Below are positions 1 through 64,000 of a DNA stretch of 64,000 bases, one piece after another (within the stretch, counting starts at the first letter, position 1; every line of letters begins with the position of its first letter). The position numbers and the translations under genes were made by a program. The notes under the pieces are model-generated. The model saw only the letters and a program-made list of their open reading frames with translations, was not told where the DNA came from and ran no database searches. The stretch is from Alphaproteobacteria bacterium. Lineage in GTDB: Bacteria > Pseudomonadota > Alphaproteobacteria > MPNO01 > UBA830. The stretch lies in the NCBI GenBank assembly GCA_965243135.1, contig OZ251539.1:2272001-2336000 (forward strand), read 5' to 3'.

Positions 1-417
1 CAGCGCCGTAAGCACCCGGCGCGGGTTCTTTCGGTGAATCGCCATCCCGAGCCAGTAGGCCGCTTCCTCGCGCCCCATGGCTTCGATGCCTTCCGACACT
101 GCCCGCATGTTGTCTCGGCTGCGCATCGGAGCCAACGCGCGGAACAGCAGTCCCAGCGTCAACGCCAGATCCTCGTCCACCTCCCGTCTCCCGGCGCCGT
201 GCCCGACGCCCAATCGCGAAAGCCGCCGCAGCACGCGGTGCTCGATCAGTTCGAGGTTGCGGCCACGGAGCCCCGCGATCCGCAGAGCCGTTTTGACCTG
301 CGGCGTCGCGGGCGTCGGCATCTGCCAGATCTCGTACTCGGCGGCCGCCGGCCCGTGGCGGCGAACCCGCAATTCGTAACGGGGCGCAGGAACCTCTTTC
401 GCGGCCAGCGCCGTCAT
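1..417 (-). CDS. Small DUF499-system accessory protein (DUF3780/DUF7680-like), 3' end truncated by window edge
   Basis: Not in ORF track. ATG at 417 overlaps the DUF499 stop (ATGA). Reads MTALAAKEVPAPRYELRVRRHG...LGLLFRALAPMRSRDNMRAVSEGIEAMGREEAAYWLGMAIHRKNPRRVLTAL, the kind of small protein found after DUF499 ATPases. Confidence 0.7.
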   Translation of the reverse strand, partial: MTALAAKEVPAPRYELRVRRHGPAAAEYEIWQMPTPATPQVKTALRIAGLRGRNLELIEHRVLRRLSRLGVGHGAGRREVDEDLALTLGLLFRALAPMRSRDNMRAVSEGIEAMGREEAAYWLGMAIHRKNPRRVLTAL

Positions 418-3389
418 TTGCTGGCCTCCGCCGTCGCCGACACGTAGGCGGCGCCGCTTGCGAACCTGGAGAGCCGCTCGGTGAACTTGTCGGCCGCATC
501 GCCCTGCATCGACAAACCGTCTCCGAAGGCCAATTCGAACCCCGCTTCGAGGTTTCCGGAACTCGCATCGCGCAATTGCGGTTCGAGAAACTCTCGAACC
601 GGCTGCGCGTCCTCCACGGATCCTTGGAATTCCAGTTCGAAGGAGCCGCCGTCTCGCGTTTCGTAGCCACCTTTCAGTGTTACTTTCTTTTCCGCGCCCG
701 CTACGGTGCGCACCGCGGGCAATAGAGGAAAGGCGTCGCCCGCCTCGAACATCCGAATCGAGACCGAACCGACCGCCTCGACCTTCGCGGCGCGAGCCTG
801 CTCCCACAATTTCAGCAACGCCTCCCTCAGAAGGCCCTCGGCCGCGAACGAATGCGCTGCCGAAGAGTCGCCGCCGCTGTCTTTGCCGCTGCCGGCGGAC
901 GGCTCTGGCGGAGTCGGCGGAGAATCACCTATTGGACCGCTTGCCTCCTGGCGGGGCCAAATGCGGGCCTCGCGGGCATGCGCCATCGTGAAGATCACGG
1001 ACTGCTCGTCGATGACGATCGAAGCAGACGGATCCCCGGGCCCGTACACGAGGTCGCCCCGGCGATACACGTAATCCCCCTGTTCCACGCCTCTCCTGAC
1101 CCCGCGAACGAATATGTCGTCGCCGATCAGAACCGGCAACGCCGGGTCGCGCCGGAACTCGGCGCGCAGCGCCAACGCCGTCATCTCGCCTTTCCGGAGC
1201 GGCGTCCGGTCGCGCACGTAGGCAGGCGAATCGGGTTCGTCCTCGGACAACCGCAACTTCCCGAGATCGCGCAGCGCCCGCACGACCTGTCGCTGCCCGG
1301 CCCCTGGTTGGTCCGAAGCCGAATGCATGTCGATCGCCGAGTGTTCCAGATCGCCCTTCCCGGCGCGCGACGGATAGAACAAATGCCGGTAGCATTGCTG
1401 AATCGCGATCGCGAGCTCATGCTCTGACCGCGCTTCCATTTCCCGCACTTGCGCCTGCTGATACTCGGCCAGATCGGCGAGTCGTTCGGGTTTCTTCAAC
1501 TCCCGCAGCGCCAGACGATGCCGTGTCTTGCGCCGCATGTCGTCCTTGCGCGCCTCGTCGGCTACCGAAAACACCAGATTGTTGCGCAACGCTCTCAGGG
1601 CGGACCCTTCGGAGCCCTTGCGGGAATGGATGCGCTGGACGAGATCCGGAACGCTCTCGACGGAACCGCCGATCGTTACGCCATCGTAGGACAGCACCAC
1701 CAGATTCGGCCGCCCGTCGCCGACCTCGTCGGGAACGTCGAACGGCCCGCCGGGGAACGCCACCGTTTCGAAAGTCGGCCCTTTGAATATCTCGCGAATC
1801 CGGTCGTTGAGTTCGGCCCGGGCGTCTCCCGCATCTACATGCTCTTCTTCCCGCCGGACGATCTGGCGCAGATTGGCCTCCGCCAGAAAGCGCATCGGTA
1901 CGCCCGGCCTGTCGTCCAGATAAGCCGATTCGGCGAGGAACTTCTTCCGCGCTTCCTCGATGAAGCTGACATCCGTTGCCGGACCGAGCATCGAATAGCG
2001 CAACTGATCCGGCGACAGCCCTATGAGCCGTTCGTTGAAGGCAAGCGTGTGCATGAAGACGGTGCGGGCCGCATAGACCGTGTAGGGCGGCAAGCCGCCA
2101 TGGTGCTCCGCGTCGATCTCTTCGGCGAGCGCTTTCTTTTCTCCCGAGCCGGCGATGTCGCTGCCGATCGCCGGCGTATAGGCTCCTTGTTCGAGACGGG
2201 TGACGACCTCCTGGCGGATCGGCTCGTGACCGGGGTCGATGTGGTGAAGATGAATCGCTGTCGCGTCCGCCGGCCTTTCCTCCCACAGATGCGCGATTGT
2301 CCGGGCCAGCAGCCGCAGCATCCCCCGTACCCTTTGAAAACTTCCGAGAGTCGCTGTCTTGTCGGTCAGGGTTTTGAGCACTTCGGGATGAAAAGGGTAG
2401 CTCTTCCCGAACGTATCCGCGGTCTCGGGGAGGGAAGCGCTGTCCGGCAACGCTTCCCGGTTTGCCGCCCACAACGACCGATAGGTGCCGACGACCGAGC
2501 CGCTGTCGCCGATGGATTCGAACAGGCGGCGGCGAAGCACCTGCACCATTTCGTCGTCCTCGGTGGGATTCAACAGCGTCGCCTTGCGCGCCGAAACGCT
2601 TTTCGCCTGCTCCATCCTGTCGGCGATGATCTGGTTCTCCGCGCTGTAAGCGTCCGTCGCCACCCCGTCCTTGCCGATCGCCAGGGTGTAGACCAGAGCC
2701 GCGCCGGGCGCGCTTTCGACCGCCTTGATCAGTCCCGTCAGAAACGCCGTCAGCTGTTCGCCCTCGGCCAATTTGCTCGTCTTCCGCAAATAGACCGAAA
2801 GCTCGTCCAGCAGAATCAGGGTCGGTTCGCCGCCGAACAGCTCCCGCAACGTCTCCGCGCCGGGAGCGATCCGTTTCTCGTCGCTCTCGCGAACCCGTTC
2901 GTAACCTTGATTGCCGCCAAGCGCCCAGGCGATCTCCCCCCAAGGCGTGTACGCCTTCACGTCGTCGCTCATCTTCCGGCCGTTGGCCGGATCCGCGTTC
3001 TCGCCGTCGAAGGCCGCTATGCGGACGTTGCCCTTCGGCGCCAGCGACGGGTCGATGAACTCCTCGACGTTCGATACGCCGGCCATGCCGCCGGCGGCGT
3101 GCGCCAGCGCGATCAGTCCGTGCGTCTTGCCGCCGCCGTATGAAGTGTCGAGCCGGAAGACCGCCGCCGCCTCGCCCCCGGCGCCCGTTAATCGGCGGCA
3201 CACGTTGACAAGCACGTTGCGCAGACCTTGCGTGGGAAAGGTGTTGGCGAAGAAACGAACCGGGTCGACGTAGTCCGCGCTTCCCTTGCCGGTCAGCACC
3301 TGCGCGAGGTCGGCCGCGAAGTCCGCCTCCGCGATGCTTCCCGCCAGAACGTCCGCTCGCGGGCGGCAGGTCTCGAATATCGTCGTCAT
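414..3389 (-). CDS. DUF499 family AAA+ ATPase (restriction-like/BREX-related defence ATPase)
   Basis: N-terminus CRPRADVLAGSIAEADFAADL, FFANTFPT, Walker A LDTSYGGGKTH, Walker B LILLDEL, SYPFHPE, FQRVRGMLRLLA; probable start ATG 3389. Confidence 0.85.
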   Translation of the reverse strand: MTTIFETCRPRADVLAGSIAEADFAADLAQVLTGKGSADYVDPVRFFANTFPTQGLRNVLVNVCRRLTGAGGEAAAVFRLDTSYGGGKTHGLIALAHAAGGMAGVSNVEEFIDPSLAPKGNVRIAAFDGENADPANGRKMSDDVKAYTPWGEIAWALGGNQGYERVRESDEKRIAPGAETLRELFGGEPTLILLDELSVYLRKTSKLAEGEQLTAFLTGLIKAVESAPGAALVYTLAIGKDGVATDAYSAENQIIADRMEQAKSVSARKATLLNPTEDDEMVQVLRRRLFESIGDSGSVVGTYRSLWAANREALPDSASLPETADTFGKSYPFHPEVLKTLTDKTATLGSFQRVRGMLRLLARTIAHLWEERPADATAIHLHHIDPGHEPIRQEVVTRLEQGAYTPAIGSDIAGSGEKKALAEEIDAEHHGGLPPYTVYAARTVFMHTLAFNERLIGLSPDQLRYSMLGPATDVSFIEEARKKFLAESAYLDDRPGVPMRFLAEANLRQIVRREEEHVDAGDARAELNDRIREIFKGPTFETVAFPGGPFDVPDEVGDGRPNLVVLSYDGVTIGGSVESVPDLVQRIHSRKGSEGSALRALRNNLVFSVADEARKDDMRRKTRHRLALRELKKPERLADLAEYQQAQVREMEARSEHELAIAIQQCYRHLFYPSRAGKGDLEHSAIDMHSASDQPGAGQRQVVRALRDLGKLRLSEDEPDSPAYVRDRTPLRKGEMTALALRAEFRRDPALPVLIGDDIFVRGVRRGVEQGDYVYRRGDLVYGPGDPSASIVIDEQSVIFTMAHAREARIWPRQEASGPIGDSPPTPPEPSAGSGKDSGGDSSAAHSFAAEGLLREALLKLWEQARAAKVEAVGSVSIRMFEAGDAFPLLPAVRTVAGAEKKVTLKGGYETRDGGSFELEFQGSVEDAQPVREFLEPQLRDASSGNLEAGFELAFGDGLSMQGDAADKFTERLSRFASGAAYVSATAEASK

Positions 3390-3735
3390 GCCAACTCCGA
3401 ATTCCGGCAAGCCGTCGGTTCTGCGGCGAAACATTTACCGCATTGCCGGACATCGTGCATCATGCCCCCGAAATCGCCCCGGACGCCTTCGGGTCCCCGC
3501 CGTTATCCGCCGAACCCGCACCGAAGAAACCGCAGCCGGTCGGGCGCCTTCCTCGAACCGTCTCCGTCGCTGTCTCTCCCCTTGCCCGCGCCGCGCCCGA
3601 TCATGCTAAGCTGTCGGCGGCTGCCTCCCTGAATCCGCGTTCCGGTCCATCGCGACCTGACCGGCGCCTAGATGCCTCAGAATGCGGAGGCGGCCGCTCC
3701 AGCGCCTTGCGGGGAGTTTCGCGTTGACCGGCCTG

Positions 3736-6096
3736 ATGAACACCGGACCGTTCGGGCAACCGGTCCGGCGAATCGAGGATCGCACCCTCCTCGCCGGCGC
3801 CGGCCGCTTCGCCGACGACATCCATTTTCCGGACATGCTGCAGGCGGCCTTCGTCCGCAGCCCCTTAGCGCACGCCCGCGTCGGAAAAATCGACGCGGCG
3901 CGGGCCCGCGCCGCGCCCGGCGTGCGCGCAGTCCTCACGATGGCGGAACTCCGGCCGCGCCTGACCGATACCGTCCTTGCCGTCGGAATGCCGAGCAAGG
4001 ACTACCGGCAAACCCGGAACCGCCCGATCCTCGCCGACCGGGAGGTCTGCCACGTCGGCGAAGCGGTCGCGGCCGTCGTTGCCGAAAACCGCTACCTTGC
4101 CGAGGACGCCGCCGCGCTGGTGGAAGTCGATTACGACGCGCTGCCGGCTTCGGTCGATCCTGAAACGGCAGCGCGGCCAGGATCCCCGCTCGCGCACGCG
4201 GATGCCGAGCACAACGTTCTGGCCGAATTCTCCATGGGATACGGCGACGTGGACGGCAGTTTCCGAAAGGCGGCGCATGTCGTCCGGGAAAAGATGTCGA
4301 TCCACAAGGGACTCGGCATGGCGATCGAGGGACGGGGAGTCGTGGCCCGCTACGATTCTCTCGAAGACAGGCTGACGGTGTGGCTCGGAACCCAGATGCC
4401 CCACATGGCGCACCGCATGCTCGTCGCCCTGCTCGGCCGCAGCGAAACCGACACCCGGGTCGTGACCCCCGACATCGGCGGCGGCTTCGGCCCCAAGCTC
4501 GTGTTCTATCCAGAAGACGTCGTGGTCGCGGCGGCGGCGCTGCTGCTGAACGCTCCGGTCAAATGGATCGAAGACAGGCGCGAACACTTCACGGCGTCGA
4601 CGCAGGAACGCGACCAGATCTGGAACATGGAACTCGCGGCGGACGACCGCGGGCGCATTCTCGGCGTTCGCGGCACCATGATCCACGATCACGGCGCCTA
4701 TACCGCGCGCGGCGTCAACGTCGCGCAGAACGCCGGCAGCATCGTGCCGGGCCCCTACGAGGTTCCGAGCTACGCTCTCGACGTCAAGCTGGTGCTGACC
4801 AACAAGCCCTGCGTGACGCCGGTGCGCGGCGCCGGCTACCCGCAGGGCTGCTTCGTCATGGAACGCCTTATGGACAGGGCGGCGGCCGCGCTCGGCCTCG
4901 GCCGCGACGAGATTCGCAGGCGCAACCTGATCCGGCCGGACGACATGCCCTACACCCGCCCTCTGGCGAGCCGCGCCGATCCCGCGATCAGAATCGACGA
5001 AGCGGATTTTCCGAAGTGCCTGGAAACGGCGTTGCGCGAAGCGGGATGGGCGGAGTTTCCCGCCCGTCGGCGCGCGGCCGCGGCCGAGGGCCGCCGCATC
5101 GGCATCGGACTCGCCGCCTACCTCAAGGGTTCCGGCCGGGGGCCCTTCGAAGCGGCGTCCGTGCGGGTGGGGCCGTCCGGCCGCGTTCAGGTCGCGTCGG
5201 GAGCCGCGGCGATCGGCCAGGGCACCCGAACGATGCTGGCCCAGATCGTCGCGCAGGCGCTCGGCGTCGACATGTCGCGGATCGACGTCGCTATCGGCGA
5301 CACCTCGCTGATCCCCTACGGCATGGGAGCGGCATCGAGCCGCCAGGCGGTGACCGCGGGCTCTTCGGCGCGGGCCGCCGCGGAAAAAGTGCGCGACAAG
5401 GCGCTGCGGGTGGCCGCGCACCTCCTCGAAACCGCCGAGGACGATCTCGAAATCGCGGACGGCCGCGTCCACGTCAAAGGCGTGCCGGGGATGTCGATCG
5501 GCCTCGGCGAGATCGCCTCCAGGCTCGCCGGCGCCGCCACGGGCTTCGCGCTGCCGGGCGGGGAAAGCCCCGGCCTCGAAGCGCAGGAAGCGGTCCCGAT
5601 CGAGGGACTCGCGTTCTCGAACGGCGCCCATGCGGCCGTCGTCGAGGTGGACGAAGAGACCGGCGAAATCCGGGTGCTCGACTACGTCGTCGCCCACGAC
5701 TGCGGCGTGATGATCAATCCGCTGGCGATCGACGGCCAGATCGCCGGCGGCGCGGCGCACGGAATCGGCTTCGCCATGTTCGAGAAAATGGTCTGGGACG
5801 ACCAGGCGCAGCCGCAATCCACCAATCTCGCGGAGTACCTGGTGCCGGGCTCCGTCGAAGTGCCGAAAGTGACGATCGAGCACATCGTCGTGCCGTCTTC
5901 GCAAAATCCGCTCGGCGTCAAGGGCGTCGGCGAAAGCGGCCTCGTTCCCGTGCCGGCCGCCATCGCGTCGGCCGTGGAAGACGCGCTGTCCGAATACGGT
6001 GTGCGCGTCTCCGGAATACCGCTCGCGCCGTCCGACCTGCTTGGGTTGATTCGGAATTGCCGGTCGGGGGATAATGAGGGCCCGCGCACTACCTGA
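3736..6096 (+). CDS. Xanthine dehydrogenase/CoxL-like molybdopterin-binding large subunit
   Basis: RIEDRTLLAGAGRFADD, GGGFGPK, RGAGYPQ, DGQIAGG, NPLGVKGVGE motifs. Confidence 0.9.
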   Translation: MNTGPFGQPVRRIEDRTLLAGAGRFADDIHFPDMLQAAFVRSPLAHARVGKIDAARARAAPGVRAVLTMAELRPRLTDTVLAVGMPSKDYRQTRNRPILADREVCHVGEAVAAVVAENRYLAEDAAALVEVDYDALPASVDPETAARPGSPLAHADAEHNVLAEFSMGYGDVDGSFRKAAHVVREKMSIHKGLGMAIEGRGVVARYDSLEDRLTVWLGTQMPHMAHRMLVALLGRSETDTRVVTPDIGGGFGPKLVFYPEDVVVAAAALLLNAPVKWIEDRREHFTASTQERDQIWNMELAADDRGRILGVRGTMIHDHGAYTARGVNVAQNAGSIVPGPYEVPSYALDVKLVLTNKPCVTPVRGAGYPQGCFVMERLMDRAAAALGLGRDEIRRRNLIRPDDMPYTRPLASRADPAIRIDEADFPKCLETALREAGWAEFPARRRAAAAEGRRIGIGLAAYLKGSGRGPFEAASVRVGPSGRVQVASGAAAIGQGTRTMLAQIVAQALGVDMSRIDVAIGDTSLIPYGMGAASSRQAVTAGSSARAAAEKVRDKALRVAAHLLETAEDDLEIADGRVHVKGVPGMSIGLGEIASRLAGAATGFALPGGESPGLEAQEAVPIEGLAFSNGAHAAVVEVDEETGEIRVLDYVVAHDCGVMINPLAIDGQIAGGAAHGIGFAMFEKMVWDDQAQPQSTNLAEYLVPGSVEVPKVTIEHIVVPSSQNPLGVKGVGESGLVPVPAAIASAVEDALSEYGVRVSGIPLAPSDLLGLIRNCRSGDNEGPRTT

Positions 6097-6098
6097 CG

Positions 6099-7067
6099 GT
6101 GATGGACATGGCCAAGGACTACGCACCTGCCGGCGTGATTCCGGCAACCCTCGCCGCCTTCGATTCGGATTTCGCTTTCGACTGGAAGGAGACGCGCCGC
6201 CATCTCGCCTTCGTCGCGAGCGTGGATGGCGTCGACGCCGTCGCCGTAAACGGACACGCCTCGGAAGTGCACGCCTGCACGTTCGACGAGCAGGCCCGCA
6301 TGATGGACGAAGCCGCGGACGAAATCGGCGACCGGCTGCCGCTGATCTGCGGAGTCTACGCGGACGGCAGTCTGGAAGCGGCGCGCATCGCGAGGATGGC
6401 CGAAGCGCACGGCGCGTCGGCGTTGCTGTGTTTCCCGCCCCACTCGCTCGGCATGGGCGGCATTCGCCATCGCCCCGAAATGGGGGTCGCACACATGAAG
6501 GCGATCGCGGACGCCACCGACCTCCCGCTGATCGTGTTCCAGTACGCGAACGAACTCGCCTACCCGCTGGATGCGTTGGTGCGCATCTGCGAAGAAGTGC
6601 CGAGCGTCAAGGCGATCAAGGACTGGTCGCCGCCTCAGGTTCATGATCGCCACATCAAGACGCTGCACGGCCTGACCCGGCGCGTGAGCGTCCTGTCGAC
6701 GAACTCGGCCTGGCTGATGTCCTCGCTCGTCATGGGCGCGGACGGTTTGCTGTCGGGGGCGGGCTCGGTTATCGCCGACCTGCAGGTCGCATTGTTCCGG
6801 GCGGTGCGGGCGAAGGATCTCGCGGCCGCGCAGCGCACGGCGGACCGCATCTACCACACGACGCAAGTCTTCTATTGCGATCCGTTCGGCGACATGCACA
6901 ACCGCATGAAGGAAGCGCTGGTCGCGATGGGACGCCTCGACGGGCCGGCCGTCGTGCGGCCGCCGCTGATGAAACTCGACGTTTACGAAAGGGCGCGAAT
7001 CGCCAAGGCCATGACGGATGCCGGAATTACGCGGCACGGAGCCGCGCCGGCCCTGGCCGCCGAATAG
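6099..7067 (+). CDS. Dihydrodipicolinate synthase (DapA-like) family class I aldolase
   Basis: GVIPATL, NGHASE, PLIVFQY, AIKDW Schiff-base Lys, VRPPL. Confidence 0.85.
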   Translation: MMDMAKDYAPAGVIPATLAAFDSDFAFDWKETRRHLAFVASVDGVDAVAVNGHASEVHACTFDEQARMMDEAADEIGDRLPLICGVYADGSLEAARIARMAEAHGASALLCFPPHSLGMGGIRHRPEMGVAHMKAIADATDLPLIVFQYANELAYPLDALVRICEEVPSVKAIKDWSPPQVHDRHIKTLHGLTRRVSVLSTNSAWLMSSLVMGADGLLSGAGSVIADLQVALFRAVRAKDLAAAQRTADRIYHTTQVFYCDPFGDMHNRMKEALVAMGRLDGPAVVRPPLMKLDVYERARIAKAMTDAGITRHGAAPALAAE

Positions 7068-7371
7068 GGCGGCGCGGGAACGCGCACGCAAAGGAGCGCT
7101 TCGCGGACGTTCGCCGTTCCCGGCGTTTCCCGGACGCACGGGCAGAAGGCCTGGACCGGCCGAACGGCGCGGTTCCAGCAAAGCTTGTCCACACCGCGCC
7201 GCCGCTCGACCGTCGTTGCGGTTCACGCTGCGTTCGTCTTCCTTACGTCCGGGAAAGGAGCCGAACGGGCCGCCTGCCCTGCCCGCTCGTTCTCCTCCGG
7301 CCGACGGTTCCGCGCCTCGCAAGACGGACGCCAAATTGCATGCGGGACGCGCACGGACCGCTCGCCGCCCG

Positions 7372-8244
7372 TCATTCCTCGCGGCCGCCCAGAAACGCCT
7401 CCATCCAGTTGCGGTAACGCGCGTCCTTCGTGAGGCGTTTCAACGCCTCGGGCGAAACCGTTCCCTCGACCTCCGAAGGAGGGCTTCCGCCGCGCAACGC
7501 GCCGAGCGCATCGCGCGTCGCCTGCATCGCCGCCATGAAAGGCAGGTGTCCCTGCAAGCTGATCCTGACGCCGTTGGCCGCAAGATACTCGAGATCGCCC
7601 AAAACGCCTTCGCCCGAACCGCCGAGAAATACGGGAACGTCGATTTCGGTTCGCAACGCTTCGATCTCTTCCGCCGCCCGTACGCCGGTGAAGAAGACCG
7701 CATCGACCCCCGCCGCCCGATACGCCTTTCCTCGCGCCACCGCGTCGCCCAGTCCTCCCACGGCGGCGTTGGTGCGGCCGGCGATCACGAGTGACGGATC
7801 CCGGCGGCCCGACAACGCCGCCCGCATCTTTCCCACGCTCTCTTCGACGGACAGAAGCCGGGCGCCGCCCACCGTCCCGTACGGCTGCGGCAGATCGGTA
7901 TCTTCGATCGTAAGGGCGGCGACGCCCGCGTTTTCCAGTTCTTCCACGGTGCGCATCACGTTGAGCGCGTTGCCGTAACCGTGGTCGGCGTCGACGAGCA
8001 AGGGCATTTCGACGGCGCGGTTGATGCGGAGGGTCTGGTCCGCGAATTCCGTCAACGTAAGCAGGATCAAGTCCGGCGTGCCGAGCACCGCCATCGACGC
8101 CACGGAGCCCGCGAACATGCCGGTTTCGAAGCCCAGCTCTTCGGCGATTCGCGCCGAAAGCGGATCCCATACCGATCCCGGGTGAACGCAGCGCTCCTCC
8201 TCCAGGATCGCCCGAAAGGCCTCGCGGCGGCCTGCCCAGCGCAT
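7372..8244 (-). CDS. Isocitrate lyase/PEP mutase family protein (oxaloacetate decarboxylase-like)
   Basis: SVWDPLSARIAEELGFE, VDADHGYGNALNV, IEDT motifs. Confidence 0.88.
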   Translation of the reverse strand: MRWAGRREAFRAILEEERCVHPGSVWDPLSARIAEELGFETGMFAGSVASMAVLGTPDLILLTLTEFADQTLRINRAVEMPLLVDADHGYGNALNVMRTVEELENAGVAALTIEDTDLPQPYGTVGGARLLSVEESVGKMRAALSGRRDPSLVIAGRTNAAVGGLGDAVARGKAYRAAGVDAVFFTGVRAAEEIEALRTEIDVPVFLGGSGEGVLGDLEYLAANGVRISLQGHLPFMAAMQATRDALGALRGGSPPSEVEGTVSPEALKRLTKDARYRNWMEAFLGGREE

Positions 8245-8849
8245 ACGAACCTCCTTTGCGGCAAGCGGACGGCAACTTCAGACAAGCGAAACATACCCCA
8301 GACGCGTCTTCGACGCCTTGCTCCCCGGCATTTCGTTAAACCGGCAAGTTAACGAACGCTTGGAGAATCGCGCCGCCGCAGCCCGCAAGCGTCGCGCGGC
8401 CTCCCCGACGCTCGGCGAGTCGGACGGCTTGACGTCCGCGCGCCGGAAAACCTGGCAACCGCACTCTGCGTTCGGTTGCGGACGATCCCGGTTTCGGTCA
8501 GCGCATTGCAGCAAATCGGCGCTCGCTCCGAGACTCTTGCGCCGTACGTCCTGAAATCATGTTTCAGGAGCGCGGAATTTTCTTGCTCGGGTGCGGAAAA
8601 CTGCGAATCCTCCACGCCGAGAACGCCGTTTTCGCAGTCTAAAGCCGCTCCGCGACCGCATGTCCGCGCGCGGCCCGGTTTGCCCCGAATTCGCCGCGTG
8701 GCACGGGAGCGACAGTCCGTTTTCGTTCCTCAGTCGCCCGCCTGCGCGACCCTTGCGGGTCTGTCGGCGGGATCGACGATTCGCGGGGCGTCGAACGGGC
8801 GGCAGCCGACAAAAAATGGCTCAACGAGAACGCCTCCAACCCCTCCTCC

Positions 8850-8878
8850 TTGACGGCTCCGGCGCGGCAGCCTACTCT
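8850..8878 (+). promoter_or_regulatory. Sigma70-like promoter, probably leaderless transcript of the AAA/PD-(D/E)XK gene
   Basis: TTGACG-17 nt-TACTCT, then 6 nt to ATG 8885 with no Shine-Dalgarno; same arrangement at 49527-49555. Confidence 0.65.
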
Positions 8879-8884
8879 CTTCGG

Positions 8885-10429
8885 ATGACGAGACGCATGC
8901 TGCCGACCGGCATGACCTCCCTCCGGAAAATCCGGGGGATGGATTGCTACTACGTCGACAAGACGGATCATGTGCGCCGTCTCGTCGAGGGAGGTCAATA
9001 TTATTTTCTGTCGCGCCCGCGCCGGTTCGGCAAGACCCTGCTGGTGGACACGCTGCAGAAGTTATTCGAGGGCTGCGAGGAGTTGTTCCGGGGCCTCGCC
9101 GTGCACGGCAAATGGGACTGGTCGGCGCAGCATCCGGTCGTGCGGATCAGCTTCGGCGGCGGCAATTTCGACTCCCCGGACCTCATTCGGGGCAACGTGG
9201 AAGACCAGTTGGAGGAAACGGAGCGGCTGGCCGGCCTCGAACCGGGATCTGCCGAGGCGGCAGTCCGTTTCCGGCGCCTGATAAGGACGCTGCACGAGCG
9301 CACCGGACAGCGGGCGGTCGTTCTGGTGGACGAATACGACAAGCCGATCCTGGACGCGCTCGGCGACCGGGAACTCGCGCGGGCCAACCGCGATTTCCTG
9401 CGCGGCTTCTACGCGATGATCAAGGAGTGCGACGAGCATCTCCGTTTCGTTTTCCTGACGGGAGTGAGCAAGTTCTCGCGAGCGGGCATTTTCTCGGGTC
9501 TGAACAACCTGATCGACATCACGCTGGAGCCGGAGTTCTCGGACATTTGCGGCTACACGGACGCGGAACTGGACACGGTCTTCGCCCCGGAACTCGAGGG
9601 TCTGGACCGGGACGAGATCCGCCGCTGGTACAACGGCTACAACTGGCGCGGGCCGGAGAAGGTCTACAATCCGTTCGACGTTCTCCTCCTCTTCAGAATG
9701 CGCGAGGTCGGGCCGTACTGGTTCGAGACCGGGACGCCGACTTTCCTTGTCGACCTTCTGTCGCGGCGCCGGGTCGCGACGCCGGCCCTGGAGGGCATGT
9801 TCGCGGACGACGCGCTGCTGTCGGCGATCGACGTCGACCGCATCCCCGTCGAGGCGCTGCTGTTCCAAACCGGCTACCTGACCATCGTCGGCGAAAAGCA
9901 GGATGAGGACGCCCGCCTCTACCAACTGGACTACCCGAACCAGGAGGTGAAGCGCAGCGTGAACGCGCTCCTGCTGGAAGCGATGGCGCCGGACGTCACG
10001 GTCGCGGCGGAGAGCCGGGAGTTGCGCCGCCTGATGCGGGCGAACGACTTCGCGGGCCTCGAGCGACGGTTCCGGGCGTTCCTGGCGAGCATCCCGAACG
10101 AGTGGTACGCGAACACCGGCATGGCGGGCTACGAGGCGCACTACGCGAGCGTGTTCTACTCGCACTTCGTGGCGGCGGGGATGGACGTCCGCGCGGAGGA
10201 GAGCACGGCGCGCGGCCGCTCGGACCTCGTGGTCCTGTACGATGGCGGCGTCTACCTGTTCGAGTTCAAGGTCGCGGACGGGAAGCCGGAAGGCCGGGCG
10301 CTGGCGCAGATACGGGAACGCGGCTACGCGGACAAGTACCGGCGTCCGGGCCAACCTGTCCACTTGATCGGCATCGAGTTCGGCCGGGAGGAGCGCAACA
10401 TCGTCGGGTTCGAGTTCGAGACCGTCTGA
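8885..10429 (+). CDS. AAA-ATPase-like protein with C-terminal PD-(D/E)XK nuclease (PDDEXK_9-type)
   Basis: YYVDKT, SRPRRFGKT (Walker A), VLVDEYDKP, TGVSKFS, WYNGY, YNPF, GRSDL...FEFK...ALAQIRERGY. Confidence 0.9.
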   Translation: MTRRMLPTGMTSLRKIRGMDCYYVDKTDHVRRLVEGGQYYFLSRPRRFGKTLLVDTLQKLFEGCEELFRGLAVHGKWDWSAQHPVVRISFGGGNFDSPDLIRGNVEDQLEETERLAGLEPGSAEAAVRFRRLIRTLHERTGQRAVVLVDEYDKPILDALGDRELARANRDFLRGFYAMIKECDEHLRFVFLTGVSKFSRAGIFSGLNNLIDITLEPEFSDICGYTDAELDTVFAPELEGLDRDEIRRWYNGYNWRGPEKVYNPFDVLLLFRMREVGPYWFETGTPTFLVDLLSRRRVATPALEGMFADDALLSAIDVDRIPVEALLFQTGYLTIVGEKQDEDARLYQLDYPNQEVKRSVNALLLEAMAPDVTVAAESRELRRLMRANDFAGLERRFRAFLASIPNEWYANTGMAGYEAHYASVFYSHFVAAGMDVRAEESTARGRSDLVVLYDGGVYLFEFKVADGKPEGRALAQIRERGYADKYRRPGQPVHLIGIEFGREERNIVGFEFETV

Positions 10430-10572
10430 AGCCGTTCCGTCCGCGCGTTTCGGCAAGCGGAGCCGCCTCCGCGAAAGACCGCCGACCCGAGCTATGGTCG
10501 ACACGAAAACGGCGCAACGCAAACGCCTCGCTCTTGTTTCGCTGACGCAGCAGCGCTATGTTACGGCAACTG

Positions 10573-10649
10573 GCCGGCTTAGCTCAGCTTGGCAGAGCAT
10601 CTGATTTGTAATCAGAGGGTCGGGGGTTCGAATCCCTCAGCCGGCACCA
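10573..10649 (+). tRNA. trnT: tRNA-Thr (anticodon TGT)
   Basis: GCCGGCT acceptor stem, D arm AGCTCAGCTTGGCAGAGC, anticodon arm TCTGA-TTTGTAA-TCAGA, T loop GGTTCGAATCC, encoded CCA. Confidence 0.96.
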
Positions 10650-11162
10650 GATTTGTCGGGAGTTCGCAGGGTTTCGCAATGTCGCCGACTGCTCGTACGG
10701 CGATCGGGTTCTGCCGTTCGACGCTCCCGCTGTGCGCCTGGCAGGAGAAGACGGAGCGCGCGCCGCCGGACATGCGCCGGGATTCGCCGCCGCAGCAAGT
10801 CGCGCTCTGACAGTTCCAACGCGCAATTTCGCGCCTCTCGGCGCAAAAGCAATCAACCCTTTCGACCTCCCGCCCGATCGATCGCGTTCTCTCCGCCAAG
10901 GATTTCGCACTTTGCGGAATTTTCGAAATGCTTCCCCATCAACTGCGAAGCGTAAGCAGGCATGAAACTTTTCCCTCGCGACAAACACCGGATCGACTTT
11001 CTCGCTTTGGCGAGCAGGAAAGAAAGCAATCCCTGGATTTCCCGCTTCTACTTTTTCGTCGGAATCGTCTTCTTCGCATATGTCTTCTACGAACTGATCG
11101 CCGCCCGATTGTAGCGGCAACGCCAACGTCCCTCCGCAGCATCTCACGGAGCGCGCCTGCCC

Positions 11163-12269
11163 ATGTCGGAAAACAGCCGTCGAATCCTGAAACGCGACCG
11201 CAACCCGCATCTGTTTCGTCCGCTCGTCATGCGATCGGTCAAGCTGCGCAATCGCATCATGATGTCGCCGATGTGCCAGTACTCCGCTGCCGACGGCATG
11301 CCGGACGACTGGCATCGCGTTCACCTCGGCAGCCGCGCGGTCGGAGGCGCAGGCATCGTCTTTACCGAAGCGACGCACGTGTCGCCGGAAGCCCGGATCA
11401 CGCCTCATTGCCTCGGCATCTGGAACGACCGGCAACGCGACGCTCTCGCGTCGATAGCCGCCTTTATCTCCGCCCGGGGAGCGGTCCCCGCCCTCCAGAT
11501 CGCGCATGCCGGACGCAAGGCTTCCACTGCCCGTCCCTGGGAAGGCTCGCGACCGTTGCCTCGCCCGGACGCCTGGCAGACCGTCGGACCGTCCGCCCTG
11601 CCCTACGGCGATTTTCCGGCTCCGCGCGAGCTGAGCGCGGCGGAAATCGCCGAGACGTACGAACAGTTCGCCGCCGCCGCCAAGCGCGGCCGTCAAGCCG
11701 GTTTCCGCCTCGTAGAGCTCCACGCCGCGCACGGCTATCTCATCCACAGTTTCCTGTCGCCGTTGAGCAACCGGCGGAAGGATCGATACGGCGGCGCGCT
11801 CGAGAACCGCGCCCGTTTCCTGCTCGAAACCATAGAAGCCGTGCGAAGCGAATGGCCGGAGGATCTACCGATGTTCGTCAGACTCTCCTGCTCGGATTGG
11901 GTCGAGGGCGGACTCGAACTAGCGGACATAGTCATGGTCGCGAAATGGATCGCCGCAAGCGGCGACGTCGACCTGATCGACTGCTCGTCCGGCGGCAACG
12001 ATCCGCGGCAACGCATTCCCATCCATCCGGGCTACCAAGTGCCTTTCGCCGAGACCGTCCGGCGCGAGGCAAGAATCGCTACCGCGGCGGTCGGGCTGCT
12101 GCACAGCCCGGATTTCTGCGAAGAGGTCGTCGCGAACGGACGCGCCGACATCGTGGCCCTCGGCCGCGCGTTTCTCGCCGATCCGCATTGGCCGCTCCAG
12201 GCCGCCCGGAAACTCGGCGCAGAAGACGTTTCATGGCCGGTTCAGTACGAACGCGCGAACATATTTTAA
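11163..12269 (+). CDS. NADH:flavin oxidoreductase / old yellow enzyme (YqjM/NamA-like)
   Basis: NRIMMSPMCQYSA, QIAHAGRKAS, ELHAAHGYL, NRRKDRYGG, GRAFLADPHWP. Confidence 0.92.
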   Translation: MSENSRRILKRDRNPHLFRPLVMRSVKLRNRIMMSPMCQYSAADGMPDDWHRVHLGSRAVGGAGIVFTEATHVSPEARITPHCLGIWNDRQRDALASIAAFISARGAVPALQIAHAGRKASTARPWEGSRPLPRPDAWQTVGPSALPYGDFPAPRELSAAEIAETYEQFAAAAKRGRQAGFRLVELHAAHGYLIHSFLSPLSNRRKDRYGGALENRARFLLETIEAVRSEWPEDLPMFVRLSCSDWVEGGLELADIVMVAKWIAASGDVDLIDCSSGGNDPRQRIPIHPGYQVPFAETVRREARIATAAVGLLHSPDFCEEVVANGRADIVALGRAFLADPHWPLQAARKLGAEDVSWPVQYERANIF

Positions 12270-12363
12270 CGACGGAAGGGTTGGCATGGCCTGCGCGCCT
12301 GACGTTGAACTTCTATCGGAGTTGCTTGCAGCCGCGGGCGGGTTTTGGAGGCCCGCGGATCGA

Positions 12364-12400
12364 CAATGGTTGAAGCCTGTCCGTCACGCTTCAACCATTG
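12364..12400. terminator. Perfect 13-bp inverted repeat between convergent genes (possible bidirectional terminator)
   Basis: CAATGGTTGAAGC-11 nt-GCTTCAACCATTG; no strong U tract. Confidence 0.45.
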
Positions 12401-12435
12401 CGCGTTGAATCGAGCGTCAGGAGCGGATTTCGGCT

Positions 12436-12650
12436 TCAGACGGTCTCGAACTCGAACCTGACGATGTTGCGCTCTTCCCGGCCGAACTCGATCAGGTGGA
12501 CCCGAACGCCCGGACGCCGGTACTTGTCCGCGTAGCCGCGCTTCCGAATCTGCGCCAGAGCCCAGCCTTCCAGCTTCCCATCCGCGACCTTGAACTCGAA
12601 CGGGCAGACGTTGCCGTTGTACAGAACCGCCAGGCGGCCGTCGCCTCGGT
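12436..12650 (-). pseudogene. 3' remnant of the AAA/PD-(D/E)XK nuclease gene family
   Basis: VLYNGNVCPFEFKVADGKLEGWALAQIRKRGYADKYRRPG...EFGREERNIVRFEFETV*, near-identical to the C-terminus of 8885-10429. Confidence 0.88.
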
Positions 12651-13041
12651 GCCCCGCTCCGCCCGCCCCTGCAACCGAGCGGTCCTTGGCTCCCAAACGT
12701 CTCGCCGATGTCCATCTCCGCAAATATGCAGCGGATTGAGCCTACAGCCTCCGCCCTGATCGCGGCACCCGGCACCGACTATCGGTGGGCGGCCCGATCA
12801 TGTCTTCGGACGGACAAATAACGATCCAGGGGTGACGCCACGCTCGCCATGACCCTGCACGCCGATGCTGCCTTCGCAAACAGCGTGTCCGCGTCCAGCT
12901 TCGCGCAGGTGGTCAATCCCGCGCCGTCCGTAGTATGATGCCGAGCATGCTGGCCCCGGCACCCGGAGACCTCGTGCCGCGAACCCGCCCGACCTGACAG
13001 AGACCGCCTGGCGCAGCGCAACCCACGCAGAACGATGGATC

Positions 13042-13320
13042 GTGATCAGGAGCTTCAAGGATCGAAACACCCGAGCCTTTTTCGAAGGCCAACGGATTCC
13101 AGCTTTTCAGAGTTTTGCTGACCAAGCAGCGCGGCGTCTCACCTATCTTGACAACGCCGAGTCCCTTCAGGATCTTATGAATTTGCCAAGCAATCGGTTC
13201 AAGGCACTCGGAGGAAACCGTAAAGGTCAATACAGTATTAGAATAAATCGACAGTGGCGGATATGCGTCCGCTGGGAAAACGAGGAACCCTGCGATGTCG
13301 AAATCGTGGATTACCACTGA
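13042..13320 (+). CDS. higB: HigB (RelE/ParE superfamily) toxin
   Basis: MIRSFKD...PSNRFKALGGNRKGQYSIRINRQWRICVRW...VEIVDYH. Confidence 0.93.
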   Translation: MIRSFKDRNTRAFFEGQRIPAFQSFADQAARRLTYLDNAESLQDLMNLPSNRFKALGGNRKGQYSIRINRQWRICVRWENEEPCDVEIVDYH

Positions 13321-13332
13321 AGTATTGAAGCC

Positions 13333-14376
13333 ATGAACGTAAAAAGCGGCATGAGACCAGTGCATCCGGGCGAGATATTGAGCGACGAGCTTGCCGCGCT
13401 CGGATTGTCCGATAATGAATTGTCAGGCCGCTTGGATATTCCTGAACAACAAATCAAGGAGCTACTGAACAAACAACGCAACATGACAGCAGACATCGCG
13501 TTACGGTTGGCGCGATATTTTGGAACGACGCCGCAGGTCTGGCTAAATCTGCAAAAAACCTACGAGCTTCGCCAAGCCGAGATCGAATCGGGCCGCCTAA
13601 TCACGAAGCGCGTAAGGCCATGGCAAACTATAGGGACTAGCGGAGGCATAATTGAGCGGGAAGTGGATTGGAAAACTACGTTGAAAACTGGCGATTCCGC
13701 TAAATTCATGAAACGGCTTGACGAGGAATACAGAAACACAACCGGCATTTCCGACCGGCGTTTCTATAGCATATTTTATTCGCAAGTTAATCCGTCTCCC
13801 ATTATGATGCTAGGATATAATCCCGGCGGAGATCCGGAAATCTGGGAGGAATCTCAACTTGCTTCAACATCATTCTATGAACATGAAGAACACGAGTATG
13901 TCGACTGCCACTACCGCACAGCACGCGTTATGAGCGAATTTCTCAAAAAAGTCCTTGATATTGAAAAAGAATGCATCCGAAAAATACCTAAAACCAATTT
14001 GATATTTAGGAGATCCCCTTCTGCCAATAAATTGAAGCTAAAGGAATCCGACGCAATAGATGAAGCCAAACCTACATTGGATCAGATATTGAGGCGCGTC
14101 GAACCGGACGTGATAATCTGTGAAGGACTTCCCACTCTGCGAAATCTTGAAAAATACTATTGCACCAGTCATTGCGAGAAGATCGACGGTGAATCTGTCA
14201 ACGTTCCTAACGGGGATCATATTGCTCGAATTTATAGAGCGGATCGAGCATTTTTATCGTCGACGGGCAAGTTTGTGAAACTGCTAGGCATAGGCCATCC
14301 ATCAAGATTTGGCGGCCGATCGGAATGGAATGAAGTAATCAAATTTTCCAGAAATTTTTTAGCCGAATATAGATGA
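13333..14376 (+). CDS. higA: HigA antitoxin (HTH) fused to a C-terminal uracil-DNA-glycosylase-superfamily-like domain
   Basis: aa 1-~97 HigA (PVHPGEIL, TADIALRLARYFGTTPQVWLNLQ); remaining ~250 aa carry IMMLGYNPGG, TNLIFRRS, EPDVIICEG, GIGHPSR in UDG-fold order. Confidence 0.75.
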   Translation: MNVKSGMRPVHPGEILSDELAALGLSDNELSGRLDIPEQQIKELLNKQRNMTADIALRLARYFGTTPQVWLNLQKTYELRQAEIESGRLITKRVRPWQTIGTSGGIIEREVDWKTTLKTGDSAKFMKRLDEEYRNTTGISDRRFYSIFYSQVNPSPIMMLGYNPGGDPEIWEESQLASTSFYEHEEHEYVDCHYRTARVMSEFLKKVLDIEKECIRKIPKTNLIFRRSPSANKLKLKESDAIDEAKPTLDQILRRVEPDVIICEGLPTLRNLEKYYCTSHCEKIDGESVNVPNGDHIARIYRADRAFLSSTGKFVKLLGIGHPSRFGGRSEWNEVIKFSRNFLAEYR

Positions 14377-14458
14377 ATAATTAGATATTCGCCAAGATCG
14401 CGGACACCGATACTTGGCGGAACGACCATCGAGAATGCGCATAAAGTCGAAATTACCG

Positions 14459-14707
14459 CTAACGCACGGCGTGCGAGAACCACCCAAAGTCAACGACGAA
14501 GTTCGATACCTGCTGCACAGAAAACAACCCGTCTTGGTACAAGGCGCGACCTGCCGTTTCCGCATCTCGAAGAGTGTCGTAGAAATCGACGCATTCCCCA
14601 TTTTTCATCAGGGCCCACCGATTGGCTTCGCGAAGCGTCAGTTCGGGGAGCAGATGTCGGAATGCCTCGTAGTTGGCGTCGACTTCGTTCTGAAGAACCT
14701 CGATCAT
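14459..14707 (-). CDS. Small DUF5678-like protein (usually partner of a retropepsin-like aspartyl protease)
   Basis: EVDANYEAF..LLPEL....RWALMKNGE..DFYDT..DA..AG...Y.DG.FSVQQV; GAGGG RBS. Confidence 0.6.
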   Translation of the reverse strand: MIEVLQNEVDANYEAFRHLLPELTLREANRWALMKNGECVDFYDTLRDAETAGRALYQDGLFSVQQVSNFVVDFGWFSHAVR

Positions 14708-14984
14708 GACGTCATCCCTCTATCGCCTGGAGATCCTCGCCCGTATCCACTTGCCCGCTTGATGGAGCGCAAGGTTAGCGGATACGCGCACTCACCCCAT
14801 TACATGTCTGCCATTAGTCTACTATGGGTCGGTGCAACCGTTGTCAATATCGGAATATATGGTTTGATCTTCAGAAACGCGAAAACCTGCCGACCGATTC
14901 GGACGTTCCGGCGAAGCCGCGGCTCGTTTTTCGCCTTCCGCCCGCCGAAACGGCTGCGACCCGGCGCTTCGCGGCAGCGGCCCT

Positions 14985-16184
14985 TCAGCCCCGGCGGCGC
15001 AGCGCAAGGAGGAAATACATCGACATGACCGGCCCTGCGGCCATCGCGAACAAGGCGGCTGTCCAGGCTTCCGCGACCCCGACGCCGCCGGCCGCGTCGA
15101 GCGCTATCCCGACCGCGAAAGGACCGAGAATTCCGCCGGAGAAACCGATGAAAGCCTGCACGGCGAGCGTCGCGCCCCGCCGACCGGGATCGGACAACGC
15201 GATCGTGCCGGCCGTGGTCGCCGAATTTCGCCCGTAGGAAACCATCCCGAACAGGATGCAGAGCGCGAGCGGAATCTCGTAACGCATGTCCGCGGTGAGG
15301 CCGATGGCCGCGGCCAGCGCGCACGAGGCTGCGGCGACGCAGATCAGGAGCCGCCGCCGGTCGATCCGAACCGAAAGTTCGCCGAACAGCATCGCGGCGG
15401 GCGGGCCCACGAGCGCGACCGCGGTCGCCCACGCGGCGGCGCTCAAGACAATGTCGCCGCCGGGCGCGCGGTCCGCGAGAAAAACGAAGAAGGTCACCAG
15501 CCAGACGCGGCTCGCGAACACTTCCCAGGCGATACCGAGAAAGGAGCCCGTGTATCCCATGACGGCCCGGTTGCGGAACACCGGTCGGAAATCCAGCACC
15601 GCGGAAGATGGTTTGGTCCGGGGCGGCGTCGGCGGCAGTACGGCGGCCGCGATCGCCAGGGCGCCTATCGAGCCGATGCCGGCGACGGCGAACGCCCAAC
15701 GCCAATCGAGCCATTCGGCGGCCGCGCCGCCGATGAGGATCGAAAGGCCCGAACCGATTCCGAACACGGAAGTGTAGTAGGCCGCCCCTCGTTGCTGCGT
15801 TCGCCCCGCGGGGAGAAGATCGGTCAACGCCTTGAGTCCGGGCGTGTAGGTTCCGGCTAGGCCGATTCCCGTCACGACGCGGAAAGCGGCGCCCGACCAC
15901 AATCCGTCGGCAAGAAGCCCGAAACCGAAATTCCCCGCGGCGCCCAACGCCGCGCAGGCGAGATAGATGCGCCTCGGATCGACCCTGTCGGTATAGGCGG
16001 TCAGCACGGGCACGGTCGCGATGAAGCCCAGGAACAGAGCGCCGCCGAGCCACCCCGCCTCCGTGTTCGTCAGCCTCCAGTCGCGAATGATGTCGCCCAG
16101 AACCGCCGCAGGCGCCATGAAACCGAGCAGCGAAAGCACGAGGGCGGCGCAAAGCGCGGCGACCAGAACGACCGGAGAGGTCAA
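14985..16184 (-). CDS. MFS transporter
   Basis: Many hydrophobic helices, YTDRVDPRR motif-A-like loop; TTG start overlaps upstream stop. Confidence 0.85.
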   Translation of the reverse strand: MTSPVVLVAALCAALVLSLLGFMAPAAVLGDIIRDWRLTNTEAGWLGGALFLGFIATVPVLTAYTDRVDPRRIYLACAALGAAGNFGFGLLADGLWSGAAFRVVTGIGLAGTYTPGLKALTDLLPAGRTQQRGAAYYTSVFGIGSGLSILIGGAAAEWLDWRWAFAVAGIGSIGALAIAAAVLPPTPPRTKPSSAVLDFRPVFRNRAVMGYTGSFLGIAWEVFASRVWLVTFFVFLADRAPGGDIVLSAAAWATAVALVGPPAAMLFGELSVRIDRRRLLICVAAASCALAAAIGLTADMRYEIPLALCILFGMVSYGRNSATTAGTIALSDPGRRGATLAVQAFIGFSGGILGPFAVGIALDAAGGVGVAEAWTAALFAMAAGPVMSMYFLLALRRRG

Positions 16185-17167
16185 GCGACGGATACCACGA
16201 TTTTGCCGCAGGCCCGGTTCGATTCCATGTAAGCGTGCGCCTCGCGTACGTCGTCGAACTGGAAGACGCGATCCAGGGGATTGCGGTAACGTCCTTCCTC
16301 GATCCCCGTCAGGTATTCCGCGAACGCCTCCGTCGTCATCGGCGTCGAAGAACTGGAGAAATAGGTGAACTTGGTCGTCGACGGAATCGCCGCGCCGGGA
16401 GAAAATTCCTTCAACGTCCATTCGCCGCCGAGGATGCCCGCCATGCACAGGGTCCCGCCTCTTCTGACGCAGGCGAAGGAATCGTCGAGCGCTGCGGTGC
16501 CGACCAGATCGAACATCTTGTCGACGCCTCCGGGCGCCAGCTCCCGCACGGAAGGCGCGACCGGACCATTCGCAATAACGACGCGGTCCGCTCCGAACTC
16601 CCGCATGCGCCTTTCCTTGGCGACGTCGCGGGTCGTTGAAAGCACGGTCAGTCCCTTTGCCCGCGCGTAGTCCGCCGCGACCAGCCCAACGGCCGAGGAG
16701 CCTCCGCGAATGAGCAACGTTTCGCCCGCAGCGACGTCGAGCGCGAGTTCCAGCGCGCCCCACGCCGTGTGGAAGATCTCGGGCAAGGCCGCAAGCTCCG
16801 TCCAGCGAAGCCGGGTGTCGACGGGATGTACGTGGGCAGCCGGCACCGACACGTACTCGGCGTAACTTCCGTCGTAGGCCCGCCCCATCCCGCCGGTGGT
16901 GGCGACCACGGACTCTCCCGGCTCGAAGGACGTGTCCGGCGCGTCGACCACGATGCCGGCGCATTCGATGCCGAGCACGCGGGGAAAGCGAACGGTCGGG
17001 GAATGCCCCAGTCGCGTGAATACCTCGCCGCGGTTCAGTCCGAAAGCCATGACCCGGACGAGCGCATGTCCGGGCCGGACTTCAGGCCGGGGCCAGGCGT
17101 CGCGCAATTCGAGCGCTTCCGGTCCGCCGGCCCGTTCGACGACGATCGCGCGCATCGTGTTCGGCAT
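16181..17167 (-). CDS. MDR family NADPH:quinone oxidoreductase / zinc-binding alcohol dehydrogenase-like
   Basis: MRAIVV, AFGLNRGE, LGIECAG, GSYAEY, IRGGSSAVG, HAYMESNRACGKIVV. Confidence 0.9.
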   Translation of the reverse strand: MPNTMRAIVVERAGGPEALELRDAWPRPEVRPGHALVRVMAFGLNRGEVFTRLGHSPTVRFPRVLGIECAGIVVDAPDTSFEPGESVVATTGGMGRAYDGSYAEYVSVPAAHVHPVDTRLRWTELAALPEIFHTAWGALELALDVAAGETLLIRGGSSAVGLVAADYARAKGLTVLSTTRDVAKERRMREFGADRVVIANGPVAPSVRELAPGGVDKMFDLVGTAALDDSFACVRRGGTLCMAGILGGEWTLKEFSPGAAIPSTTKFTYFSSSSTPMTTEAFAEYLTGIEEGRYRNPLDRVFQFDDVREAHAYMESNRACGKIVVSVA

Positions 17168-17535
17168 CTTTCCTCTCCTCCGCGCCCGCCGCCGCGGGAT
17201 TCCGGCGGCTCGCCGCCCGCGCCGGAGCGACAGCATACCGGAAGCGAAACGCGCATGTTTCTTCGCGAAGGGCGCGGGCGTTCCCGGCAAGCGTCGGCGG
17301 GACGACCCCGCCGTCGACAGGCCCGGAAGTCTCTCCCGAGATTGACCGGGGCGCGCCCGCATGCTCCCGCGGCGGATTCGCGCGAACCTGGAAACGTTCG
17401 CGACGCTGTCGCGCATCCCCGAAAACTTGCCGAACGAGCCTCTTGCGCAGCACCCTCGAATCCTTCCGCCGCCGCCGGGATCCCGTAAAGGCGGATCTTT
17501 TCCTTCCCGCGAACGGCCCGCGCCGGAACTCTTCG

Positions 17536-18252
17536 CTACTTCCTCACAAGCGACGACGAATTGATCGTGGCGTGAAGGTTCTGCGCGAAGTCGACCGCCG
17601 CGGCGATATCCATCGTGAACGCGCGCCCGGCGTATTCCTTGACGGCGCGGTTGGCCGGTAGCGGCGCCGCTGCCATTGTCCGCGTCAGGCGGACGACCGC
17701 GTCGTCGAGACCGGCTGCGGGCACGATGCGGCTGACCAGCCCCCAGGCAAGCGCCGTCCCGGCATCGATCTCCTCCGTCGAGTACGTCAGGTAGAGCGCG
17801 GCCTTGCGCGGCACCCGATCCACGAGCGAAGACATCGCCATGGTCGGCATGATGTTGTGGCTCATTTCCGGCAAGGCGAACCGCGACTCCGGCGTCGCAA
17901 GGGTGATGTCGCAGATCGCGGCCAGGGCGCAACCGAAGCCGAGCGACCTTCCCTGCGCGACTCCGACGATGGGGATTTTCGAGTTCCGGAACGCCGCGTA
18001 GCAGTCGAAGACGACCTCGTTCAACGTTCGGAGCTCGTAAGCCTCGACTTTCGGTTCGCCGCCCATGACGTCCCGGCCCAGGCAAAAATCCTCGCCGGCC
18101 CCGCGAAACACGATCGCCTGGGCGGTTTCGTCGACGCCGTGCAGGAGCGCGGTCAACTCCCTCACCATGTCGTTCGTCAGGCGGTTGCCCTTTTCGGGCC
18201 GATCCAGCGTGATCGTCGCGATCTTGCCTTCGGTGGTGCATGCGATGCTCAT
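17536..18252 (-). CDS. Enoyl-CoA hydratase/isomerase (crotonase) family protein
   Basis: ITLDRPEKGN, DFCLGRD, GFGCALAAICDI, FALPE, ALAWGLVSRIV. Confidence 0.88.
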   Translation of the reverse strand: MSIACTTEGKIATITLDRPEKGNRLTNDMVRELTALLHGVDETAQAIVFRGAGEDFCLGRDVMGGEPKVEAYELRTLNEVVFDCYAAFRNSKIPIVGVAQGRSLGFGCALAAICDITLATPESRFALPEMSHNIMPTMAMSSLVDRVPRKAALYLTYSTEEIDAGTALAWGLVSRIVPAAGLDDAVVRLTRTMAAAPLPANRAVKEYAGRAFTMDIAAAVDFAQNLHATINSSSLVRK

Positions 18253-18314
18253 TGGCTTCTCCTGCGGTATCGACGCTCACGCCATGCGGCAAGACGTCCC
18301 GGGCTGCCTCTCCT

Positions 18315-19907
18315 TCAGAGGCCGGCGTTGGGGTCGTCGCCGGCCCCTTCCGGCAAACCCGTCCTTCCTTTTTCGGCTTTCCCTATTCCGTAACGGCCGT
18401 CCCGGGTGCGAACGAGTTCGCCCGCCGCCCTGATCCGATCCAGCGCCAGCGCGACTTCGCGCCCGTCTCGACTGCCGACCGCTTCCACGAGATCGCCGAA
18501 ATAAAGAGGTCCCCCGCTCTCGATGGCCTCGCGGACGGTCCGGTAACGGGCTTGACCGCCTATGCTCGGTGCTCGGGCGGGCCTGCTTGCGATGTCGCGC
18601 CGCGCCGCCTCCGGAGGAAGAGTCAGATCGAAGCCCGCCTTGGAGCCCGGCGGCGGCCCGTTTCTCGACGGATCGAGCGGCATGCCCATTACGCCGGGAA
18701 ACGCGATCAGATCCCGGTCGGCCTGAAACCGCGTCGCCATCGCCCAATCCATCTGGGCGTCGTCGAAGACGTCGATGTCGTCGTCGACCACGAAGACATG
18801 CTTCACCGAACGCACGCCGCCGATGACCGTGCCGATGACGTTCCTGCCTTCGCCGGGCCTTCCCTGCCGGATGGCGACGCGAAGGTGCTGAACCTCCGCG
18901 CCCGAAGGCGGCGCATAGACCGCCCGCGCTTCGATTCCGGCCGACAGCAGCAACTCCCGGGTTCGCGCCTCGATCGCGACCCCGCCAAGATTGGCGGATT
19001 CGGCCCGACTCAGAATCGGGCCGGAACCGTGCAGAACGGATTGATGAAGCGCGTCCGAGCGCATGGTTATTCCGGTGACGCGGAACACGGGATCGAGATG
19101 CATCGGACCGTAATAGCCCGCGTATTCTCCGTAGGGGCCGTCCGGCTCGACGTAGCCCTCTTCGTCGAGATAACCTTCGATCGCGACTTCGGCGTCCGCC
19201 AGAACCGGAACGTCGTTCGTCATGCCCTTGACGAGCGGAACAGGTTCGCCGCGCATGGCGCCGACAAGATTCGCCTCGTCGGCGGGAATCCGCAGCTGGG
19301 AAGCCAGCAGATCCAGCGGATGCGCGCCCAAGGCGAAATTGATCGGGAGCCTTTCCCGCCGCGCGACGCACCCCTGATAAATCCTTTTGAGGTCCGACGG
19401 AGCGGTCACGTTGGTGCCGGCCTCGCGCCGATTGCGCAAGCTAAGGCGCCGCGCGCCCATGTTGGTCCGGCCGGTCTCGGGATCGATCGCGAAATCGATG
19501 GCGGAAGAAATATAGACGCTCCCGTCGAAGGCGTGCTGAAGGTGAAACGGCAGTCGCGTCAGATCGGCTTCCTCGCCGAGAAACGCGACTTCCTGCACCG
19601 GAGCGTCGCCGCGCGCGATTTCGACCGCCGGCTTGGGATCGTTGCGGCGGCGCAGGAATTCGTCGGCAAGTTCCCGTTCGCCGACTCCGAACGCCGCGGC
19701 GACGCGCTTCCGGCTGCTCGACACCCCCGCCACCAATTCGCAATTCTCGGGACCCGCCCGTAGGAACAACGCCGCCTTCTCGGTCGATTCGACATGCCGG
19801 GACACGTCGCATAGCGCAACCGGCTCGTCGTGGATCTTCACCTCGTCCAGCTCGATCAATCTGTTCACGAAAGTGCGAAGGCGGAATTTCTCGAAGTCGA
19901 CGTCCAT
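18315..19907 (-). CDS. UbiD family (prFMN-dependent) decarboxylase
   Basis: DGSVYISS, TNMGARR, AEVAIEG, EPDGPYGEYAGYYG, VDDDID, WAMATRFQADRD, LDPS. Confidence 0.9.
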   Translation of the reverse strand: MDVDFEKFRLRTFVNRLIELDEVKIHDEPVALCDVSRHVESTEKAALFLRAGPENCELVAGVSSSRKRVAAAFGVGERELADEFLRRRNDPKPAVEIARGDAPVQEVAFLGEEADLTRLPFHLQHAFDGSVYISSAIDFAIDPETGRTNMGARRLSLRNRREAGTNVTAPSDLKRIYQGCVARRERLPINFALGAHPLDLLASQLRIPADEANLVGAMRGEPVPLVKGMTNDVPVLADAEVAIEGYLDEEGYVEPDGPYGEYAGYYGPMHLDPVFRVTGITMRSDALHQSVLHGSGPILSRAESANLGGVAIEARTRELLLSAGIEARAVYAPPSGAEVQHLRVAIRQGRPGEGRNVIGTVIGGVRSVKHVFVVDDDIDVFDDAQMDWAMATRFQADRDLIAFPGVMGMPLDPSRNGPPPGSKAGFDLTLPPEAARRDIASRPARAPSIGGQARYRTVREAIESGGPLYFGDLVEAVGSRDGREVALALDRIRAAGELVRTRDGRYGIGKAEKGRTGLPEGAGDDPNAGL

Positions 19908-20187
19908 CGGATTGCCTCCCGTCCTTGCAGGGACATTGGCCATCGGCAGGCGGGAAGTCCAGCACTCTCCGGCGCGCCTCGGTTTCCGGAACGTCGATCG
20001 CGCGCGGTTCCGCGCGGTCCGTTTCCGCGCCGGTCGGGAACGAGCCGGCGGCGGCAGGCGCCTCTCGGCCCCCGAATCGACCGCCGAGCGCGGAAACGGC
20101 GGCGGTTGCCGCAAATTTCCCGCTTCAACGCCGTCAAGCGGCCGAGTATCCTCGACTTCCCGTAGACGCACCGGAAACGGCACCGCG

Positions 20188-22536
20188 ATGGCGAACGCAA
20201 ACGGAATCGGCGCCTCGATCCCGCGCAAGGAGGACTTGAGGTTCCTGAAAGGCGAAGGCCGCTACACGGACGACCTCCGAAAACCGGGTCAACTATACGC
20301 AGCGTTCGTGCGGGCCGGGCATGCCCACGCGACGATTGGATCGATCCGGTCCGAGGCGGCCAGCCGGGTGAAGGGCGTCGTCGCCGTGCTGACGGGCGAA
20401 GACTACAGGGCGGACGGCCACGGACCCATTCCGCACCAGGCGATCGAAGGCAATCCGGCCGACGAAAAGAGTCCCGCTTTTACGGAGAACGATCCCGTCG
20501 CTCTCTGTTTCGGGCAATGGCCGCTGCCGTTCGACAAGGTCCGCCACGCCGGCGAAGCGGTGGCGGTCGTGATCGCCGCAAGCAGCGAAATAGCTCGCGA
20601 CGCGGCCGGCCTCGTGGAAATCGAGCTCGACGAACTGCCGTCGATCGTGGACCCATATCAGGCGATGGCGGACGGAGCGCCCCTCGTATGGAACGAGGCT
20701 CCGGGCAATCTCTGCATCCATGCGATTCGAGGACAGCCCGGGAAGACTTCGGAAGCTCTCGCCGCCTCCGACTTCGTCGTCTCGGGCGAGTTCGCCGCCT
20801 CGCGAATCGTTTCCTGCTTCATGGAGCCGAGAGCCGGCATCGCCGAGTTCGTCGACGGAAGATATGTCGTCACGGCCGGCAATCAGGGCGTCCATCGCTA
20901 CCGGCAAATGATCGCGGGAGCGCTTCGCGCCGCCCCGGAACAGGTCCGGGTGATCTGTCCCGACACCGGCGGCGGTTTCGGCTCGCGCAGCCACCTCAAC
21001 CCCGAATACGTGGTTATCGCCTGGGCCGCCAAGCGTCTGGATCGACCGGTCAGGTTCACGAACGACCGCTCGGAGTCATTTCTCGCCGATTGGCAAGGCA
21101 GAGACATGATCCTGAAAGGCGAACTCGGATTGGCCAGGGACGGACGCTTCATGGCCTACCGCCTTTCGATCCTCGCCAACAACGGAGCTCATACGGTCTG
21201 TTACGCTTCCCAAGCCAATGCCACCCGGCTCTTCACGACCGTCTACGACGTGCCGGCCGCCTGTCTCGAGCACAAGGTCTTCCTGACGAACACGGCGGCG
21301 GTCCTGCCCTTCCGGGCGGCGGGGCGGCCGGAGGTGACCTACGCCATCGAACGGTTGATCGACCGCGCGGCCCATCGATTCGGCTTCGACCGGAAGGAAA
21401 TCCGGCTGAAAAACCTGATACGGCGGGGCGCGATGCCCTATGCCAGCCCGGCCGGGCTTACCTACGACGTAGGAGACTTTCCGGCCGCTTTCGAACGAGC
21501 CGCCGAAATCGCGGACTGGAACGGATACGAAAGCCGGCGCAGGGCGACGGAAGCGCGCGGCCTGAAAAGAGGCATCGCCATTGTTCCCTTCGTGGAGTCT
21601 CCCGTGGGCGCGCCGGCGGAGATGGTGAGGGTGCGGATCGGCGGCGACGGAAAGGCCACGGTGCAAGCCGGAACGCAGAATCACGGCCAGGGGCACGAGA
21701 CGACCTACGCCCAGGTTATATGCGAACTGCTCGGAATTCCGTTCGGCGACGTAGTCCTCGAAGACGGCGACTCCGACGCCCTGCCGTTCGGCGGCGGCAC
21801 CCATTCCGACCGATCGATGCGGATGGCGGGCGAACTGTTGTGCGAGGCGGCCGACGATCTGATCGCCCAGGCCCTGCCCGACGCCGCAAGACTCATGCAG
21901 GCGGACGAAAAGGACGTCGTCTTCGAAAACGGAACCTTCCGTTCCGCGGGAGCGGCGGTCGGAATCGTCGATGTCGCCGCGGCGCGAAGCGAGGCCGGAG
22001 TTTCAAACGGGCTCGCGGCCGAAGCGGCGCGGCGACAACGCATCCCCGCCTTCCCCTACGGCGCGGCGGTGGCCGAAGTCGAAATCGACCCCGATACGGG
22101 AGAGACGACGATAGACCGGTATTCGAGCGTCAACGACGCGGGCACCCCGATCAATCCGATGATCGTTCACGGCCAGACGCACGGCGGCATCGTTCAGGGC
22201 GCGGGTCAGGCGATCGGCGAAAACGCTGTCTACGATCCGTCGTCAGGCCAACTGACGACCGGCTCGTTCATGGACTACGCGATGCCTCGCGCCGACTGGT
22301 TTCCATCGTTCCGGCTCGACGAGGTCGATGTGCCGACCCTCGGAAACCGTCTGGGCGTGAAGGCCGCAGGCGAAGCCGGGACCGTGCCTGCGCTTGCGAT
22401 CGTCGGCAACGCGGTTCTCGACGCTTTGCGGCCGCTGGGCGTTACGGAATGCGAAATGCCGTTCACCGCATGCCGGATCAGGAAAGCGATCCAGGATCGC
22501 AGCCTGCCGGCAACGCCAGATGAAGAACGATCTTAA
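20188..22536 (+). CDS. Xanthine dehydrogenase/CoxL-like molybdopterin-binding large subunit
   Basis: RKEDLRFLKGEGRYTDD, GGGFGSR, FRAAGRPE, HGQGHETT, HGQTHGGIVQG, LGVKAAGE. Confidence 0.9.
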   Translation: MANANGIGASIPRKEDLRFLKGEGRYTDDLRKPGQLYAAFVRAGHAHATIGSIRSEAASRVKGVVAVLTGEDYRADGHGPIPHQAIEGNPADEKSPAFTENDPVALCFGQWPLPFDKVRHAGEAVAVVIAASSEIARDAAGLVEIELDELPSIVDPYQAMADGAPLVWNEAPGNLCIHAIRGQPGKTSEALAASDFVVSGEFAASRIVSCFMEPRAGIAEFVDGRYVVTAGNQGVHRYRQMIAGALRAAPEQVRVICPDTGGGFGSRSHLNPEYVVIAWAAKRLDRPVRFTNDRSESFLADWQGRDMILKGELGLARDGRFMAYRLSILANNGAHTVCYASQANATRLFTTVYDVPAACLEHKVFLTNTAAVLPFRAAGRPEVTYAIERLIDRAAHRFGFDRKEIRLKNLIRRGAMPYASPAGLTYDVGDFPAAFERAAEIADWNGYESRRRATEARGLKRGIAIVPFVESPVGAPAEMVRVRIGGDGKATVQAGTQNHGQGHETTYAQVICELLGIPFGDVVLEDGDSDALPFGGGTHSDRSMRMAGELLCEAADDLIAQALPDAARLMQADEKDVVFENGTFRSAGAAVGIVDVAAARSEAGVSNGLAAEAARRQRIPAFPYGAAVAEVEIDPDTGETTIDRYSSVNDAGTPINPMIVHGQTHGGIVQGAGQAIGENAVYDPSSGQLTTGSFMDYAMPRADWFPSFRLDEVDVPTLGNRLGVKAAGEAGTVPALAIVGNAVLDALRPLGVTECEMPFTACRIRKAIQDRSLPATPDEERS

Positions 22537-23157
22537 ATAAGAACGCATTGATAATAAAGAGATTTTCTCAAAAACGCCGATTTTGCAGTTTTCTGATTAA
22601 ATAAACACAGGCGAGCGGACCCGAGCCCCGACGCAAGGCTCCAGTCGGCACCGGAATTGCGAACCAGCGTGCGGCCCGTCGGCGGAAGCCGGATGCTCGT
22701 AAGCGTTCGGTCGCGGGATAAGCTACCCGTTCCGCCCCCCGGGCAGCGAACGCTTACGGATGCTCGCCGGTTACGCTTAAATAAGAACATATTGATAATA
22801 AAGAGGTTTTCTCAAAAACGCCAGCTTTTGCAGTTTCCTGATTAAATAAACATGGGCGAGCGGACCGGAGCCCCGACGCAAGGCGCCGGTTGGCGCCGGA
22901 ATTGCGAAAGCGCGATGAACTGTGGCGCGAGGGAAGGCTTTGCCACCCGCGCGCGACTGTCCGGCAAAGGTCCCCGGTGCCTCTCCGGGGTCGCGCCTGG
23001 AACTCAAATTCATGGCAGGCCGCAGGCCTCGAAAAACGATGCATGCATGCGGCTCGTCGGCGGAAGCCGGAATCGCCGAATACGTTTAAATAAGAACATG
23101 TTGATAATAAACAAAATTTTTGGAAAAACCGGTTCCTGCAGGTTCCAGATTAAATAA
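22533..23157 (+). repeat. Three dispersed tandem copies of a 72-73 bp AT-rich unit (22533-22604, 22777-22849, 23086-23157) with shared GC-rich flanks
   Basis: Each unit TTAAATAAGAAC..TTGATAATAAA..TTTT..AAAAAC..TGCAG..GATTAAATAA; CGTCGGCGGAAGCCGGA precedes units 2 and 3. Confidence 0.9.
22699..22757. mobile_element. 59-bp miniature IS66-derived element (MITE) with 8-bp target-site duplication
   Basis: Ends GTAAGCGTTCG...CGAACGCTTAC match the TIR of the 32271-35064 element; flanked by GGATGCTC at 22691-22698 and 22758-22765. Confidence 0.85.
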
Positions 23158-23294
23158 GGCTCGCCCAAGCGAGATGTTGCGCCACCTCCCTCGCTCGCGC
23201 CCAAAAGGCACCTGCCCTTTGGGAGGCTTCCCGTCTCGCTTTTCCGCAAACCGCCCGAATCGACCGCGTCCGCGAGAATGCCGCCGCCCGGCCC

Positions 23295-24701
23295 TTACGC
23301 CCAGAACGGCAAATATCGCGCATACTTGCGAGAGCCGCCCACAGAGTCGTCCACCTTGATCAGATCGGCGTTTACGGTCGCCGCGATGATCTGCGAAACG
23401 ACCGTCCCCTTTCGCTGCGGCAGTCCGAAACGTTCGCGCAACGACCCGTTGGTCATGCGTTCGTTCGCGACGTGCTTCAAAGCGCAGTGCAGATAACAGG
23501 CCCGAATGCGGGCATTTCTGTCCATTTCTTCGAACGGTTGCGGTCCGTAAATGGTCGCGACCGTCCGACCGAAGGCCAACGCGAAACGCGGCGCGGGAAG
23601 CTGGCGACGCTCCGTTTCGCGGACGACCCGGTCGATGCCGCTGCTCCTTTCTTCGCAGATGCCCATGCGGCGCATGAGATCCGCGAGACGCTCGTTTCGC
23701 GACCGGTAGCCGTCGATAAAGCGCTCCACCGGAACCAGCGGTTCGCCCGGGCTGGAAATCTCGATCCGGTCGGAAAACACCTCGATCATCGGTCTGGCGC
23801 CGCCGACCGACAAGTCCTGATGAATCATGGCGTTTGCGATCAGCTCCCGAACGCCGTCCAACGGCAGCAGCACCGCGTTCTTGCGCAGACCGTTTTCCAG
23901 AACCTCGTTTTGGGGAAGTTGCGACATTACGAATGAAACGAGTCTCTCGAAACCTGTCGCATATCCCCTTTGCTCGATATGATCGGCTCGAACGTCGATC
24001 TTGGACGTGCCTTCGTAAACGACGACGCGAGGAGCCTTGCGGTCAAGGTCCGCAAATCGCGTCAGATCCTTGGCCAGAAGCAATCCCCCCAAGCGGCGGA
24101 CGGCGTATCCGCCGGCGCTTCGAGCGATCAACCGCTCGCTTTCGAGACGGTCGAGCACGCCCGCCCTGTCGCCCGGGTACGGCTGCCCCATCAACTCGAA
24201 AAACGTCTGAGTGTCGAGAAGGTCGATGACGTCCTGTCCGTTCAGATTTTCGAGCGCGCGCTCTTCGATCCAGTCCGGCCTGCCCTCGTCGAAAATCGCC
24301 CGCAAACGGTCTTCGGACATGGCGACGGTCGATTCGCCCGTCCTCATGAGATATCGGCCGTCGAGATGCCAGGCCGTTCCTCTAGGCCTCGAAGGGATCT
24401 CGAAAACGACGACGCGACCATCCGGATGATCCACTTCCCAAACGTCGATCTGGAAGCGGATCTTGTTGAACAACCATTCGGCAATCCGGTTTACGTCGCG
24501 AAACGCGCCGCTGCCGACAACCCGGCGGGGAAGCCTGTCTGCAATTCCCAGCAGAAAGTGTCCGCCGCCTTCGTTGGCGATAGCAACGCAATACGCTGCG
24601 AGGTCCTGACGGTCGTAGTTGCTCCTCGCTTCCTTGAATTCCAGCCCGGAATGTTCCGCCGACGCTTGTCGCCACTGGTCCACCTGCTCGGGAGTGACCA
24701 T
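23295..24701 (-). CDS. Schlafen/AlbA_2 + HATPase_c_4 ATP-binding protein with C-terminal wHTH
   Basis: LEFKEA, VAIANEGGG.FLLGIAD; RELIANAMIHQD, DRIEISSPG, RNERLADLMRRMGICEERSSGID. Confidence 0.85.
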   Translation of the reverse strand: MVTPEQVDQWRQASAEHSGLEFKEARSNYDRQDLAAYCVAIANEGGGHFLLGIADRLPRRVVGSGAFRDVNRIAEWLFNKIRFQIDVWEVDHPDGRVVVFEIPSRPRGTAWHLDGRYLMRTGESTVAMSEDRLRAIFDEGRPDWIEERALENLNGQDVIDLLDTQTFFELMGQPYPGDRAGVLDRLESERLIARSAGGYAVRRLGGLLLAKDLTRFADLDRKAPRVVVYEGTSKIDVRADHIEQRGYATGFERLVSFVMSQLPQNEVLENGLRKNAVLLPLDGVRELIANAMIHQDLSVGGARPMIEVFSDRIEISSPGEPLVPVERFIDGYRSRNERLADLMRRMGICEERSSGIDRVVRETERRQLPAPRFALAFGRTVATIYGPQPFEEMDRNARIRACYLHCALKHVANERMTNGSLRERFGLPQRKGTVVSQIIAATVNADLIKVDDSVGGSRKYARYLPFWA

Positions 24702-25494
24702 TCCTCGCTTTCCTTTGCCGGACGAGTCCGGACGCCAAAATGTCCCTCCTCGCCGTACCGGTCAATCCCTGTCCGGAAAAACGGCTTCATTCCTTCGACT
24801 TTCGACCGCACGGACTGCGAAACCCGCAGAGGTGCATCTCCGGCATCGCCGGACCGGAAAAATATATTGATTTTCAATAGTTATCCAAGTCCCCGACGCG
24901 ACGCCCCAAGACGGAACCAGCGATTTCCCGACAAGCGCCGTTTCGGGTTCGCCACGGGACTGGAGGACAAAAAGAACGCTCCCGGCGGCACGGCAGAATG
25001 CTGGCCTCGACCCACGACAGCGTTCCCATGCCAGTCTCGCAATCTCCGAACGGTTTGTCCTTCTCGGAGATCTCCCGGTTGCCGCCGAGGCGGCGCGAAC
25101 TTTCGCGTCCATCGTCAAGAAAAGGGGCTGCAACCGCAAAGGCGCCATCGCAGCCTTCGTCAAAGAAGGGGCCGAGCGACAGGCCCAGCGGGGGCAACAG
25201 CCCGGAACGCCGCCGCGCGAACGCGCGCCGCGCTTGCCGGTAGAGGTTCCTGCCGCTGTCCGCGGCAAGCCTTGCGCGAAAAACGGAGAAAAGGTCACCG
25301 GATTGGTCGAGGTCGAGTTTCGCGCCTGCAAGCGACGTTGTCGCCGACCCAAGCAGACCGCGCGCAGCGAAGCAGGAGGTGCGCCGGCGCCGCGGTTGGT
25401 CGCGAACAACGGCGCCGGTTTCCAACCGGGACTTACGCCCCGTGCGACCGTGACAGTCGCTCGACTTCGAGGTCTTGCCGGTAAGGCAACGGCG

Positions 25495-25757
25495 TCAAGA
25501 GCCCCTTGTTCGCGCCCCGTCCGCCGGCGGCGTTCGTGCGGCGACGGTTTCCGGTGCGGCGGTCTGGCGTTCGAGGCCGGCTATCAGCGCCTCGAGCGCC
25601 GTCATGTCTTCCTCGTGGCGGCGTTCTTCGGCTTCGCGCCGCTGCTGCGCGGCCGCGCTGTTGTTGCCCGCGTTCGTCGTTGGCGCGGACGCCATACGCC
25701 GGCCGCGACGACATCGGCGGAAGCGACGGCGAGGCTGGCGATCTCCAAGGCGGTCAT
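25495..25757 (-). pseudogene. Frameshifted small hypothetical protein (N-terminal hydrophobic segment, C-terminal RRHEEDMTALEALI coil)
   Basis: AAAGGA RBS + ATG 25757 (MTALEIASLAVASADVVAAGV) continues in another frame as ...QQRREAEERRHEEDMTALEALIAGLERQ. Confidence 0.4.
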
Positions 25758-26189
25758 GAGCGTCCTTTCCAGAAAGGACGGATTATCCACGGCGCCTATC
25801 GTCAAGGCAAAAACGTCTGCGTGCAGGGTGAGTTCATCCTTCGGCATAACCCAAGGAAAGGCCGTTCCAGACGGGGCGCATCGGCGGATGATTTTTTCTG
25901 GACATCTTTGCCGCCAATGCGCCGACGGCGAAAAACGGGCCGAACGACGTTCGGCCGATGCTCGACCGGGCCCGGACGCGACCGGCGGGACGAACGGAAG
26001 CGTCGCTCGCTCTCTGCAAGCGTTTTCGGTGCACGCACGGACATTGCGGCTCGGCCTGCGACGCGCAGCCACCGGCTCCCCGAGCTCGAAACTCCAGCGA
26101 CGTTACGGGTTTTTCCGTGACCGGTTCCGCCATCGCCTTCAACCGCGCGAGGTTTCCAGGGATTCCCGAGAAACCTCGCGAGCTCGGAC

Positions 26190-26565
26190 GCCCTGCGCCG
26201 TTGACGGCTCGGCGCCCCCGGCTTCGCCGCAAACCGCAGGGCAAGTTCGCGGAACCCAAGACCCGCCACCGCGCCGCCGGCGGTCGACAATGCCAAGGAC
26301 CCTGGCCCGGGTTCGGGTCGAAGCCCTCGCGTCCCCTCGGAGGCGCGACGACTGCCCGACGCCGCTACGCGTTGCGCGCGACCCTGACCTTTTGCGAGAG
26401 CCCGTGCGGAATCCGCCGGGCCGCTGACCGAACCGAAGTCGGCCGCGCCCGGGAGCGCGGCAAGCTTGACGCGCGGACGCGCCCTCCCGGTCAAGGACGC
26501 TGAAGCCACTCCGGCGGGACCGGAGGCGAATCCTCGACGACGTCACCCCGCGACCGAACGCTTAC
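26190..26565 (+). mobile_element. Decayed right end of an IS66/DUF4338 element (gene remnant + TIR)
   Basis: Aligns with deletions to 34620-35064; ends in CACCCCGCGACCGAACGCTTAC (26544-26565), 21/22 identical to the TIR. Confidence 0.85.
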
Positions 26566-27088
26566 CGGCAAGCACGGTGCGATTATGCATGGACATGGTG
26601 AAACCGCTTCGCTACCTTTCATATTGAAGTTCACAATCGACAGGTTCGCAGTCGGCGAAACAATGCCGCAAGACTGCAAGAATTGACGGAGAACCAGATG
26701 ACTTCCAGCGAACCGACGGATGGCATCGGCAAGACATCCGGGTTCCGGGACACGGACGATGATGGCGACGCGACATCGAATTCAACGAAGAAACGCGAAC
26801 CGCTCACTCAAACCGGACCCCTGACCGGCCGAAGAATAGCTCGTTGAACATGCGTGGCCTGTGTCCCCAGAGCCTTCAGACATCCGGGATCGGAGGACGA
26901 CCGGTTCGGTTCGCGAAGGCGAACTCACTTCGGAATTTTCCGTCGCCAAGACTGAACTACACCTTAATTTGCGTTTTCAAACCGCGATATCTTGCCGCTT
27001 TATCGACAATTCAGCGGCGCATTGCGGAACCTTCATAAGGTGAATTTCTCGACCTTGAGAGGCGGCAAAGACCGAAGCGATCAGGGCA

Positions 27089-28111
27089 ATGCAATCTGAA
27101 GATCTTGAGCGAACTTCAGGGCCGCAATCGCCTCTTCTGGAGGTCGTCAACCTATATACGAAATTCAATACGCCGAAGGGGGTCGCTTGCGCGGTGGACG
27201 GTATATCGTTTAAGCTGCAACGAGGGCGAACGCTCGGTATTGTTGGGGAATCCGGATCTGGAAAGACCGTATTGTCTCGATCCATCATGGATATCCTGGC
27301 CCACGACGGATCGGTCGAATACAAAGGAGAAATTCTTTTCGAAGGACGCGATCTACGCCGTCTGAATCGGAAGGAAATGCGAAAAGTCCGAGGCCGCGAA
27401 ATCGCCATGATATTTCAAGACCCGATGTCCTCCTTGAATCCTGTCAAAAAAATTGGAGTTCAGATAACTGAGGTGCTGACGAAATGTTGCGGTTTCTCCT
27501 CTCGATCAGCGAGAATCCGGGCCATTGAATTGCTTTCCGCCGTGGGCATAGCGGACCCTGAACGGCAGTTAAATCATTACCCCATGCATCTTTCCGGCGG
27601 AATGCGGCAACGCGTCGCCATCGCAATAGCGCTCGCCGGAGAACCCAAGCTGTTGATTGCGGATGAACCGACTACCGCCTTGGACGTTACAATTCAAGGA
27701 CAAATTCTGGATCTCCTGCAACAATTGCAGCGTCAACGAAACATGGCGATCATGCTCATCACTCACGATCTCGGAGTCGTCGCGGAGTACGCAGACGAGG
27801 TCGCCGTAATGTACGCCGGTCAGATTGTCGAACGATCCGAAACTCGCGACCTCCTCAACAGGCCTCGGATGCCTTACACCGAGGCGTTGATGCAATCGGT
27901 TCCTGTTTTGTCGGATCCTCCCCATTCCCGACTCCATGCGATACCAGGCCTTCCGCCAAATCTTTTGAACGTGCCGAACGGATGCCGTTTCCACGAGCGC
28001 TGTCGATACGTCCAGAAGGACTGCCGTGAGCGAATGCCGCTTCTGAAGTCGGAACTCCCCTCGGAGCACTCCTTCGCGTGCTGGCATCCTCTGGCTTGCG
28101 GGGAGGCATAG
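27089..28111 (+). CDS. Peptide/nickel ABC transporter ATP-binding protein (DppD/OppD-like)
   Basis: GESGSGKT, IFQDPMSSLNP, LSGGMRQR, ADEPTTALDVT, C-terminal GCRFHERC. Confidence 0.93.
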   Translation: MQSEDLERTSGPQSPLLEVVNLYTKFNTPKGVACAVDGISFKLQRGRTLGIVGESGSGKTVLSRSIMDILAHDGSVEYKGEILFEGRDLRRLNRKEMRKVRGREIAMIFQDPMSSLNPVKKIGVQITEVLTKCCGFSSRSARIRAIELLSAVGIADPERQLNHYPMHLSGGMRQRVAIAIALAGEPKLLIADEPTTALDVTIQGQILDLLQQLQRQRNMAIMLITHDLGVVAEYADEVAVMYAGQIVERSETRDLLNRPRMPYTEALMQSVPVLSDPPHSRLHAIPGLPPNLLNVPNGCRFHERCRYVQKDCRERMPLLKSELPSEHSFACWHPLACGEA

Positions 28112-28113
28112 GC

Positions 28114-29106
28114 ATGACGGAGAACCCTGTCCTTTCCGTCAGAAGCGTCACTGTCGAGTACCTTGCAGAGGGTGGGCGTTTCGCAGCAATCGAAGATATT
28201 AGTTTTGATCTCTTTGAGGGAGAAACTCTGGGAATAGTGGGAGAATCAGGTTGCGGAAAATCAACCATGGGCCGCGCCATATTGCAGCTGCCAAAACCGA
28301 CTGCTGGCAAGATATTTTTCGAAGGCATCGAACTTACCGGAATTTCCGTCAAAGAAATGCGCGAAGTTCGCCGCCGACTTCAGATCATTTTTCAGGATCC
28401 GGTATCGTCGCTGAATCCGCGTCGCAAAATAAAAGATATCGTCGCAGAACCATTGGTAATCGCCGGCCTCGGCGATCGACAAGAACGCGAGGTCAAGGTG
28501 CGCGATGCGTTACGGACGGTTGGCATCGACCCCGACTTCAGCATGGATCGCCGACCTCACCAGTTTTCAGGAGGACAATGCCAAAGAATCTGCGTCGCTC
28601 GCGCATTGATAATGGAACCAAAGATGGTAGTTTGCGACGAGCCGGTTTCCGCTCTCGACGTTTCTGTGCAAGCGCAAATACTGAACCTCTTGGAAGAAAT
28701 GAAGCAACGTTACGGTTTGACGCTATTGTTCATCAGCCACGATCTGGCAGTCGTCAAGAACATCAGTGATCGGATCGCGGTCATGTACCTGGGGAAACTC
28801 TGCGAACTTGCGGCTTCCAAGCATATCTACGCCGCCCCGGCGCATCCGTACACGAAGGGCCTGATATCGGCCATCCCCGACATCGAAGCGGTCCGATCCG
28901 GCCAAAACAGGAAGCCGGTACTCGCTGGCGAGATTCCCTCTCCGCTCAAACCGCCGACAGGGTGCCGATTTCGGACCCGCTGCAAATTCGCTCGGGCGAT
29001 ATGCGAACATGAAGAGCCGCAGTTACAACGAATCGAGGAGCAACGTTACGTTGCCTGTCATTTCCCGTTGTCGCAGCCGACGAGATCGGCGAGCGGCACG
29101 GCCTGA
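28114..29106 (+). CDS. Peptide/nickel ABC transporter ATP-binding protein (DppF/OppF-like)
   Basis: GESGCGKST, FSGGQCQR, CDEPVSALDVS, HPYT, GCRFRTRC, VACHF. Confidence 0.93.
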   Translation: MTENPVLSVRSVTVEYLAEGGRFAAIEDISFDLFEGETLGIVGESGCGKSTMGRAILQLPKPTAGKIFFEGIELTGISVKEMREVRRRLQIIFQDPVSSLNPRRKIKDIVAEPLVIAGLGDRQEREVKVRDALRTVGIDPDFSMDRRPHQFSGGQCQRICVARALIMEPKMVVCDEPVSALDVSVQAQILNLLEEMKQRYGLTLLFISHDLAVVKNISDRIAVMYLGKLCELAASKHIYAAPAHPYTKGLISAIPDIEAVRSGQNRKPVLAGEIPSPLKPPTGCRFRTRCKFARAICEHEEPQLQRIEEQRYVACHFPLSQPTRSASGTA

Positions 29107-29149
29107 AAAATTGGTCCGTTCCCGTCAATCTTGAAGCGCAACGCAGACG

Positions 29150-29622
29150 GTCGGCGATCTGCGTCGTGTGGGCAGACCGTGGCGGGTTAGCCGCCGGGCA
29201 AAGGCAGCGCAACTTGCGCAACTGCCTGTCGATGCGCTCCGTCAGACGGGCGTCGCAGGGAAAGTCGAACATTAGTCGACCTTGTCCTGGCCTTTGCACC
29301 ACGTTCCGTCGGGGCGTAAGCCGCAGCCGGGTTCGAGGATCGCACCCGCGCGCAACGCTTGGTCGCTGCAGAGCGGCAGGTGTCGTAGTAGCCGTGGAAG
29401 AAATGACCTCTTGGTCGCCGTGCGGCCGCTCAACAGCGGCGTTGAAGTCTGGAACGATCTCCTTCCGCGGCAACAAGCTTCGAGAAACAGGTCGAGCTGT
29501 TCAGCGCCTCCATGCAGGAGACGATCCTCTTCCGTCTCGGCTTCGTCGAGCACGCCCGGCTCAAGCCGGCTCAGGCGCTCGAACCGGTCAGCGGATGGCC
29601 TCGGTCGCGCTCCCGAACCCAA
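29150..29622 (-). pseudogene. IS1380-family transposase remnant
   Basis: Fragments across frames LSRLE...LDLFLEA, EIVPDFNA...HGDQE..FHGYYDTC, ARLTERIDRQLRK resemble the IS1380 DFDATDDPxHGxQEGxFFHGYY region. Confidence 0.6.
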
Positions 29623-30013
29623 CCAGTCAGGTCGACACGCCCGCCGCCATTCCCGCCGTCCCGGAACTGGTCGTGATCGTTGACGTTATCGTAACCCAAT
29701 GCAAGGTCGAACAGTGCCGCACCGCAGTCGGAACCCAGCCGGCACCTAGAAATCGCTGACTGCGTTGCGGCTTCCGAAGCCTTGAAACTCGGATCGCAAA
29801 TGTCTACGATCCGTCGCAATGGAACTTCTCTCCGCAGGTTGCATAGTTGCTTGAATCCGCTACGATTACTGTAAATTGGAACCCCACGCGCTCCCTTGTG
29901 GCGATCTATCCGGAATAACGACGCATGCGGAGGATTGTGGAGGCGCGTATCTAGGCGAGTACCCCGAAGCATATGCGCATGGCTCGAAAAGTATGGACGA
30001 CATAGGGGGCAAA

Positions 30014-30298
30014 ATGCATCCGTTGATCGAAACTCACCGGGCTCGAATTCTTGCCCTCGCCGAGCGTCACGGGTTGCAGGACGTACGGGTATTCGGGTCG
30101 ATGGCCCGGGACGATGCGGACGATGCGAGCGATGTCGATCTACTGGTCTCGCTAGCTCCCAACAAGACAGGGTTGGCACTAGGCGCCCTGCTGGTGGAGG
30201 TAGAGGAGCTCCTTAATCGTCGAGTAGAGGTGCTGACAGAAAGCAGTCTCCACCCCGCAATACGCGACCAAGTGTTGAAGGAAGCGCAGCCATTGTGA
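30014..30298 (+). CDS. mntA: Minimal nucleotidyltransferase (MNT) antitoxin
   Basis: VRVFGSMARDDA...SDVDLLV (GS..DxD), LLNRRVEVLTE, 94 aa. Confidence 0.9.
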   Translation: MHPLIETHRARILALAERHGLQDVRVFGSMARDDADDASDVDLLVSLAPNKTGLALGALLVEVEELLNRRVEVLTESSLHPAIRDQVLKEAQPL

Positions 30299-30660
30299 TA
30301 CCGGGCACGGACTCTGACCGAATATTGCTGGCGCACATTCTCAAGTGCATGGATCGTATTCGGAACTACACGTATGGACAGCGGGAAACGTTCTATAATT
30401 CGCATATGGTGCAAGATGCAGTGGTGCGTAATTTACAAATTCTTGCAGAGTCGACGCAGCGGCTGAGCAAATCGCTCAAAGCTACCGAGCCCGCCGTGCC
30501 GTGGAGCGCGATCGTCGGCTTTCGCAACATATTAACCCACAACTATCTTGGGATTGATCTGGACGCAGTCTGGAGTGTAGTCGAAACGGATTTGCCGCAG
30601 TTGAGGTCAGTGATCGAACGAATGTCGCAGGCGCTTGCTGCGACCGAAGATCGTTCGTGA
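30295..30660 (+). CDS. hepT: HEPN (DUF86) RNase toxin
   Basis: QDAVVRNLQILAES, VPWSAIVGFRNILTHNY (Rx4H), GTGA coupling to MNT. Confidence 0.9.
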   Translation: MIPGTDSDRILLAHILKCMDRIRNYTYGQRETFYNSHMVQDAVVRNLQILAESTQRLSKSLKATEPAVPWSAIVGFRNILTHNYLGIDLDAVWSVVETDLPQLRSVIERMSQALAATEDRS

Positions 30661-31240
30661 ACGATCTCCCTTGGCGAACCGAAGTAACTGCGAATAGAAT
30701 TGACTTGTCAGGAAACAGCGACTGTATCTTGGTGATGACCGTCGGAACCGGGGATCTGGCGGCTAGAAGAAGCTTTCTTTGCGTCCCTGCGGAACTCAAT
30801 CGCAACCACGCTCGAACTCAGATGAGCCTGCTGCCGTCGCAGGCGACCGAGGCTTCCGTGGAGATTCTACGGAGCGGAGAACGTAACGCTGCTGTCCGAT
30901 CGATCCCCGAAGGTAACGAAAACGACGAGGACCGCGTTTACGCTCACCTTGACTCGGTCCTCGCCGAAGCGCCGCGGGAAACCCCTTCAGAGAGCGTCGC
31001 AATGGATTTCACGCACGGCGACAAGGCCATGAGCGTCGGATTGGTTCTGGCTGACGCGAGAACGCCGCAGTTGCGCTGCGTCGCGGGGCGACGCGACGAC
31101 CGCAAGATCGTCATGGCGGTTTGGAAGAGGCCAGAGGAGTTCGGACAACCGTCGGCGCCTGTCATCGACGGCTCGACATGGCGCGTGCATTGTGGACGTC
31201 TCGTGGCCGCGGACGCGGAGCGCCCGGCTGGCCGAACTGC
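30657..31240 (+). pseudogene. Eroded CARF-domain gene (TIGR02710/Csx1-like N-terminus)
   Basis: ILVMTVGTG beta1 motif and MDFTHGDKAMSVGLVLA (D.T.G.K.MS); apparent continuation EEARGVRTT..HRRLDMARAL in another frame. Confidence 0.65.
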
Positions 31241-32521
31241 GACAAGGCGGGCGCAACCGCCCCTGTCCCCGAACGGAAAGCGCCGCTTGAGTCATCGCTA
31301 GCGCGAGGATGCGCATGCGCCAAGCCTGCCGCATGTCAAGGCCGTTCGCTCAGACAAGGTTGTTCCACTGTGGTCCCGTTTCTGGAAACCTCGAGCCGGA
31401 TGGCACGGCGAAGCCGACCGTGCCCAAAAAAATTGAGCCTCCTGCACTATGCTTTACGCTCCCGTATAATCTCCGACCCGTCGGAGAGGAGGGGGATGGC
31501 GATGAACGATGGACCGCAGTTTTCCGGAAAGACAGTGGCGGAGATCGTGGGAACTGCCTTTCCGCGCGCGAAGTCAACGGCTTTCCGATCGATTGACCGG
31601 ATTTCGCCGCGAACCGTGCGTAAGAACGAAGCTGCTTCTCGAACCTATGCCGTGAACGCCGCGGCAACCCGCGTCGCGATTGCCGCAACCATCGAAGAAT
31701 CGACGGGAACCAGCCAGCGATGATTTCACATGTCCTACTTGCGTAAGAGACTTTTGCATCTCATTCCGGTATTCTTTCTGGTAACGTTTGCCAGCTTCAT
31801 GCTCGTCAACTTTCTGCCGGGCGATGTCGTCGATACCATCCTGGCTGACGACGATGCTGCCAATGATCCCGAACTGCGTCGTCAGATAGAGCTCGATCTG
31901 GGTCTCGATAAACCGCTTATCGTTCGCTACGCGTTGTGGTTGGGCGATCTGCTTCAAGGCGACTTGGGGCGATCCTACATTACCGGCAAGAAAATTAGCG
32001 ATCTATTGCTGCAACGCGTTCCGGTAACCGTTCAATTAATGGTTATGGCGCTGACTTTCGCCTTTCTGTTGGCGTTGCCGTTGGGCGTGCTATGCGCTTT
32101 TCGAAGCAACCGCGTCATTGATCGATGCATTTCGGCCGTCGCGTTTGGAATCGTGGCAACGCCGCCGTTCGTAATGGCGATCATGTTTGTCTGGGCGTTC
32201 GCCGTCGTTCTGAAAATTTTACCGGCCGCCGGACATGCTCCTCTGTTCCTGGGCGTCTGGGAAAACGTGAGTAAGCGTTCGGTCGTGGGGTGGCGACGTT
32301 GAGGCCTGCCTCCAGGCAGGGGCTTCAACCAGACGTCCTTGACCGGGAGGGCGCGTTCGTTTCGGGTACTGCCGCGGCCTACGCCGCCCCTCTGGTTGGC
32401 ACCCGGCAACAGGTTTCTCGCGAAGTCCCGGAGAGTAAGCGTTCGGTTGCGAAGCGGGCTGTCGAGCCAGGCGAATCGCCCAGGCCTGGACACTCTTCTT
32501 TTGTTCTTGTATACGGCTGCC

Positions 32522-34168
32522 ATGGCGGTCGAATCTGCACGCACGCTTTCCGGGACCGAGCTGTCGGGCGACGGCCAAGCTCTGGCTGCGGCATGCCGAG
32601 CGAATGCGGCTCTCTGCCAGGCGCTGGAAAGCGCACTCGATAAAGCGGAGAAGTTTCGCCGCGACGCCGAGAGGTGGCAGGGAGCTTTCCACCGGGCGAT
32701 GGCGCTGATTAGAATCCTGAAAAAGAGACGCGAGGCGCCGCCCCGAGAGACGGCAGAGAACGAGAGTCTGAAGTCCCGCAGCCGCAGGTTTGCCCGGGAG
32801 TTGTTCGGGCGCCGCAGCGAGCGGCAGCCTACGGCAACCGGTCGACGCCGGGGGCGCAGTCAGGGAACGCCGTCGCACGGCCGCACGCCGCACCCCGAGC
32901 TGCCCGTTCGCGAGGAGGAGTCGCTTCCGGACGAGCGCACGTGTCCGGACTGCGGCAAGGCCTGGGTCTCGAACGGTTGGAAGGACACGGATCTCATCGA
33001 GACCAGGACCGTCACCTATGTCCGGAGGATTCGACGGAAGCGGCTGCGCCCGACCTGTACCTGCCGACCGGAAAAGGAGGCCGTCGGCCCGGCTCCGGCG
33101 CGGCTGTTTCCGAACACTCGGTACGGAGTTTCCGTCTGGGCGTACGTCCTGGCGGAGAGGTACGGCCTGCACCGTCCGTTGCGCTCGGTCTGCCGCGCGC
33201 TGGGTCAGCACGGGCTTGCCATTGCGCCCGGCACGTTGGCGGACGCTCAGCGGGGATTCCTGCGACTGTTCGAGCCGCTCGACGATGAGATCTCCCGGCG
33301 CCTGTCGGAGGCGCCGGTCGTTCACGGCGACGAAACAGGGTGGTGGATACGGGAGTTGGGCGAAGAAGACGGCGGCAACGCTCGCGCCTGGGCATGGATC
33401 GCCCGGTCGGCGGACGCGGTTCGCATCGTTATTCTGCCGTCGCGCAGCGCGGAAGCCGCCCTTGAACTGTTCAGGGGGCTCGGCTCGCCCGAACAGGCGG
33501 CTCACCTGGTCTGCGACCGCTACTCCGCCTACCGGAAGCTGGCGCGCGTCATGGAAGGGTGCATCGTCCTTTCATATTGTTGGGTCCATGCCAGACGGGA
33601 CTTCATCAACCTTGAGACCGGCTACCCGAACCTCGCGAAGTTCGCCCAAAAATGGCTTCGTCACATTGCGGCATTGTACCGACTCAACGCCAGGCGTCTG
33701 GCGTGTCCGGGCAACGCCGCCGCCCAGCGGCGGCTCGCGAGATTCGCCGGAGCGTTCTTCGCGGCGGCGAAAAAGGCACGGGACGCGCTTCCGGAGAGCG
33801 CGGCGCAACGCGGCCCTCTGGACTCCCTGCTACGCCACCGCGACGGCCTGACAGTGTTCGTCGACAACGCAGACGTTCCCATGGACAACAACCCCGCCGA
33901 ACGCGGCCTGCGCGGCCTCGCGATCGGCCGGAAGCTCTCGTTCGGGTCGCATAGCGTGGACGGAGCGCAGTTGGCGGGCATGCTCTATTCCATCTTCGGC
34001 ACGCTCGAGATGGCCGGCGTCTCGCCGTACCGCTGGCTACTCGGTTATCTCGATGCCTGCGCCCGGCATCGCGGTCCGCCGCCCGAAGGCCCTGCTGCCT
34101 GGCTGCCGTGGGGCGCAGGCGAGGAGCGTCTCCGCTCCTGGCGTCCCGCTCTCCCCCAAGGACCGTGA
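32522..34168 (+). CDS. tnpC: IS66 family DDE transposase
   Basis: Coiled coil then LFGRRSE, zinc finger CPDCG, VHGDETGW, LVCDRYSAY, CWVHARRDF, MDNNPAERGLR. Confidence 0.93.
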   Translation: MAVESARTLSGTELSGDGQALAAACRANAALCQALESALDKAEKFRRDAERWQGAFHRAMALIRILKKRREAPPRETAENESLKSRSRRFARELFGRRSERQPTATGRRRGRSQGTPSHGRTPHPELPVREEESLPDERTCPDCGKAWVSNGWKDTDLIETRTVTYVRRIRRKRLRPTCTCRPEKEAVGPAPARLFPNTRYGVSVWAYVLAERYGLHRPLRSVCRALGQHGLAIAPGTLADAQRGFLRLFEPLDDEISRRLSEAPVVHGDETGWWIRELGEEDGGNARAWAWIARSADAVRIVILPSRSAEAALELFRGLGSPEQAAHLVCDRYSAYRKLARVMEGCIVLSYCWVHARRDFINLETGYPNLAKFAQKWLRHIAALYRLNARRLACPGNAAAQRRLARFAGAFFAAAKKARDALPESAAQRGPLDSLLRHRDGLTVFVDNADVPMDNNPAERGLRGLAIGRKLSFGSHSVDGAQLAGMLYSIFGTLEMAGVSPYRWLLGYLDACARHRGPPPEGPAAWLPWGAGEERLRSWRPALPQGP

Positions 34169-35037
34169 GCGGCAGCCCCCGCCGCTACTGCGGGCGCGAC
34201 TTCTCCGAGGACGAGGTCGACATGATCCGCGGCCTGATCGCGAGGGGCGGCCTCCACCGCCGGGCGCTGTCGCGGGAGGTCTGCCGCCGCCTCGACTGGC
34301 GCAAGCCCGACGGCGGCCTAAAGGATATGAGCGCGCGCGTCGCCATGTTGCGCATGCATCGCGACGGCGTGATCGTCTTGCCGCCGCCAAGGCGCGCGCC
34401 GGTCGTCCGCCGTCCGCTCGTGCCCGGTCCCGCGACCGACAGGCCCCCGTTCCCGACCCCCGAGCGTCTCGCCGATATCCAACCCGTCGCCGTTGAGCCC
34501 GTCCGGAACGCGGGCGAAGGCCGCCTCTGGAACGAGTTCGTCGCTCGCTACCACTATCTCGGCTATTCGACGCTGCCCGGCGCGCAGATGCGATACTTCG
34601 TTCGGGCCGCCGGAGGCGAACCCCTCGCCGTCCTCGGCTTCGGCGCCGCGGCCTGGAAGATCGCGCCGCGGGACAAGCTTGTCGGGTGGGATCCCGAGAC
34701 CCGCCGCCGCAACCTGCCTCTCGTGGTCAACAATGCAAGGTTCCTGATCTTGCCGTGGGTCCGGATCAAAAACCTCGCGTCCTGCATCCTTGCCATGGTT
34801 GAATGTCGCCTGCCCGACGATTGGGAAGGCCGCTACGCGTTGCGCCCGGCCCTGATGGAGACCTTCTGCGAGAGCACGCGCTTCGAAGGAACCTGCTACC
34901 GGGCCGCCAACTGGACCAAGGTCGGCAAAACGCAGGGCCGCGGCAAGCTCGATACCCGGAAAGAACGCGCTCTCCCGGTCAAGGACATCTGGCTGAAACC
35001 CCTGCGCCGGGACTGGAGGCGGCTCCTCAATGAATAG
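34165..35037 (+). CDS. DUF4338 / Druantia DruA-like protein
   Basis: LSREVCRRLDWRKPDG, WNEFVARYHYLGY, VVNNARFLILPWV..KNLAS, ETF....FEGTCYRAANW..VG.TQGRGK; GTGA overlap with tnpC stop. Confidence 0.88.
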   Translation: MSGSPRRYCGRDFSEDEVDMIRGLIARGGLHRRALSREVCRRLDWRKPDGGLKDMSARVAMLRMHRDGVIVLPPPRRAPVVRRPLVPGPATDRPPFPTPERLADIQPVAVEPVRNAGEGRLWNEFVARYHYLGYSTLPGAQMRYFVRAAGGEPLAVLGFGAAAWKIAPRDKLVGWDPETRRRNLPLVVNNARFLILPWVRIKNLASCILAMVECRLPDDWEGRYALRPALMETFCESTRFEGTCYRAANWTKVGKTQGRGKLDTRKERALPVKDIWLKPLRRDWRRLLNE

Positions 35038-35497
35038 GCCATCACCCCACGACCGAACGCTTACAAACGTGAAGCACTTCATTTTGCCGATGCTGGCTAT
35101 CGGATTAGGCGAAGTGCCCATATTCCTGCGCGTTCTGCGGGTCGACATGATTTCGACATTGCAGGAGGACTATATCGCGCTGGCCAAGGCCAAAGGCCTT
35201 TCCACGGGCCATATACTATTTCGACACGCATTGCGACCTTCCTCGTTTACGCTCGTTACCGTGCTCGGATTGCAAGTCGGCCGATTAATCAGTGGACTTG
35301 TGATTACCGAGAACATTTTTGCATTGCCCGGCATAGGAAAGCTGTTGATCGACTCAATAGATGCTCGCGACGTTCTAGTGGTTCAAGCCATAGTGACGTT
35401 CTCGGCCATAGCTTACGTCGCCATCAATCTGAGCGTCGATTTTCTCTACGCAGTTCTGGACCCTCGCGTGAACCGACGAACGAAAGGCGCTTGAAAT

Positions 35498-36391
35498 ATG
35501 GTCAGGCTCGTTCGGAGCAGGCCGCGCGCGACTCGCGACAAGCGCGCCGAAACGAAAATTCCGGATCCATGGTGGGTGCGCGTTGGCCCCATGTTTTGGC
35601 TCGGGCTCTGTTGGCTGGTCCTAATTTGCCTGAGCGCGGCGCTTGCGGATGTTCTGCCGATAGACGATCCGCTGAGCACCAACCTCGACAAGCAGTTTTT
35701 GCCTCCATACTCGGACGGGCATCTTCTTGGTACGGACCACGTCGGACGAGACATGCTGTCCCGCGTTATTCATGGCGCGCGCATTTCCCTGCAGTTGGCC
35801 TTCACATCGCCGTTCCTTAGCCTGGTTATTGGACTCGCTCTCGGACTGTCGGCAGGGTATTTTCGCGGTCGCGTCGATTCCGTCGTCAGCGTATTCACTG
35901 ATTCCATTTTGGCGTTTCCCAATATCGTCGGAGTTATGGTTGTCCTGTTCTTCTTCGGACCCAGCCTTACCGTCATGATATTGGCCTTGGCCTTTTTTGG
36001 CATTCCTGCGGAGGTAAGAGTCGCGCGAGCGAACACGATTCTGTTTTCCGAGCGCGAGTTCGTCATGGCGGCGCGCGCCCAAGGCGCTTCAGGCTTTCGG
36101 ATTATGGCCCGCGAACTGCTCCCGAACGTGATTTTGCCCATGCTTTCTTTAGTGTTATTCGGCATGTCCATCGTCATTATCATAGAAGGCGCGCTCGCTT
36201 TTCTCGGTGTCGGCTTTCCTCCGCCTACTCCCACATGGGGCAAAATGATCGCCGACGGCTTCGACGAAATCTCCAGAGCGCCCCACGTCACCTTCGTTCC
36301 GTCCGCATTTATGTTCCTGACGATCCTGTCGTTGAACATGGTCGGCGACAGCCTCCGGGCGCTCACCGACGTCAAGGCGAGCGCCGTCTGA
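35498..36391 (+). CDS. ABC transporter permease (DppC-like)
   Basis: HLLGTDHVGRDMLSRVIHGARISL, EFVMAARAQGAS, PPTPTWGKMI. Confidence 0.92.
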   Translation: MVRLVRSRPRATRDKRAETKIPDPWWVRVGPMFWLGLCWLVLICLSAALADVLPIDDPLSTNLDKQFLPPYSDGHLLGTDHVGRDMLSRVIHGARISLQLAFTSPFLSLVIGLALGLSAGYFRGRVDSVVSVFTDSILAFPNIVGVMVVLFFFGPSLTVMILALAFFGIPAEVRVARANTILFSEREFVMAARAQGASGFRIMARELLPNVILPMLSLVLFGMSIVIIIEGALAFLGVGFPPPTPTWGKMIADGFDEISRAPHVTFVPSAFMFLTILSLNMVGDSLRALTDVKASAV

Positions 36392-36427
36392 GCTAGGGTC
36401 GCCGGAATCGCGAAATTCCTGTCGGCG

Positions 36428-37996
36428 TCAATGAACGGTCGCGGCGTAATCCTTCTCGACGAGCGGTCCCGCGTTGTGCACGATCCGGCCTCCGACCACG
36501 GTCAAAATCGCTGTAATGCGCCGAATGTCCTCGTCTGGCACGGATTGTTCGTCAAAATAGTCATCGCTCAAAACTACCAAATCTCCATATTTTCCGACCG
36601 CGATTCCACCCATATTTTTCTCTTCCTTGCAAAACCAGCCTTGGGTCGTAGTCCAAATGCGGAGAATTTCCTCTCGACTGATCGTTTGCTCGGGATTGAT
36701 CAACTTGCCCGTATAGTTTCTGCCGGTCACGGCGTAGAACAACATCACCCACGGGTTCATCGTCGATATGCGCGCGCCGTCCGAACCGCCCCCCATGCGG
36801 ACGCCGCTGTTCATGATCATGCGAAACGGCGGATTGCCCGGCGGATTCGAATGGTCTCCCAGATAGGGCGAGGAGTGCGAACTGATGCCGACGCCCAATC
36901 CGATCGCGCGCTTCAGGGTTTCTTGATCCAGACCGTAGCAATGGTCCATCGACCAGTTCAGATCGGCCAGTTTTACCGTTCCGTTCACTTCTTCCCACAC
37001 TCGCAAGTGTTCTTTCTGCTCGGCCAGGCTGATGAGATGCTGCTTGTATATCCACCCTCGTTCGGCCACGGAGCGCACAGAATCCGTATAGAAATCCGGC
37101 AGCGGCTGCTTGCGCTGCAATTTGTTCGGAATGAGCCACTCGCCAATGCCCACGATCCGCACGACATCGTTGCCGAATTCATTGAAAGTATAGTCGAGCC
37201 GGGACATCAGATCCGGCAGCGCGGCGTCCGTGTCGAGCACCGGCAGAAAAATCCGGACCCGCATGGGTACGCGATCTTCCCGCATCAGCTCCATGAGGGG
37301 GTTGTATCCCTGCGCCGGATCCAGCCAACCGCCGGCAGGAATCGTACCGCCCATGTCGAACGCGTTGGTAAGCCCCATGGAAAGAGCGAAATTCATCTGA
37401 TCCGTCGTTTGGCGGAGCGTATCTTCATGACCGTGAAGCGCGCTCAATGCCTCCCACGCCGCCACGGTATCCTTGCCCTTCGCGACGACGCCGTCCTCTC
37501 CGACCGGCACGCCGCGCTCCCGAAGGAGGCGTCCGGCAAGAGTGTTGGTCGCTCCCGGACCCCAGTTGGAAATGGACAAATAGACGGGGTGATTGGGCGC
37601 GGCGTCATCCAGTTCAGCCAATGACGGGTAGCGGCCTTCGACAAACTGTCCGGGATGAATTCCGCCGAGAGCGCTCAGCAACTCTCCTTCGGGCGCCGCC
37701 CGGGCGCGCGCTTCGATCACGGATAGCGCGTCGCCGACCGAGAACGCGGTTTCCAGGAGCCGCATGTCATGGCCGGGCAGCAAGCCGGTACGCAAAAAAT
37801 GAATATGGTTATCGATCAAGCCGGGAATCACGGTCTTGCCTTGAAGGTCGACCGTTTTGGCGTCCGGCCCCCTGGGCTTGACGTCGTTGCCGACCGCGGC
37901 AAACCGGCCGCCCTCGATGGATACCGACGAAACAACGGTATTCTTGTCGTCCATAGTGTGGATCCTGCCGTTCGTCAGGATCAATTCATGGAGCAT
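36428..37996 (-). CDS. Amidohydrolase (Amidohydro_3/YtcJ-like)
   Basis: NGRIHTMD, DLQGKTVIPGLIDNHIH, GGSD, GGIAVGKYGDLVVL, LTVVGGRIVH. Confidence 0.88.
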   Translation of the reverse strand: MLHELILTNGRIHTMDDKNTVVSSVSIEGGRFAAVGNDVKPRGPDAKTVDLQGKTVIPGLIDNHIHFLRTGLLPGHDMRLLETAFSVGDALSVIEARARAAPEGELLSALGGIHPGQFVEGRYPSLAELDDAAPNHPVYLSISNWGPGATNTLAGRLLRERGVPVGEDGVVAKGKDTVAAWEALSALHGHEDTLRQTTDQMNFALSMGLTNAFDMGGTIPAGGWLDPAQGYNPLMELMREDRVPMRVRIFLPVLDTDAALPDLMSRLDYTFNEFGNDVVRIVGIGEWLIPNKLQRKQPLPDFYTDSVRSVAERGWIYKQHLISLAEQKEHLRVWEEVNGTVKLADLNWSMDHCYGLDQETLKRAIGLGVGISSHSSPYLGDHSNPPGNPPFRMIMNSGVRMGGGSDGARISTMNPWVMLFYAVTGRNYTGKLINPEQTISREEILRIWTTTQGWFCKEEKNMGGIAVGKYGDLVVLSDDYFDEQSVPDEDIRRITAILTVVGGRIVHNAGPLVEKDYAATVH

Positions 37997-38050
37997 GTCG
38001 ATTTCCCGCTTGGCGCCGGGGCCCGGTCGCCCCGGCATCCATCTTCGAGG

Positions 38051-39618
38051 TTAGTCTTCCACCCAAAGGCGGTGCGCATCGAAAGTGTAGCCGAAAGGCT
38101 TCTTCACCCCCTTTACGCGGTTACGGTACGCTATGTGCATCAGGGGGTGGTCGTAGACGATCATCGCCGCTTCGTCCGCGAGAACCTGCTGATACTCGCA
38201 GCTCGCCTCGTAACGGCTGTCCCGGTCGGTCGTCGCCTGGAGTTTCTCCACCGCCGCGTCGATCCGCGGATTCTTGAGATGGAACTGTCGGCTCGACGGA
38301 TGCTTCGAATGAAAGCGCGTCGCAACGAGACTCGGGTCCGCGTTGGAAAAATTCTCGACGAAGGTGAAGATGTCGAATTTTCCGCCGAGCAGCGGCCGGA
38401 TGAAACCGGGCCCCCGCGGTCCGGCTTTCTGAGTCGCCGAAATACCTATTCTACGCCACATGTCGATCATCGCGGTGACCGTCTTTTCCGCCCACGCATC
38501 GGGAAAGTGATCGACGTTGAAGGTTACGGGCTTGCCCGTTTCCTTGACGTATTCTTCGATCAGCGCTTTGGCCTTGCCTGGATCGTACTCTGGCCATTTG
38601 ACCTCGGGACATGCCCACGGATGCCCGTCTCCGTACATGTCGTTTTCGGCGCGATCCCGGCAAATCCCGGTATGCGCGCAGGTGATCTTTTGCCGATCAA
38701 GAGCATGAATGAGCGCCTTCCGCACCCGAATGTCGTTGAAGGGCGGCTTCGAATGATTGAAGCCGATCGCCTGGCCCACGGACAGTCTCGGCCCCGAAAC
38801 CACCTTGATATCGGGGTCTTTCTCAAGATCCGGAATGAATCCCCTGGTGACGTACATGATGTCCAGGTCGCCCGCCTTCAGGGCGTTAACCCGATTGACT
38901 TCCGGCGGGATGAACAGAAAAGTCAATTCGTCGAGATGCTGCGCGTCCTTATTCCAGTAATGCGGGTTGCGAACCAACCGCACGTAAGCGCCGTCGCGCC
39001 ACTCCTTGAGCATGTACGGACCCGCTCCTACCGGCATTTGGTTGAATTCCGGCTTGGCCTGGTTTTCCATCAGATATTTCGGCGCGGTGATCCACCACGA
39101 CATATTCGGCTGCGCCGCCATGTCCTTGAAACCCGGATTGGGAATCTTGAACTTGAAGTCGACGGAATAAGCATCGACTTTTTCAACGCCAATCAAATGA
39201 GGCCCCATGAGACGACGATAACGTCCAGCGAACCGGCCATTCTTTCCGGTCAAAAGGCGCGTAAAATGCGTTACGTAGGCATCCGCGTTCAAATCCTCTC
39301 CGTTGGAAAATTTTATCCCTTTCGCCGATCGTCGCTTGGCGTCGCCGAAAGCGCCTGGACCGGCTTTATTTCATGCGTGTCGCCGTCCACCTCGAACATT
39401 CGTTCATAGATCGCCTGCAAAATGTATTGACGAAAATGAGCGAAGCTAAGAACCCGGAAATTGTCGAAACCGGCAACGTCTTGTTGCAGGCCTACGACAA
39501 GCTTGCCGCCGCGGTTGGGCGTTTCCGCAGCCGCGGTCTCTTTCGCCGCGATCAACCCGGCGATCATGGTCAAAGCGGCAGCCACGACGTAGTTATGAAG
39601 CTTTCGTCTCTTGATCAT
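38051..39618 (-). pseudogene. Peptide ABC transporter substrate-binding protein (family 5), frameshifted near 39320
   Basis: Signal peptide + PNRGGKLVVG in 39313-39618; shifts frame at SDDRRKG* into KGIKFSNGEDLNADA...PVGAGPY...PPFNDIRVRKAL. Confidence 0.85.
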
Positions 39619-40003
39619 ATCGCGTTCCTCCGTTGAGTGCTTGCGGGCCGGCTCGTTTCTTCATTGTGCAGTTGCGCCGGATCCGCCTTCCAGAGTGCTT
39701 TCGAATGCTCGGAAAGTCTACAGCGTCGTCAGAATTCTCCATCATCGCTTCCCCGTAGGCGACAACTCTCCCCGTCTCGACAGCGCCTGTCAACCGCGGC
39801 AGGCAACCGGCGTCGGCCTGTCAGCTCCGCGCCCCCCCGAGAATTTTCGACGAACCCGTCCGGCGCCGGGACGCGCAAACGGCGTCTTGGAGATACGGTC
39901 CTTTCGGCGGTCGGCGCAATGCCCTATACCCACGCAAACAAGCCGAACGCCTTGGGGAACCTGCCGCGACGTTCGCCGCCGCGCAGCGGAAGCATGCATT
40001 GGG

Positions 40004-40759
40004 ATGATCGAGTTTCTGCCGCCCGGAATGGATGAGTGGACGTTCGGCGGCTTCACCGCCTTGGCCGCGTTCACGTCCGCCTTCGGCGTCGTTGCCGGGC
40101 TCGGCGGCGGCGTGCTGATGATCGGCGTGATGGCCCTGGTCCTGCCGCCGGCCGCGGTGATACCGGTCCACGGCGCCGTTCAGGCGGGAACCAACTTCAC
40201 CCGAATACTCATCATGCGCAGGTTGGTGATACGCCGGGCGCTCCTTCCGTTCGCCGCGGGCGCGACGATCGGCGGGTCGATAGGAGGCAGCGTCGTCGTT
40301 TCCCTTCCCATTGCCTGGATGCAGGCGATACTGGGCGGATTTTTGCTCTACGTCTGCTGGATGCCGGGCATCACGGCGAGCGTTCCGACAGGTCGGCGCT
40401 TCTTCGTTCTGGGAAGCGTCGGCGGCCTGATCTCGATGTTCGTCGGCGCGACAGGAACGATTCTCGCTCCATGGGTGCGCGGAGTGAGCGAAGACCGTCG
40501 CGTGTTCGTCGCGACGCATGCCGCCATCATGCTTTTCATTCACGGCCTCAAGGTGCTGGTCTTCGGCCTGCTCGGTTTCGCGTTCATCGAATATCTGCCC
40601 TTGATGACGGCGATGGCGGCGATGAGCTTCGTCGGCAACTGGGTTGGCGTAACGCTGCTGAACCGCATGCCCGAGGAGTTGTTCCGGCGCGTATTCCAGA
40701 TCGTCCTTACGCTGTTGGCGCTGCGGCTCCTATGGAGCGCTCTCGGCTCCGCGGGATAA
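40004..40759 (+). CDS. TauE/SafE (sulfite exporter) family membrane protein
   Basis: GVVAGLGGGVL, IPVHGAVQ..TN..R, SMFVGATG, FVATHAA. Confidence 0.85.
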   Translation: MIEFLPPGMDEWTFGGFTALAAFTSAFGVVAGLGGGVLMIGVMALVLPPAAVIPVHGAVQAGTNFTRILIMRRLVIRRALLPFAAGATIGGSIGGSVVVSLPIAWMQAILGGFLLYVCWMPGITASVPTGRRFFVLGSVGGLISMFVGATGTILAPWVRGVSEDRRVFVATHAAIMLFIHGLKVLVFGLLGFAFIEYLPLMTAMAAMSFVGNWVGVTLLNRMPEELFRRVFQIVLTLLALRLLWSALGSAG

Positions 40760-41059
40760 CGCGCGCGGACCTGCTTTCCTGCCGACCCGCGGCGGACGGC
40801 GAATCCGCTCCGGAACGCGCCCTCGTTTTCGGGAACCGGGCAGGCTCCGCGGCGCGAGGGCCGCAACTCCCGCTTTGTCATCCCGCCCGGTCGCGGCCTA
40901 TACTCGCGCCATGGCGCTAACATCATTTTCGAGAGGCGCCGCCGCCTCGTCGTCCCGGAGTCCCGCGACTTCGGACGGCGCTTTCGCGAGCAGGAACTCG
41001 ACGAGGCGCGCGAGCTCTTTCCGTGGACGCAGGCTTGTCCGTCGCGGAGAGTTTGCCGG

Positions 41060-41920
41060 ATGAACGCGGCAGCGTCCGCAGCGGCCGTCGGCACGATCGT
41101 GCGCGCCGCCGAAACCTCGTTCTATTGGGCGATGCGGCTGCTGCCGCGCGCCAAGCGCGAAGCGATGTACGCGCTCTACGCCTTCTGCCGCGAAGTCGAC
41201 AACATCGCGGACGAACCCGCGCCGCAGTCCGAAAAACTGCTGGCGCTCGACAGGTGGCGTCGCGCGCTCGACGCGCTATACGGCGGACGTGCGATCGATC
41301 GTCCGGTCGCGGTCGCGCTGGGCAGCGCGATCGCGCGCTTCGACCTGCCGCGGGAACCGTTCGACGCAATTGTCTCGGGCATGGAAACCGACGCGCGAGG
41401 CCCCGTCGTCGCTCCGACCGCCGACGAACTCGACCTTTACTGCGCCCGGGTGGCGGGCGCTGTCGGGCTGCTTTCGGTGCGCATATTCGGCTGCCGCGAC
41501 CCGCGCGCCGACGACTACGCGCTTGCGACGGGCCGGGCGCTGCAGCTTACGAACATCCTTCGGGACATCGCCGAGGACGCCGCCGACGGCAGGCTTTACC
41601 TTCCGCGGGAAGCGCTCGAAGCGGCCGGCGTTCGCTCGCGGGATCCGGAAGCCCTGCTGAACGACCCGCGGCTTTCCGAAGCCTGCGCCGCGGTCGCCAT
41701 GACGGCGGAAGCGAGCTACGAGAAGGCTCGGAGCCTCCGGAACGCGATGACGCGGGAGGACGCCGCCTGCCTGGCGCCCGCCGCGATCATGACCGCGATC
41801 TACCGGCGCCTCCTCCTGCGAATCCAGGCCCGAGGCTGGAATCGCGTCTCCGAAAGCGTATCTCTGCCGCGCAGGGAGAAGTTTTCCGTCATCATGCGTT
41901 GCCTGCTCGCCGGCGGATGA
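41060..41920 (+). CDS. hpnD: Presqualene diphosphate synthase
   Basis: TSFYWAMRLLP, LYAFCREVDNIAD, YCARVAGAVG, LQLTNILRDIAEDA..GRLYLP. Confidence 0.9.
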   Translation: MNAAASAAAVGTIVRAAETSFYWAMRLLPRAKREAMYALYAFCREVDNIADEPAPQSEKLLALDRWRRALDALYGGRAIDRPVAVALGSAIARFDLPREPFDAIVSGMETDARGPVVAPTADELDLYCARVAGAVGLLSVRIFGCRDPRADDYALATGRALQLTNILRDIAEDAADGRLYLPREALEAAGVRSRDPEALLNDPRLSEACAAVAMTAEASYEKARSLRNAMTREDAACLAPAAIMTAIYRRLLLRIQARGWNRVSESVSLPRREKFSVIMRCLLAGG

Positions 41921-43161
41921 GCGGACGATGCTTCGTCGTGGGCGCCGGCCTCGCCGGCCTGTCCGCGGCGCTCGGACTCGCCCGCGCCGGCCGCGCCGTC
42001 ACCCTCCTCGAGGCGGCCGGTCGCGCGGGCGGCCGCTGCCGTTCCTTTTTCGACGCGACGCTCGAACGCCAAATCGACAACGGCAACCATCTCGTGATGG
42101 CGGGCAACAGGAAAACGTTCGCTTTTCTCGACGCGATCGGCGCGCGCGACCGTCTCGCGGCCGTCGGCGCGTTTCCGTTCCTCGACCTCGCCACGGGCGC
42201 CCGTTGGACCGTTCGCGCTCGCCGCGGACTCCCGCCCTTCCCCGTCTTCAGCGGTCCGCGCCGGATCCCGGACGCCGGGCCGTTCGACCTTCTGCGGGCG
42301 CTGCGCCTGGCGCGGGCGGGACCCGAAGATACGGTCGCGGCGCTGCTGGGCGCCCCCGAAGCCGCCTACCGCCGCCTGTGGATTCCCCTGGCGACCGCCG
42401 TCCTCAACGCCCGCCCCGAGGAAGGCTCCGCGCTGCTCCTGCGGTCGATCTTCTCCCGGACGTTCCTGCGAGGCGGTTGCCGGCCTTATGTCGCCGACCG
42501 CGGACTTGCGCATTGCTTCGTCGATCCGGCGGTCGCCGCGGTCCGCGCATCGGGAGGAGAATTCCGGTTCAACAGCCGCGTTCGCGCCCTGGAAACCCGA
42601 AACGACCGGATTGGCCGGATCGTCACGACGCGGGAAACGATCCTCGCCGACGCCGGCGATTCCGTCGTTCTGGCCGTGCCTCCGTCGGCCGCGAGCGCGC
42701 TGCGCCCGGAACTTCGCGTCCCGGCGGGCGACCGCGCCATCGTCAATGCGCACTACCGGCTCGACGGCCCGCCGGCGCTGCCCGGAGGAGAACGCATCCT
42801 CGGCCTGGTCGGCGGCACGGCGCAATGGATCTTCGCGCGCGGCGACGTCGCTTCGGTCACCGTCAGCGCGGCCGACGCGCTCGCCTCGCGGCCCAATTCC
42901 GAAATCGCCCGCATCCTCTGGAACGACGTGGCGGCGGCGCTCGACCTCGACGCCGGCCGGCCGCCGCCGGCGCGGATCGTCAACGAACGCCGCGCGACCT
43001 TCGCGCAAACCCCCTCGGGAGCGCGGTCGCGACCCGGAACCCGCACGCGGATCGGGAACATGTTCTTGGCCGGCGACTGGACGGATACCGGCTTGCCCGC
43101 AACCATCGAAGGGGCCATTCTCTCCGGACGGCGCGCGGCGGCGGCCGTCATGCGAGCGTGA
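41917..43161 (+). CDS. hpnE: Hydroxysqualene dehydroxylase (FAD-dependent)
   Basis: VVGAGLAGL, GGRCRSFFD, IDNGNHL, ERRATF, LAGDWTDTGLPATIEGAILSG; ATGA-coupled to hpnD. Confidence 0.9.
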   Translation: MSGRCFVVGAGLAGLSAALGLARAGRAVTLLEAAGRAGGRCRSFFDATLERQIDNGNHLVMAGNRKTFAFLDAIGARDRLAAVGAFPFLDLATGARWTVRARRGLPPFPVFSGPRRIPDAGPFDLLRALRLARAGPEDTVAALLGAPEAAYRRLWIPLATAVLNARPEEGSALLLRSIFSRTFLRGGCRPYVADRGLAHCFVDPAVAAVRASGGEFRFNSRVRALETRNDRIGRIVTTRETILADAGDSVVLAVPPSAASALRPELRVPAGDRAIVNAHYRLDGPPALPGGERILGLVGGTAQWIFARGDVASVTVSAADALASRPNSEIARILWNDVAAALDLDAGRPPPARIVNERRATFAQTPSGARSRPGTRTRIGNMFLAGDWTDTGLPATIEGAILSGRRAAAAVMRA

Positions 43162-43719
43162 CCGCGCCGGCGGCCGAGACGAACCCGCAAGCCGGCGATC
43201 CCGCTTTCGGCGCCAAGGTCCGGACCTTTGCGGCGTTCGCGCCTGCGATTTCCCTGTGAAAACCGCGCCGCCGGCCGCGGGGAAAGGCCCGCTTGCGCCC
43301 TCCGCCCCCGTCCGCCCGCCTTTCGTTCGAGGCGTCCACGGTTTGAAAGCTCATCTCGCCGAACCTATATGTAATTTGATGGCATCGTCTGCGGAAACGA
43401 TTTTTTGCATGAACGCGCGCCCATTCCAGCGCTGCGCCGGGCGGCGATCGCCGCCCGCCCGAACGCGAATCCCGGCCGTCCGCCGCCGCGCCGGCGGCGG
43501 CGTCTCGTTCGCCGCGCCCGTCTCCGGCTTTTCGCGGAAGCGCCGGGCCGCCCGTCCCGCGAACAAATCCTTCCGGCCCGCCGGGCCGGCGCGGATGCCG
43601 CCGGCCGCCGGACAGGTCTCCGAGACCGCGCCCGGAACGCCTGAACCTCCCTGCCCCGCGCGGCGTCGCCGCGCGCGCTCTTCCGCTCGCGGAACGGCGC
43701 GCCGACCGGGCGATCGAAC

Positions 43720-44811
43720 ATGAAGGGTTCGATCGCCATCGCGGCCGCGCTTGCCGTCGGCGCGGCGGCGTGGATCGCGTCCGGCCAATTGGGCGAAGAC
43801 GGAAGACAGGCGGCCGCGGAAGAAGGAGGACGGGCGACCGCCGAGCCGGCGCAGACTCCCCTGGTCTCCGTCAGGGTTCGGGAGACCGTCGCCCGGCCGA
43901 GAAAGCGCGAAATCGTCATTAACGGCCGCACCGAAGAGTCGCGCCGGGTCACGCTTCGGGCGCAGACGACCGGGCCCGTCGCCGCCGTCCCCGCCAAGGA
44001 AGGGCAAGCGATCGAGCTCGGCGACGTCGTCGCCCGCCAGGACGTGGAAAACCGGAAGGCGCTGCTCAAGGAAGCGGAAGCCCTGGTTCGCCAGCGGCGC
44101 ATCGAGCACACCGCCGCGGCGCGCCTCGCCAAGAAGGGGTTCCGGGCGAACACGCAGCTGGCGGAGGCCCGCGCCCGGCTCGACGCGGCGCTGGCCAGAA
44201 CGGAAGCCGCGCGAATTGATATGGAGAGAACGACGCTTCGCGCTCCCTTCGCCGGAGTGCTCGAGTCCCGAACCGTCGAGGTCGGCGCGTACGCCAGATC
44301 GGGCGACGGGATCGCGACGGTCGTCGATCTCGATCCGATACTCGCCATCGGATACGCGTCCGAACGCGACGTGGCCGGGATCCGGGTCGGCGCGCAGGGT
44401 TCGGTTCGCCTGATCGACGGCCGGACGGTCCGCGGCAGGGTGCGCTACGTCGCGAGCATCGGGGAATCCGAAACGCGCTCCTTCCGAATCGAACTGGAGA
44501 TTTCCAATCCCGACCTGACCATCCGCGCCGGACTGACGTGCAAACTGCGCCTGCCGCTCCCCGCAGCCAGCGCCCATCTGATATCGCCCGCCGTGCTCAC
44601 CCTTGCGGACGACGGGCGCGTCGGCGTGCGCATCGTCGATGCGGGGGACGTCGCGCGGTTCGTGCCCGTCGAGATCCTGGCCGATTCCCAGGAAGGCGTC
44701 TGGGTATCCGGACTCGAGGACGGCGACCGGCTGATCACGGTGGGGCACGAATTCGTCAAGGACGGCCAGAAGGTGCGGCCCGTGGCGGAGTCGGCGGAGA
44801 CCGCCTCGTGA
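43720..44811 (+). CDS. RND efflux periplasmic adaptor (MFP)
   Basis: N-terminal anchor, LRAPFAG, ETRSFRIELE, GVWVSGL..GDRLITVG. Confidence 0.9.
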   Translation: MKGSIAIAAALAVGAAAWIASGQLGEDGRQAAAEEGGRATAEPAQTPLVSVRVRETVARPRKREIVINGRTEESRRVTLRAQTTGPVAAVPAKEGQAIELGDVVARQDVENRKALLKEAEALVRQRRIEHTAAARLAKKGFRANTQLAEARARLDAALARTEAARIDMERTTLRAPFAGVLESRTVEVGAYARSGDGIATVVDLDPILAIGYASERDVAGIRVGAQGSVRLIDGRTVRGRVRYVASIGESETRSFRIELEISNPDLTIRAGLTCKLRLPLPAASAHLISPAVLTLADDGRVGVRIVDAGDVARFVPVEILADSQEGVWVSGLEDGDRLITVGHEFVKDGQKVRPVAESAETAS

Positions 44812-47800
44812 CGCCGATCGACGCCGCGCTGTCGCGGTCGCGGTCGGTCATCGCGATTCTCGTCCTGCTGCTGCTGACCGGAACGTCGGCCTACCTCGGC
44901 ATCCCGAAGGAGGCGCGCCCCGACATCGATTTCCCCGTCATCTACGTGTCCATGACCCTGTCGGGCGTCTCGCCGGAAGACGCCGACCGCCTTCTGGTCC
45001 GTCCCATGGAAGCGGAGGTCAAATCCGTCGAGGGCGTCAAGGAAATCAGATCGAACGCCTTCCAGGGCGGCGCCAGCGTCCTGCTCGAGTTCGAGGCGGG
45101 GTTCGACGCCGACAAGGCGCTGCAGGACGTGCGCGACAAGGTCGACATCGCCAAGGCCGACTTGCCCGACGAAACGGACGAGCCGCGGGTGAACGAAGTC
45201 AATCTCAGCCTGCTCCCGATACTCGTCATCACGCTGGGCGGCGACGTTCCCGAACGCGCGTTGCTCAAGCTGAGCCGCGATCTGCAGGATCGCATCGAAG
45301 GCATATCCAGCGTTCTCGAAGCGCGAATCGGCGGCGACCGCAACGAGCGGGTGGAGATCGTCATCGACCCGCTGCTGCTGGATTCCTACGGCCTCGATCC
45401 GCGCCAGGTGATCGAAATGGTAACCCGTTTCAACCGGCTGATAACGGCCGGCGCGCTCGAATCCGGACGAGGACGCTTCGCGATCAAGGTGCCCGGACTG
45501 TTCGAATCCGCCGGCGACATTCTCGACATGCCGCTGAAGACCAGCGGCGACTCCGTCATCTCCGTAAGGGACGTTTCGTCCGTGCGCCGCACGTTCGAGG
45601 ATCGCCGAACTTACGCCCGCCTGAACGGCAAGCCCGCGATCGCGCTGCAAATCTCGAAACGGTCCGGGGAAAACATCATCGATACGGTGAACGCGATCAG
45701 AGACCTCGTGGAAGAGGAACGACGGCACTGGCCGTCCGGAATCGAGGTCGTCTTCTCCAACGACGAATCGCGCACCATCCGCACGATGCTTCGGGATCTC
45801 CAGAACAACGTCCTGTCCGCAGTCCTTCTGGTGATGATCGTCATCGTCGGCGCGCTCGGCCTCAGAACCGGATTCCTCGTCGGCATCGCGATTCCGGGGT
45901 CGTTCCTCACCGGCATACTCGTGCTCGCCGCGGCCGGCCTCACGGTCAACGTGGTGGTCCTGTTTTCGCTCATCCTGTCCGTCGGCCTTCTGGTCGACGG
46001 CGCGATCGTGGTGACCGAGTACGCCGACCGCAAGATGACCGAAGGCGCTCCGCGGGCCGCTGCCTACGCCGAGGCCGCCAAGCGGATGGGCTGGCCCATT
46101 ATCGCTTCGACGGCCACCACCCTCGCGGCGTTCCTGCCGCTGCTGTTCTGGCCCGGGATGATCGGCGAGTTCATGAAGTATCTGCCGATCACCCTGATCG
46201 CGACATTGTCCGCGTCGCTCCTCATGGCCCTGATCTTCGTGCCCACGGTCGGCGCGCAGATCGGCAAGCCCGGCATGGCCGGCGCCGCGGCGATCGCCCA
46301 GATGAAGGCCGTGGAAAGCGGAGACATCGAGGATATCCGGGGGTTCACCGGCGGGTACGTCCGCCTGCTCAAGGGCGCCCTCCGACACCCCGGCAAGGTG
46401 GCCGCAGCCGCCGTTCTCGCGCTCGTCGCCGCGTGGGCGCTTTACGCGAATTTCGGGCGCGGCTTCGAGTTCTTTCCCGAGGTCGAGCCCGACCGCGCGG
46501 TGATGAAGGTGTTCGCCCGCGGCAACCTCTCGGTCGACCAGAAGCAGCGCCTGGTCGGACAGGTGGAGCGGGAAATTCTCGATCTTCAGCGCGAACGCGG
46601 CGAAATGCGGGCGGTCTACATCCTTTCCGGCGAGCAGCAGCGGCGCGACGACACGCCGGCCGACCTCGTCGGCAACATCAGCATCGAGTTCGAGGACTGG
46701 CGAGACCGCCGCCCGGCCGACGCGATCCTCGCGGACATCGCCGCGCGCTCGAGAAAACTTGCCGGCATCCGGGTCGAAACCGCCAAGGAAGAAGCCGGGC
46801 CGCCGGTCGGCAAGCCGATCCACCTTCTGGTGACCTCGCGAGATCCCGCCCTCATCGCTCCCGCCGTCGCCAAAATCAGGACGCGGCTGGAGTCGACGAA
46901 CGGGCTCAAGGACATCGAAGACGGCCGACCGGTCCCGGGCATAGAATGGGAGCTTCGCGTCGACCGGGAGCAGGCCGCGAAGTTCGGCGCGGACGTCGCC
47001 GTGATCGGGAACATCGTCCGCCTCGTCACCAACGGCCTGAAGATCGGCGGCTACCGGCCCGACGACGCCGACGACGAAATCGACATCGTGGTTCGGTTTC
47101 CGGCCGAATACCGCAGTCTCGAACAACTCGATTCGATTCGCGTGCAAACGCGGAACGGCCTCGTTCCGATCAGCAACTTCGTGACGCGGTTGCCGCGCCA
47201 GCAGACCGGAACGCTCCAGCGAACCGACGCGAAGCGTTCCATGACGGTCAAGGCGGACGTGCTTCCCGGCGTGCTGCCGGACGACAAGGTCACCGAGATC
47301 AGGACCTGGCTCGATACCGAAGCGTCTCTCGATCCCCGGGTCGACGTGACGTTCAAGGGCGAGGACCGGGAGCAGAAGGAAGCGAGCGCTTTCCTCGGGC
47401 AGGCGTTCGCGGTCGCCCTGTTCCTGATGGCGGTCATTCTCGTCACCCAGTTCAACCGTTTTTACTCGGCCTTCCTCATTCTCTCGGCCGTCGTCATGTC
47501 GACGGTCGGCGTGATGCTGGGCCTGCTCATCATCGCGCAGCCCTTCGGCATCGTGATGAGCGGCATCGGAGTCATCGCCCTCGCCGGCATCGTGGTGAAC
47601 AACAACATCGTGCTGATCGACACCTACGACCGTCTGGCGAAGACCGCCGCGACGCCCATGGAAGCGATTCTGCGGACCGGCGCGCAGCGTCTTCGTCCGG
47701 TTCTGTTGACGACCGCCACCACGATCCTCGGACTCCTGCCCATGGTGACGCGGATCAATATCGATTTCGTCACGCGGGAGATCGACGTCGGCGCGCCTTC

Positions 47801-47987
47801 GACCCAGTGGTGGCAGCAACTCGCCACGGCGATCGCGTTCGGCCTCGCGTTCGCGACGGTGCTGACCCTGATCGTCACTCCCGCGCTGCTGATGATCCGC
47901 GCGAACCTCGCGGCCTGGCGCCTCGGGCGACGCGAGAAGCGCCTGGCGCGCAAGCGGCTGCCGCGTCCGGAGGCGGCCGGCGCTTGA
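44808..47987 (+). CDS. RND efflux permease (AcrB/AcrD/AcrF family)
   Basis: IPKEARPDI, VGLLVDGAIVV.E, IVVNNNIVLID, RLRPVLLT. Confidence 0.93.
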   Translation: MTPIDAALSRSRSVIAILVLLLLTGTSAYLGIPKEARPDIDFPVIYVSMTLSGVSPEDADRLLVRPMEAEVKSVEGVKEIRSNAFQGGASVLLEFEAGFDADKALQDVRDKVDIAKADLPDETDEPRVNEVNLSLLPILVITLGGDVPERALLKLSRDLQDRIEGISSVLEARIGGDRNERVEIVIDPLLLDSYGLDPRQVIEMVTRFNRLITAGALESGRGRFAIKVPGLFESAGDILDMPLKTSGDSVISVRDVSSVRRTFEDRRTYARLNGKPAIALQISKRSGENIIDTVNAIRDLVEEERRHWPSGIEVVFSNDESRTIRTMLRDLQNNVLSAVLLVMIVIVGALGLRTGFLVGIAIPGSFLTGILVLAAAGLTVNVVVLFSLILSVGLLVDGAIVVTEYADRKMTEGAPRAAAYAEAAKRMGWPIIASTATTLAAFLPLLFWPGMIGEFMKYLPITLIATLSASLLMALIFVPTVGAQIGKPGMAGAAAIAQMKAVESGDIEDIRGFTGGYVRLLKGALRHPGKVAAAAVLALVAAWALYANFGRGFEFFPEVEPDRAVMKVFARGNLSVDQKQRLVGQVEREILDLQRERGEMRAVYILSGEQQRRDDTPADLVGNISIEFEDWRDRRPADAILADIAARSRKLAGIRVETAKEEAGPPVGKPIHLLVTSRDPALIAPAVAKIRTRLESTNGLKDIEDGRPVPGIEWELRVDREQAAKFGADVAVIGNIVRLVTNGLKIGGYRPDDADDEIDIVVRFPAEYRSLEQLDSIRVQTRNGLVPISNFVTRLPRQQTGTLQRTDAKRSMTVKADVLPGVLPDDKVTEIRTWLDTEASLDPRVDVTFKGEDREQKEASAFLGQAFAVALFLMAVILVTQFNRFYSAFLILSAVVMSTVGVMLGLLIIAQPFGIVMSGIGVIALAGIVVNNNIVLIDTYDRLAKTAATPMEAILRTGAQRLRPVLLTTATTILGLLPMVTRINIDFVTREIDVGAPSTQWWQQLATAIAFGLAFATVLTLIVTPALLMIRANLAAWRLGRREKRLARKRLPRPEAAGA

Positions 47988-48041
47988 CCAGCCCGCCCGT
48001 TCGGGCGATGCTGGAAACGGCATCGAGCAGGAACGAGCGGC

Positions 48042-49232
48042 ATGGCATACATTCCCTATGGCGGTTACTGGTCGACTCCGTTCGCCAAATGGCAGGGTTC
48101 GCTCAGCCATCTGAACTCCGTGGAGTTCGCGGCGCGCGTGGCCGCGGACGAGCTGGCGCGGAGGGAGATTCCCGCCGACGAATTCGACATGGCCGTTCTC
48201 GGCCTCACCGTTCCGCAGCACCAGTCATTCTTCGGCGCGCCGTGGATGACGGCGATGATGGGAGCGGACCGGGTTCCCGGGCCGACCGTTACGCAGGCCT
48301 GCGCGACCTCGGCCCGCTGCCTGCAAACCGCAAGCAGGGAAATCGCCGACGAGGGAGATTCGGTGCTGGTGGTGACCACTGACCGCACCTCGAACGGTCC
48401 CAACCTCTACTATCCGGAACCGACCGCGCCCGGCGGAACCGGCAAGAGCGAAAACTGGGTGCTGGACAATTTCGGACGCGACCCGTACGCGCGCCTGGCG
48501 ATGGTGGAAACGGCGGAAAACGTCGCCCGCAAATGGCAGATCACCACCGCCGAGCAACACGACGTGGTGGCGCGGCGCTACGAGCAATATCGCGACGCGA
48601 CCGCCGACGGCAACGCCTTTCAGAAGCGGTACATGCGGCTGCCTCTCGACGTGCCGGACGGAAAGTTCCGCAGGACCGTCGCGACCATGAACGGCGACGA
48701 GGGCGTCCACGAGACCACCCGCGAGGGACTCGCGTCGCTTAAGCCGGTCCGGGAAGACGGCACGGTGACCTACGCCGGACAGACGCATCCCGCGGACGGC
48801 ACCGCCGGCATGGTCGTGACCACGCGCGAAAAAGCGCGCGAGATGTCGTCCGATCCGCGGATCGGCATCCGCCTGGCCGGGTTCGGCCAGGCTCGCACCG
48901 AAAAGGGATACATGCCGCACGCCCCGGTGCCGGCGTCGCAGCGGGCGCTGGACGACGCCGGACTGTCGCTCGACGACATCGCGGCGGTCAAGACCCACAA
49001 TCCGTTCGCCGTCAACGACGTCGTGTTCTGCCGCGAAACCGGTTTCGATATCGACAGGATGAACAATTTCGGCTGCTCGCTCATCTGGGGGCATCCGCAG
49101 GGACCGACGGGGCTGCGCGCGATCTGCGAACTGATCGAGGAACTCGTCATGCGCGGCGGCGGCTACGGGCTGTTCAACGGCTGCGCCGCGGGCGACAGCG
49201 CGATGGCCGTGGCGATCGAAGTCGGCGAATAG
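48042..49232 (+). CDS. Thiolase family protein
   Basis: QACATS nucleophile, DEG, GHPQGPTG, GCAAG. Confidence 0.88.
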   Translation: MAYIPYGGYWSTPFAKWQGSLSHLNSVEFAARVAADELARREIPADEFDMAVLGLTVPQHQSFFGAPWMTAMMGADRVPGPTVTQACATSARCLQTASREIADEGDSVLVVTTDRTSNGPNLYYPEPTAPGGTGKSENWVLDNFGRDPYARLAMVETAENVARKWQITTAEQHDVVARRYEQYRDATADGNAFQKRYMRLPLDVPDGKFRRTVATMNGDEGVHETTREGLASLKPVREDGTVTYAGQTHPADGTAGMVVTTREKAREMSSDPRIGIRLAGFGQARTEKGYMPHAPVPASQRALDDAGLSLDDIAAVKTHNPFAVNDVVFCRETGFDIDRMNNFGCSLIWGHPQGPTGLRAICELIEELVMRGGGYGLFNGCAAGDSAMAVAIEVGE

Positions 49233-49526
49233 CGGGCGGCGTCTCCACCGCGACGGCCGCAGCCGAAAGCGGTTCCGGTTCGCGGCGCGACTTTCGGGAA
49301 CGCTCCGATGCCCGGTCCCTTGGGGCAGCCCCTCCTGGAAGCGCGAACCGCCGCTTCGCTGCGGAGCAAATCTACAGCCATGTCGACAACGCTTACGGAG
49401 AAGCAATATGTCCGCGACCTGCGGGCGCCTGCGGCTCGGGCTCGCGACGGTGGGGCGCTCGTGCGCCTGCGGGCGGAACGTCGGGGCGGTCGCTGGTCGC
49501 TCCGGTCGGACTGCGCGACCTCATCC

Positions 49527-49555
49527 TTGACGGCTCCGGCTCTGCTGCCTACTCT
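49527..49555 (+). promoter_or_regulatory. Second copy of the leaderless sigma70-like promoter
   Basis: TTGACG-17 nt-TACTCT, 6 nt before ATG 49562. Confidence 0.6.
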
Positions 49556-49561
49556 CTTCGA

Positions 49562-51079
49562 ATGACGAAGCGCATGCTGCCGATCGGCATGACGTCCCTC
49601 TGGAAAATCCGGACGAGGGACTGCTACGTCGACAAGACGGAGCATGTGCGCCGTCTCGTCGAAGGGGGCGATTACTATTTCCTGTCGCGTCCGCGCCGGT
49701 TCGGCAAGACCCTGCTGGTGGACACGCTGCAGAAGCTGTTCGAGGGAAGCGAGGAGCCGTTCCGGGGCCTTGCCGTGCACGACGAGTGGGACTGGTCGGC
49801 GCGCCGTCGTGCGGCTCAGCTTCGGCAGGGGCAATTTCGTCGTCCCCGACGGGGTTCGGGTAACCGTGGAAAGGCAACTGGCGGCGGCGGAGAGGCGCGC
49901 CGGCCTCGAACCGGGTCCCGCCGAGGCCTCGAACCGTTTCGGGGAATTGGTCCTGCACGAGCGCACCGGACAGCAGGCGGTCGTGTTGGTCGACGAGTAC
50001 GACAAGCCGGTCGCGCTCGGCGACCGGGAACTGGCGCGTGCCAACCGGGACTTCCTGCGCAGCCTGTACGGGGCGATCAAGGATTGCGACGAGCATCTCC
50101 GTTTCGTTTTCCTGACGGGGGTAAGCAAGTTCTCGCAGGCGGGCCTGTTCCCGGGCCTGAACAACTTGCGCGACATCACGCTGGAGCCGGAGTTCTCGGA
50201 CATTTGCGGCTACACGGACGCGGAGCTGGACGCTGTCTTCGCCCCGGAACTCGAGGGCCTGGACCGGGACGAGATCCGGCGCTGGTACAACGGCTACAAC
50301 TGGCGCGGCGCGGACAAGGTCTATAACCCGTTCGACATCCTCCTTCTTTTCAAAACGCGCGAGTTCAAGGCGCACTGGTTCCAGAGCGGCACGCCGACCT
50401 TTCTCGTCGACCTCCTGTCGCGGCACCAGGTCGAGACGCCCGCCCTGGAGCGCATGGTCGCGGACGACGACCTGCTGTCGACCTTCGACGTCGACGACAT
50501 CTCGACCGAAGCGCTTTTGTTTCAGACCGGCTACCTGACCATCGTCGGCGAGGAGGCCACCGACAGCGGGGGCCTCTACCGGCTACCCGAACTACGAGGT
50601 GAAGCTCAGCCTGAACAAGAGGCTGTTGCGCGCCATGGCGCCGGCAACGGGACGGGATGCGACGCGGCAGGCGGAGCTGGCCAGGCTGACGGCGGAGGAC
50701 GATCCGGAGAAAGTGAAGGCGCTGTTCGAGGCGTTCTTCGCGAGCGTTCCTCACGACTGGCACCGGAAGAACGACCTCGCGCATTACGAGGGCTATTGGG
50801 CGGCCCTCGTTTACTCGCACTTCGCGGCGGCGGGTCTGGACGTACGGGTCGAGGAAGCGACCGCCCGCGGACGCCTGGACATGGCTGTGCTAAGTCCGGG
50901 ATGCGTGCATCTGTACGAGTTCAAGGTCGTGGACGGGGGACCGGAAGGCCGGGCGCTTGCGCAGATGCGGGAGCGCGGCTACGCGGACAAGTACCGGCAT
51001 CTGGGGGTGCCGGCTGATCGGCATGGAGTTCGGCCGGGAAGAGCGCAACATCGTCGGCTTCGAGTTCGAGACTGCCTGA
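49562..51079 (+). pseudogene. Frameshifted paralog of the AAA/PD-(D/E)XK nuclease gene
   Basis: Pieces in several frames (49562, 49644, 50599) colinear with 8885-10429; many small deletions; ends FEFETA*. Confidence 0.9.
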
Positions 51080-51824
51080 AGCCGGGAGCCGCAGGCGGAC
51101 GAGTTCGACGCCCCGTCCGGACATTTCGGCAGACGGGCACGCGAAAAGCCGACGTTCGCGTCGCAGTGCGCCTCGTCGAAGCACCCGCCGTTTCCCCGGG
51201 ACACTTTCGCTGTCTTCCGTTTTCGCGTCGGCGTCTTCCTGCGGACGCTCTGGCGCCGTTTCCGGCGTCCTGAAACGCCGACGGCGTTCAAAAGCGGAGA
51301 GTCGCCCCGCTTCGGGCCCGGAAACCCGCGGATTTTCCGGCCGGGACAGCGTTTTCCCCGGATGCTGGCCCAAAGCCAGCCCTCCGCCCGGACGCCGCCC
51401 CTGCGGCAAACGGCTGGGCCGGGCAAAAACCCGGTCGCCGCCATGACCGCCGGGATGCATCGGTTTCGAAACGGCGGCATGGTCCGTTCCGTCAGGCGGC
51501 CGGCGGTCAAGTCGACGCCGAACGATGCCTGTTTCCCAAGCATCCTCGTCCGGACTTCGGCAACGCGGATCTCGCGCCGTCGCAGGCGACCGGCCGAGCA
51601 GCAGGTCGCCATGAATCGACGCAGCGCAAACGTCTCCGAAACCAAAGATTCCCGCTAAGGATCCTTGGGAAATATGGGATTCGAGAAAAATTTTTCGTAG
51701 ACTTTTCCGGGTAATTCGGCGCGACTTGCCGAGGGGATTTTCTCATGTCGCGGCGGCTTGTCCACTGGTAACCTCGCCTTCTCGGCGTACCTTCCGGAAA
51801 TGCGGCCGCCTTAGCAGAAACCGC

Positions 51825-51853
51825 TTGACTTACCTAAATTACTTAGCTATCAT
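51825..51853 (+). promoter_or_regulatory. Sigma70-like promoter with overlapping palindrome (possible MarR operator)
   Basis: TTGACT-17 nt-TATCAT; CTAA-ATTAC-TTAG dyad in the spacer. Confidence 0.55.
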
Positions 51854-51883
51854 ATCGTCGAAGAGGTTATCGAGAGAGCGAAC

Positions 51884-52465
51884 ATGAGCGCGCAACCGAA
51901 CGCCCAGACATGGAGCCTTCCGCCGAGCACGTCGCGCCCGGCGTTGCTGGACGCCGGCGGAAACGACGCCGTTTTCCGGCGGCTGGTCTACGATATCCTG
52001 ACGATGGCGGGGAATTTCGACAGAATACGCGAGCGCATGGCCGCGACGCTCGGGCTCACCGGAATCCAGTACCATATCCTGATGGCCGTCGCGGAGGTCG
52101 GGGAAGGAAAGCCGGTGACCGTTTCCGCGATCGCCGACCATCTCCACATAACCGGCTCCTACGTCACCATGGAGAGCCGCAAGCTGGCGCGCATGGGCCT
52201 TCTCGACAAGCTCCGCAATCCCGAAGACAGGAGAAGCGTCCTCCTGTCGCTGACCGACGAAAGCCGGAAGAAGCTAGGGGATTTCGCGCCCCAACTCCGC
52301 GAAATCAACGACGCTCTGTTCTGCGACATAGGGCCGAAGACCTTCCGGCAATTTTGCTACATCGTCGATCACATGCGCCGGACCAGCGCCCGCACCGCCG
52401 ACCTCGCCGAACATCTGGCGCAGTGGGGAACCCCGAAAGAAACGATAACCGCCGTTCGGCGCTGA
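51884..52465 (+). CDS. MarR family transcriptional regulator
   Basis: GLTGIQYHIL, VSAIADHLHI...YVT, NPEDRRSVLLSLT. Confidence 0.88.
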   Translation: MSAQPNAQTWSLPPSTSRPALLDAGGNDAVFRRLVYDILTMAGNFDRIRERMAATLGLTGIQYHILMAVAEVGEGKPVTVSAIADHLHITGSYVTMESRKLARMGLLDKLRNPEDRRSVLLSLTDESRKKLGDFAPQLREINDALFCDIGPKTFRQFCYIVDHMRRTSARTADLAEHLAQWGTPKETITAVRR

Positions 52466-52483
52466 CTGCAAGGAGGAAATCGA

Positions 52484-53968
52484 ATGCTCAAGACCGGAGA
52501 ACAGCATCTCGCTTCGCTGCGCGACGGGCGCAGGGTCTATATCGGCGACGAACTCGTCGACGACGTGACCGCCCACCCGGCGTTCCGCAACGCGGCGCGC
52601 TCGTTCGCGATGATCTACGACCGAAAGCGCGCCCCCGAGAATGTCGACGTCACGGCGTACGAGGCCGAGGACGGCGAGATTTCCTCGACATGGTTCCTGA
52701 AACCGAAGACCAGGGACGACCTGCGCAAGCGCCGCGAGACCCACCGCCGCGTCGCCGAGTGGACCTACGGCATGCTGGGGCGGTCTCCCGATCACGTGGC
52801 GAGCTTCGTCACCGGCCTGACCTTCGGACCGGAACTGTTCGAAGGCAACCGCGAGGGCTTCGGCGCCAATCTCGAAAACTATTACGACGAGATGCGCCGC
52901 AAGGACATCTTCGCCTGCTACACGGTGCTGCCGCCGCAGGGCGCGCGCCAGCCGGAACTCTATCAGCGCGAGGGCCTGAAGGTGCCGACGCTGCAGGTTG
53001 TCGACGAGGACGCCGAAGGCGTAACCCTGAACGGCATGAAGATGCTGGGAACCTCGGCCGTCTTTTCCAACGAGACATGGGTCGGCAACCTGCTGCCGCT
53101 CGGGAAGGACCAGGCGGCGGAGAGCGTGACCTGCGCGGTGCCGCTGAACGCGCCGGGCGTCGCGATCTGGACCCGCAAGCCCTACGAGCGCTTCGCCATA
53201 TCCGAGTTCGACGCGCCGTTCGCGTGGCGGTTCGACGAAACGGATTCGATGGTGATCTTCGAAGAGGTGAAGGTGCCGTGGGAACGCGTGTTCACCCACA
53301 ACGACGCGCCGCTGTCGCGCGACATCTACTTCAAGACGCCGAGCCACGTCATGGGCAACCACCAGTCCAACGTGCGGTTTCACGAAAAGCTGAAGCTCAT
53401 CCTCGGGATCGCCCGCAAATCCGCGGAGCTCAACAACGTGATACACGTGCCGGGCGTTCAGGACACGCTGGGTCGCCTCGCCGCGGCCGAAGCCGGGCTC
53501 GGCGGCATGATCGCGGGCCAGATCGAGGAAGCCGAAGAAACGGATTGCGGCCATCTGTTCGCCAACCGCCGCCACATGTACGCGGCCCTCCACTGGTGCA
53601 CGCAGAACTACGCAACGATCTGCGAGACCGTGCGCGACCTGATGGGCGGCGGTCCGTTCCAGATGCCGGCGGACGTATCCGTGATCAACGACCCGGCCCT
53701 CAGAGAACAGTTCGACACCTACTGGTCCGTGCCGGGACAGTCCGCGATCGAGCGCATGAAGTTCCTGAAAATGGGATGGGACCTGCTCGGCAGCGACTTC
53801 GCGGGCCGGCACCAGCAATACGAACGGTTCTACGCGGGGCCGGCGTTCATCAACACGCTCTACAACTTCTTCAATTGTCCGTGGGACGAACTGGCCGGCG
53901 TCGCGGACCGCGTGCTTGCGGGCTACGACGTCCCGGAGACGGTGCGCCGACCCGTCGCCGCGGAGTAG
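52484..53968 (+). CDS. 4-hydroxyphenylacetate 3-hydroxylase (HpaB-like) flavin-dependent monooxygenase
   Basis: SLRDGRRVYI.GE.VDDVT.HPAF, GRSPDH, RFDETD, VPWERVF, GRHQQYERFYAG. Confidence 0.9.
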   Translation: MLKTGEQHLASLRDGRRVYIGDELVDDVTAHPAFRNAARSFAMIYDRKRAPENVDVTAYEAEDGEISSTWFLKPKTRDDLRKRRETHRRVAEWTYGMLGRSPDHVASFVTGLTFGPELFEGNREGFGANLENYYDEMRRKDIFACYTVLPPQGARQPELYQREGLKVPTLQVVDEDAEGVTLNGMKMLGTSAVFSNETWVGNLLPLGKDQAAESVTCAVPLNAPGVAIWTRKPYERFAISEFDAPFAWRFDETDSMVIFEEVKVPWERVFTHNDAPLSRDIYFKTPSHVMGNHQSNVRFHEKLKLILGIARKSAELNNVIHVPGVQDTLGRLAAAEAGLGGMIAGQIEEAEETDCGHLFANRRHMYAALHWCTQNYATICETVRDLMGGGPFQMPADVSVINDPALREQFDTYWSVPGQSAIERMKFLKMGWDLLGSDFAGRHQQYERFYAGPAFINTLYNFFNCPWDELAGVADRVLAGYDVPETVRRPVAAE

Positions 53969-53993
53969 CGGGCCGGGGAACTCCCGGCCGCCG

Positions 53994-54536
53994 TCAGACC
54001 CGGTGACGCGCGAGGAACATTATCTGCGCCATCAGGAAGGCGAACGTCATGCCCGCGATGCCGAACACCTTGAACGTCACCCAGAAATCGGTCGACTGGG
54101 TTCGCCAGACGAGCTCGTTGAGCGCCGCCATGGCGAGGAAGAAGCCGGCGCAGTTTCGCGTCAGTTTGCGCCAGCCGGCGTCGTCCATGGCGACGGCAGC
54201 GCCGATGACGGGCTTGAGAAGAGGCTTGCCGAACAGCAATCCGCCGTAAAGGACGGCCGCGATCAGGCCCTGGGCGACGGTCGGCTTCATCTTGATGAAG
54301 GTCTCGTCGTCGAAAGCCAGCGTCAGTCCCCCGAATACGGCGACCAGGCCCGCCGTGACGAGGGGCATGACGGGAACGCGCCGGTTAACGGCCAGCGACA
54401 ACCCCAGAGCGGCGAGGGTGGCGGCCAGCAACGCGGCGGTCGCCGTAAGCAGATCCCAGCCGAAATAGACGGCGAAGAACGCGGCCAGCGGCAAATAGTC
54501 CGTGACCGGCTTCACCCAAGGTTTTTCGTCCCGCAT
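53994..54536 (-). CDS. yciB: Inner membrane protein YciB / intracellular septation protein A
   Basis: DYLPL..FF, VFGGLTL..DDETFIKMKPT, NELVWR...DFWVTFKVFG. Confidence 0.9.
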   Translation of the reverse strand: MRDEKPWVKPVTDYLPLAAFFAVYFGWDLLTATAALLAATLAALGLSLAVNRRVPVMPLVTAGLVAVFGGLTLAFDDETFIKMKPTVAQGLIAAVLYGGLLFGKPLLKPVIGAAVAMDDAGWRKLTRNCAGFFLAMAALNELVWRTQSTDFWVTFKVFGIAGMTFAFLMAQIMFLARHRV

Positions 54537-54702
54537 GCCCCCTCCTAACACGCCGCCGCGCCGCTTGCCATGCGGGCCGGCGCCGCAGGTTCCTTCCCGA
54601 CGGCGCGCGGCCGCGCGAATCCCCGCGCAACGGGGAGGCGACTTCCGCGAGGCGGACCCGCCCTTCGGCGTCCGCCGATTCGCGCGGCCGGCAGCCGCAG
54701 CC

Positions 54703-55122
54703 TCACTCCGCGAGGCGTTCGCGCACCGCCGCCGGCAGATCGACGGCGCGAATTCCCCGAGGCGACTGCGGATCCTTTTTCACCATGACCCGGCGTTCGA
54801 AGCCTTCCAGCATCTCTGCGCCCTCCTCGCTCTCGATCCGGTGCCTGACGACGAACGTCTTGCCGGAAATCCCGTCCATCCAGCTCGTCATCCGAACCCG
54901 CGCGCCGAGCCTGCAGGGGTTCTTGTATTTCGCTCCCGTTTCGAGAAGCGGCATGCCGGAAATGCCGAATTCTTCCGCCAGTTCGCCGTAGGAGAGGCCC
55001 ACCGAGGCGAACAGGCGCTCCGTGCCCTGATCGAACCACGCGTAATAGTGGGGATAGAAAACGATGCCCGCGGCGTCGCAATGGGCCCACTCGATTCCGA
55101 ACGCGTCGACGTGCTTCTTCAC
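54703..55122 (-). CDS. Acyl-CoA thioesterase (4HBT/hotdog fold)
   Basis: WAHCDAAGIVFYPHYYAWFD motif; GGAGG RBS before GTG 55122. Confidence 0.85.
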   Translation of the reverse strand: MKKHVDAFGIEWAHCDAAGIVFYPHYYAWFDQGTERLFASVGLSYGELAEEFGISGMPLLETGAKYKNPCRLGARVRMTSWMDGISGKTFVVRHRIESEEGAEMLEGFERRVMVKKDPQSPRGIRAVDLPAAVRERLAE

Positions 55123-55232
55123 GAATGCCTCCAACCTGTCCTCGCCGCGCGAACCTGCCGGCGACGGCTTTGCCTTTCCCGCGGAATGGCCCTATCTTGC
55201 CGTTTGGCGTCATCATTGGGCGGATCTCGACC

Positions 55233-56048
55233 ATGTTCATCCAGACAGAAGAGACGGCAAATCCCGAAATGGTTCGCTTCCTGCCGGGCCGCGACGTGCT
55301 GCCCGGCCGAACCCTCGACTTCGCGTCGGCCGCGGAGGCGGCGGACGCGCCGCTGGCGCGGCGGTTGTTCGCGCTCGACTCCGTGGCGCGCGTCGCGCTC
55401 GGAGCGAAGGACATCCGGGTGACCAAGGCGCCGGATGCCGAATGGCACGTGCTGCGTCCGCAGGTTCTCGCCGCGATCATGGATCATTTCATGTCGGGCG
55501 AGCCGGTCGTCGAGGAACGCCTCGTCTCCGACGGCGGAGAGGAGGAACTTTCCGGCCCGGCGGCCGAAATCAGGGAAATCGTCGACACGCGAATCCGCCC
55601 GGCCGCCAGGGACGGCGGCGGCGACGTCGCGTTCGGAGCGTTCCGGGACAGCATCGCTTATCTGCGGTTCGAGGGTTCCGCCTACGGACTCATGCAACCG
55701 ATCCGGAACATGCTTCAGCATTACGTTCCCGAAGTGACGGACGTGCGCGACGCCATCGAACTCGAGGACCGGCCCGGCCTGGGCACGGAAGAGGGCAAGG
55801 CGATTCTTGCGCTGCTCGACGAGCGCATCAATCCGCAGGTCGCGGCGCATGGCGGCCACATCTCGCTGATCGACGTCCGCGACCGCACGGCCTTCGTCCG
55901 CCTCGAAGGCGGTTGCCAGGGATGCGCGGCCTCTTCCGCGACGCTCCGCCAAGGCGTGGAAATCGAAATCAAGAAGCTGATTCCTTCCATCGCGCACGTG
56001 GTCGACGTAACGGATCATTCGGCGGGAACCAATCCGTATTACTCGTAG
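55233..56048 (+). CDS. Nfu/NifU family Fe-S carrier (Nfu N-domain + two NifU-C domains)
   Basis: MFIQTEETANPE..RFLPG; IRPAARDGGGD; INPQVAAHGG...LEGGCQGC....TLRQGVE; DVTDH.AG.NPYY. Confidence 0.85.
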   Translation: MFIQTEETANPEMVRFLPGRDVLPGRTLDFASAAEAADAPLARRLFALDSVARVALGAKDIRVTKAPDAEWHVLRPQVLAAIMDHFMSGEPVVEERLVSDGGEEELSGPAAEIREIVDTRIRPAARDGGGDVAFGAFRDSIAYLRFEGSAYGLMQPIRNMLQHYVPEVTDVRDAIELEDRPGLGTEEGKAILALLDERINPQVAAHGGHISLIDVRDRTAFVRLEGGCQGCAASSATLRQGVEIEIKKLIPSIAHVVDVTDHSAGTNPYYS

Positions 56049-58381
56049 GCGCGGCGTTTCGCGGCGTCGCGAAGCATGTCCACGATCATGTCCGGCGTCG
56101 CGGGCGCGGCGGCGAGTTTCACCTTCCACGGCGACAAGGCGTCTTCGATCGCCGCCAGAACGGCGGCGGCGGCGGGTATCGTCCCCCCCTCGCCCGCGCC
56201 CTTGACCCCGAGCGGATTGATCGGCGTCGGCGATTCCACGTGCACGACCTCGACGGAGGGAGTCCCGGGAGCCGACGGCAGCAGATACTCGGCCAGATTC
56301 GTCGAGACCGGGTTGGCGTTTTCGTCGTAGACCATCCGCTCGAGAAGCGCGTTCCCCAAGCCGTGGGCGACGGCGCCTCGAACCTGGCCGTCGACGACGA
56401 AAGGATTGATCAGCGTGCCCGAATCGTGCGCCATGACGTAGTTCAGGATCGCGACGTTCCCGGTCGCGGGATCGACCTCCACCTCGGCGACCGCGACGCC
56501 GTTGCAATAGGAGGATTGCGACGGGGAAAAGTAACGCGTCGCCTCGAGTCCCGGCTCGACGCCGCCAGGCAGAGAGAAACCCGGCATGCCCTGAACCGCG
56601 CGCGCGATCTCGGCGAGGCCGACCGACAGGTCGGAACCCGCGACCGCCACGCGGCCGTTTTCGATCTCGAGGTCTTCTTCCGCCGCCTCCAGCATGTGCG
56701 CGGCGACCCTGATCGCCTTCTCGCGAACCTCGGTCGCCGCGAGATGCACGGACGAGCCGGCGTTCACGGCGATGCGGCTGGCGAACGTGCCGACCCCGGC
56801 CGCGATCTTGCCGGTGTCCCCTTTCTGGACGTCGACGTCTTCTATCCCGACGCCGAACTTGTCCGCGCAGACCTGCGCGAGGGTCGTCCAGTGGCCCTGT
56901 CCCGAGTCGCCGCCTCCGGTGTAGACGCAGATCCGCCCCGACGGCTGGATGCGAACGGTCGCTCCCTCGAACGGTCCCAGGCCCGTCCCTTCGACGTAGT
57001 TGGCGACGCCGATCCCGACATGGCGTCCTTCCGCGCGAGCGGCTTCCCGGCGCGCCGCGAAGCCGTCGTAATCGGCGAGGCGCAGCGCTTCGGCCTGGCA
57101 TTTGGGGTAGTCGCCGGAATCGTAGCTCATCGGCTTGCCGTCGCGGAAGACGAGCCCGATCGAGTAGGGCATCCTGTCCGGCGGAATGAAGTTGCGGCGA
57201 CGGATTTCGGCGCGGTCGAGTCCGAGCCCGGCGGCGGCGCGGTCGAGCAGGCGCTCCATGACGAACACGGCTTGCGGACGTCCCGCCCCCCGCACCGGCG
57301 TGACCGCCACCTTGTTGGTCAGGGCGACGCGGACGTCGAGCCGGTAAGCCGGCAGGACATAGGGGCCGGGAAGCGTGGTCGCCGAAATATAGGGAGAAAT
57401 GATCCCCCAGGGCATGTACGCGCCCGTGTCGTGAATCATGCCGCCGCGGACGGCCAGCAGCCTGCCGTCGACGTCGACCGCGACCTCCATGTCCCAGTAC
57501 TGGTCGCGCTCCATGTTCGTGGCCAGAAAATTCTCGCGCCGGTCTTCGACCCACTTGACCGGCCTGCCGAGCTCCTTCGCGACCAGCGGGATCAGCGCCT
57601 CTTCCGGGTAATAGATCGTCTTGGGCCCGAAACCGCCGCCGACGTCCGGCGCGATCACCCGCACGCGGTCCGCTTCCCAGCCCAGCATGTCGACCACGTT
57701 TTGCTTGACCAGAAAGGGCGACTGGGTGGCGGACCAGATGGTGGTCATGTCCTGCAATTCGTCGTGCTCGGCGACGACGGCCCGGTTCTCGATCGCGAAG
57801 CCGCCGCCGCGATGAATTCGGAATTCCTCGCGCCAGACGAAATGCGCCCCGGCGAAGGCCGCCTCCACGTCGCCGTAGCCGACGGCGAACCGGGCGGCCT
57901 CGTTGCCGTCCGACGCGCCATGCGCGGCGGGGGCGCCGTCGGCAAGCGCCTCCTTGCAGTCGGACGCGCCCGGCAGAACGTCGTAATCGACAGCCACCAG
58001 GGCAGCCGCATCTTCCGCGGCATAGCGCGTCGCGGCGACGACGAGCGCGACCGGCTCTCCCGCGAAACAAACCTCGCGATCCTCGAGCAAGCGCTGCTGA
58101 AACGGTTGCGAGATCGCCGGATTGGGGACCTGGAAAGGGATCGTCGCCCGGCGCAGGCGATCCGGAAGGTCGGCCGCGGCGTAGACCGCGGCCACGTCCG
58201 GCGCGGCGAGCGCCGCAGTCTTGTCGACGGAATTTATCCTGGCGTGGCTATGCGGGGACCGGACAAAGGCGGCTTCCAGCATGCCGGGCAGATGGATATC
58301 GTCCGTGTAGCGGCCCCGCCCCGCCAACAGGCAAGGATCTTCGAGGCGCGCCACGCGCGCGCCGAACATCCGGGCGCCCAT
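56039..58381 (-). CDS. CoxL-like molybdopterin-binding large subunit
   Basis: RLEDPCLLAGRGRYTDD, GGGFGPK, VRGAGRPQ, NPLGVKGAGEGG. Confidence 0.92.
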   Translation of the reverse strand: MGARMFGARVARLEDPCLLAGRGRYTDDIHLPGMLEAAFVRSPHSHARINSVDKTAALAAPDVAAVYAAADLPDRLRRATIPFQVPNPAISQPFQQRLLEDREVCFAGEPVALVVAATRYAAEDAAALVAVDYDVLPGASDCKEALADGAPAAHGASDGNEAARFAVGYGDVEAAFAGAHFVWREEFRIHRGGGFAIENRAVVAEHDELQDMTTIWSATQSPFLVKQNVVDMLGWEADRVRVIAPDVGGGFGPKTIYYPEEALIPLVAKELGRPVKWVEDRRENFLATNMERDQYWDMEVAVDVDGRLLAVRGGMIHDTGAYMPWGIISPYISATTLPGPYVLPAYRLDVRVALTNKVAVTPVRGAGRPQAVFVMERLLDRAAAGLGLDRAEIRRRNFIPPDRMPYSIGLVFRDGKPMSYDSGDYPKCQAEALRLADYDGFAARREAARAEGRHVGIGVANYVEGTGLGPFEGATVRIQPSGRICVYTGGGDSGQGHWTTLAQVCADKFGVGIEDVDVQKGDTGKIAAGVGTFASRIAVNAGSSVHLAATEVREKAIRVAAHMLEAAEEDLEIENGRVAVAGSDLSVGLAEIARAVQGMPGFSLPGGVEPGLEATRYFSPSQSSYCNGVAVAEVEVDPATGNVAILNYVMAHDSGTLINPFVVDGQVRGAVAHGLGNALLERMVYDENANPVSTNLAEYLLPSAPGTPSVEVVHVESPTPINPLGVKGAGEGGTIPAAAAVLAAIEDALSPWKVKLAAAPATPDMIVDMLRDAAKRRAYE

Positions 58382-58461
58382 TCACCTTTCTCCCGGTAGA
58401 GGCGCGACCGCCAGCCCGCGCCGCCGCTTCCGGCATGGCGGCCTCCCCGCAGGGAAGGCCA

Positions 58462-58944
58462 TCAGCCGGCTCGGAGACGCTGCGCCGCATCAAGCGCCGC
58501 GTCGACGATCCCTTGATATCCGGTGCACCGGCACAGATTGCCGCTGATCGCCTCGCGCACTTCCCGCTCCGTAGGATCGGGGTTGTCCCGGAGGAACTCG
58601 AGCAGGGTCGTCAGCATTCCCGGCGTGCAGAAACCGCATTGAAGGCCGTGATTGTCCTGAAACGCCTGCTGCAGGGGATGCAGTTCCTCTTCATTGGGCG
58701 CAATGCCCTCGACGGTCATGATCTCGCGGCCGTTCGCCTGCACCGCCAGCATGAGGCAGGAACGCGCGGTCCTGCCTTCGAGCAGAATCGTGCAGGCACC
58801 GCAGACCCCGTGTTCGCAGCCGACGTGAGTGCCGGTCAGCAGCGCCTCGTGCCGGATGAAATCGGCCAGGGTCAACCGGGTCTCGATCTCGCGCTCGTAG
58901 ATCTCGCCGTTGATGGTAACGGCGATCGTTCTGCGGTCGCTCAT
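58462..58944 (-). CDS. CoxS-like 2Fe-2S subunit
   Basis: GCEHGVCGACT, QCGFCTPG, GNLCRCTGY. Confidence 0.93.
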   Translation of the reverse strand: MSDRRTIAVTINGEIYEREIETRLTLADFIRHEALLTGTHVGCEHGVCGACTILLEGRTARSCLMLAVQANGREIMTVEGIAPNEEELHPLQQAFQDNHGLQCGFCTPGMLTTLLEFLRDNPDPTEREVREAISGNLCRCTGYQGIVDAALDAAQRLRAG

Positions 58945-59825
58945 CTGAGGGTCATCTCCGTTCCGTTTTCGGCCCTGGAAAACGCCCGGGCCAACGCGCG
59001 GCGCGTAAGCACGACGGCGAGATGCTGCCGATACCATGCGGGCGCGTACACGTCCTCCATGGCGTCGATTTCCCGGCACGTCTCCGCGATCTCCGCGAAC
59101 AGCTCGGCCGTCCCGACCTGCCCTGCGAGTCCCTCTTCGACCGCCGCCGCGCGCAGGGGCGCGGGGCCGACTCCGCCGACGGCGACGCTGGCGCGCCCGA
59201 TTCGCCCGCCGGCCCCGACGTCGAGCAGCACGGCCGACGAGGCGATCGCGAAATCGCCGTGCCGCCTCGCGAACTCCTCGAACGCGTAGCCGTGACCTTC
59301 GGGCCATGTCGGGACGCGTACGCCCGTCACCATCTCTTCCGGTTCGATCGACGGGGTCATGTAGCCCAGCGGAAAGTCCCGCATCGAAACGTCCCGTTCG
59401 CCGCCCTTCTTCCTTACGGCGACGACGGCGTCATGCGCCATGCACACGCTCGGCAACTCGGCGCTCGGATCGAGATGCGCCAGCGAACCGCCGAACGTGC
59501 CGCGATTGCGGGTCTGGCGGTGGCCGACGTTGAGGATCGCCTCCTTCATCAGCGGGCAACGGCGGGCGACCAATTCCGAATACTCGATATCGCGCTGACG
59601 GGTCATGCCCCCGAACAGCAAGGCGTCGGCTTCTTCGCGGATATAGGACAGGTCGTCGATCAGGTTGAGATCGATGACGTGATCGGGCAGCACGAAGCGC
59701 ATGTTCAGCATCGGCATCAACGATTGTCCGCCGGCCAGCAACTTGGCGTTGTCTTTTTCGGACAGCAGCGAGAGAGCCTCCTCGACGCTGCGGGGATCGT
59801 GATAGGCGAACGGCGGCGGTTTCAT
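58941..59825 (-). CDS. CoxM-like FAD-binding subunit
   Basis: MKPPPFAY, LAGGQSLMPMLNMR, RNRGTFGGSLAH.DP.AE, RRHGDFA. Confidence 0.93.
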   Translation of the reverse strand: MKPPPFAYHDPRSVEEALSLLSEKDNAKLLAGGQSLMPMLNMRFVLPDHVIDLNLIDDLSYIREEADALLFGGMTRQRDIEYSELVARRCPLMKEAILNVGHRQTRNRGTFGGSLAHLDPSAELPSVCMAHDAVVAVRKKGGERDVSMRDFPLGYMTPSIEPEEMVTGVRVPTWPEGHGYAFEEFARRHGDFAIASSAVLLDVGAGGRIGRASVAVGGVGPAPLRAAAVEEGLAGQVGTAELFAEIAETCREIDAMEDVYAPAWYRQHLAVVLTRRALARAFSRAENGTEMTLR

Positions 59826-60100
59826 GTCACGCCCAGAACGCGGAACGGGCGGCGGGGCCGGAAACGCCGGCGGCGCAGCGGAACGGGCGCAATGCCGACG
59901 ACGAAAGACAAGCGCGGGCGGGCCGAAGGTTCAGGTTCCGGCGCGCGTCCGAACGCGCGTTCGCGGCAAACCTCCGCCGACGGGAACGCCCCGCCGGCGC
60001 GGTCGATCGTTCTCCCAAGGCATGGCGCGCGCAGTGCGTCGCCTGCAAGGAAAGCATGGTGTTCAGCCTGCGACATATCCTCTCCGCAAACGGGCTTGTA

Positions 60101-61123
60101 TCAACCAGCGGCCTCGGCGGCAAGCCGCTCGGCCACCATCCGCCGGGCCTGCAGCCCCGGCGCGTCGCTGTTGATGTCGATGAAACCGGCCCCGCCCCGC
60201 TGGAGCATCTCTTGCTGACGAGCGATGACTTCGACGTCCTCTTCGAAGGTGGCGCGCGCGCCCTTTTCCAGAAGCGACGTGAGTTCGCCGTCGTCGGATC
60301 TGAAGTTCCTGGCGTACGCCCAGAAATAATGGGTCGAGCGGTCGGTCTCGGGAGTGATGCCGTGGAGCGAACGGATCTCGATGCCCTGCGAGCGGTCGCC
60401 TTCCCAGGCGCCGCTGCCGACGCGCGCGCATCCGATGTCGATGGCGATGCTCGACGGCGCGGTATACCGGCAGTTCATCCAGCGGTCGACGTTTCCGCCG
60501 AAACCGCCGTAAGCCGTATCGAAGAGCGGCGGCGGCGGCGAATCGGGAATGCGGCGACTTACCGTCAGGCCGTCGTCGAGTTTCTCCACCTCCGACGGCG
60601 CGGCGGCGATTGCGTCCGTCCCGATGGTGCGGCCGTGCACGAACTGCAGGTGGGAAAAATCGAGCAGATTGTCGACCAGCAACTGATAATGAGCCTCGAG
60701 GTGAAACTGTCCGGTCGGCGCGACCCAGCCGGGCGCGTCCAGCCAGTGGAAATCCGGCATGGACGCTTCGTTCGCGAGGTCGGGATCTCCCATCCAGACC
60801 CAGATCCACCGATATCGTTCGACGGCCGGGTAGGAACGAACCTGCGCTCCCTCGGGAATTCCGGCCTGACCGGGAATCCGGACGCAATTTCCCGCCGCGT
60901 CAAACTCCAGTCCATGATAGCCGCACTGCAGGGTCTCTCCGATCACGCGACCGAGAGACAGAGGCAGGCCGCGATGACAGCAGCGGTCCTCAAGAGCGAC
61001 GGGCTGTCCGTCCGGCCGTCGCCAGAGGACGACAGGGGTTCCGAGAAGGGTGCGAGCGAGAGGCGCTTCGTCCGGGAGTTCGTCGGCCCAGGCGGCGATA
61101 TACCAAGAGTTCCTGACGAACAT
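60101..61123 (-). CDS. Rieske non-heme iron oxygenase alpha subunit (VanA-like)
   Basis: RNSWY, DRCCHRGLPLS, CGYHG, DNLLDFSHLQFVH, TPET...THYFW, F.ED. Confidence 0.92.
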   Translation of the reverse strand: MFVRNSWYIAAWADELPDEAPLARTLLGTPVVLWRRPDGQPVALEDRCCHRGLPLSLGRVIGETLQCGYHGLEFDAAGNCVRIPGQAGIPEGAQVRSYPAVERYRWIWVWMGDPDLANEASMPDFHWLDAPGWVAPTGQFHLEAHYQLLVDNLLDFSHLQFVHGRTIGTDAIAAAPSEVEKLDDGLTVSRRIPDSPPPPLFDTAYGGFGGNVDRWMNCRYTAPSSIAIDIGCARVGSGAWEGDRSQGIEIRSLHGITPETDRSTHYFWAYARNFRSDDGELTSLLEKGARATFEEDVEVIARQQEMLQRGGAGFIDINSDAPGLQARRMVAERLAAEAAG

Positions 61124-61726
61124 CGAGGTCACCTCGCCGTCGTTCGCCGGCGGCGCGCGCCTTTCCGCCGACCGGGCCGTCTCCTGACAAGGCGGGAAAA
61201 GCGTCGATCGGCTTCTCCGGAATCGACGATCGCTTCGCGACGCGATCGGCCGGGTCGTCGATGCAAGTCCGCCGGCCCGTTCGCATCTTCGCGATTCCCG
61301 ACGCGACCGCCGCTGCGGCCTGGACGCCATCGCCCGTCGCAGCGCACGGCCCGCTTCCGCAAGCGCGAGAACAGCGCGACAGGCAGGGGAGGCCCGACTG
61401 CGCCCGCCAGCGAGGCAGCTCGGAGAAAGACGGGAGCGATTTCGCGGCCGAAAAACTCGAAAACGGCTCTCCCCCTGCGGCCGGGCCTGCCGACGGAGCC
61501 GCGAGTTCGGCGGCATTCACGGCCTACGCGCATCGCCAAATTCCGGCAAACATCCGCCCCCCTCACTCTCATCGCGAAATCGCCCGCGTCATCGCCGAAT
61601 CGTCGATCTCCCTTGGGCTGCGCCGACAACCGGACGCAAAGCCGCTCGGGCCTTCGTCGCTTGCCGACGGCAAGGCGACGTAAGGTATTGCCCGCGAGCG
61701 GCGCTGTAAAGCGACCGCCTGTCGAG

Positions 61727-63407
61727 GGGTGTACGTCAATTTCTTGAGATTTGCATTGACGCCAAGGAGGGCCTACATTTTCTGTATGTGCTAATAACAT
61801 ACAGGATGCGCCATGTCCACGTCCCAAGACTTGGAAACCCTTCTGCAACATCGCGCCGACGTTCTCCGTCAGTTGTCCGAAATCGGAGATCTTCGCCAAG
61901 GATCCCTCACCACCCAATACCGCAAGCAAACCCGGTTGCCATTGCGCAAAGGGACCGGGGCATGGGCCGTACCTTCAACTGACTCGAAAGGTGAATGGCA
62001 AGACGCGATGCAGGTCCATTCCGGCCGCTGGGGAAGATCAGACCCGCGTGCAGATCGAGGAGTACAAGCGGCTCCGTAAACTGGTCCAGCAATTGGTAAG
62101 CGACCAGATATGTGACGCGCGATTGGACCGTTCTCGCGGCGACGAAGTAAAAAAAAAGCCTTCGAGGCTGTCGTCGCGGCGGAAGCATCGTCCGAGATAA
62201 ACCGCCTGGTCGGGGACGGTGTGACGGACGACATGGAGGCTGTCGAAACCGCGGCGAAGCAGGCGGAGATCGGCGCCCGTGCCGTTGCCAAGCGGTTCAA
62301 CCGTTCCGACCACGTTGGACCTTCAATCGCATGCGCGTCGTGTGGAGGAGAGGCCCACTACATGGGCCGGCGACCGAAAACCTTCACAACGGCGTTGGGC
62401 GAAGTTCGACCGGGCTTACTACCGCTGCAACGCTTACAACACCGGGATCTGCCCGCGGGACCGGGCGCTCGGGATGAACAAAACCTCGCTTTCCCCCGCT
62501 GCCACGCGCATGGTCGGGTTCGCGGCCTCGCAGCTTCACAATGGCCAGTGGCATAATGAAGGAGTTGGCAGGGCTGAAGATCGACCCCAAGATGGTCGAA
62601 CGTGCCGCCGAGGCTCTCGGCACCGAGATTGCAGAGGATGAACGCCAGAGGGTCGAGGTCGAACCGCCGTCCGGACCGACCATGTATGTCGGCAAGGACG
62701 GTACCGGGGTGCCGGCTCGCCCGCGAGAAGGCCGTCCAGGCAAGCAACCGGACGGTTCTTCCAAGACCCGCGAGGCCAAACTCGTCACCGTGTGGACGGC
62801 CGAAAAACAAAGCGAAGGGACGCCCGCGCAGGGTTCGGCTCCGTCGGCATCGAGAGCGCCGCAACCACCGACAAGGAACTGTCGCCTTTCGCTCAACGGG
62901 TCGAGCGCGAAGCGCGCCGTCGCGGCTTCTACGACGCCGAGCGACGCGTGGTCCTGGGAGATGGAGCGCTCTGGGAACATCGCCGACGAACTGTTCCCCG
63001 ACGCCACCCAGATCATTGACCTGTTCCATGCGAAACAACATCTGTGGAGCAGGGCGAAGGAAATCTACGGTGACGGAGATCTTGCGAAGGCATGGGCGAA
63101 AAAGCAGTGCGACGCCCTTGAAGACGGTCAGGTCGACAAGGTCATCGCGGCTCTCCGCCAGCACGGCGCTGCAAGCTACCTGGAACGGAACCGCACGCGC
63201 ATGCAGTATGCAAAGTTCCGTGCGCAGGGTTTGTGCGTATCCTCCGGCGTCGTCGAGGCCGGTTGCAAAAGAACGGTCGGCAACCGTCTGAAACGGGGGC
63301 GGTGGACCGTTCGGGGCGCGGACGCCGCACTCCGGTGCTGCATGCTCAGCGGGCGCTTCGAGGATTTCTGGGAACGGCGGGCGGCATAACAAATTTGACG
63401 TACACCC
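61727..63407 (+). mobile_element. ISKra4-family insertion sequence, degenerate
   Basis: TIRs GGGTGTACGTCAA / TTGACGTACACCC; 9-bp TSD CCTGTCGAG at 61718-61726 and 63408-63416. Confidence 0.88.
61813..63389 (+). pseudogene. ISKra4 accessory ORF (DUF6788-like) plus transposase, multiply frameshifted
   Basis: IGDLRQGSL; DGTGVP, KTREAKL, VVLGDGA, IIDLFHA, SGVVEAGCK..VG.RLK...WT; A-run at ~62150 typical of a frameshift site. Confidence 0.85.
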
Positions 63408-63592
63408 CCTGTCGAGCGTTCGCGCCATGCCGTCCTTGTCGGCTTGCCGCCCGCTCGGAATTCCACGGTTCGTTACGCCCGCCTGCCGGACGGTCCGCAA
63501 GGCTACCGAACGCCCTCGCCGAGACCGAGGCAAGCAGAAACGCCGTCTGGCCCCGCGAGCTGAGCGGCAGCAACCGACGGCAGGGCCGATGG

Positions 63593-64000
63593 TCACCGTG
63601 AACCCAGCGCCAAATCCGCAACCCAAAATTCTCCGCAACGATGGACAGCCCGCGACCGAAAGGACCGCCGTCTCGCCTCGTCGCGCCGTACATCGCCGAA
63701 GACAACCCGGTCAGAGACGCGGTCCAAGCACTTCTCGGCAGACTCCAGGCACACATGGTGCATCCTGCGGCCGGCAAGCTGCGCTGCGAGACGGATCACG
63801 GACCCACCAGCGAGAGTGCTTTCCACCACCACGTTCTCGCCCCCGGCGGCGCGACGCTCACGAATCGCCGCGCGACCTGCCCGGCGAGCGGCCGCGCCTG
63901 GATTACCGGGCGAAACGCGCTGTCTCGTTCGGGTCAACGACGCGCAAGCCGCTGAAACGGCCGGACCGCGATAATGAAGATTTGCCGGAACCGTTCGGAC
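63593..64000 (-). pseudogene. Zeta-toxin-like / AAA_33 P-loop ATPase remnant, 5' truncated by window edge
   Basis: (G)PNGSGKSS Walker A at the window end; AARRAGRAAI, VVESTLAG, VCLESAEKCLDRVSDRV..G, with deletions. Confidence 0.65.

Follow-up and report, generated by a model that had tools for sequence, protein, structure and literature searches.

Why would the antitoxin of a higBA toxin-antitoxin (TA) pair run on, without a stop codon, into a domain that resembles a uracil-DNA glycosylase (UDG)? The locus that raises this question lies in a 64,000-nt stretch of an alphaproteobacterial contig (OZ251539.1), which as a whole is referred to below as the window; its features are collected in Table 1. 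A growing view holds that TA systems sense phages, mostly through protein triggers, and the recently discovered defence glycosylases, Brig1-3 and Dag, have to our knowledge so far been described as free-standing enzymes. An antitoxin and a glycosylase joined covalently, in a form that is conserved, offer a tractable two-gene system for asking whether a TA switch can read DNA base chemistry or be co-regulated with it. Our full-text literature searches found no description of any antitoxin-glycosylase fusion, and the word 'glycosylase' has no occurrence in PMC11980606.

Table 1. Features of the higBA-UDG locus, in window coordinates
Feature	Position	Strand	Remarks
Promoter-like site TGGTCA-18-TATGAT	12910..12939	+	~100 nt 5' of higB; weak consensus match only
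higB toxin gene, 92-aa ORF	13042..13320	+	GTG start
Fusion ORF, 347 aa	13333-14376	+	ATG start, 12 nt after higB stop codon
HigA antitoxin part, aa 1-99, Xre-type HTH	13333..13629	+	TIGR02607, HTH_3
Linker, aa 100-117 (~20 aa)	13630..13683	+	Predicted disordered
UDG-superfamily glycosylase-like domain, aa 118-347 + stop codon	13684..14376	+	Fold and motifs
Motif A, G161-Y-N163-P-G-G166, catalytic-loop position	13813..13830	+	
H187-E-Y-V-D191 motif, family-specific, between motif A and Asn motif	13891..13905	+	
P219-K-T-N222-L-I-F-R-R-S228, base-reading Asn motif	13987..14016	+	
Motif B, G321-H322-P-S324	14293..14304	+	
Convergent 82-aa ORF, conserved unnamed small-protein family	14459..14707	-	Homolog clusters

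A canonical HigB toxin and an extended HigA antitoxin

The first gene of the module encodes a full-length member of the HigB family: it matches Pfam PF05015 (HigB-like_toxin; E 3.3e-15; score 56.8 bits, cut-off 27) over profile positions 2-91 of 91, as well as PHROG 3066 ('toxin of TA system', 1e-27), and its nearest solved chain is 6f8s_B (E 3.9e-20). It shares 68-74% identity with the HigB proteins that four related genomes encode in canonical higBA pairs. Its C-terminal residues D90-Y91-H92, invariant in 5/5 sequences, align with the DYH of 4mct_B and 6f8s_B, and C-terminal Asp-Tyr-His residues of HigB are described as important in PMC5027501. The catalytic H54 of P. vulgaris HigB, named in the same paper, is K54 in our protein, and GraT has Glu at this position. 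On sequence grounds, HigB belongs to the GraT-like subgroup of RelE-fold toxins, which are ribosome-dependent mRNases. Upstream of the gene, the promoter-like site matches 9/12 hexamer positions; the region holds five sites of that quality compared with 2.1 expected from shuffles. A HigA operator palindrome was also sought 5' of higB, and no convincing one was found.

The first-pass annotation had described a canonical higB followed by a 347-aa ORF whose HigA helix-turn-helix part continues without a stop. Both ORFs are indeed present, in the toxin-first order of canonical HigB-HigA and GraT-GraA modules, and the frame is open through 13630. The HigA part scores well above the cut-off of the NCBIfam equivalog model TIGR02607 (E 6.4e-25, 86.8 bits, cut-off 47.7, aa 7-83), contains a Pfam HTH_3 match at aa 21-69 and aligns with the solved chain 3trb_A over aa 5-98 (E 6.5e-26). 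Canonical HigA proteins of relatives share 61-66% identity with it over aa 1-99/103, and the ordinary higBA pairs of related genomes are 61-74% identical to the module here. That HigA is normally about 100 aa long, as had been stated, agrees both with these relatives, two of which, read to their stops, end opposite aa 101 and 110, and with the solved matches, 12/12 of which are 94-138 aa long. In our protein, by contrast, about 245 further residues follow the HigA part.

The predicted model joins the HigA and UDG domains by a flexible linker. In this model, pLDDT falls below 50 at aa 90-110 and 112-114, and the HigA part itself is of low confidence (pLDDT 35-76). Among the four fused proteins (see below), mean identity is 66% at aa 100-125, compared with 87% in the HigA and 81% in the UDG part, with 0 gaps.

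The C-terminal domain has a UDG-superfamily fold

When the predicted structure was compared with the PDB, the C-terminal ~230 aa showed the alpha/beta UDG-superfamily fold over the whole domain, so that the structural kinship suspected at first was borne out. The best structural match is 4ZBY, the family 4 UDG of S. tokodaii. All four peptides that had been singled out as UDG motifs (LGYNPGG, TNLIFRRS, EPDVIICEG and GHPSR) are present in the translation, and the family-wide conservation of N163, G166, N222 and H322 makes them more than a chance resemblance. Their proposed correspondence to superfamily positions also holds: N222 corresponds in the alignment to N82 of S. tokodaii UDG, and GYNPGG to the motif A IGQQPGD of the UdgX E52Q mutant, the latter within a stretch of sub-significant similarity. 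Under the definitions of motif A (G-x-x-P-G type) and motif B (H/N-P-S) given in PMC4787834, the protein has both, as GYNPGG and GHPS. According to the Brig1 paper, N82 contacts the Watson-Crick face of the base.

Family conservation was counted in an alignment of 104 sequences (A2), with a second alignment of 20 sequences (A1) alongside. Of the 104 sequences, 99 retain N163 of motif A, 102 P164, 98 G165 and 103 G166. The corresponding counts are 95 for H187 and 84 for D191 of the HEYVD motif, which is invariant in A1; 103, 97 and 103 for N222, F225 and R227; and 102, 94 and 97 for H322, P323 and S324 of motif B. All four fused proteins retain N163, H187, N222 and H322. For the ORF of the diverged variant on contig X6, 14 synonymous and 23 non-synonymous substitutions are listed, and 7/7 of those in motif codons (L160 two, N163, G165, H187, E188 and D191) are synonymous, including all three in HEYVD. 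Because the motif residues are kept family-wide and the motif-codon substitutions of X6 are all synonymous, the domain is probably a complete, monofunctional and active DNA glycosylase domain.

An unnamed clade within the superfamily

Judged by its sequences, the clade to which the domain belongs is an unnamed one within the UDG superfamily, without an Fe-S cluster. It comprises 247 representatives at 50% identity and is marked by motif A GxNPGG, HEYVD, the conserved TN-Asn and motif B GHPS. Pfam, NCBIfam and PADLOC all miss it. PF03167 gives no match to the fusion protein at E <= 1, staying below the gathering score, and matches 7/24 longer relatives at E <= 0.01, with only P0110 above the cut-off (27.2 vs 24.3); PADLOC (2023) has no match for three window proteins.

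Family 4 membership was considered and rejected, since the Fe-S cysteines are missing: the four conserved Cys columns of a 4Fe-4S cluster are absent from the alignment, where four columns have at least 15% Cys, the best of them 68/104. Family 4 enzymes (4ZBY; T. maritima 1VK2/1L9G; T. thermophilus 1UI0/1UI1) carry Fe-S, unlike the domain here, and they resemble it only marginally in sequence (best E 0.0031). In family 4 itself, motif A carries Glu. According to PMC4787834, family 4 and 5 UDGs have a 4Fe-4S cluster with four conserved Cys, and UdgX, the closest kin of family 4, has one of these Cys replaced by His and the motif A GEQPG with Glu. The aligned position of our domain holds Asn instead, and the KRRIH loop of UdgX is absent from the fusion protein sequence.

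The motif A Asn is of the SMUG/MUG type. SMUG1 (family 3) and MUG/TDG (family 2) rank structurally below family 4 and UdgX, and the family 2/3 sequence match to the domain is not significant (TDG E ~2). The family 3 SMUG signature consists of GMNPG in motif A and HPSPRN in motif B. The motif B of MUG/TDG, MPSSAR, differs from GHPS, and the HEYVD motif is specific to the clade. The clade is probably aimed at uracil-type modified bases, with the retained Asn alone being no proof of a uracil-type substrate.

The fusion is rare but conserved

Apart from the window's protein, the fused form is represented by three protein clusters (P0001-P0003), whose proteins are likewise 347 aa long and 78-81% identical, without any indel. 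Contigs from runs of two other studies also span the HigA-UDG junction. Contig X4 covers 13070-13660 and X5 covers 13319-13738, each with 0 differences, while the diverged X6 covers 13616-13773 with 4 substitutions; a stop near 13630 was sought in all three, and neither a stop nor an indel was found. The fusion is not an assembly error, because the three further proteins and the independent-run contigs share it, and sequencing or assembly read-through at ~13630 is ruled out by the four indel-free fused proteins together with the junction-spanning contigs.

As far as these comparisons reach, the HigA-UDG fusion is rare but conserved. In GTDB species genomes it occurs at 0/54 family loci, all 54 having separate genes; JGI metagenomes, scanned with exact peptides taken from our protein, gave no confirmed match, and JGI is the source of none of the fused clusters. 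The fusion reported in the first-pass annotation stands in that three further protein clusters and contigs of independent runs contain it as well, but it is not the usual arrangement of the family. Because most homologs are separate genes, we regard it as a rare derived state, and, given its rarity, it could have arisen by accident where a TA pair lay beside a glycosylase gene, and then been tolerated.

An accessory module and its mobile relatives

The base composition of the module sets it apart from its surroundings. The flanking genes have GC contents of 0.654 and 0.674, higB 0.498, the HigA part 0.519 and the C-terminal part 0.426 (GC3 0.411), which agrees with the lower GC of the latter noted earlier. 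The higBA-UDG module sits in a foreign, AT-rich islet and is horizontally acquired. Its site is the spacer that separates syntenic OYE and MFS genes and varies in length, measuring 2.76 kb here and ~0.4-1.1 kb in nine relatives with both genes on one contig; no flanking direct repeats or att-like sites were found at the islet edges. The genome itself has four canonical UDG genes with PF03167 above the cut-off, and the clade was found in 0/77 other genomes of the host's order. The glycosylase family is accessory, not housekeeping, in this host.

Free-standing members of the clade are genes of ~230 aa without a fixed partner, and they behave as mobile single-gene units. Mobile-element or defence-type Pfam families lie within 3.5 kb at 9/18 loci examined, with none at the other nine; one homolog adjoins a divergent integron integrase gene (TIGR02249, 479 bits), and another, on a plasmid, has genes for a Tn3 transposase and a resolvase next to it. 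GC is lower than that of the flanks by at least 0.05 at 8/18 loci, among them low-GC single-gene islets. All-against-all BLAST of the ORFs of the 18 loci and five from the plasmid locus revealed no conserved neighbour gene, and HigB or HigA was near the free-standing homologs at 0/54 loci. The link of the clade to the mobilome is patchy, because relatives are absent from IMG/VR contigs (0 with two query forms) and from phage GenBank records (0/50,697), and present in 1/72,556 plasmids. BFVD contained only generic phage UDG and UDG-PolA folds.

Possible functions of the fused glycosylase

What, then, might a glycosylase do at the end of an antitoxin? The reading that we tentatively favour, and consider quite possible, is that of a higBA module in which a Brig-like base-excision effector is fused to HigA, the domains being largely independent. 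The HigA part would neutralise HigB and repress the operon as in ordinary higBA pairs, and the glycosylase part would attack the DNA of invading phages or plasmids, excising uracil-type bases (uracil, 5-substituted uracil or hypermodified thymine) and leaving abasic sites. With the toxin-antitoxin and glycosylase activities largely uncoupled, the fusion would mainly place the glycosylase under TA-controlled expression; HigA might in addition supply it with dimerisation and DNA tethering, and the addiction module would retain it.

The nearest parallel is provided by the Brig glycosylases, compared here by their published description. Brig1/2/3 are single-gene UDG-fold proteins in AT-rich mobile or defence settings, much like the free-standing members of our clade, and Brig1, like the domain here, has 4ZBY as its best structural match. 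Brig1 homologs are reported near TA cassettes, and Brig2-type UDG-like proteins are integron cassettes, to which corresponds the one free-standing clade member beside an integron integrase gene. We regard the clade as a candidate for a new anti-phage glycosylase family.

Another reading, which we consider unlikely, is sensor-coupled abortive infection, where the UDG domain would serve as the phage sensor of the TA system. By engaging modified or uracil bases in incoming DNA, the domain would titrate or distort the antitoxin, the HigB mRNase would be freed and translation would stop; alternatively, the trigger might be a phage-encoded UDG inhibitor that binds the domain. Enzymes of the UDG type can remain attached to the abasic site that they have made. 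Were such sensing true, a TA system would read DNA base chemistry directly, and the module might be one case of a wider class of HigA proteins with C-terminal sensor or effector domains. The other extended HigA families, of ~420 aa and ~280 aa, have C-terminal parts unrelated to the UDG domain (hhalign probability <1%). Tight coupling of this kind is, however, at odds with a linker predicted to be disordered and with free-standing homologs that work without a TA partner at all 54 loci. Furthermore, the family-invariant catalytic-type residues are all retained, whereas a pure sensor would not need them.

Distinctly unlikely, in our view, is a role in repair or self-directed DNA maintenance, with the domain acting as an extra glycosylase for the host or a mobile element and the fusion being a neutral result of a lost intergenic region. 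Such a role would be in keeping with a fold and motifs that are those of repair UDGs, with the retained base-reading Asn typical of uracil recognition, with the rarity of the fused form and with a linker less conserved than either domain. Yet the host already has its four canonical UDG-superfamily genes, and the clade, missing from the 77 other genomes of the order, AT-rich against its surroundings at 8/18 loci and represented beside integron integrase and Tn3 genes, does not show a housekeeping pattern. Finally, a catalytically silent DNA-binding module that alters operator binding or antitoxin stability without cutting has a parallel in UdgX, which binds uracil-DNA tightly without detectable excision (PMC4787834), and would fit the below-threshold Pfam UDG score of the fusion protein, but it is very improbable given that hardly any of the 104 members, fused ones included, departs from the motif A Asn, the TN-Asn or the motif B His, and that free-standing members lack any HTH partner on which such a module could act.

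A small gene beside the module

The convergent 82-aa ORF downstream has homologs in 39 protein clusters at 62-91% identity and no Pfam match better than E 0.11. In five relatives, the spacer between OYE and MFS was searched for it without success. Among the homologs, P0347 (56 aa) has a longest contig of 2757 bp, as does the fused protein P0003, from which we infer that the two lie on the same contig; the 82-aa gene may travel with the higBA-UDG module.

Gene pair and fusion

The locus encodes an intact HigB toxin and an intact HigA part joined to a UDG-fold domain that keeps all family-invariant residues. It had first been read as higB followed by a 347-aa ORF with a HigA start, and profile matches bear this out: HigB is full-length and matches Pfam PF05015 (E 3.3e-15) and PHROG 3066 (1e-27), and the first ~100 aa of the ORF, which begins after a 12-nt gap, match the TIGR02607 equivalog (86.8 bits against a cut-off of 47.7). 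The nearest solved chain is 3trb_A for the HigA part (E 6.5e-26, aa 5-98) and, for HigB, 6f8s_B (E 3.9e-20; PDB name 'Putative Killer protein'), which we take to be the P. putida GraT toxin. HigB ends in D90-Y91-H92, and these residues are described, together with H54, as critical in P. vulgaris HigB (PMC5027501); alignment with solved chains places Lys instead of His at position 54 of our HigB. HigA was also expected to be normally ~100 aa long, and indeed all 12 solved matches measure 94-138 aa, while the stops of two related HigA genes fall opposite aa 101 and 110 of the fused protein. The latter therefore extends ~245 residues beyond the usual HigA end. Ordinary higBA pairs occur in four related genomes, with 68-74% identity for HigB and 61-66% for HigA (aa 1-99/103).

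Features of the module, its surroundings and related loci
Feature	Sequence	Position	Strand	Source
tRNA-Thr(TGT) gene	window	10573-10649
Lower-GC patch	window	10800-11100
OYE-type flavin oxidoreductase gene	window	11163-12269
~210-bp repeated element	window	12432-12635
95-aa ORF	window	12436-12723	-
higB ORF, 92 aa	window	13042-13320	+	ORF listing
higA-UDG ORF, 347 aa	window	13333-14376	+	ORF listing
82-aa ORF	window	14459-14707	-
MFS-type transporter gene	window	14985-16964	-
Second paralog, 238 aa	host genome (G000:C1)	3681214-3681870	-
Same paralog	locus L002	1447-2163	-
Double-AAA ATPase	locus L026	7203-9359	-
Double-AAA ATPase	locus L033	2776-4854	-
Integron integrase gene and small-ORF run	locus L030 (Chitinolyticbacter albus)	3842-8451

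The fusion is genuine and is conserved, though few proteins have it. The stretch is present, whole or in part, in sequencing runs of four studies, and the sole indel listed in their contigs, a 7-nt insertion behind 13003, lies upstream of higB. One run (X1) is probably the source of the assembly; a contig from a second run of the same study (X4) covers 13070-13660 with no differences. The first-pass annotation had the HigA frame continuing near 13630, and it does so elsewhere: a contig from a different study, labelled another organism (X5), shows no differences over 13319-13738, and so runs through the entire HigA part and the linker into the UDG domain, and a contig of a diverged variant from a third study (X6, labelled sponge metagenome) crosses 13616-13773. 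In X6 the substitutions are confined to ORFs; among the 37 classified (one further difference was left out), 14 are synonymous and 23 non-synonymous.

The search for other fusions was also rewarded. With aa 100-347 as query, a word-indexed search across 5.8 billion proteins returned 47 relatives, three of them 347-aa proteins of the same architecture (P0001-P0003), and our protein is itself on record at 347 aa. The four align without gaps, with mean identities of 0.87 in the HigA part, 0.66 in aa 100-125 and 0.81 in the UDG part, a profile such as would be expected of two constrained domains and a looser linker. Beyond these the architecture is scarce. An all-against-all HMMER comparison of 1.84 billion representatives yielded 247 relatives at E <= 1e-3, and P0002 is the sole known HigA-fused protein among the 150 listed; no HTH family was found at E <= 0.01 in 24 long relatives, including four with N-terminal extensions (P0061, P0067, P0072, P0145). 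Among 185,579 species genomes, 54 loci were found; no match begins before query aa 87, and at no locus did tblastn detect HigB or HigA nearby. Full-text literature searches found no description of an antitoxin-glycosylase fusion; the HigA-UDG architecture is unreported in the searchable literature.

The C-terminal domain

In Pfam, the fused protein matches no family beyond the HTH at E 0.05 and no UDG family at E <= 1, NCBIfam Arch_udg reaches only E 0.11, and PADLOC has no match for the module. The region had nevertheless been called UDG-like, and both structure and profile comparisons uphold this. An AlphaFold2 model built from an alignment of 104 relatives has pLDDT 94-99 over aa 118-347 (below 50 in the linker, aa 90-114, and 35-76 in the HTH part). 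Foldseek against the PDB gives exclusively UDG-superfamily entries among the matches listed, the best being 4ZBY (E 2.9e-6, TM 0.66 by target length). VIA-align scores are highest for family 4, namely 14.8 for 4ZBY (rmsd 3.5, 175 residues) and 14.4 for 1VK2 and 1UI1, followed by UdgX entries (about 13), 2D3Y, presumably a family 5 UDG (12.8), TDG (11.6) and SMUG1 (11.5). With the alignment profile, 29 of the 30 PDB chains at E <= 10 belong to the UDG superfamily (best E 0.0031); N222 aligns with N82 of S. tokodaii UDG, and GiNPGG with UdgX motif A in a sub-significant stretch. Pfam UDG is found at E <= 0.01 in 7 of 24 longer relatives, above the gathering score in one.

Conservation in the 104 sequences is concentrated in N163 (99), P164 (102), G165 (98), G166 (103), H187 (95), N222 (103), F225 (97), R227 (103), P258 (102), H322 (102), P323 (94) and S324 (97). 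Motifs A/B are given as GQDPY/HPSPLS for family 1, GINPG/MPSSAR for family 2 and GMNPG/HPSPRN for family 3, whereas families 4 and 5 carry a 4Fe-4S cluster (PMC4787834). By these definitions our clade has a motif A Asn of the family-2/3 type together with a His-type motif B, and lacks an Fe-S cluster: no conserved four-Cys set was found in the alignment, the best column having Cys in 68/104. In the modelled backbone it comes nearest to family 4, but would differ in lacking the cluster. The HEYVD motif is the clade's own. We treat the domain as an unnamed UDG-superfamily clade outside families 1-5. The Watson-Crick face of the base is described as usually read by Asn (N82 in 4ZBY), and by Glu in Brig1, whose target is a cytosine derivative (PMC11078745). 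Since the clade retains the base-reading Asn, we infer a uracil- or thymine-type substrate.

Free-standing relatives

Eighteen of the 54 loci were examined (tblastn E <= 3e-8, omitting L024 and L025 as truncated contigs and L029 because it repeats the L028 locus in another strain). At eight, GC is at least 0.05 below the flanks (0.47 against 0.69 at L028). Within 3.5 kb, nine loci have Pfam families of mobile-element or defence type: HNH nucleases (L014, L016), a serine recombinase with Dcm, Vsr and AIPR (L017), a FitA-like antitoxin (L021), integrases (L026, L030), CHAT-TPR (L027), HsdM (L032) and a DarT1-associated NADAR antitoxin (L033). Nothing of the kind was found within that distance at the remaining nine; at L013, L022 and L028 the homolog is a single gene amid housekeeping genes. 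At L030 the integrase is of the integron type (TIGR02249, 479 bits; cut-off 265), and the adjoining, divergently oriented homolog lies where a first integron cassette would be expected, making it a candidate cassette. On the strand opposite this integrase runs a series of small ORFs, the first being this subfamily-B homolog. One of 72,556 plasmid records carries a homolog, adjoining Tn3 transposase and resolvase genes; phage collections (IMG/VR, phage GenBank records) contained no relatives. The domain family behaves as accessory and mobile.

No gene is common to the neighbourhoods across loci, so the UDG-like domain works as a single-gene unit. At two distant loci, L026 and L033, a double-AAA ATPase lies nearby, with 33% identity over 464 aa between the two; the only other similarities seen between neighbours are a 41-residue match of two integrases and a match of two aldehyde dehydrogenases.

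Genomic setting

The host genome is a single 6.1-Mb contig. The OYE and MFS genes, likewise neighbours in relatives, lie 2.76 kb apart here and roughly 0.4-1.1 kb apart in the nine relatives with both genes matched on one contig, and the spacers of five compared relatives have nothing in common with window 12270-15025. The flanking genes have GC of 0.654 and 0.674, as against 0.498 in higB. Given the enlarged, unmatched spacer and the lower GC, the module is foreign in origin. The C-terminal part is, as noticed at first reading, lower still (0.426, against 0.519 in the HigA part), and this step suggests different origins for the two halves.

The host genome also encodes a free-standing paralog of the UDG-like domain (238 aa, 32% identity), which sits in a 33-43% GC stretch between flanks of 60-77%; on reading, the ORFs beside it resemble transposase or integrase fragments. 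The 77 other species genomes of the order yielded no homolog at E <= 1e-5 (43 of the 78 searched, our own included, pass the quality filter; incomplete ones count as 'not found').

Around the module, the ~210-bp element has at least eight more copies in the host genome (89-91% identity) and occurs in one congener (about 70%). It overlaps the 95-aa ORF, which has a partial PD-(D/E)XK_9 match (E 7e-4), and may be either a repeat of the MITE type or a gene fragment that has become dispersed. The 82-aa ORF, convergent to the module, has homologs in 39 clusters (62-91% identity), which make up a conserved small-protein family without a name. For one homolog the longest contig is 2757 bp, exactly as for the fused protein P0003, so that ORF and module may travel together. 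Immediately before the OYE gene, a lower-GC patch (0.48-0.55) follows the tRNA-Thr gene, perhaps the remains of an integration site.

Possible mechanism

Brig1 (PMC11078745), Brig2 (bioRxiv 10.1101/2025.10.29.685425) and Brig3 (bioRxiv 10.64898/2026.02.25.707755) are described as UDG-superfamily defence glycosylases excising modified bases from phage DNA. As far as the descriptions can be likened, our clade seems to match them in consisting of single genes in AT-rich surroundings and integron or mobile contexts, with toxin-antitoxin cassettes nearby; the best structural match reported for Brig1 is likewise 4ZBY. We regard the family as an unnamed candidate defence glycosylase. Our tentative preference, held at somewhat under even odds, is for an active monofunctional enzyme which would attack uracil-type modified bases in invading DNA, Brig-like, while through HigA it would be expressed under autoregulation, dimerise, be tethered to DNA and be retained by addiction, the two activities being largely independent.

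Alternatively, the antitoxin might be a sensor, titrated either by substrate DNA or by a UDG inhibitor from a phage so that HigB is freed; with the free-standing relatives being single-gene units, we consider this unlikely. Somewhat less probable still is an extra repair enzyme fused by neutral accident: the host has four canonical PF03167 genes above cut-off. That the domain binds DNA and no longer cuts is very improbable in view of its retained residues; all seven X6 substitutions in codons L160 (two), N163, G165, H187, E188 and D191 are synonymous.

We searched for longer proteins with the same type of HigA part and scanned 16 with Pfam. Other architectures were HigB-HigA fusions, HigA with HEPN_Swt1 and HigA with AAA_14/DUF4143; two recurrent groups, of about 280 aa and about 420 aa, begin with HigA and have unannotated C-terminal parts, and those of P0271 (~280 aa) and P0251 (~420 aa) proved unrelated to the UDG domain. 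Extended HigA families include P0247-P0272, P0238 and P0231, and such antitoxins may represent a wider class that is still unexplored.
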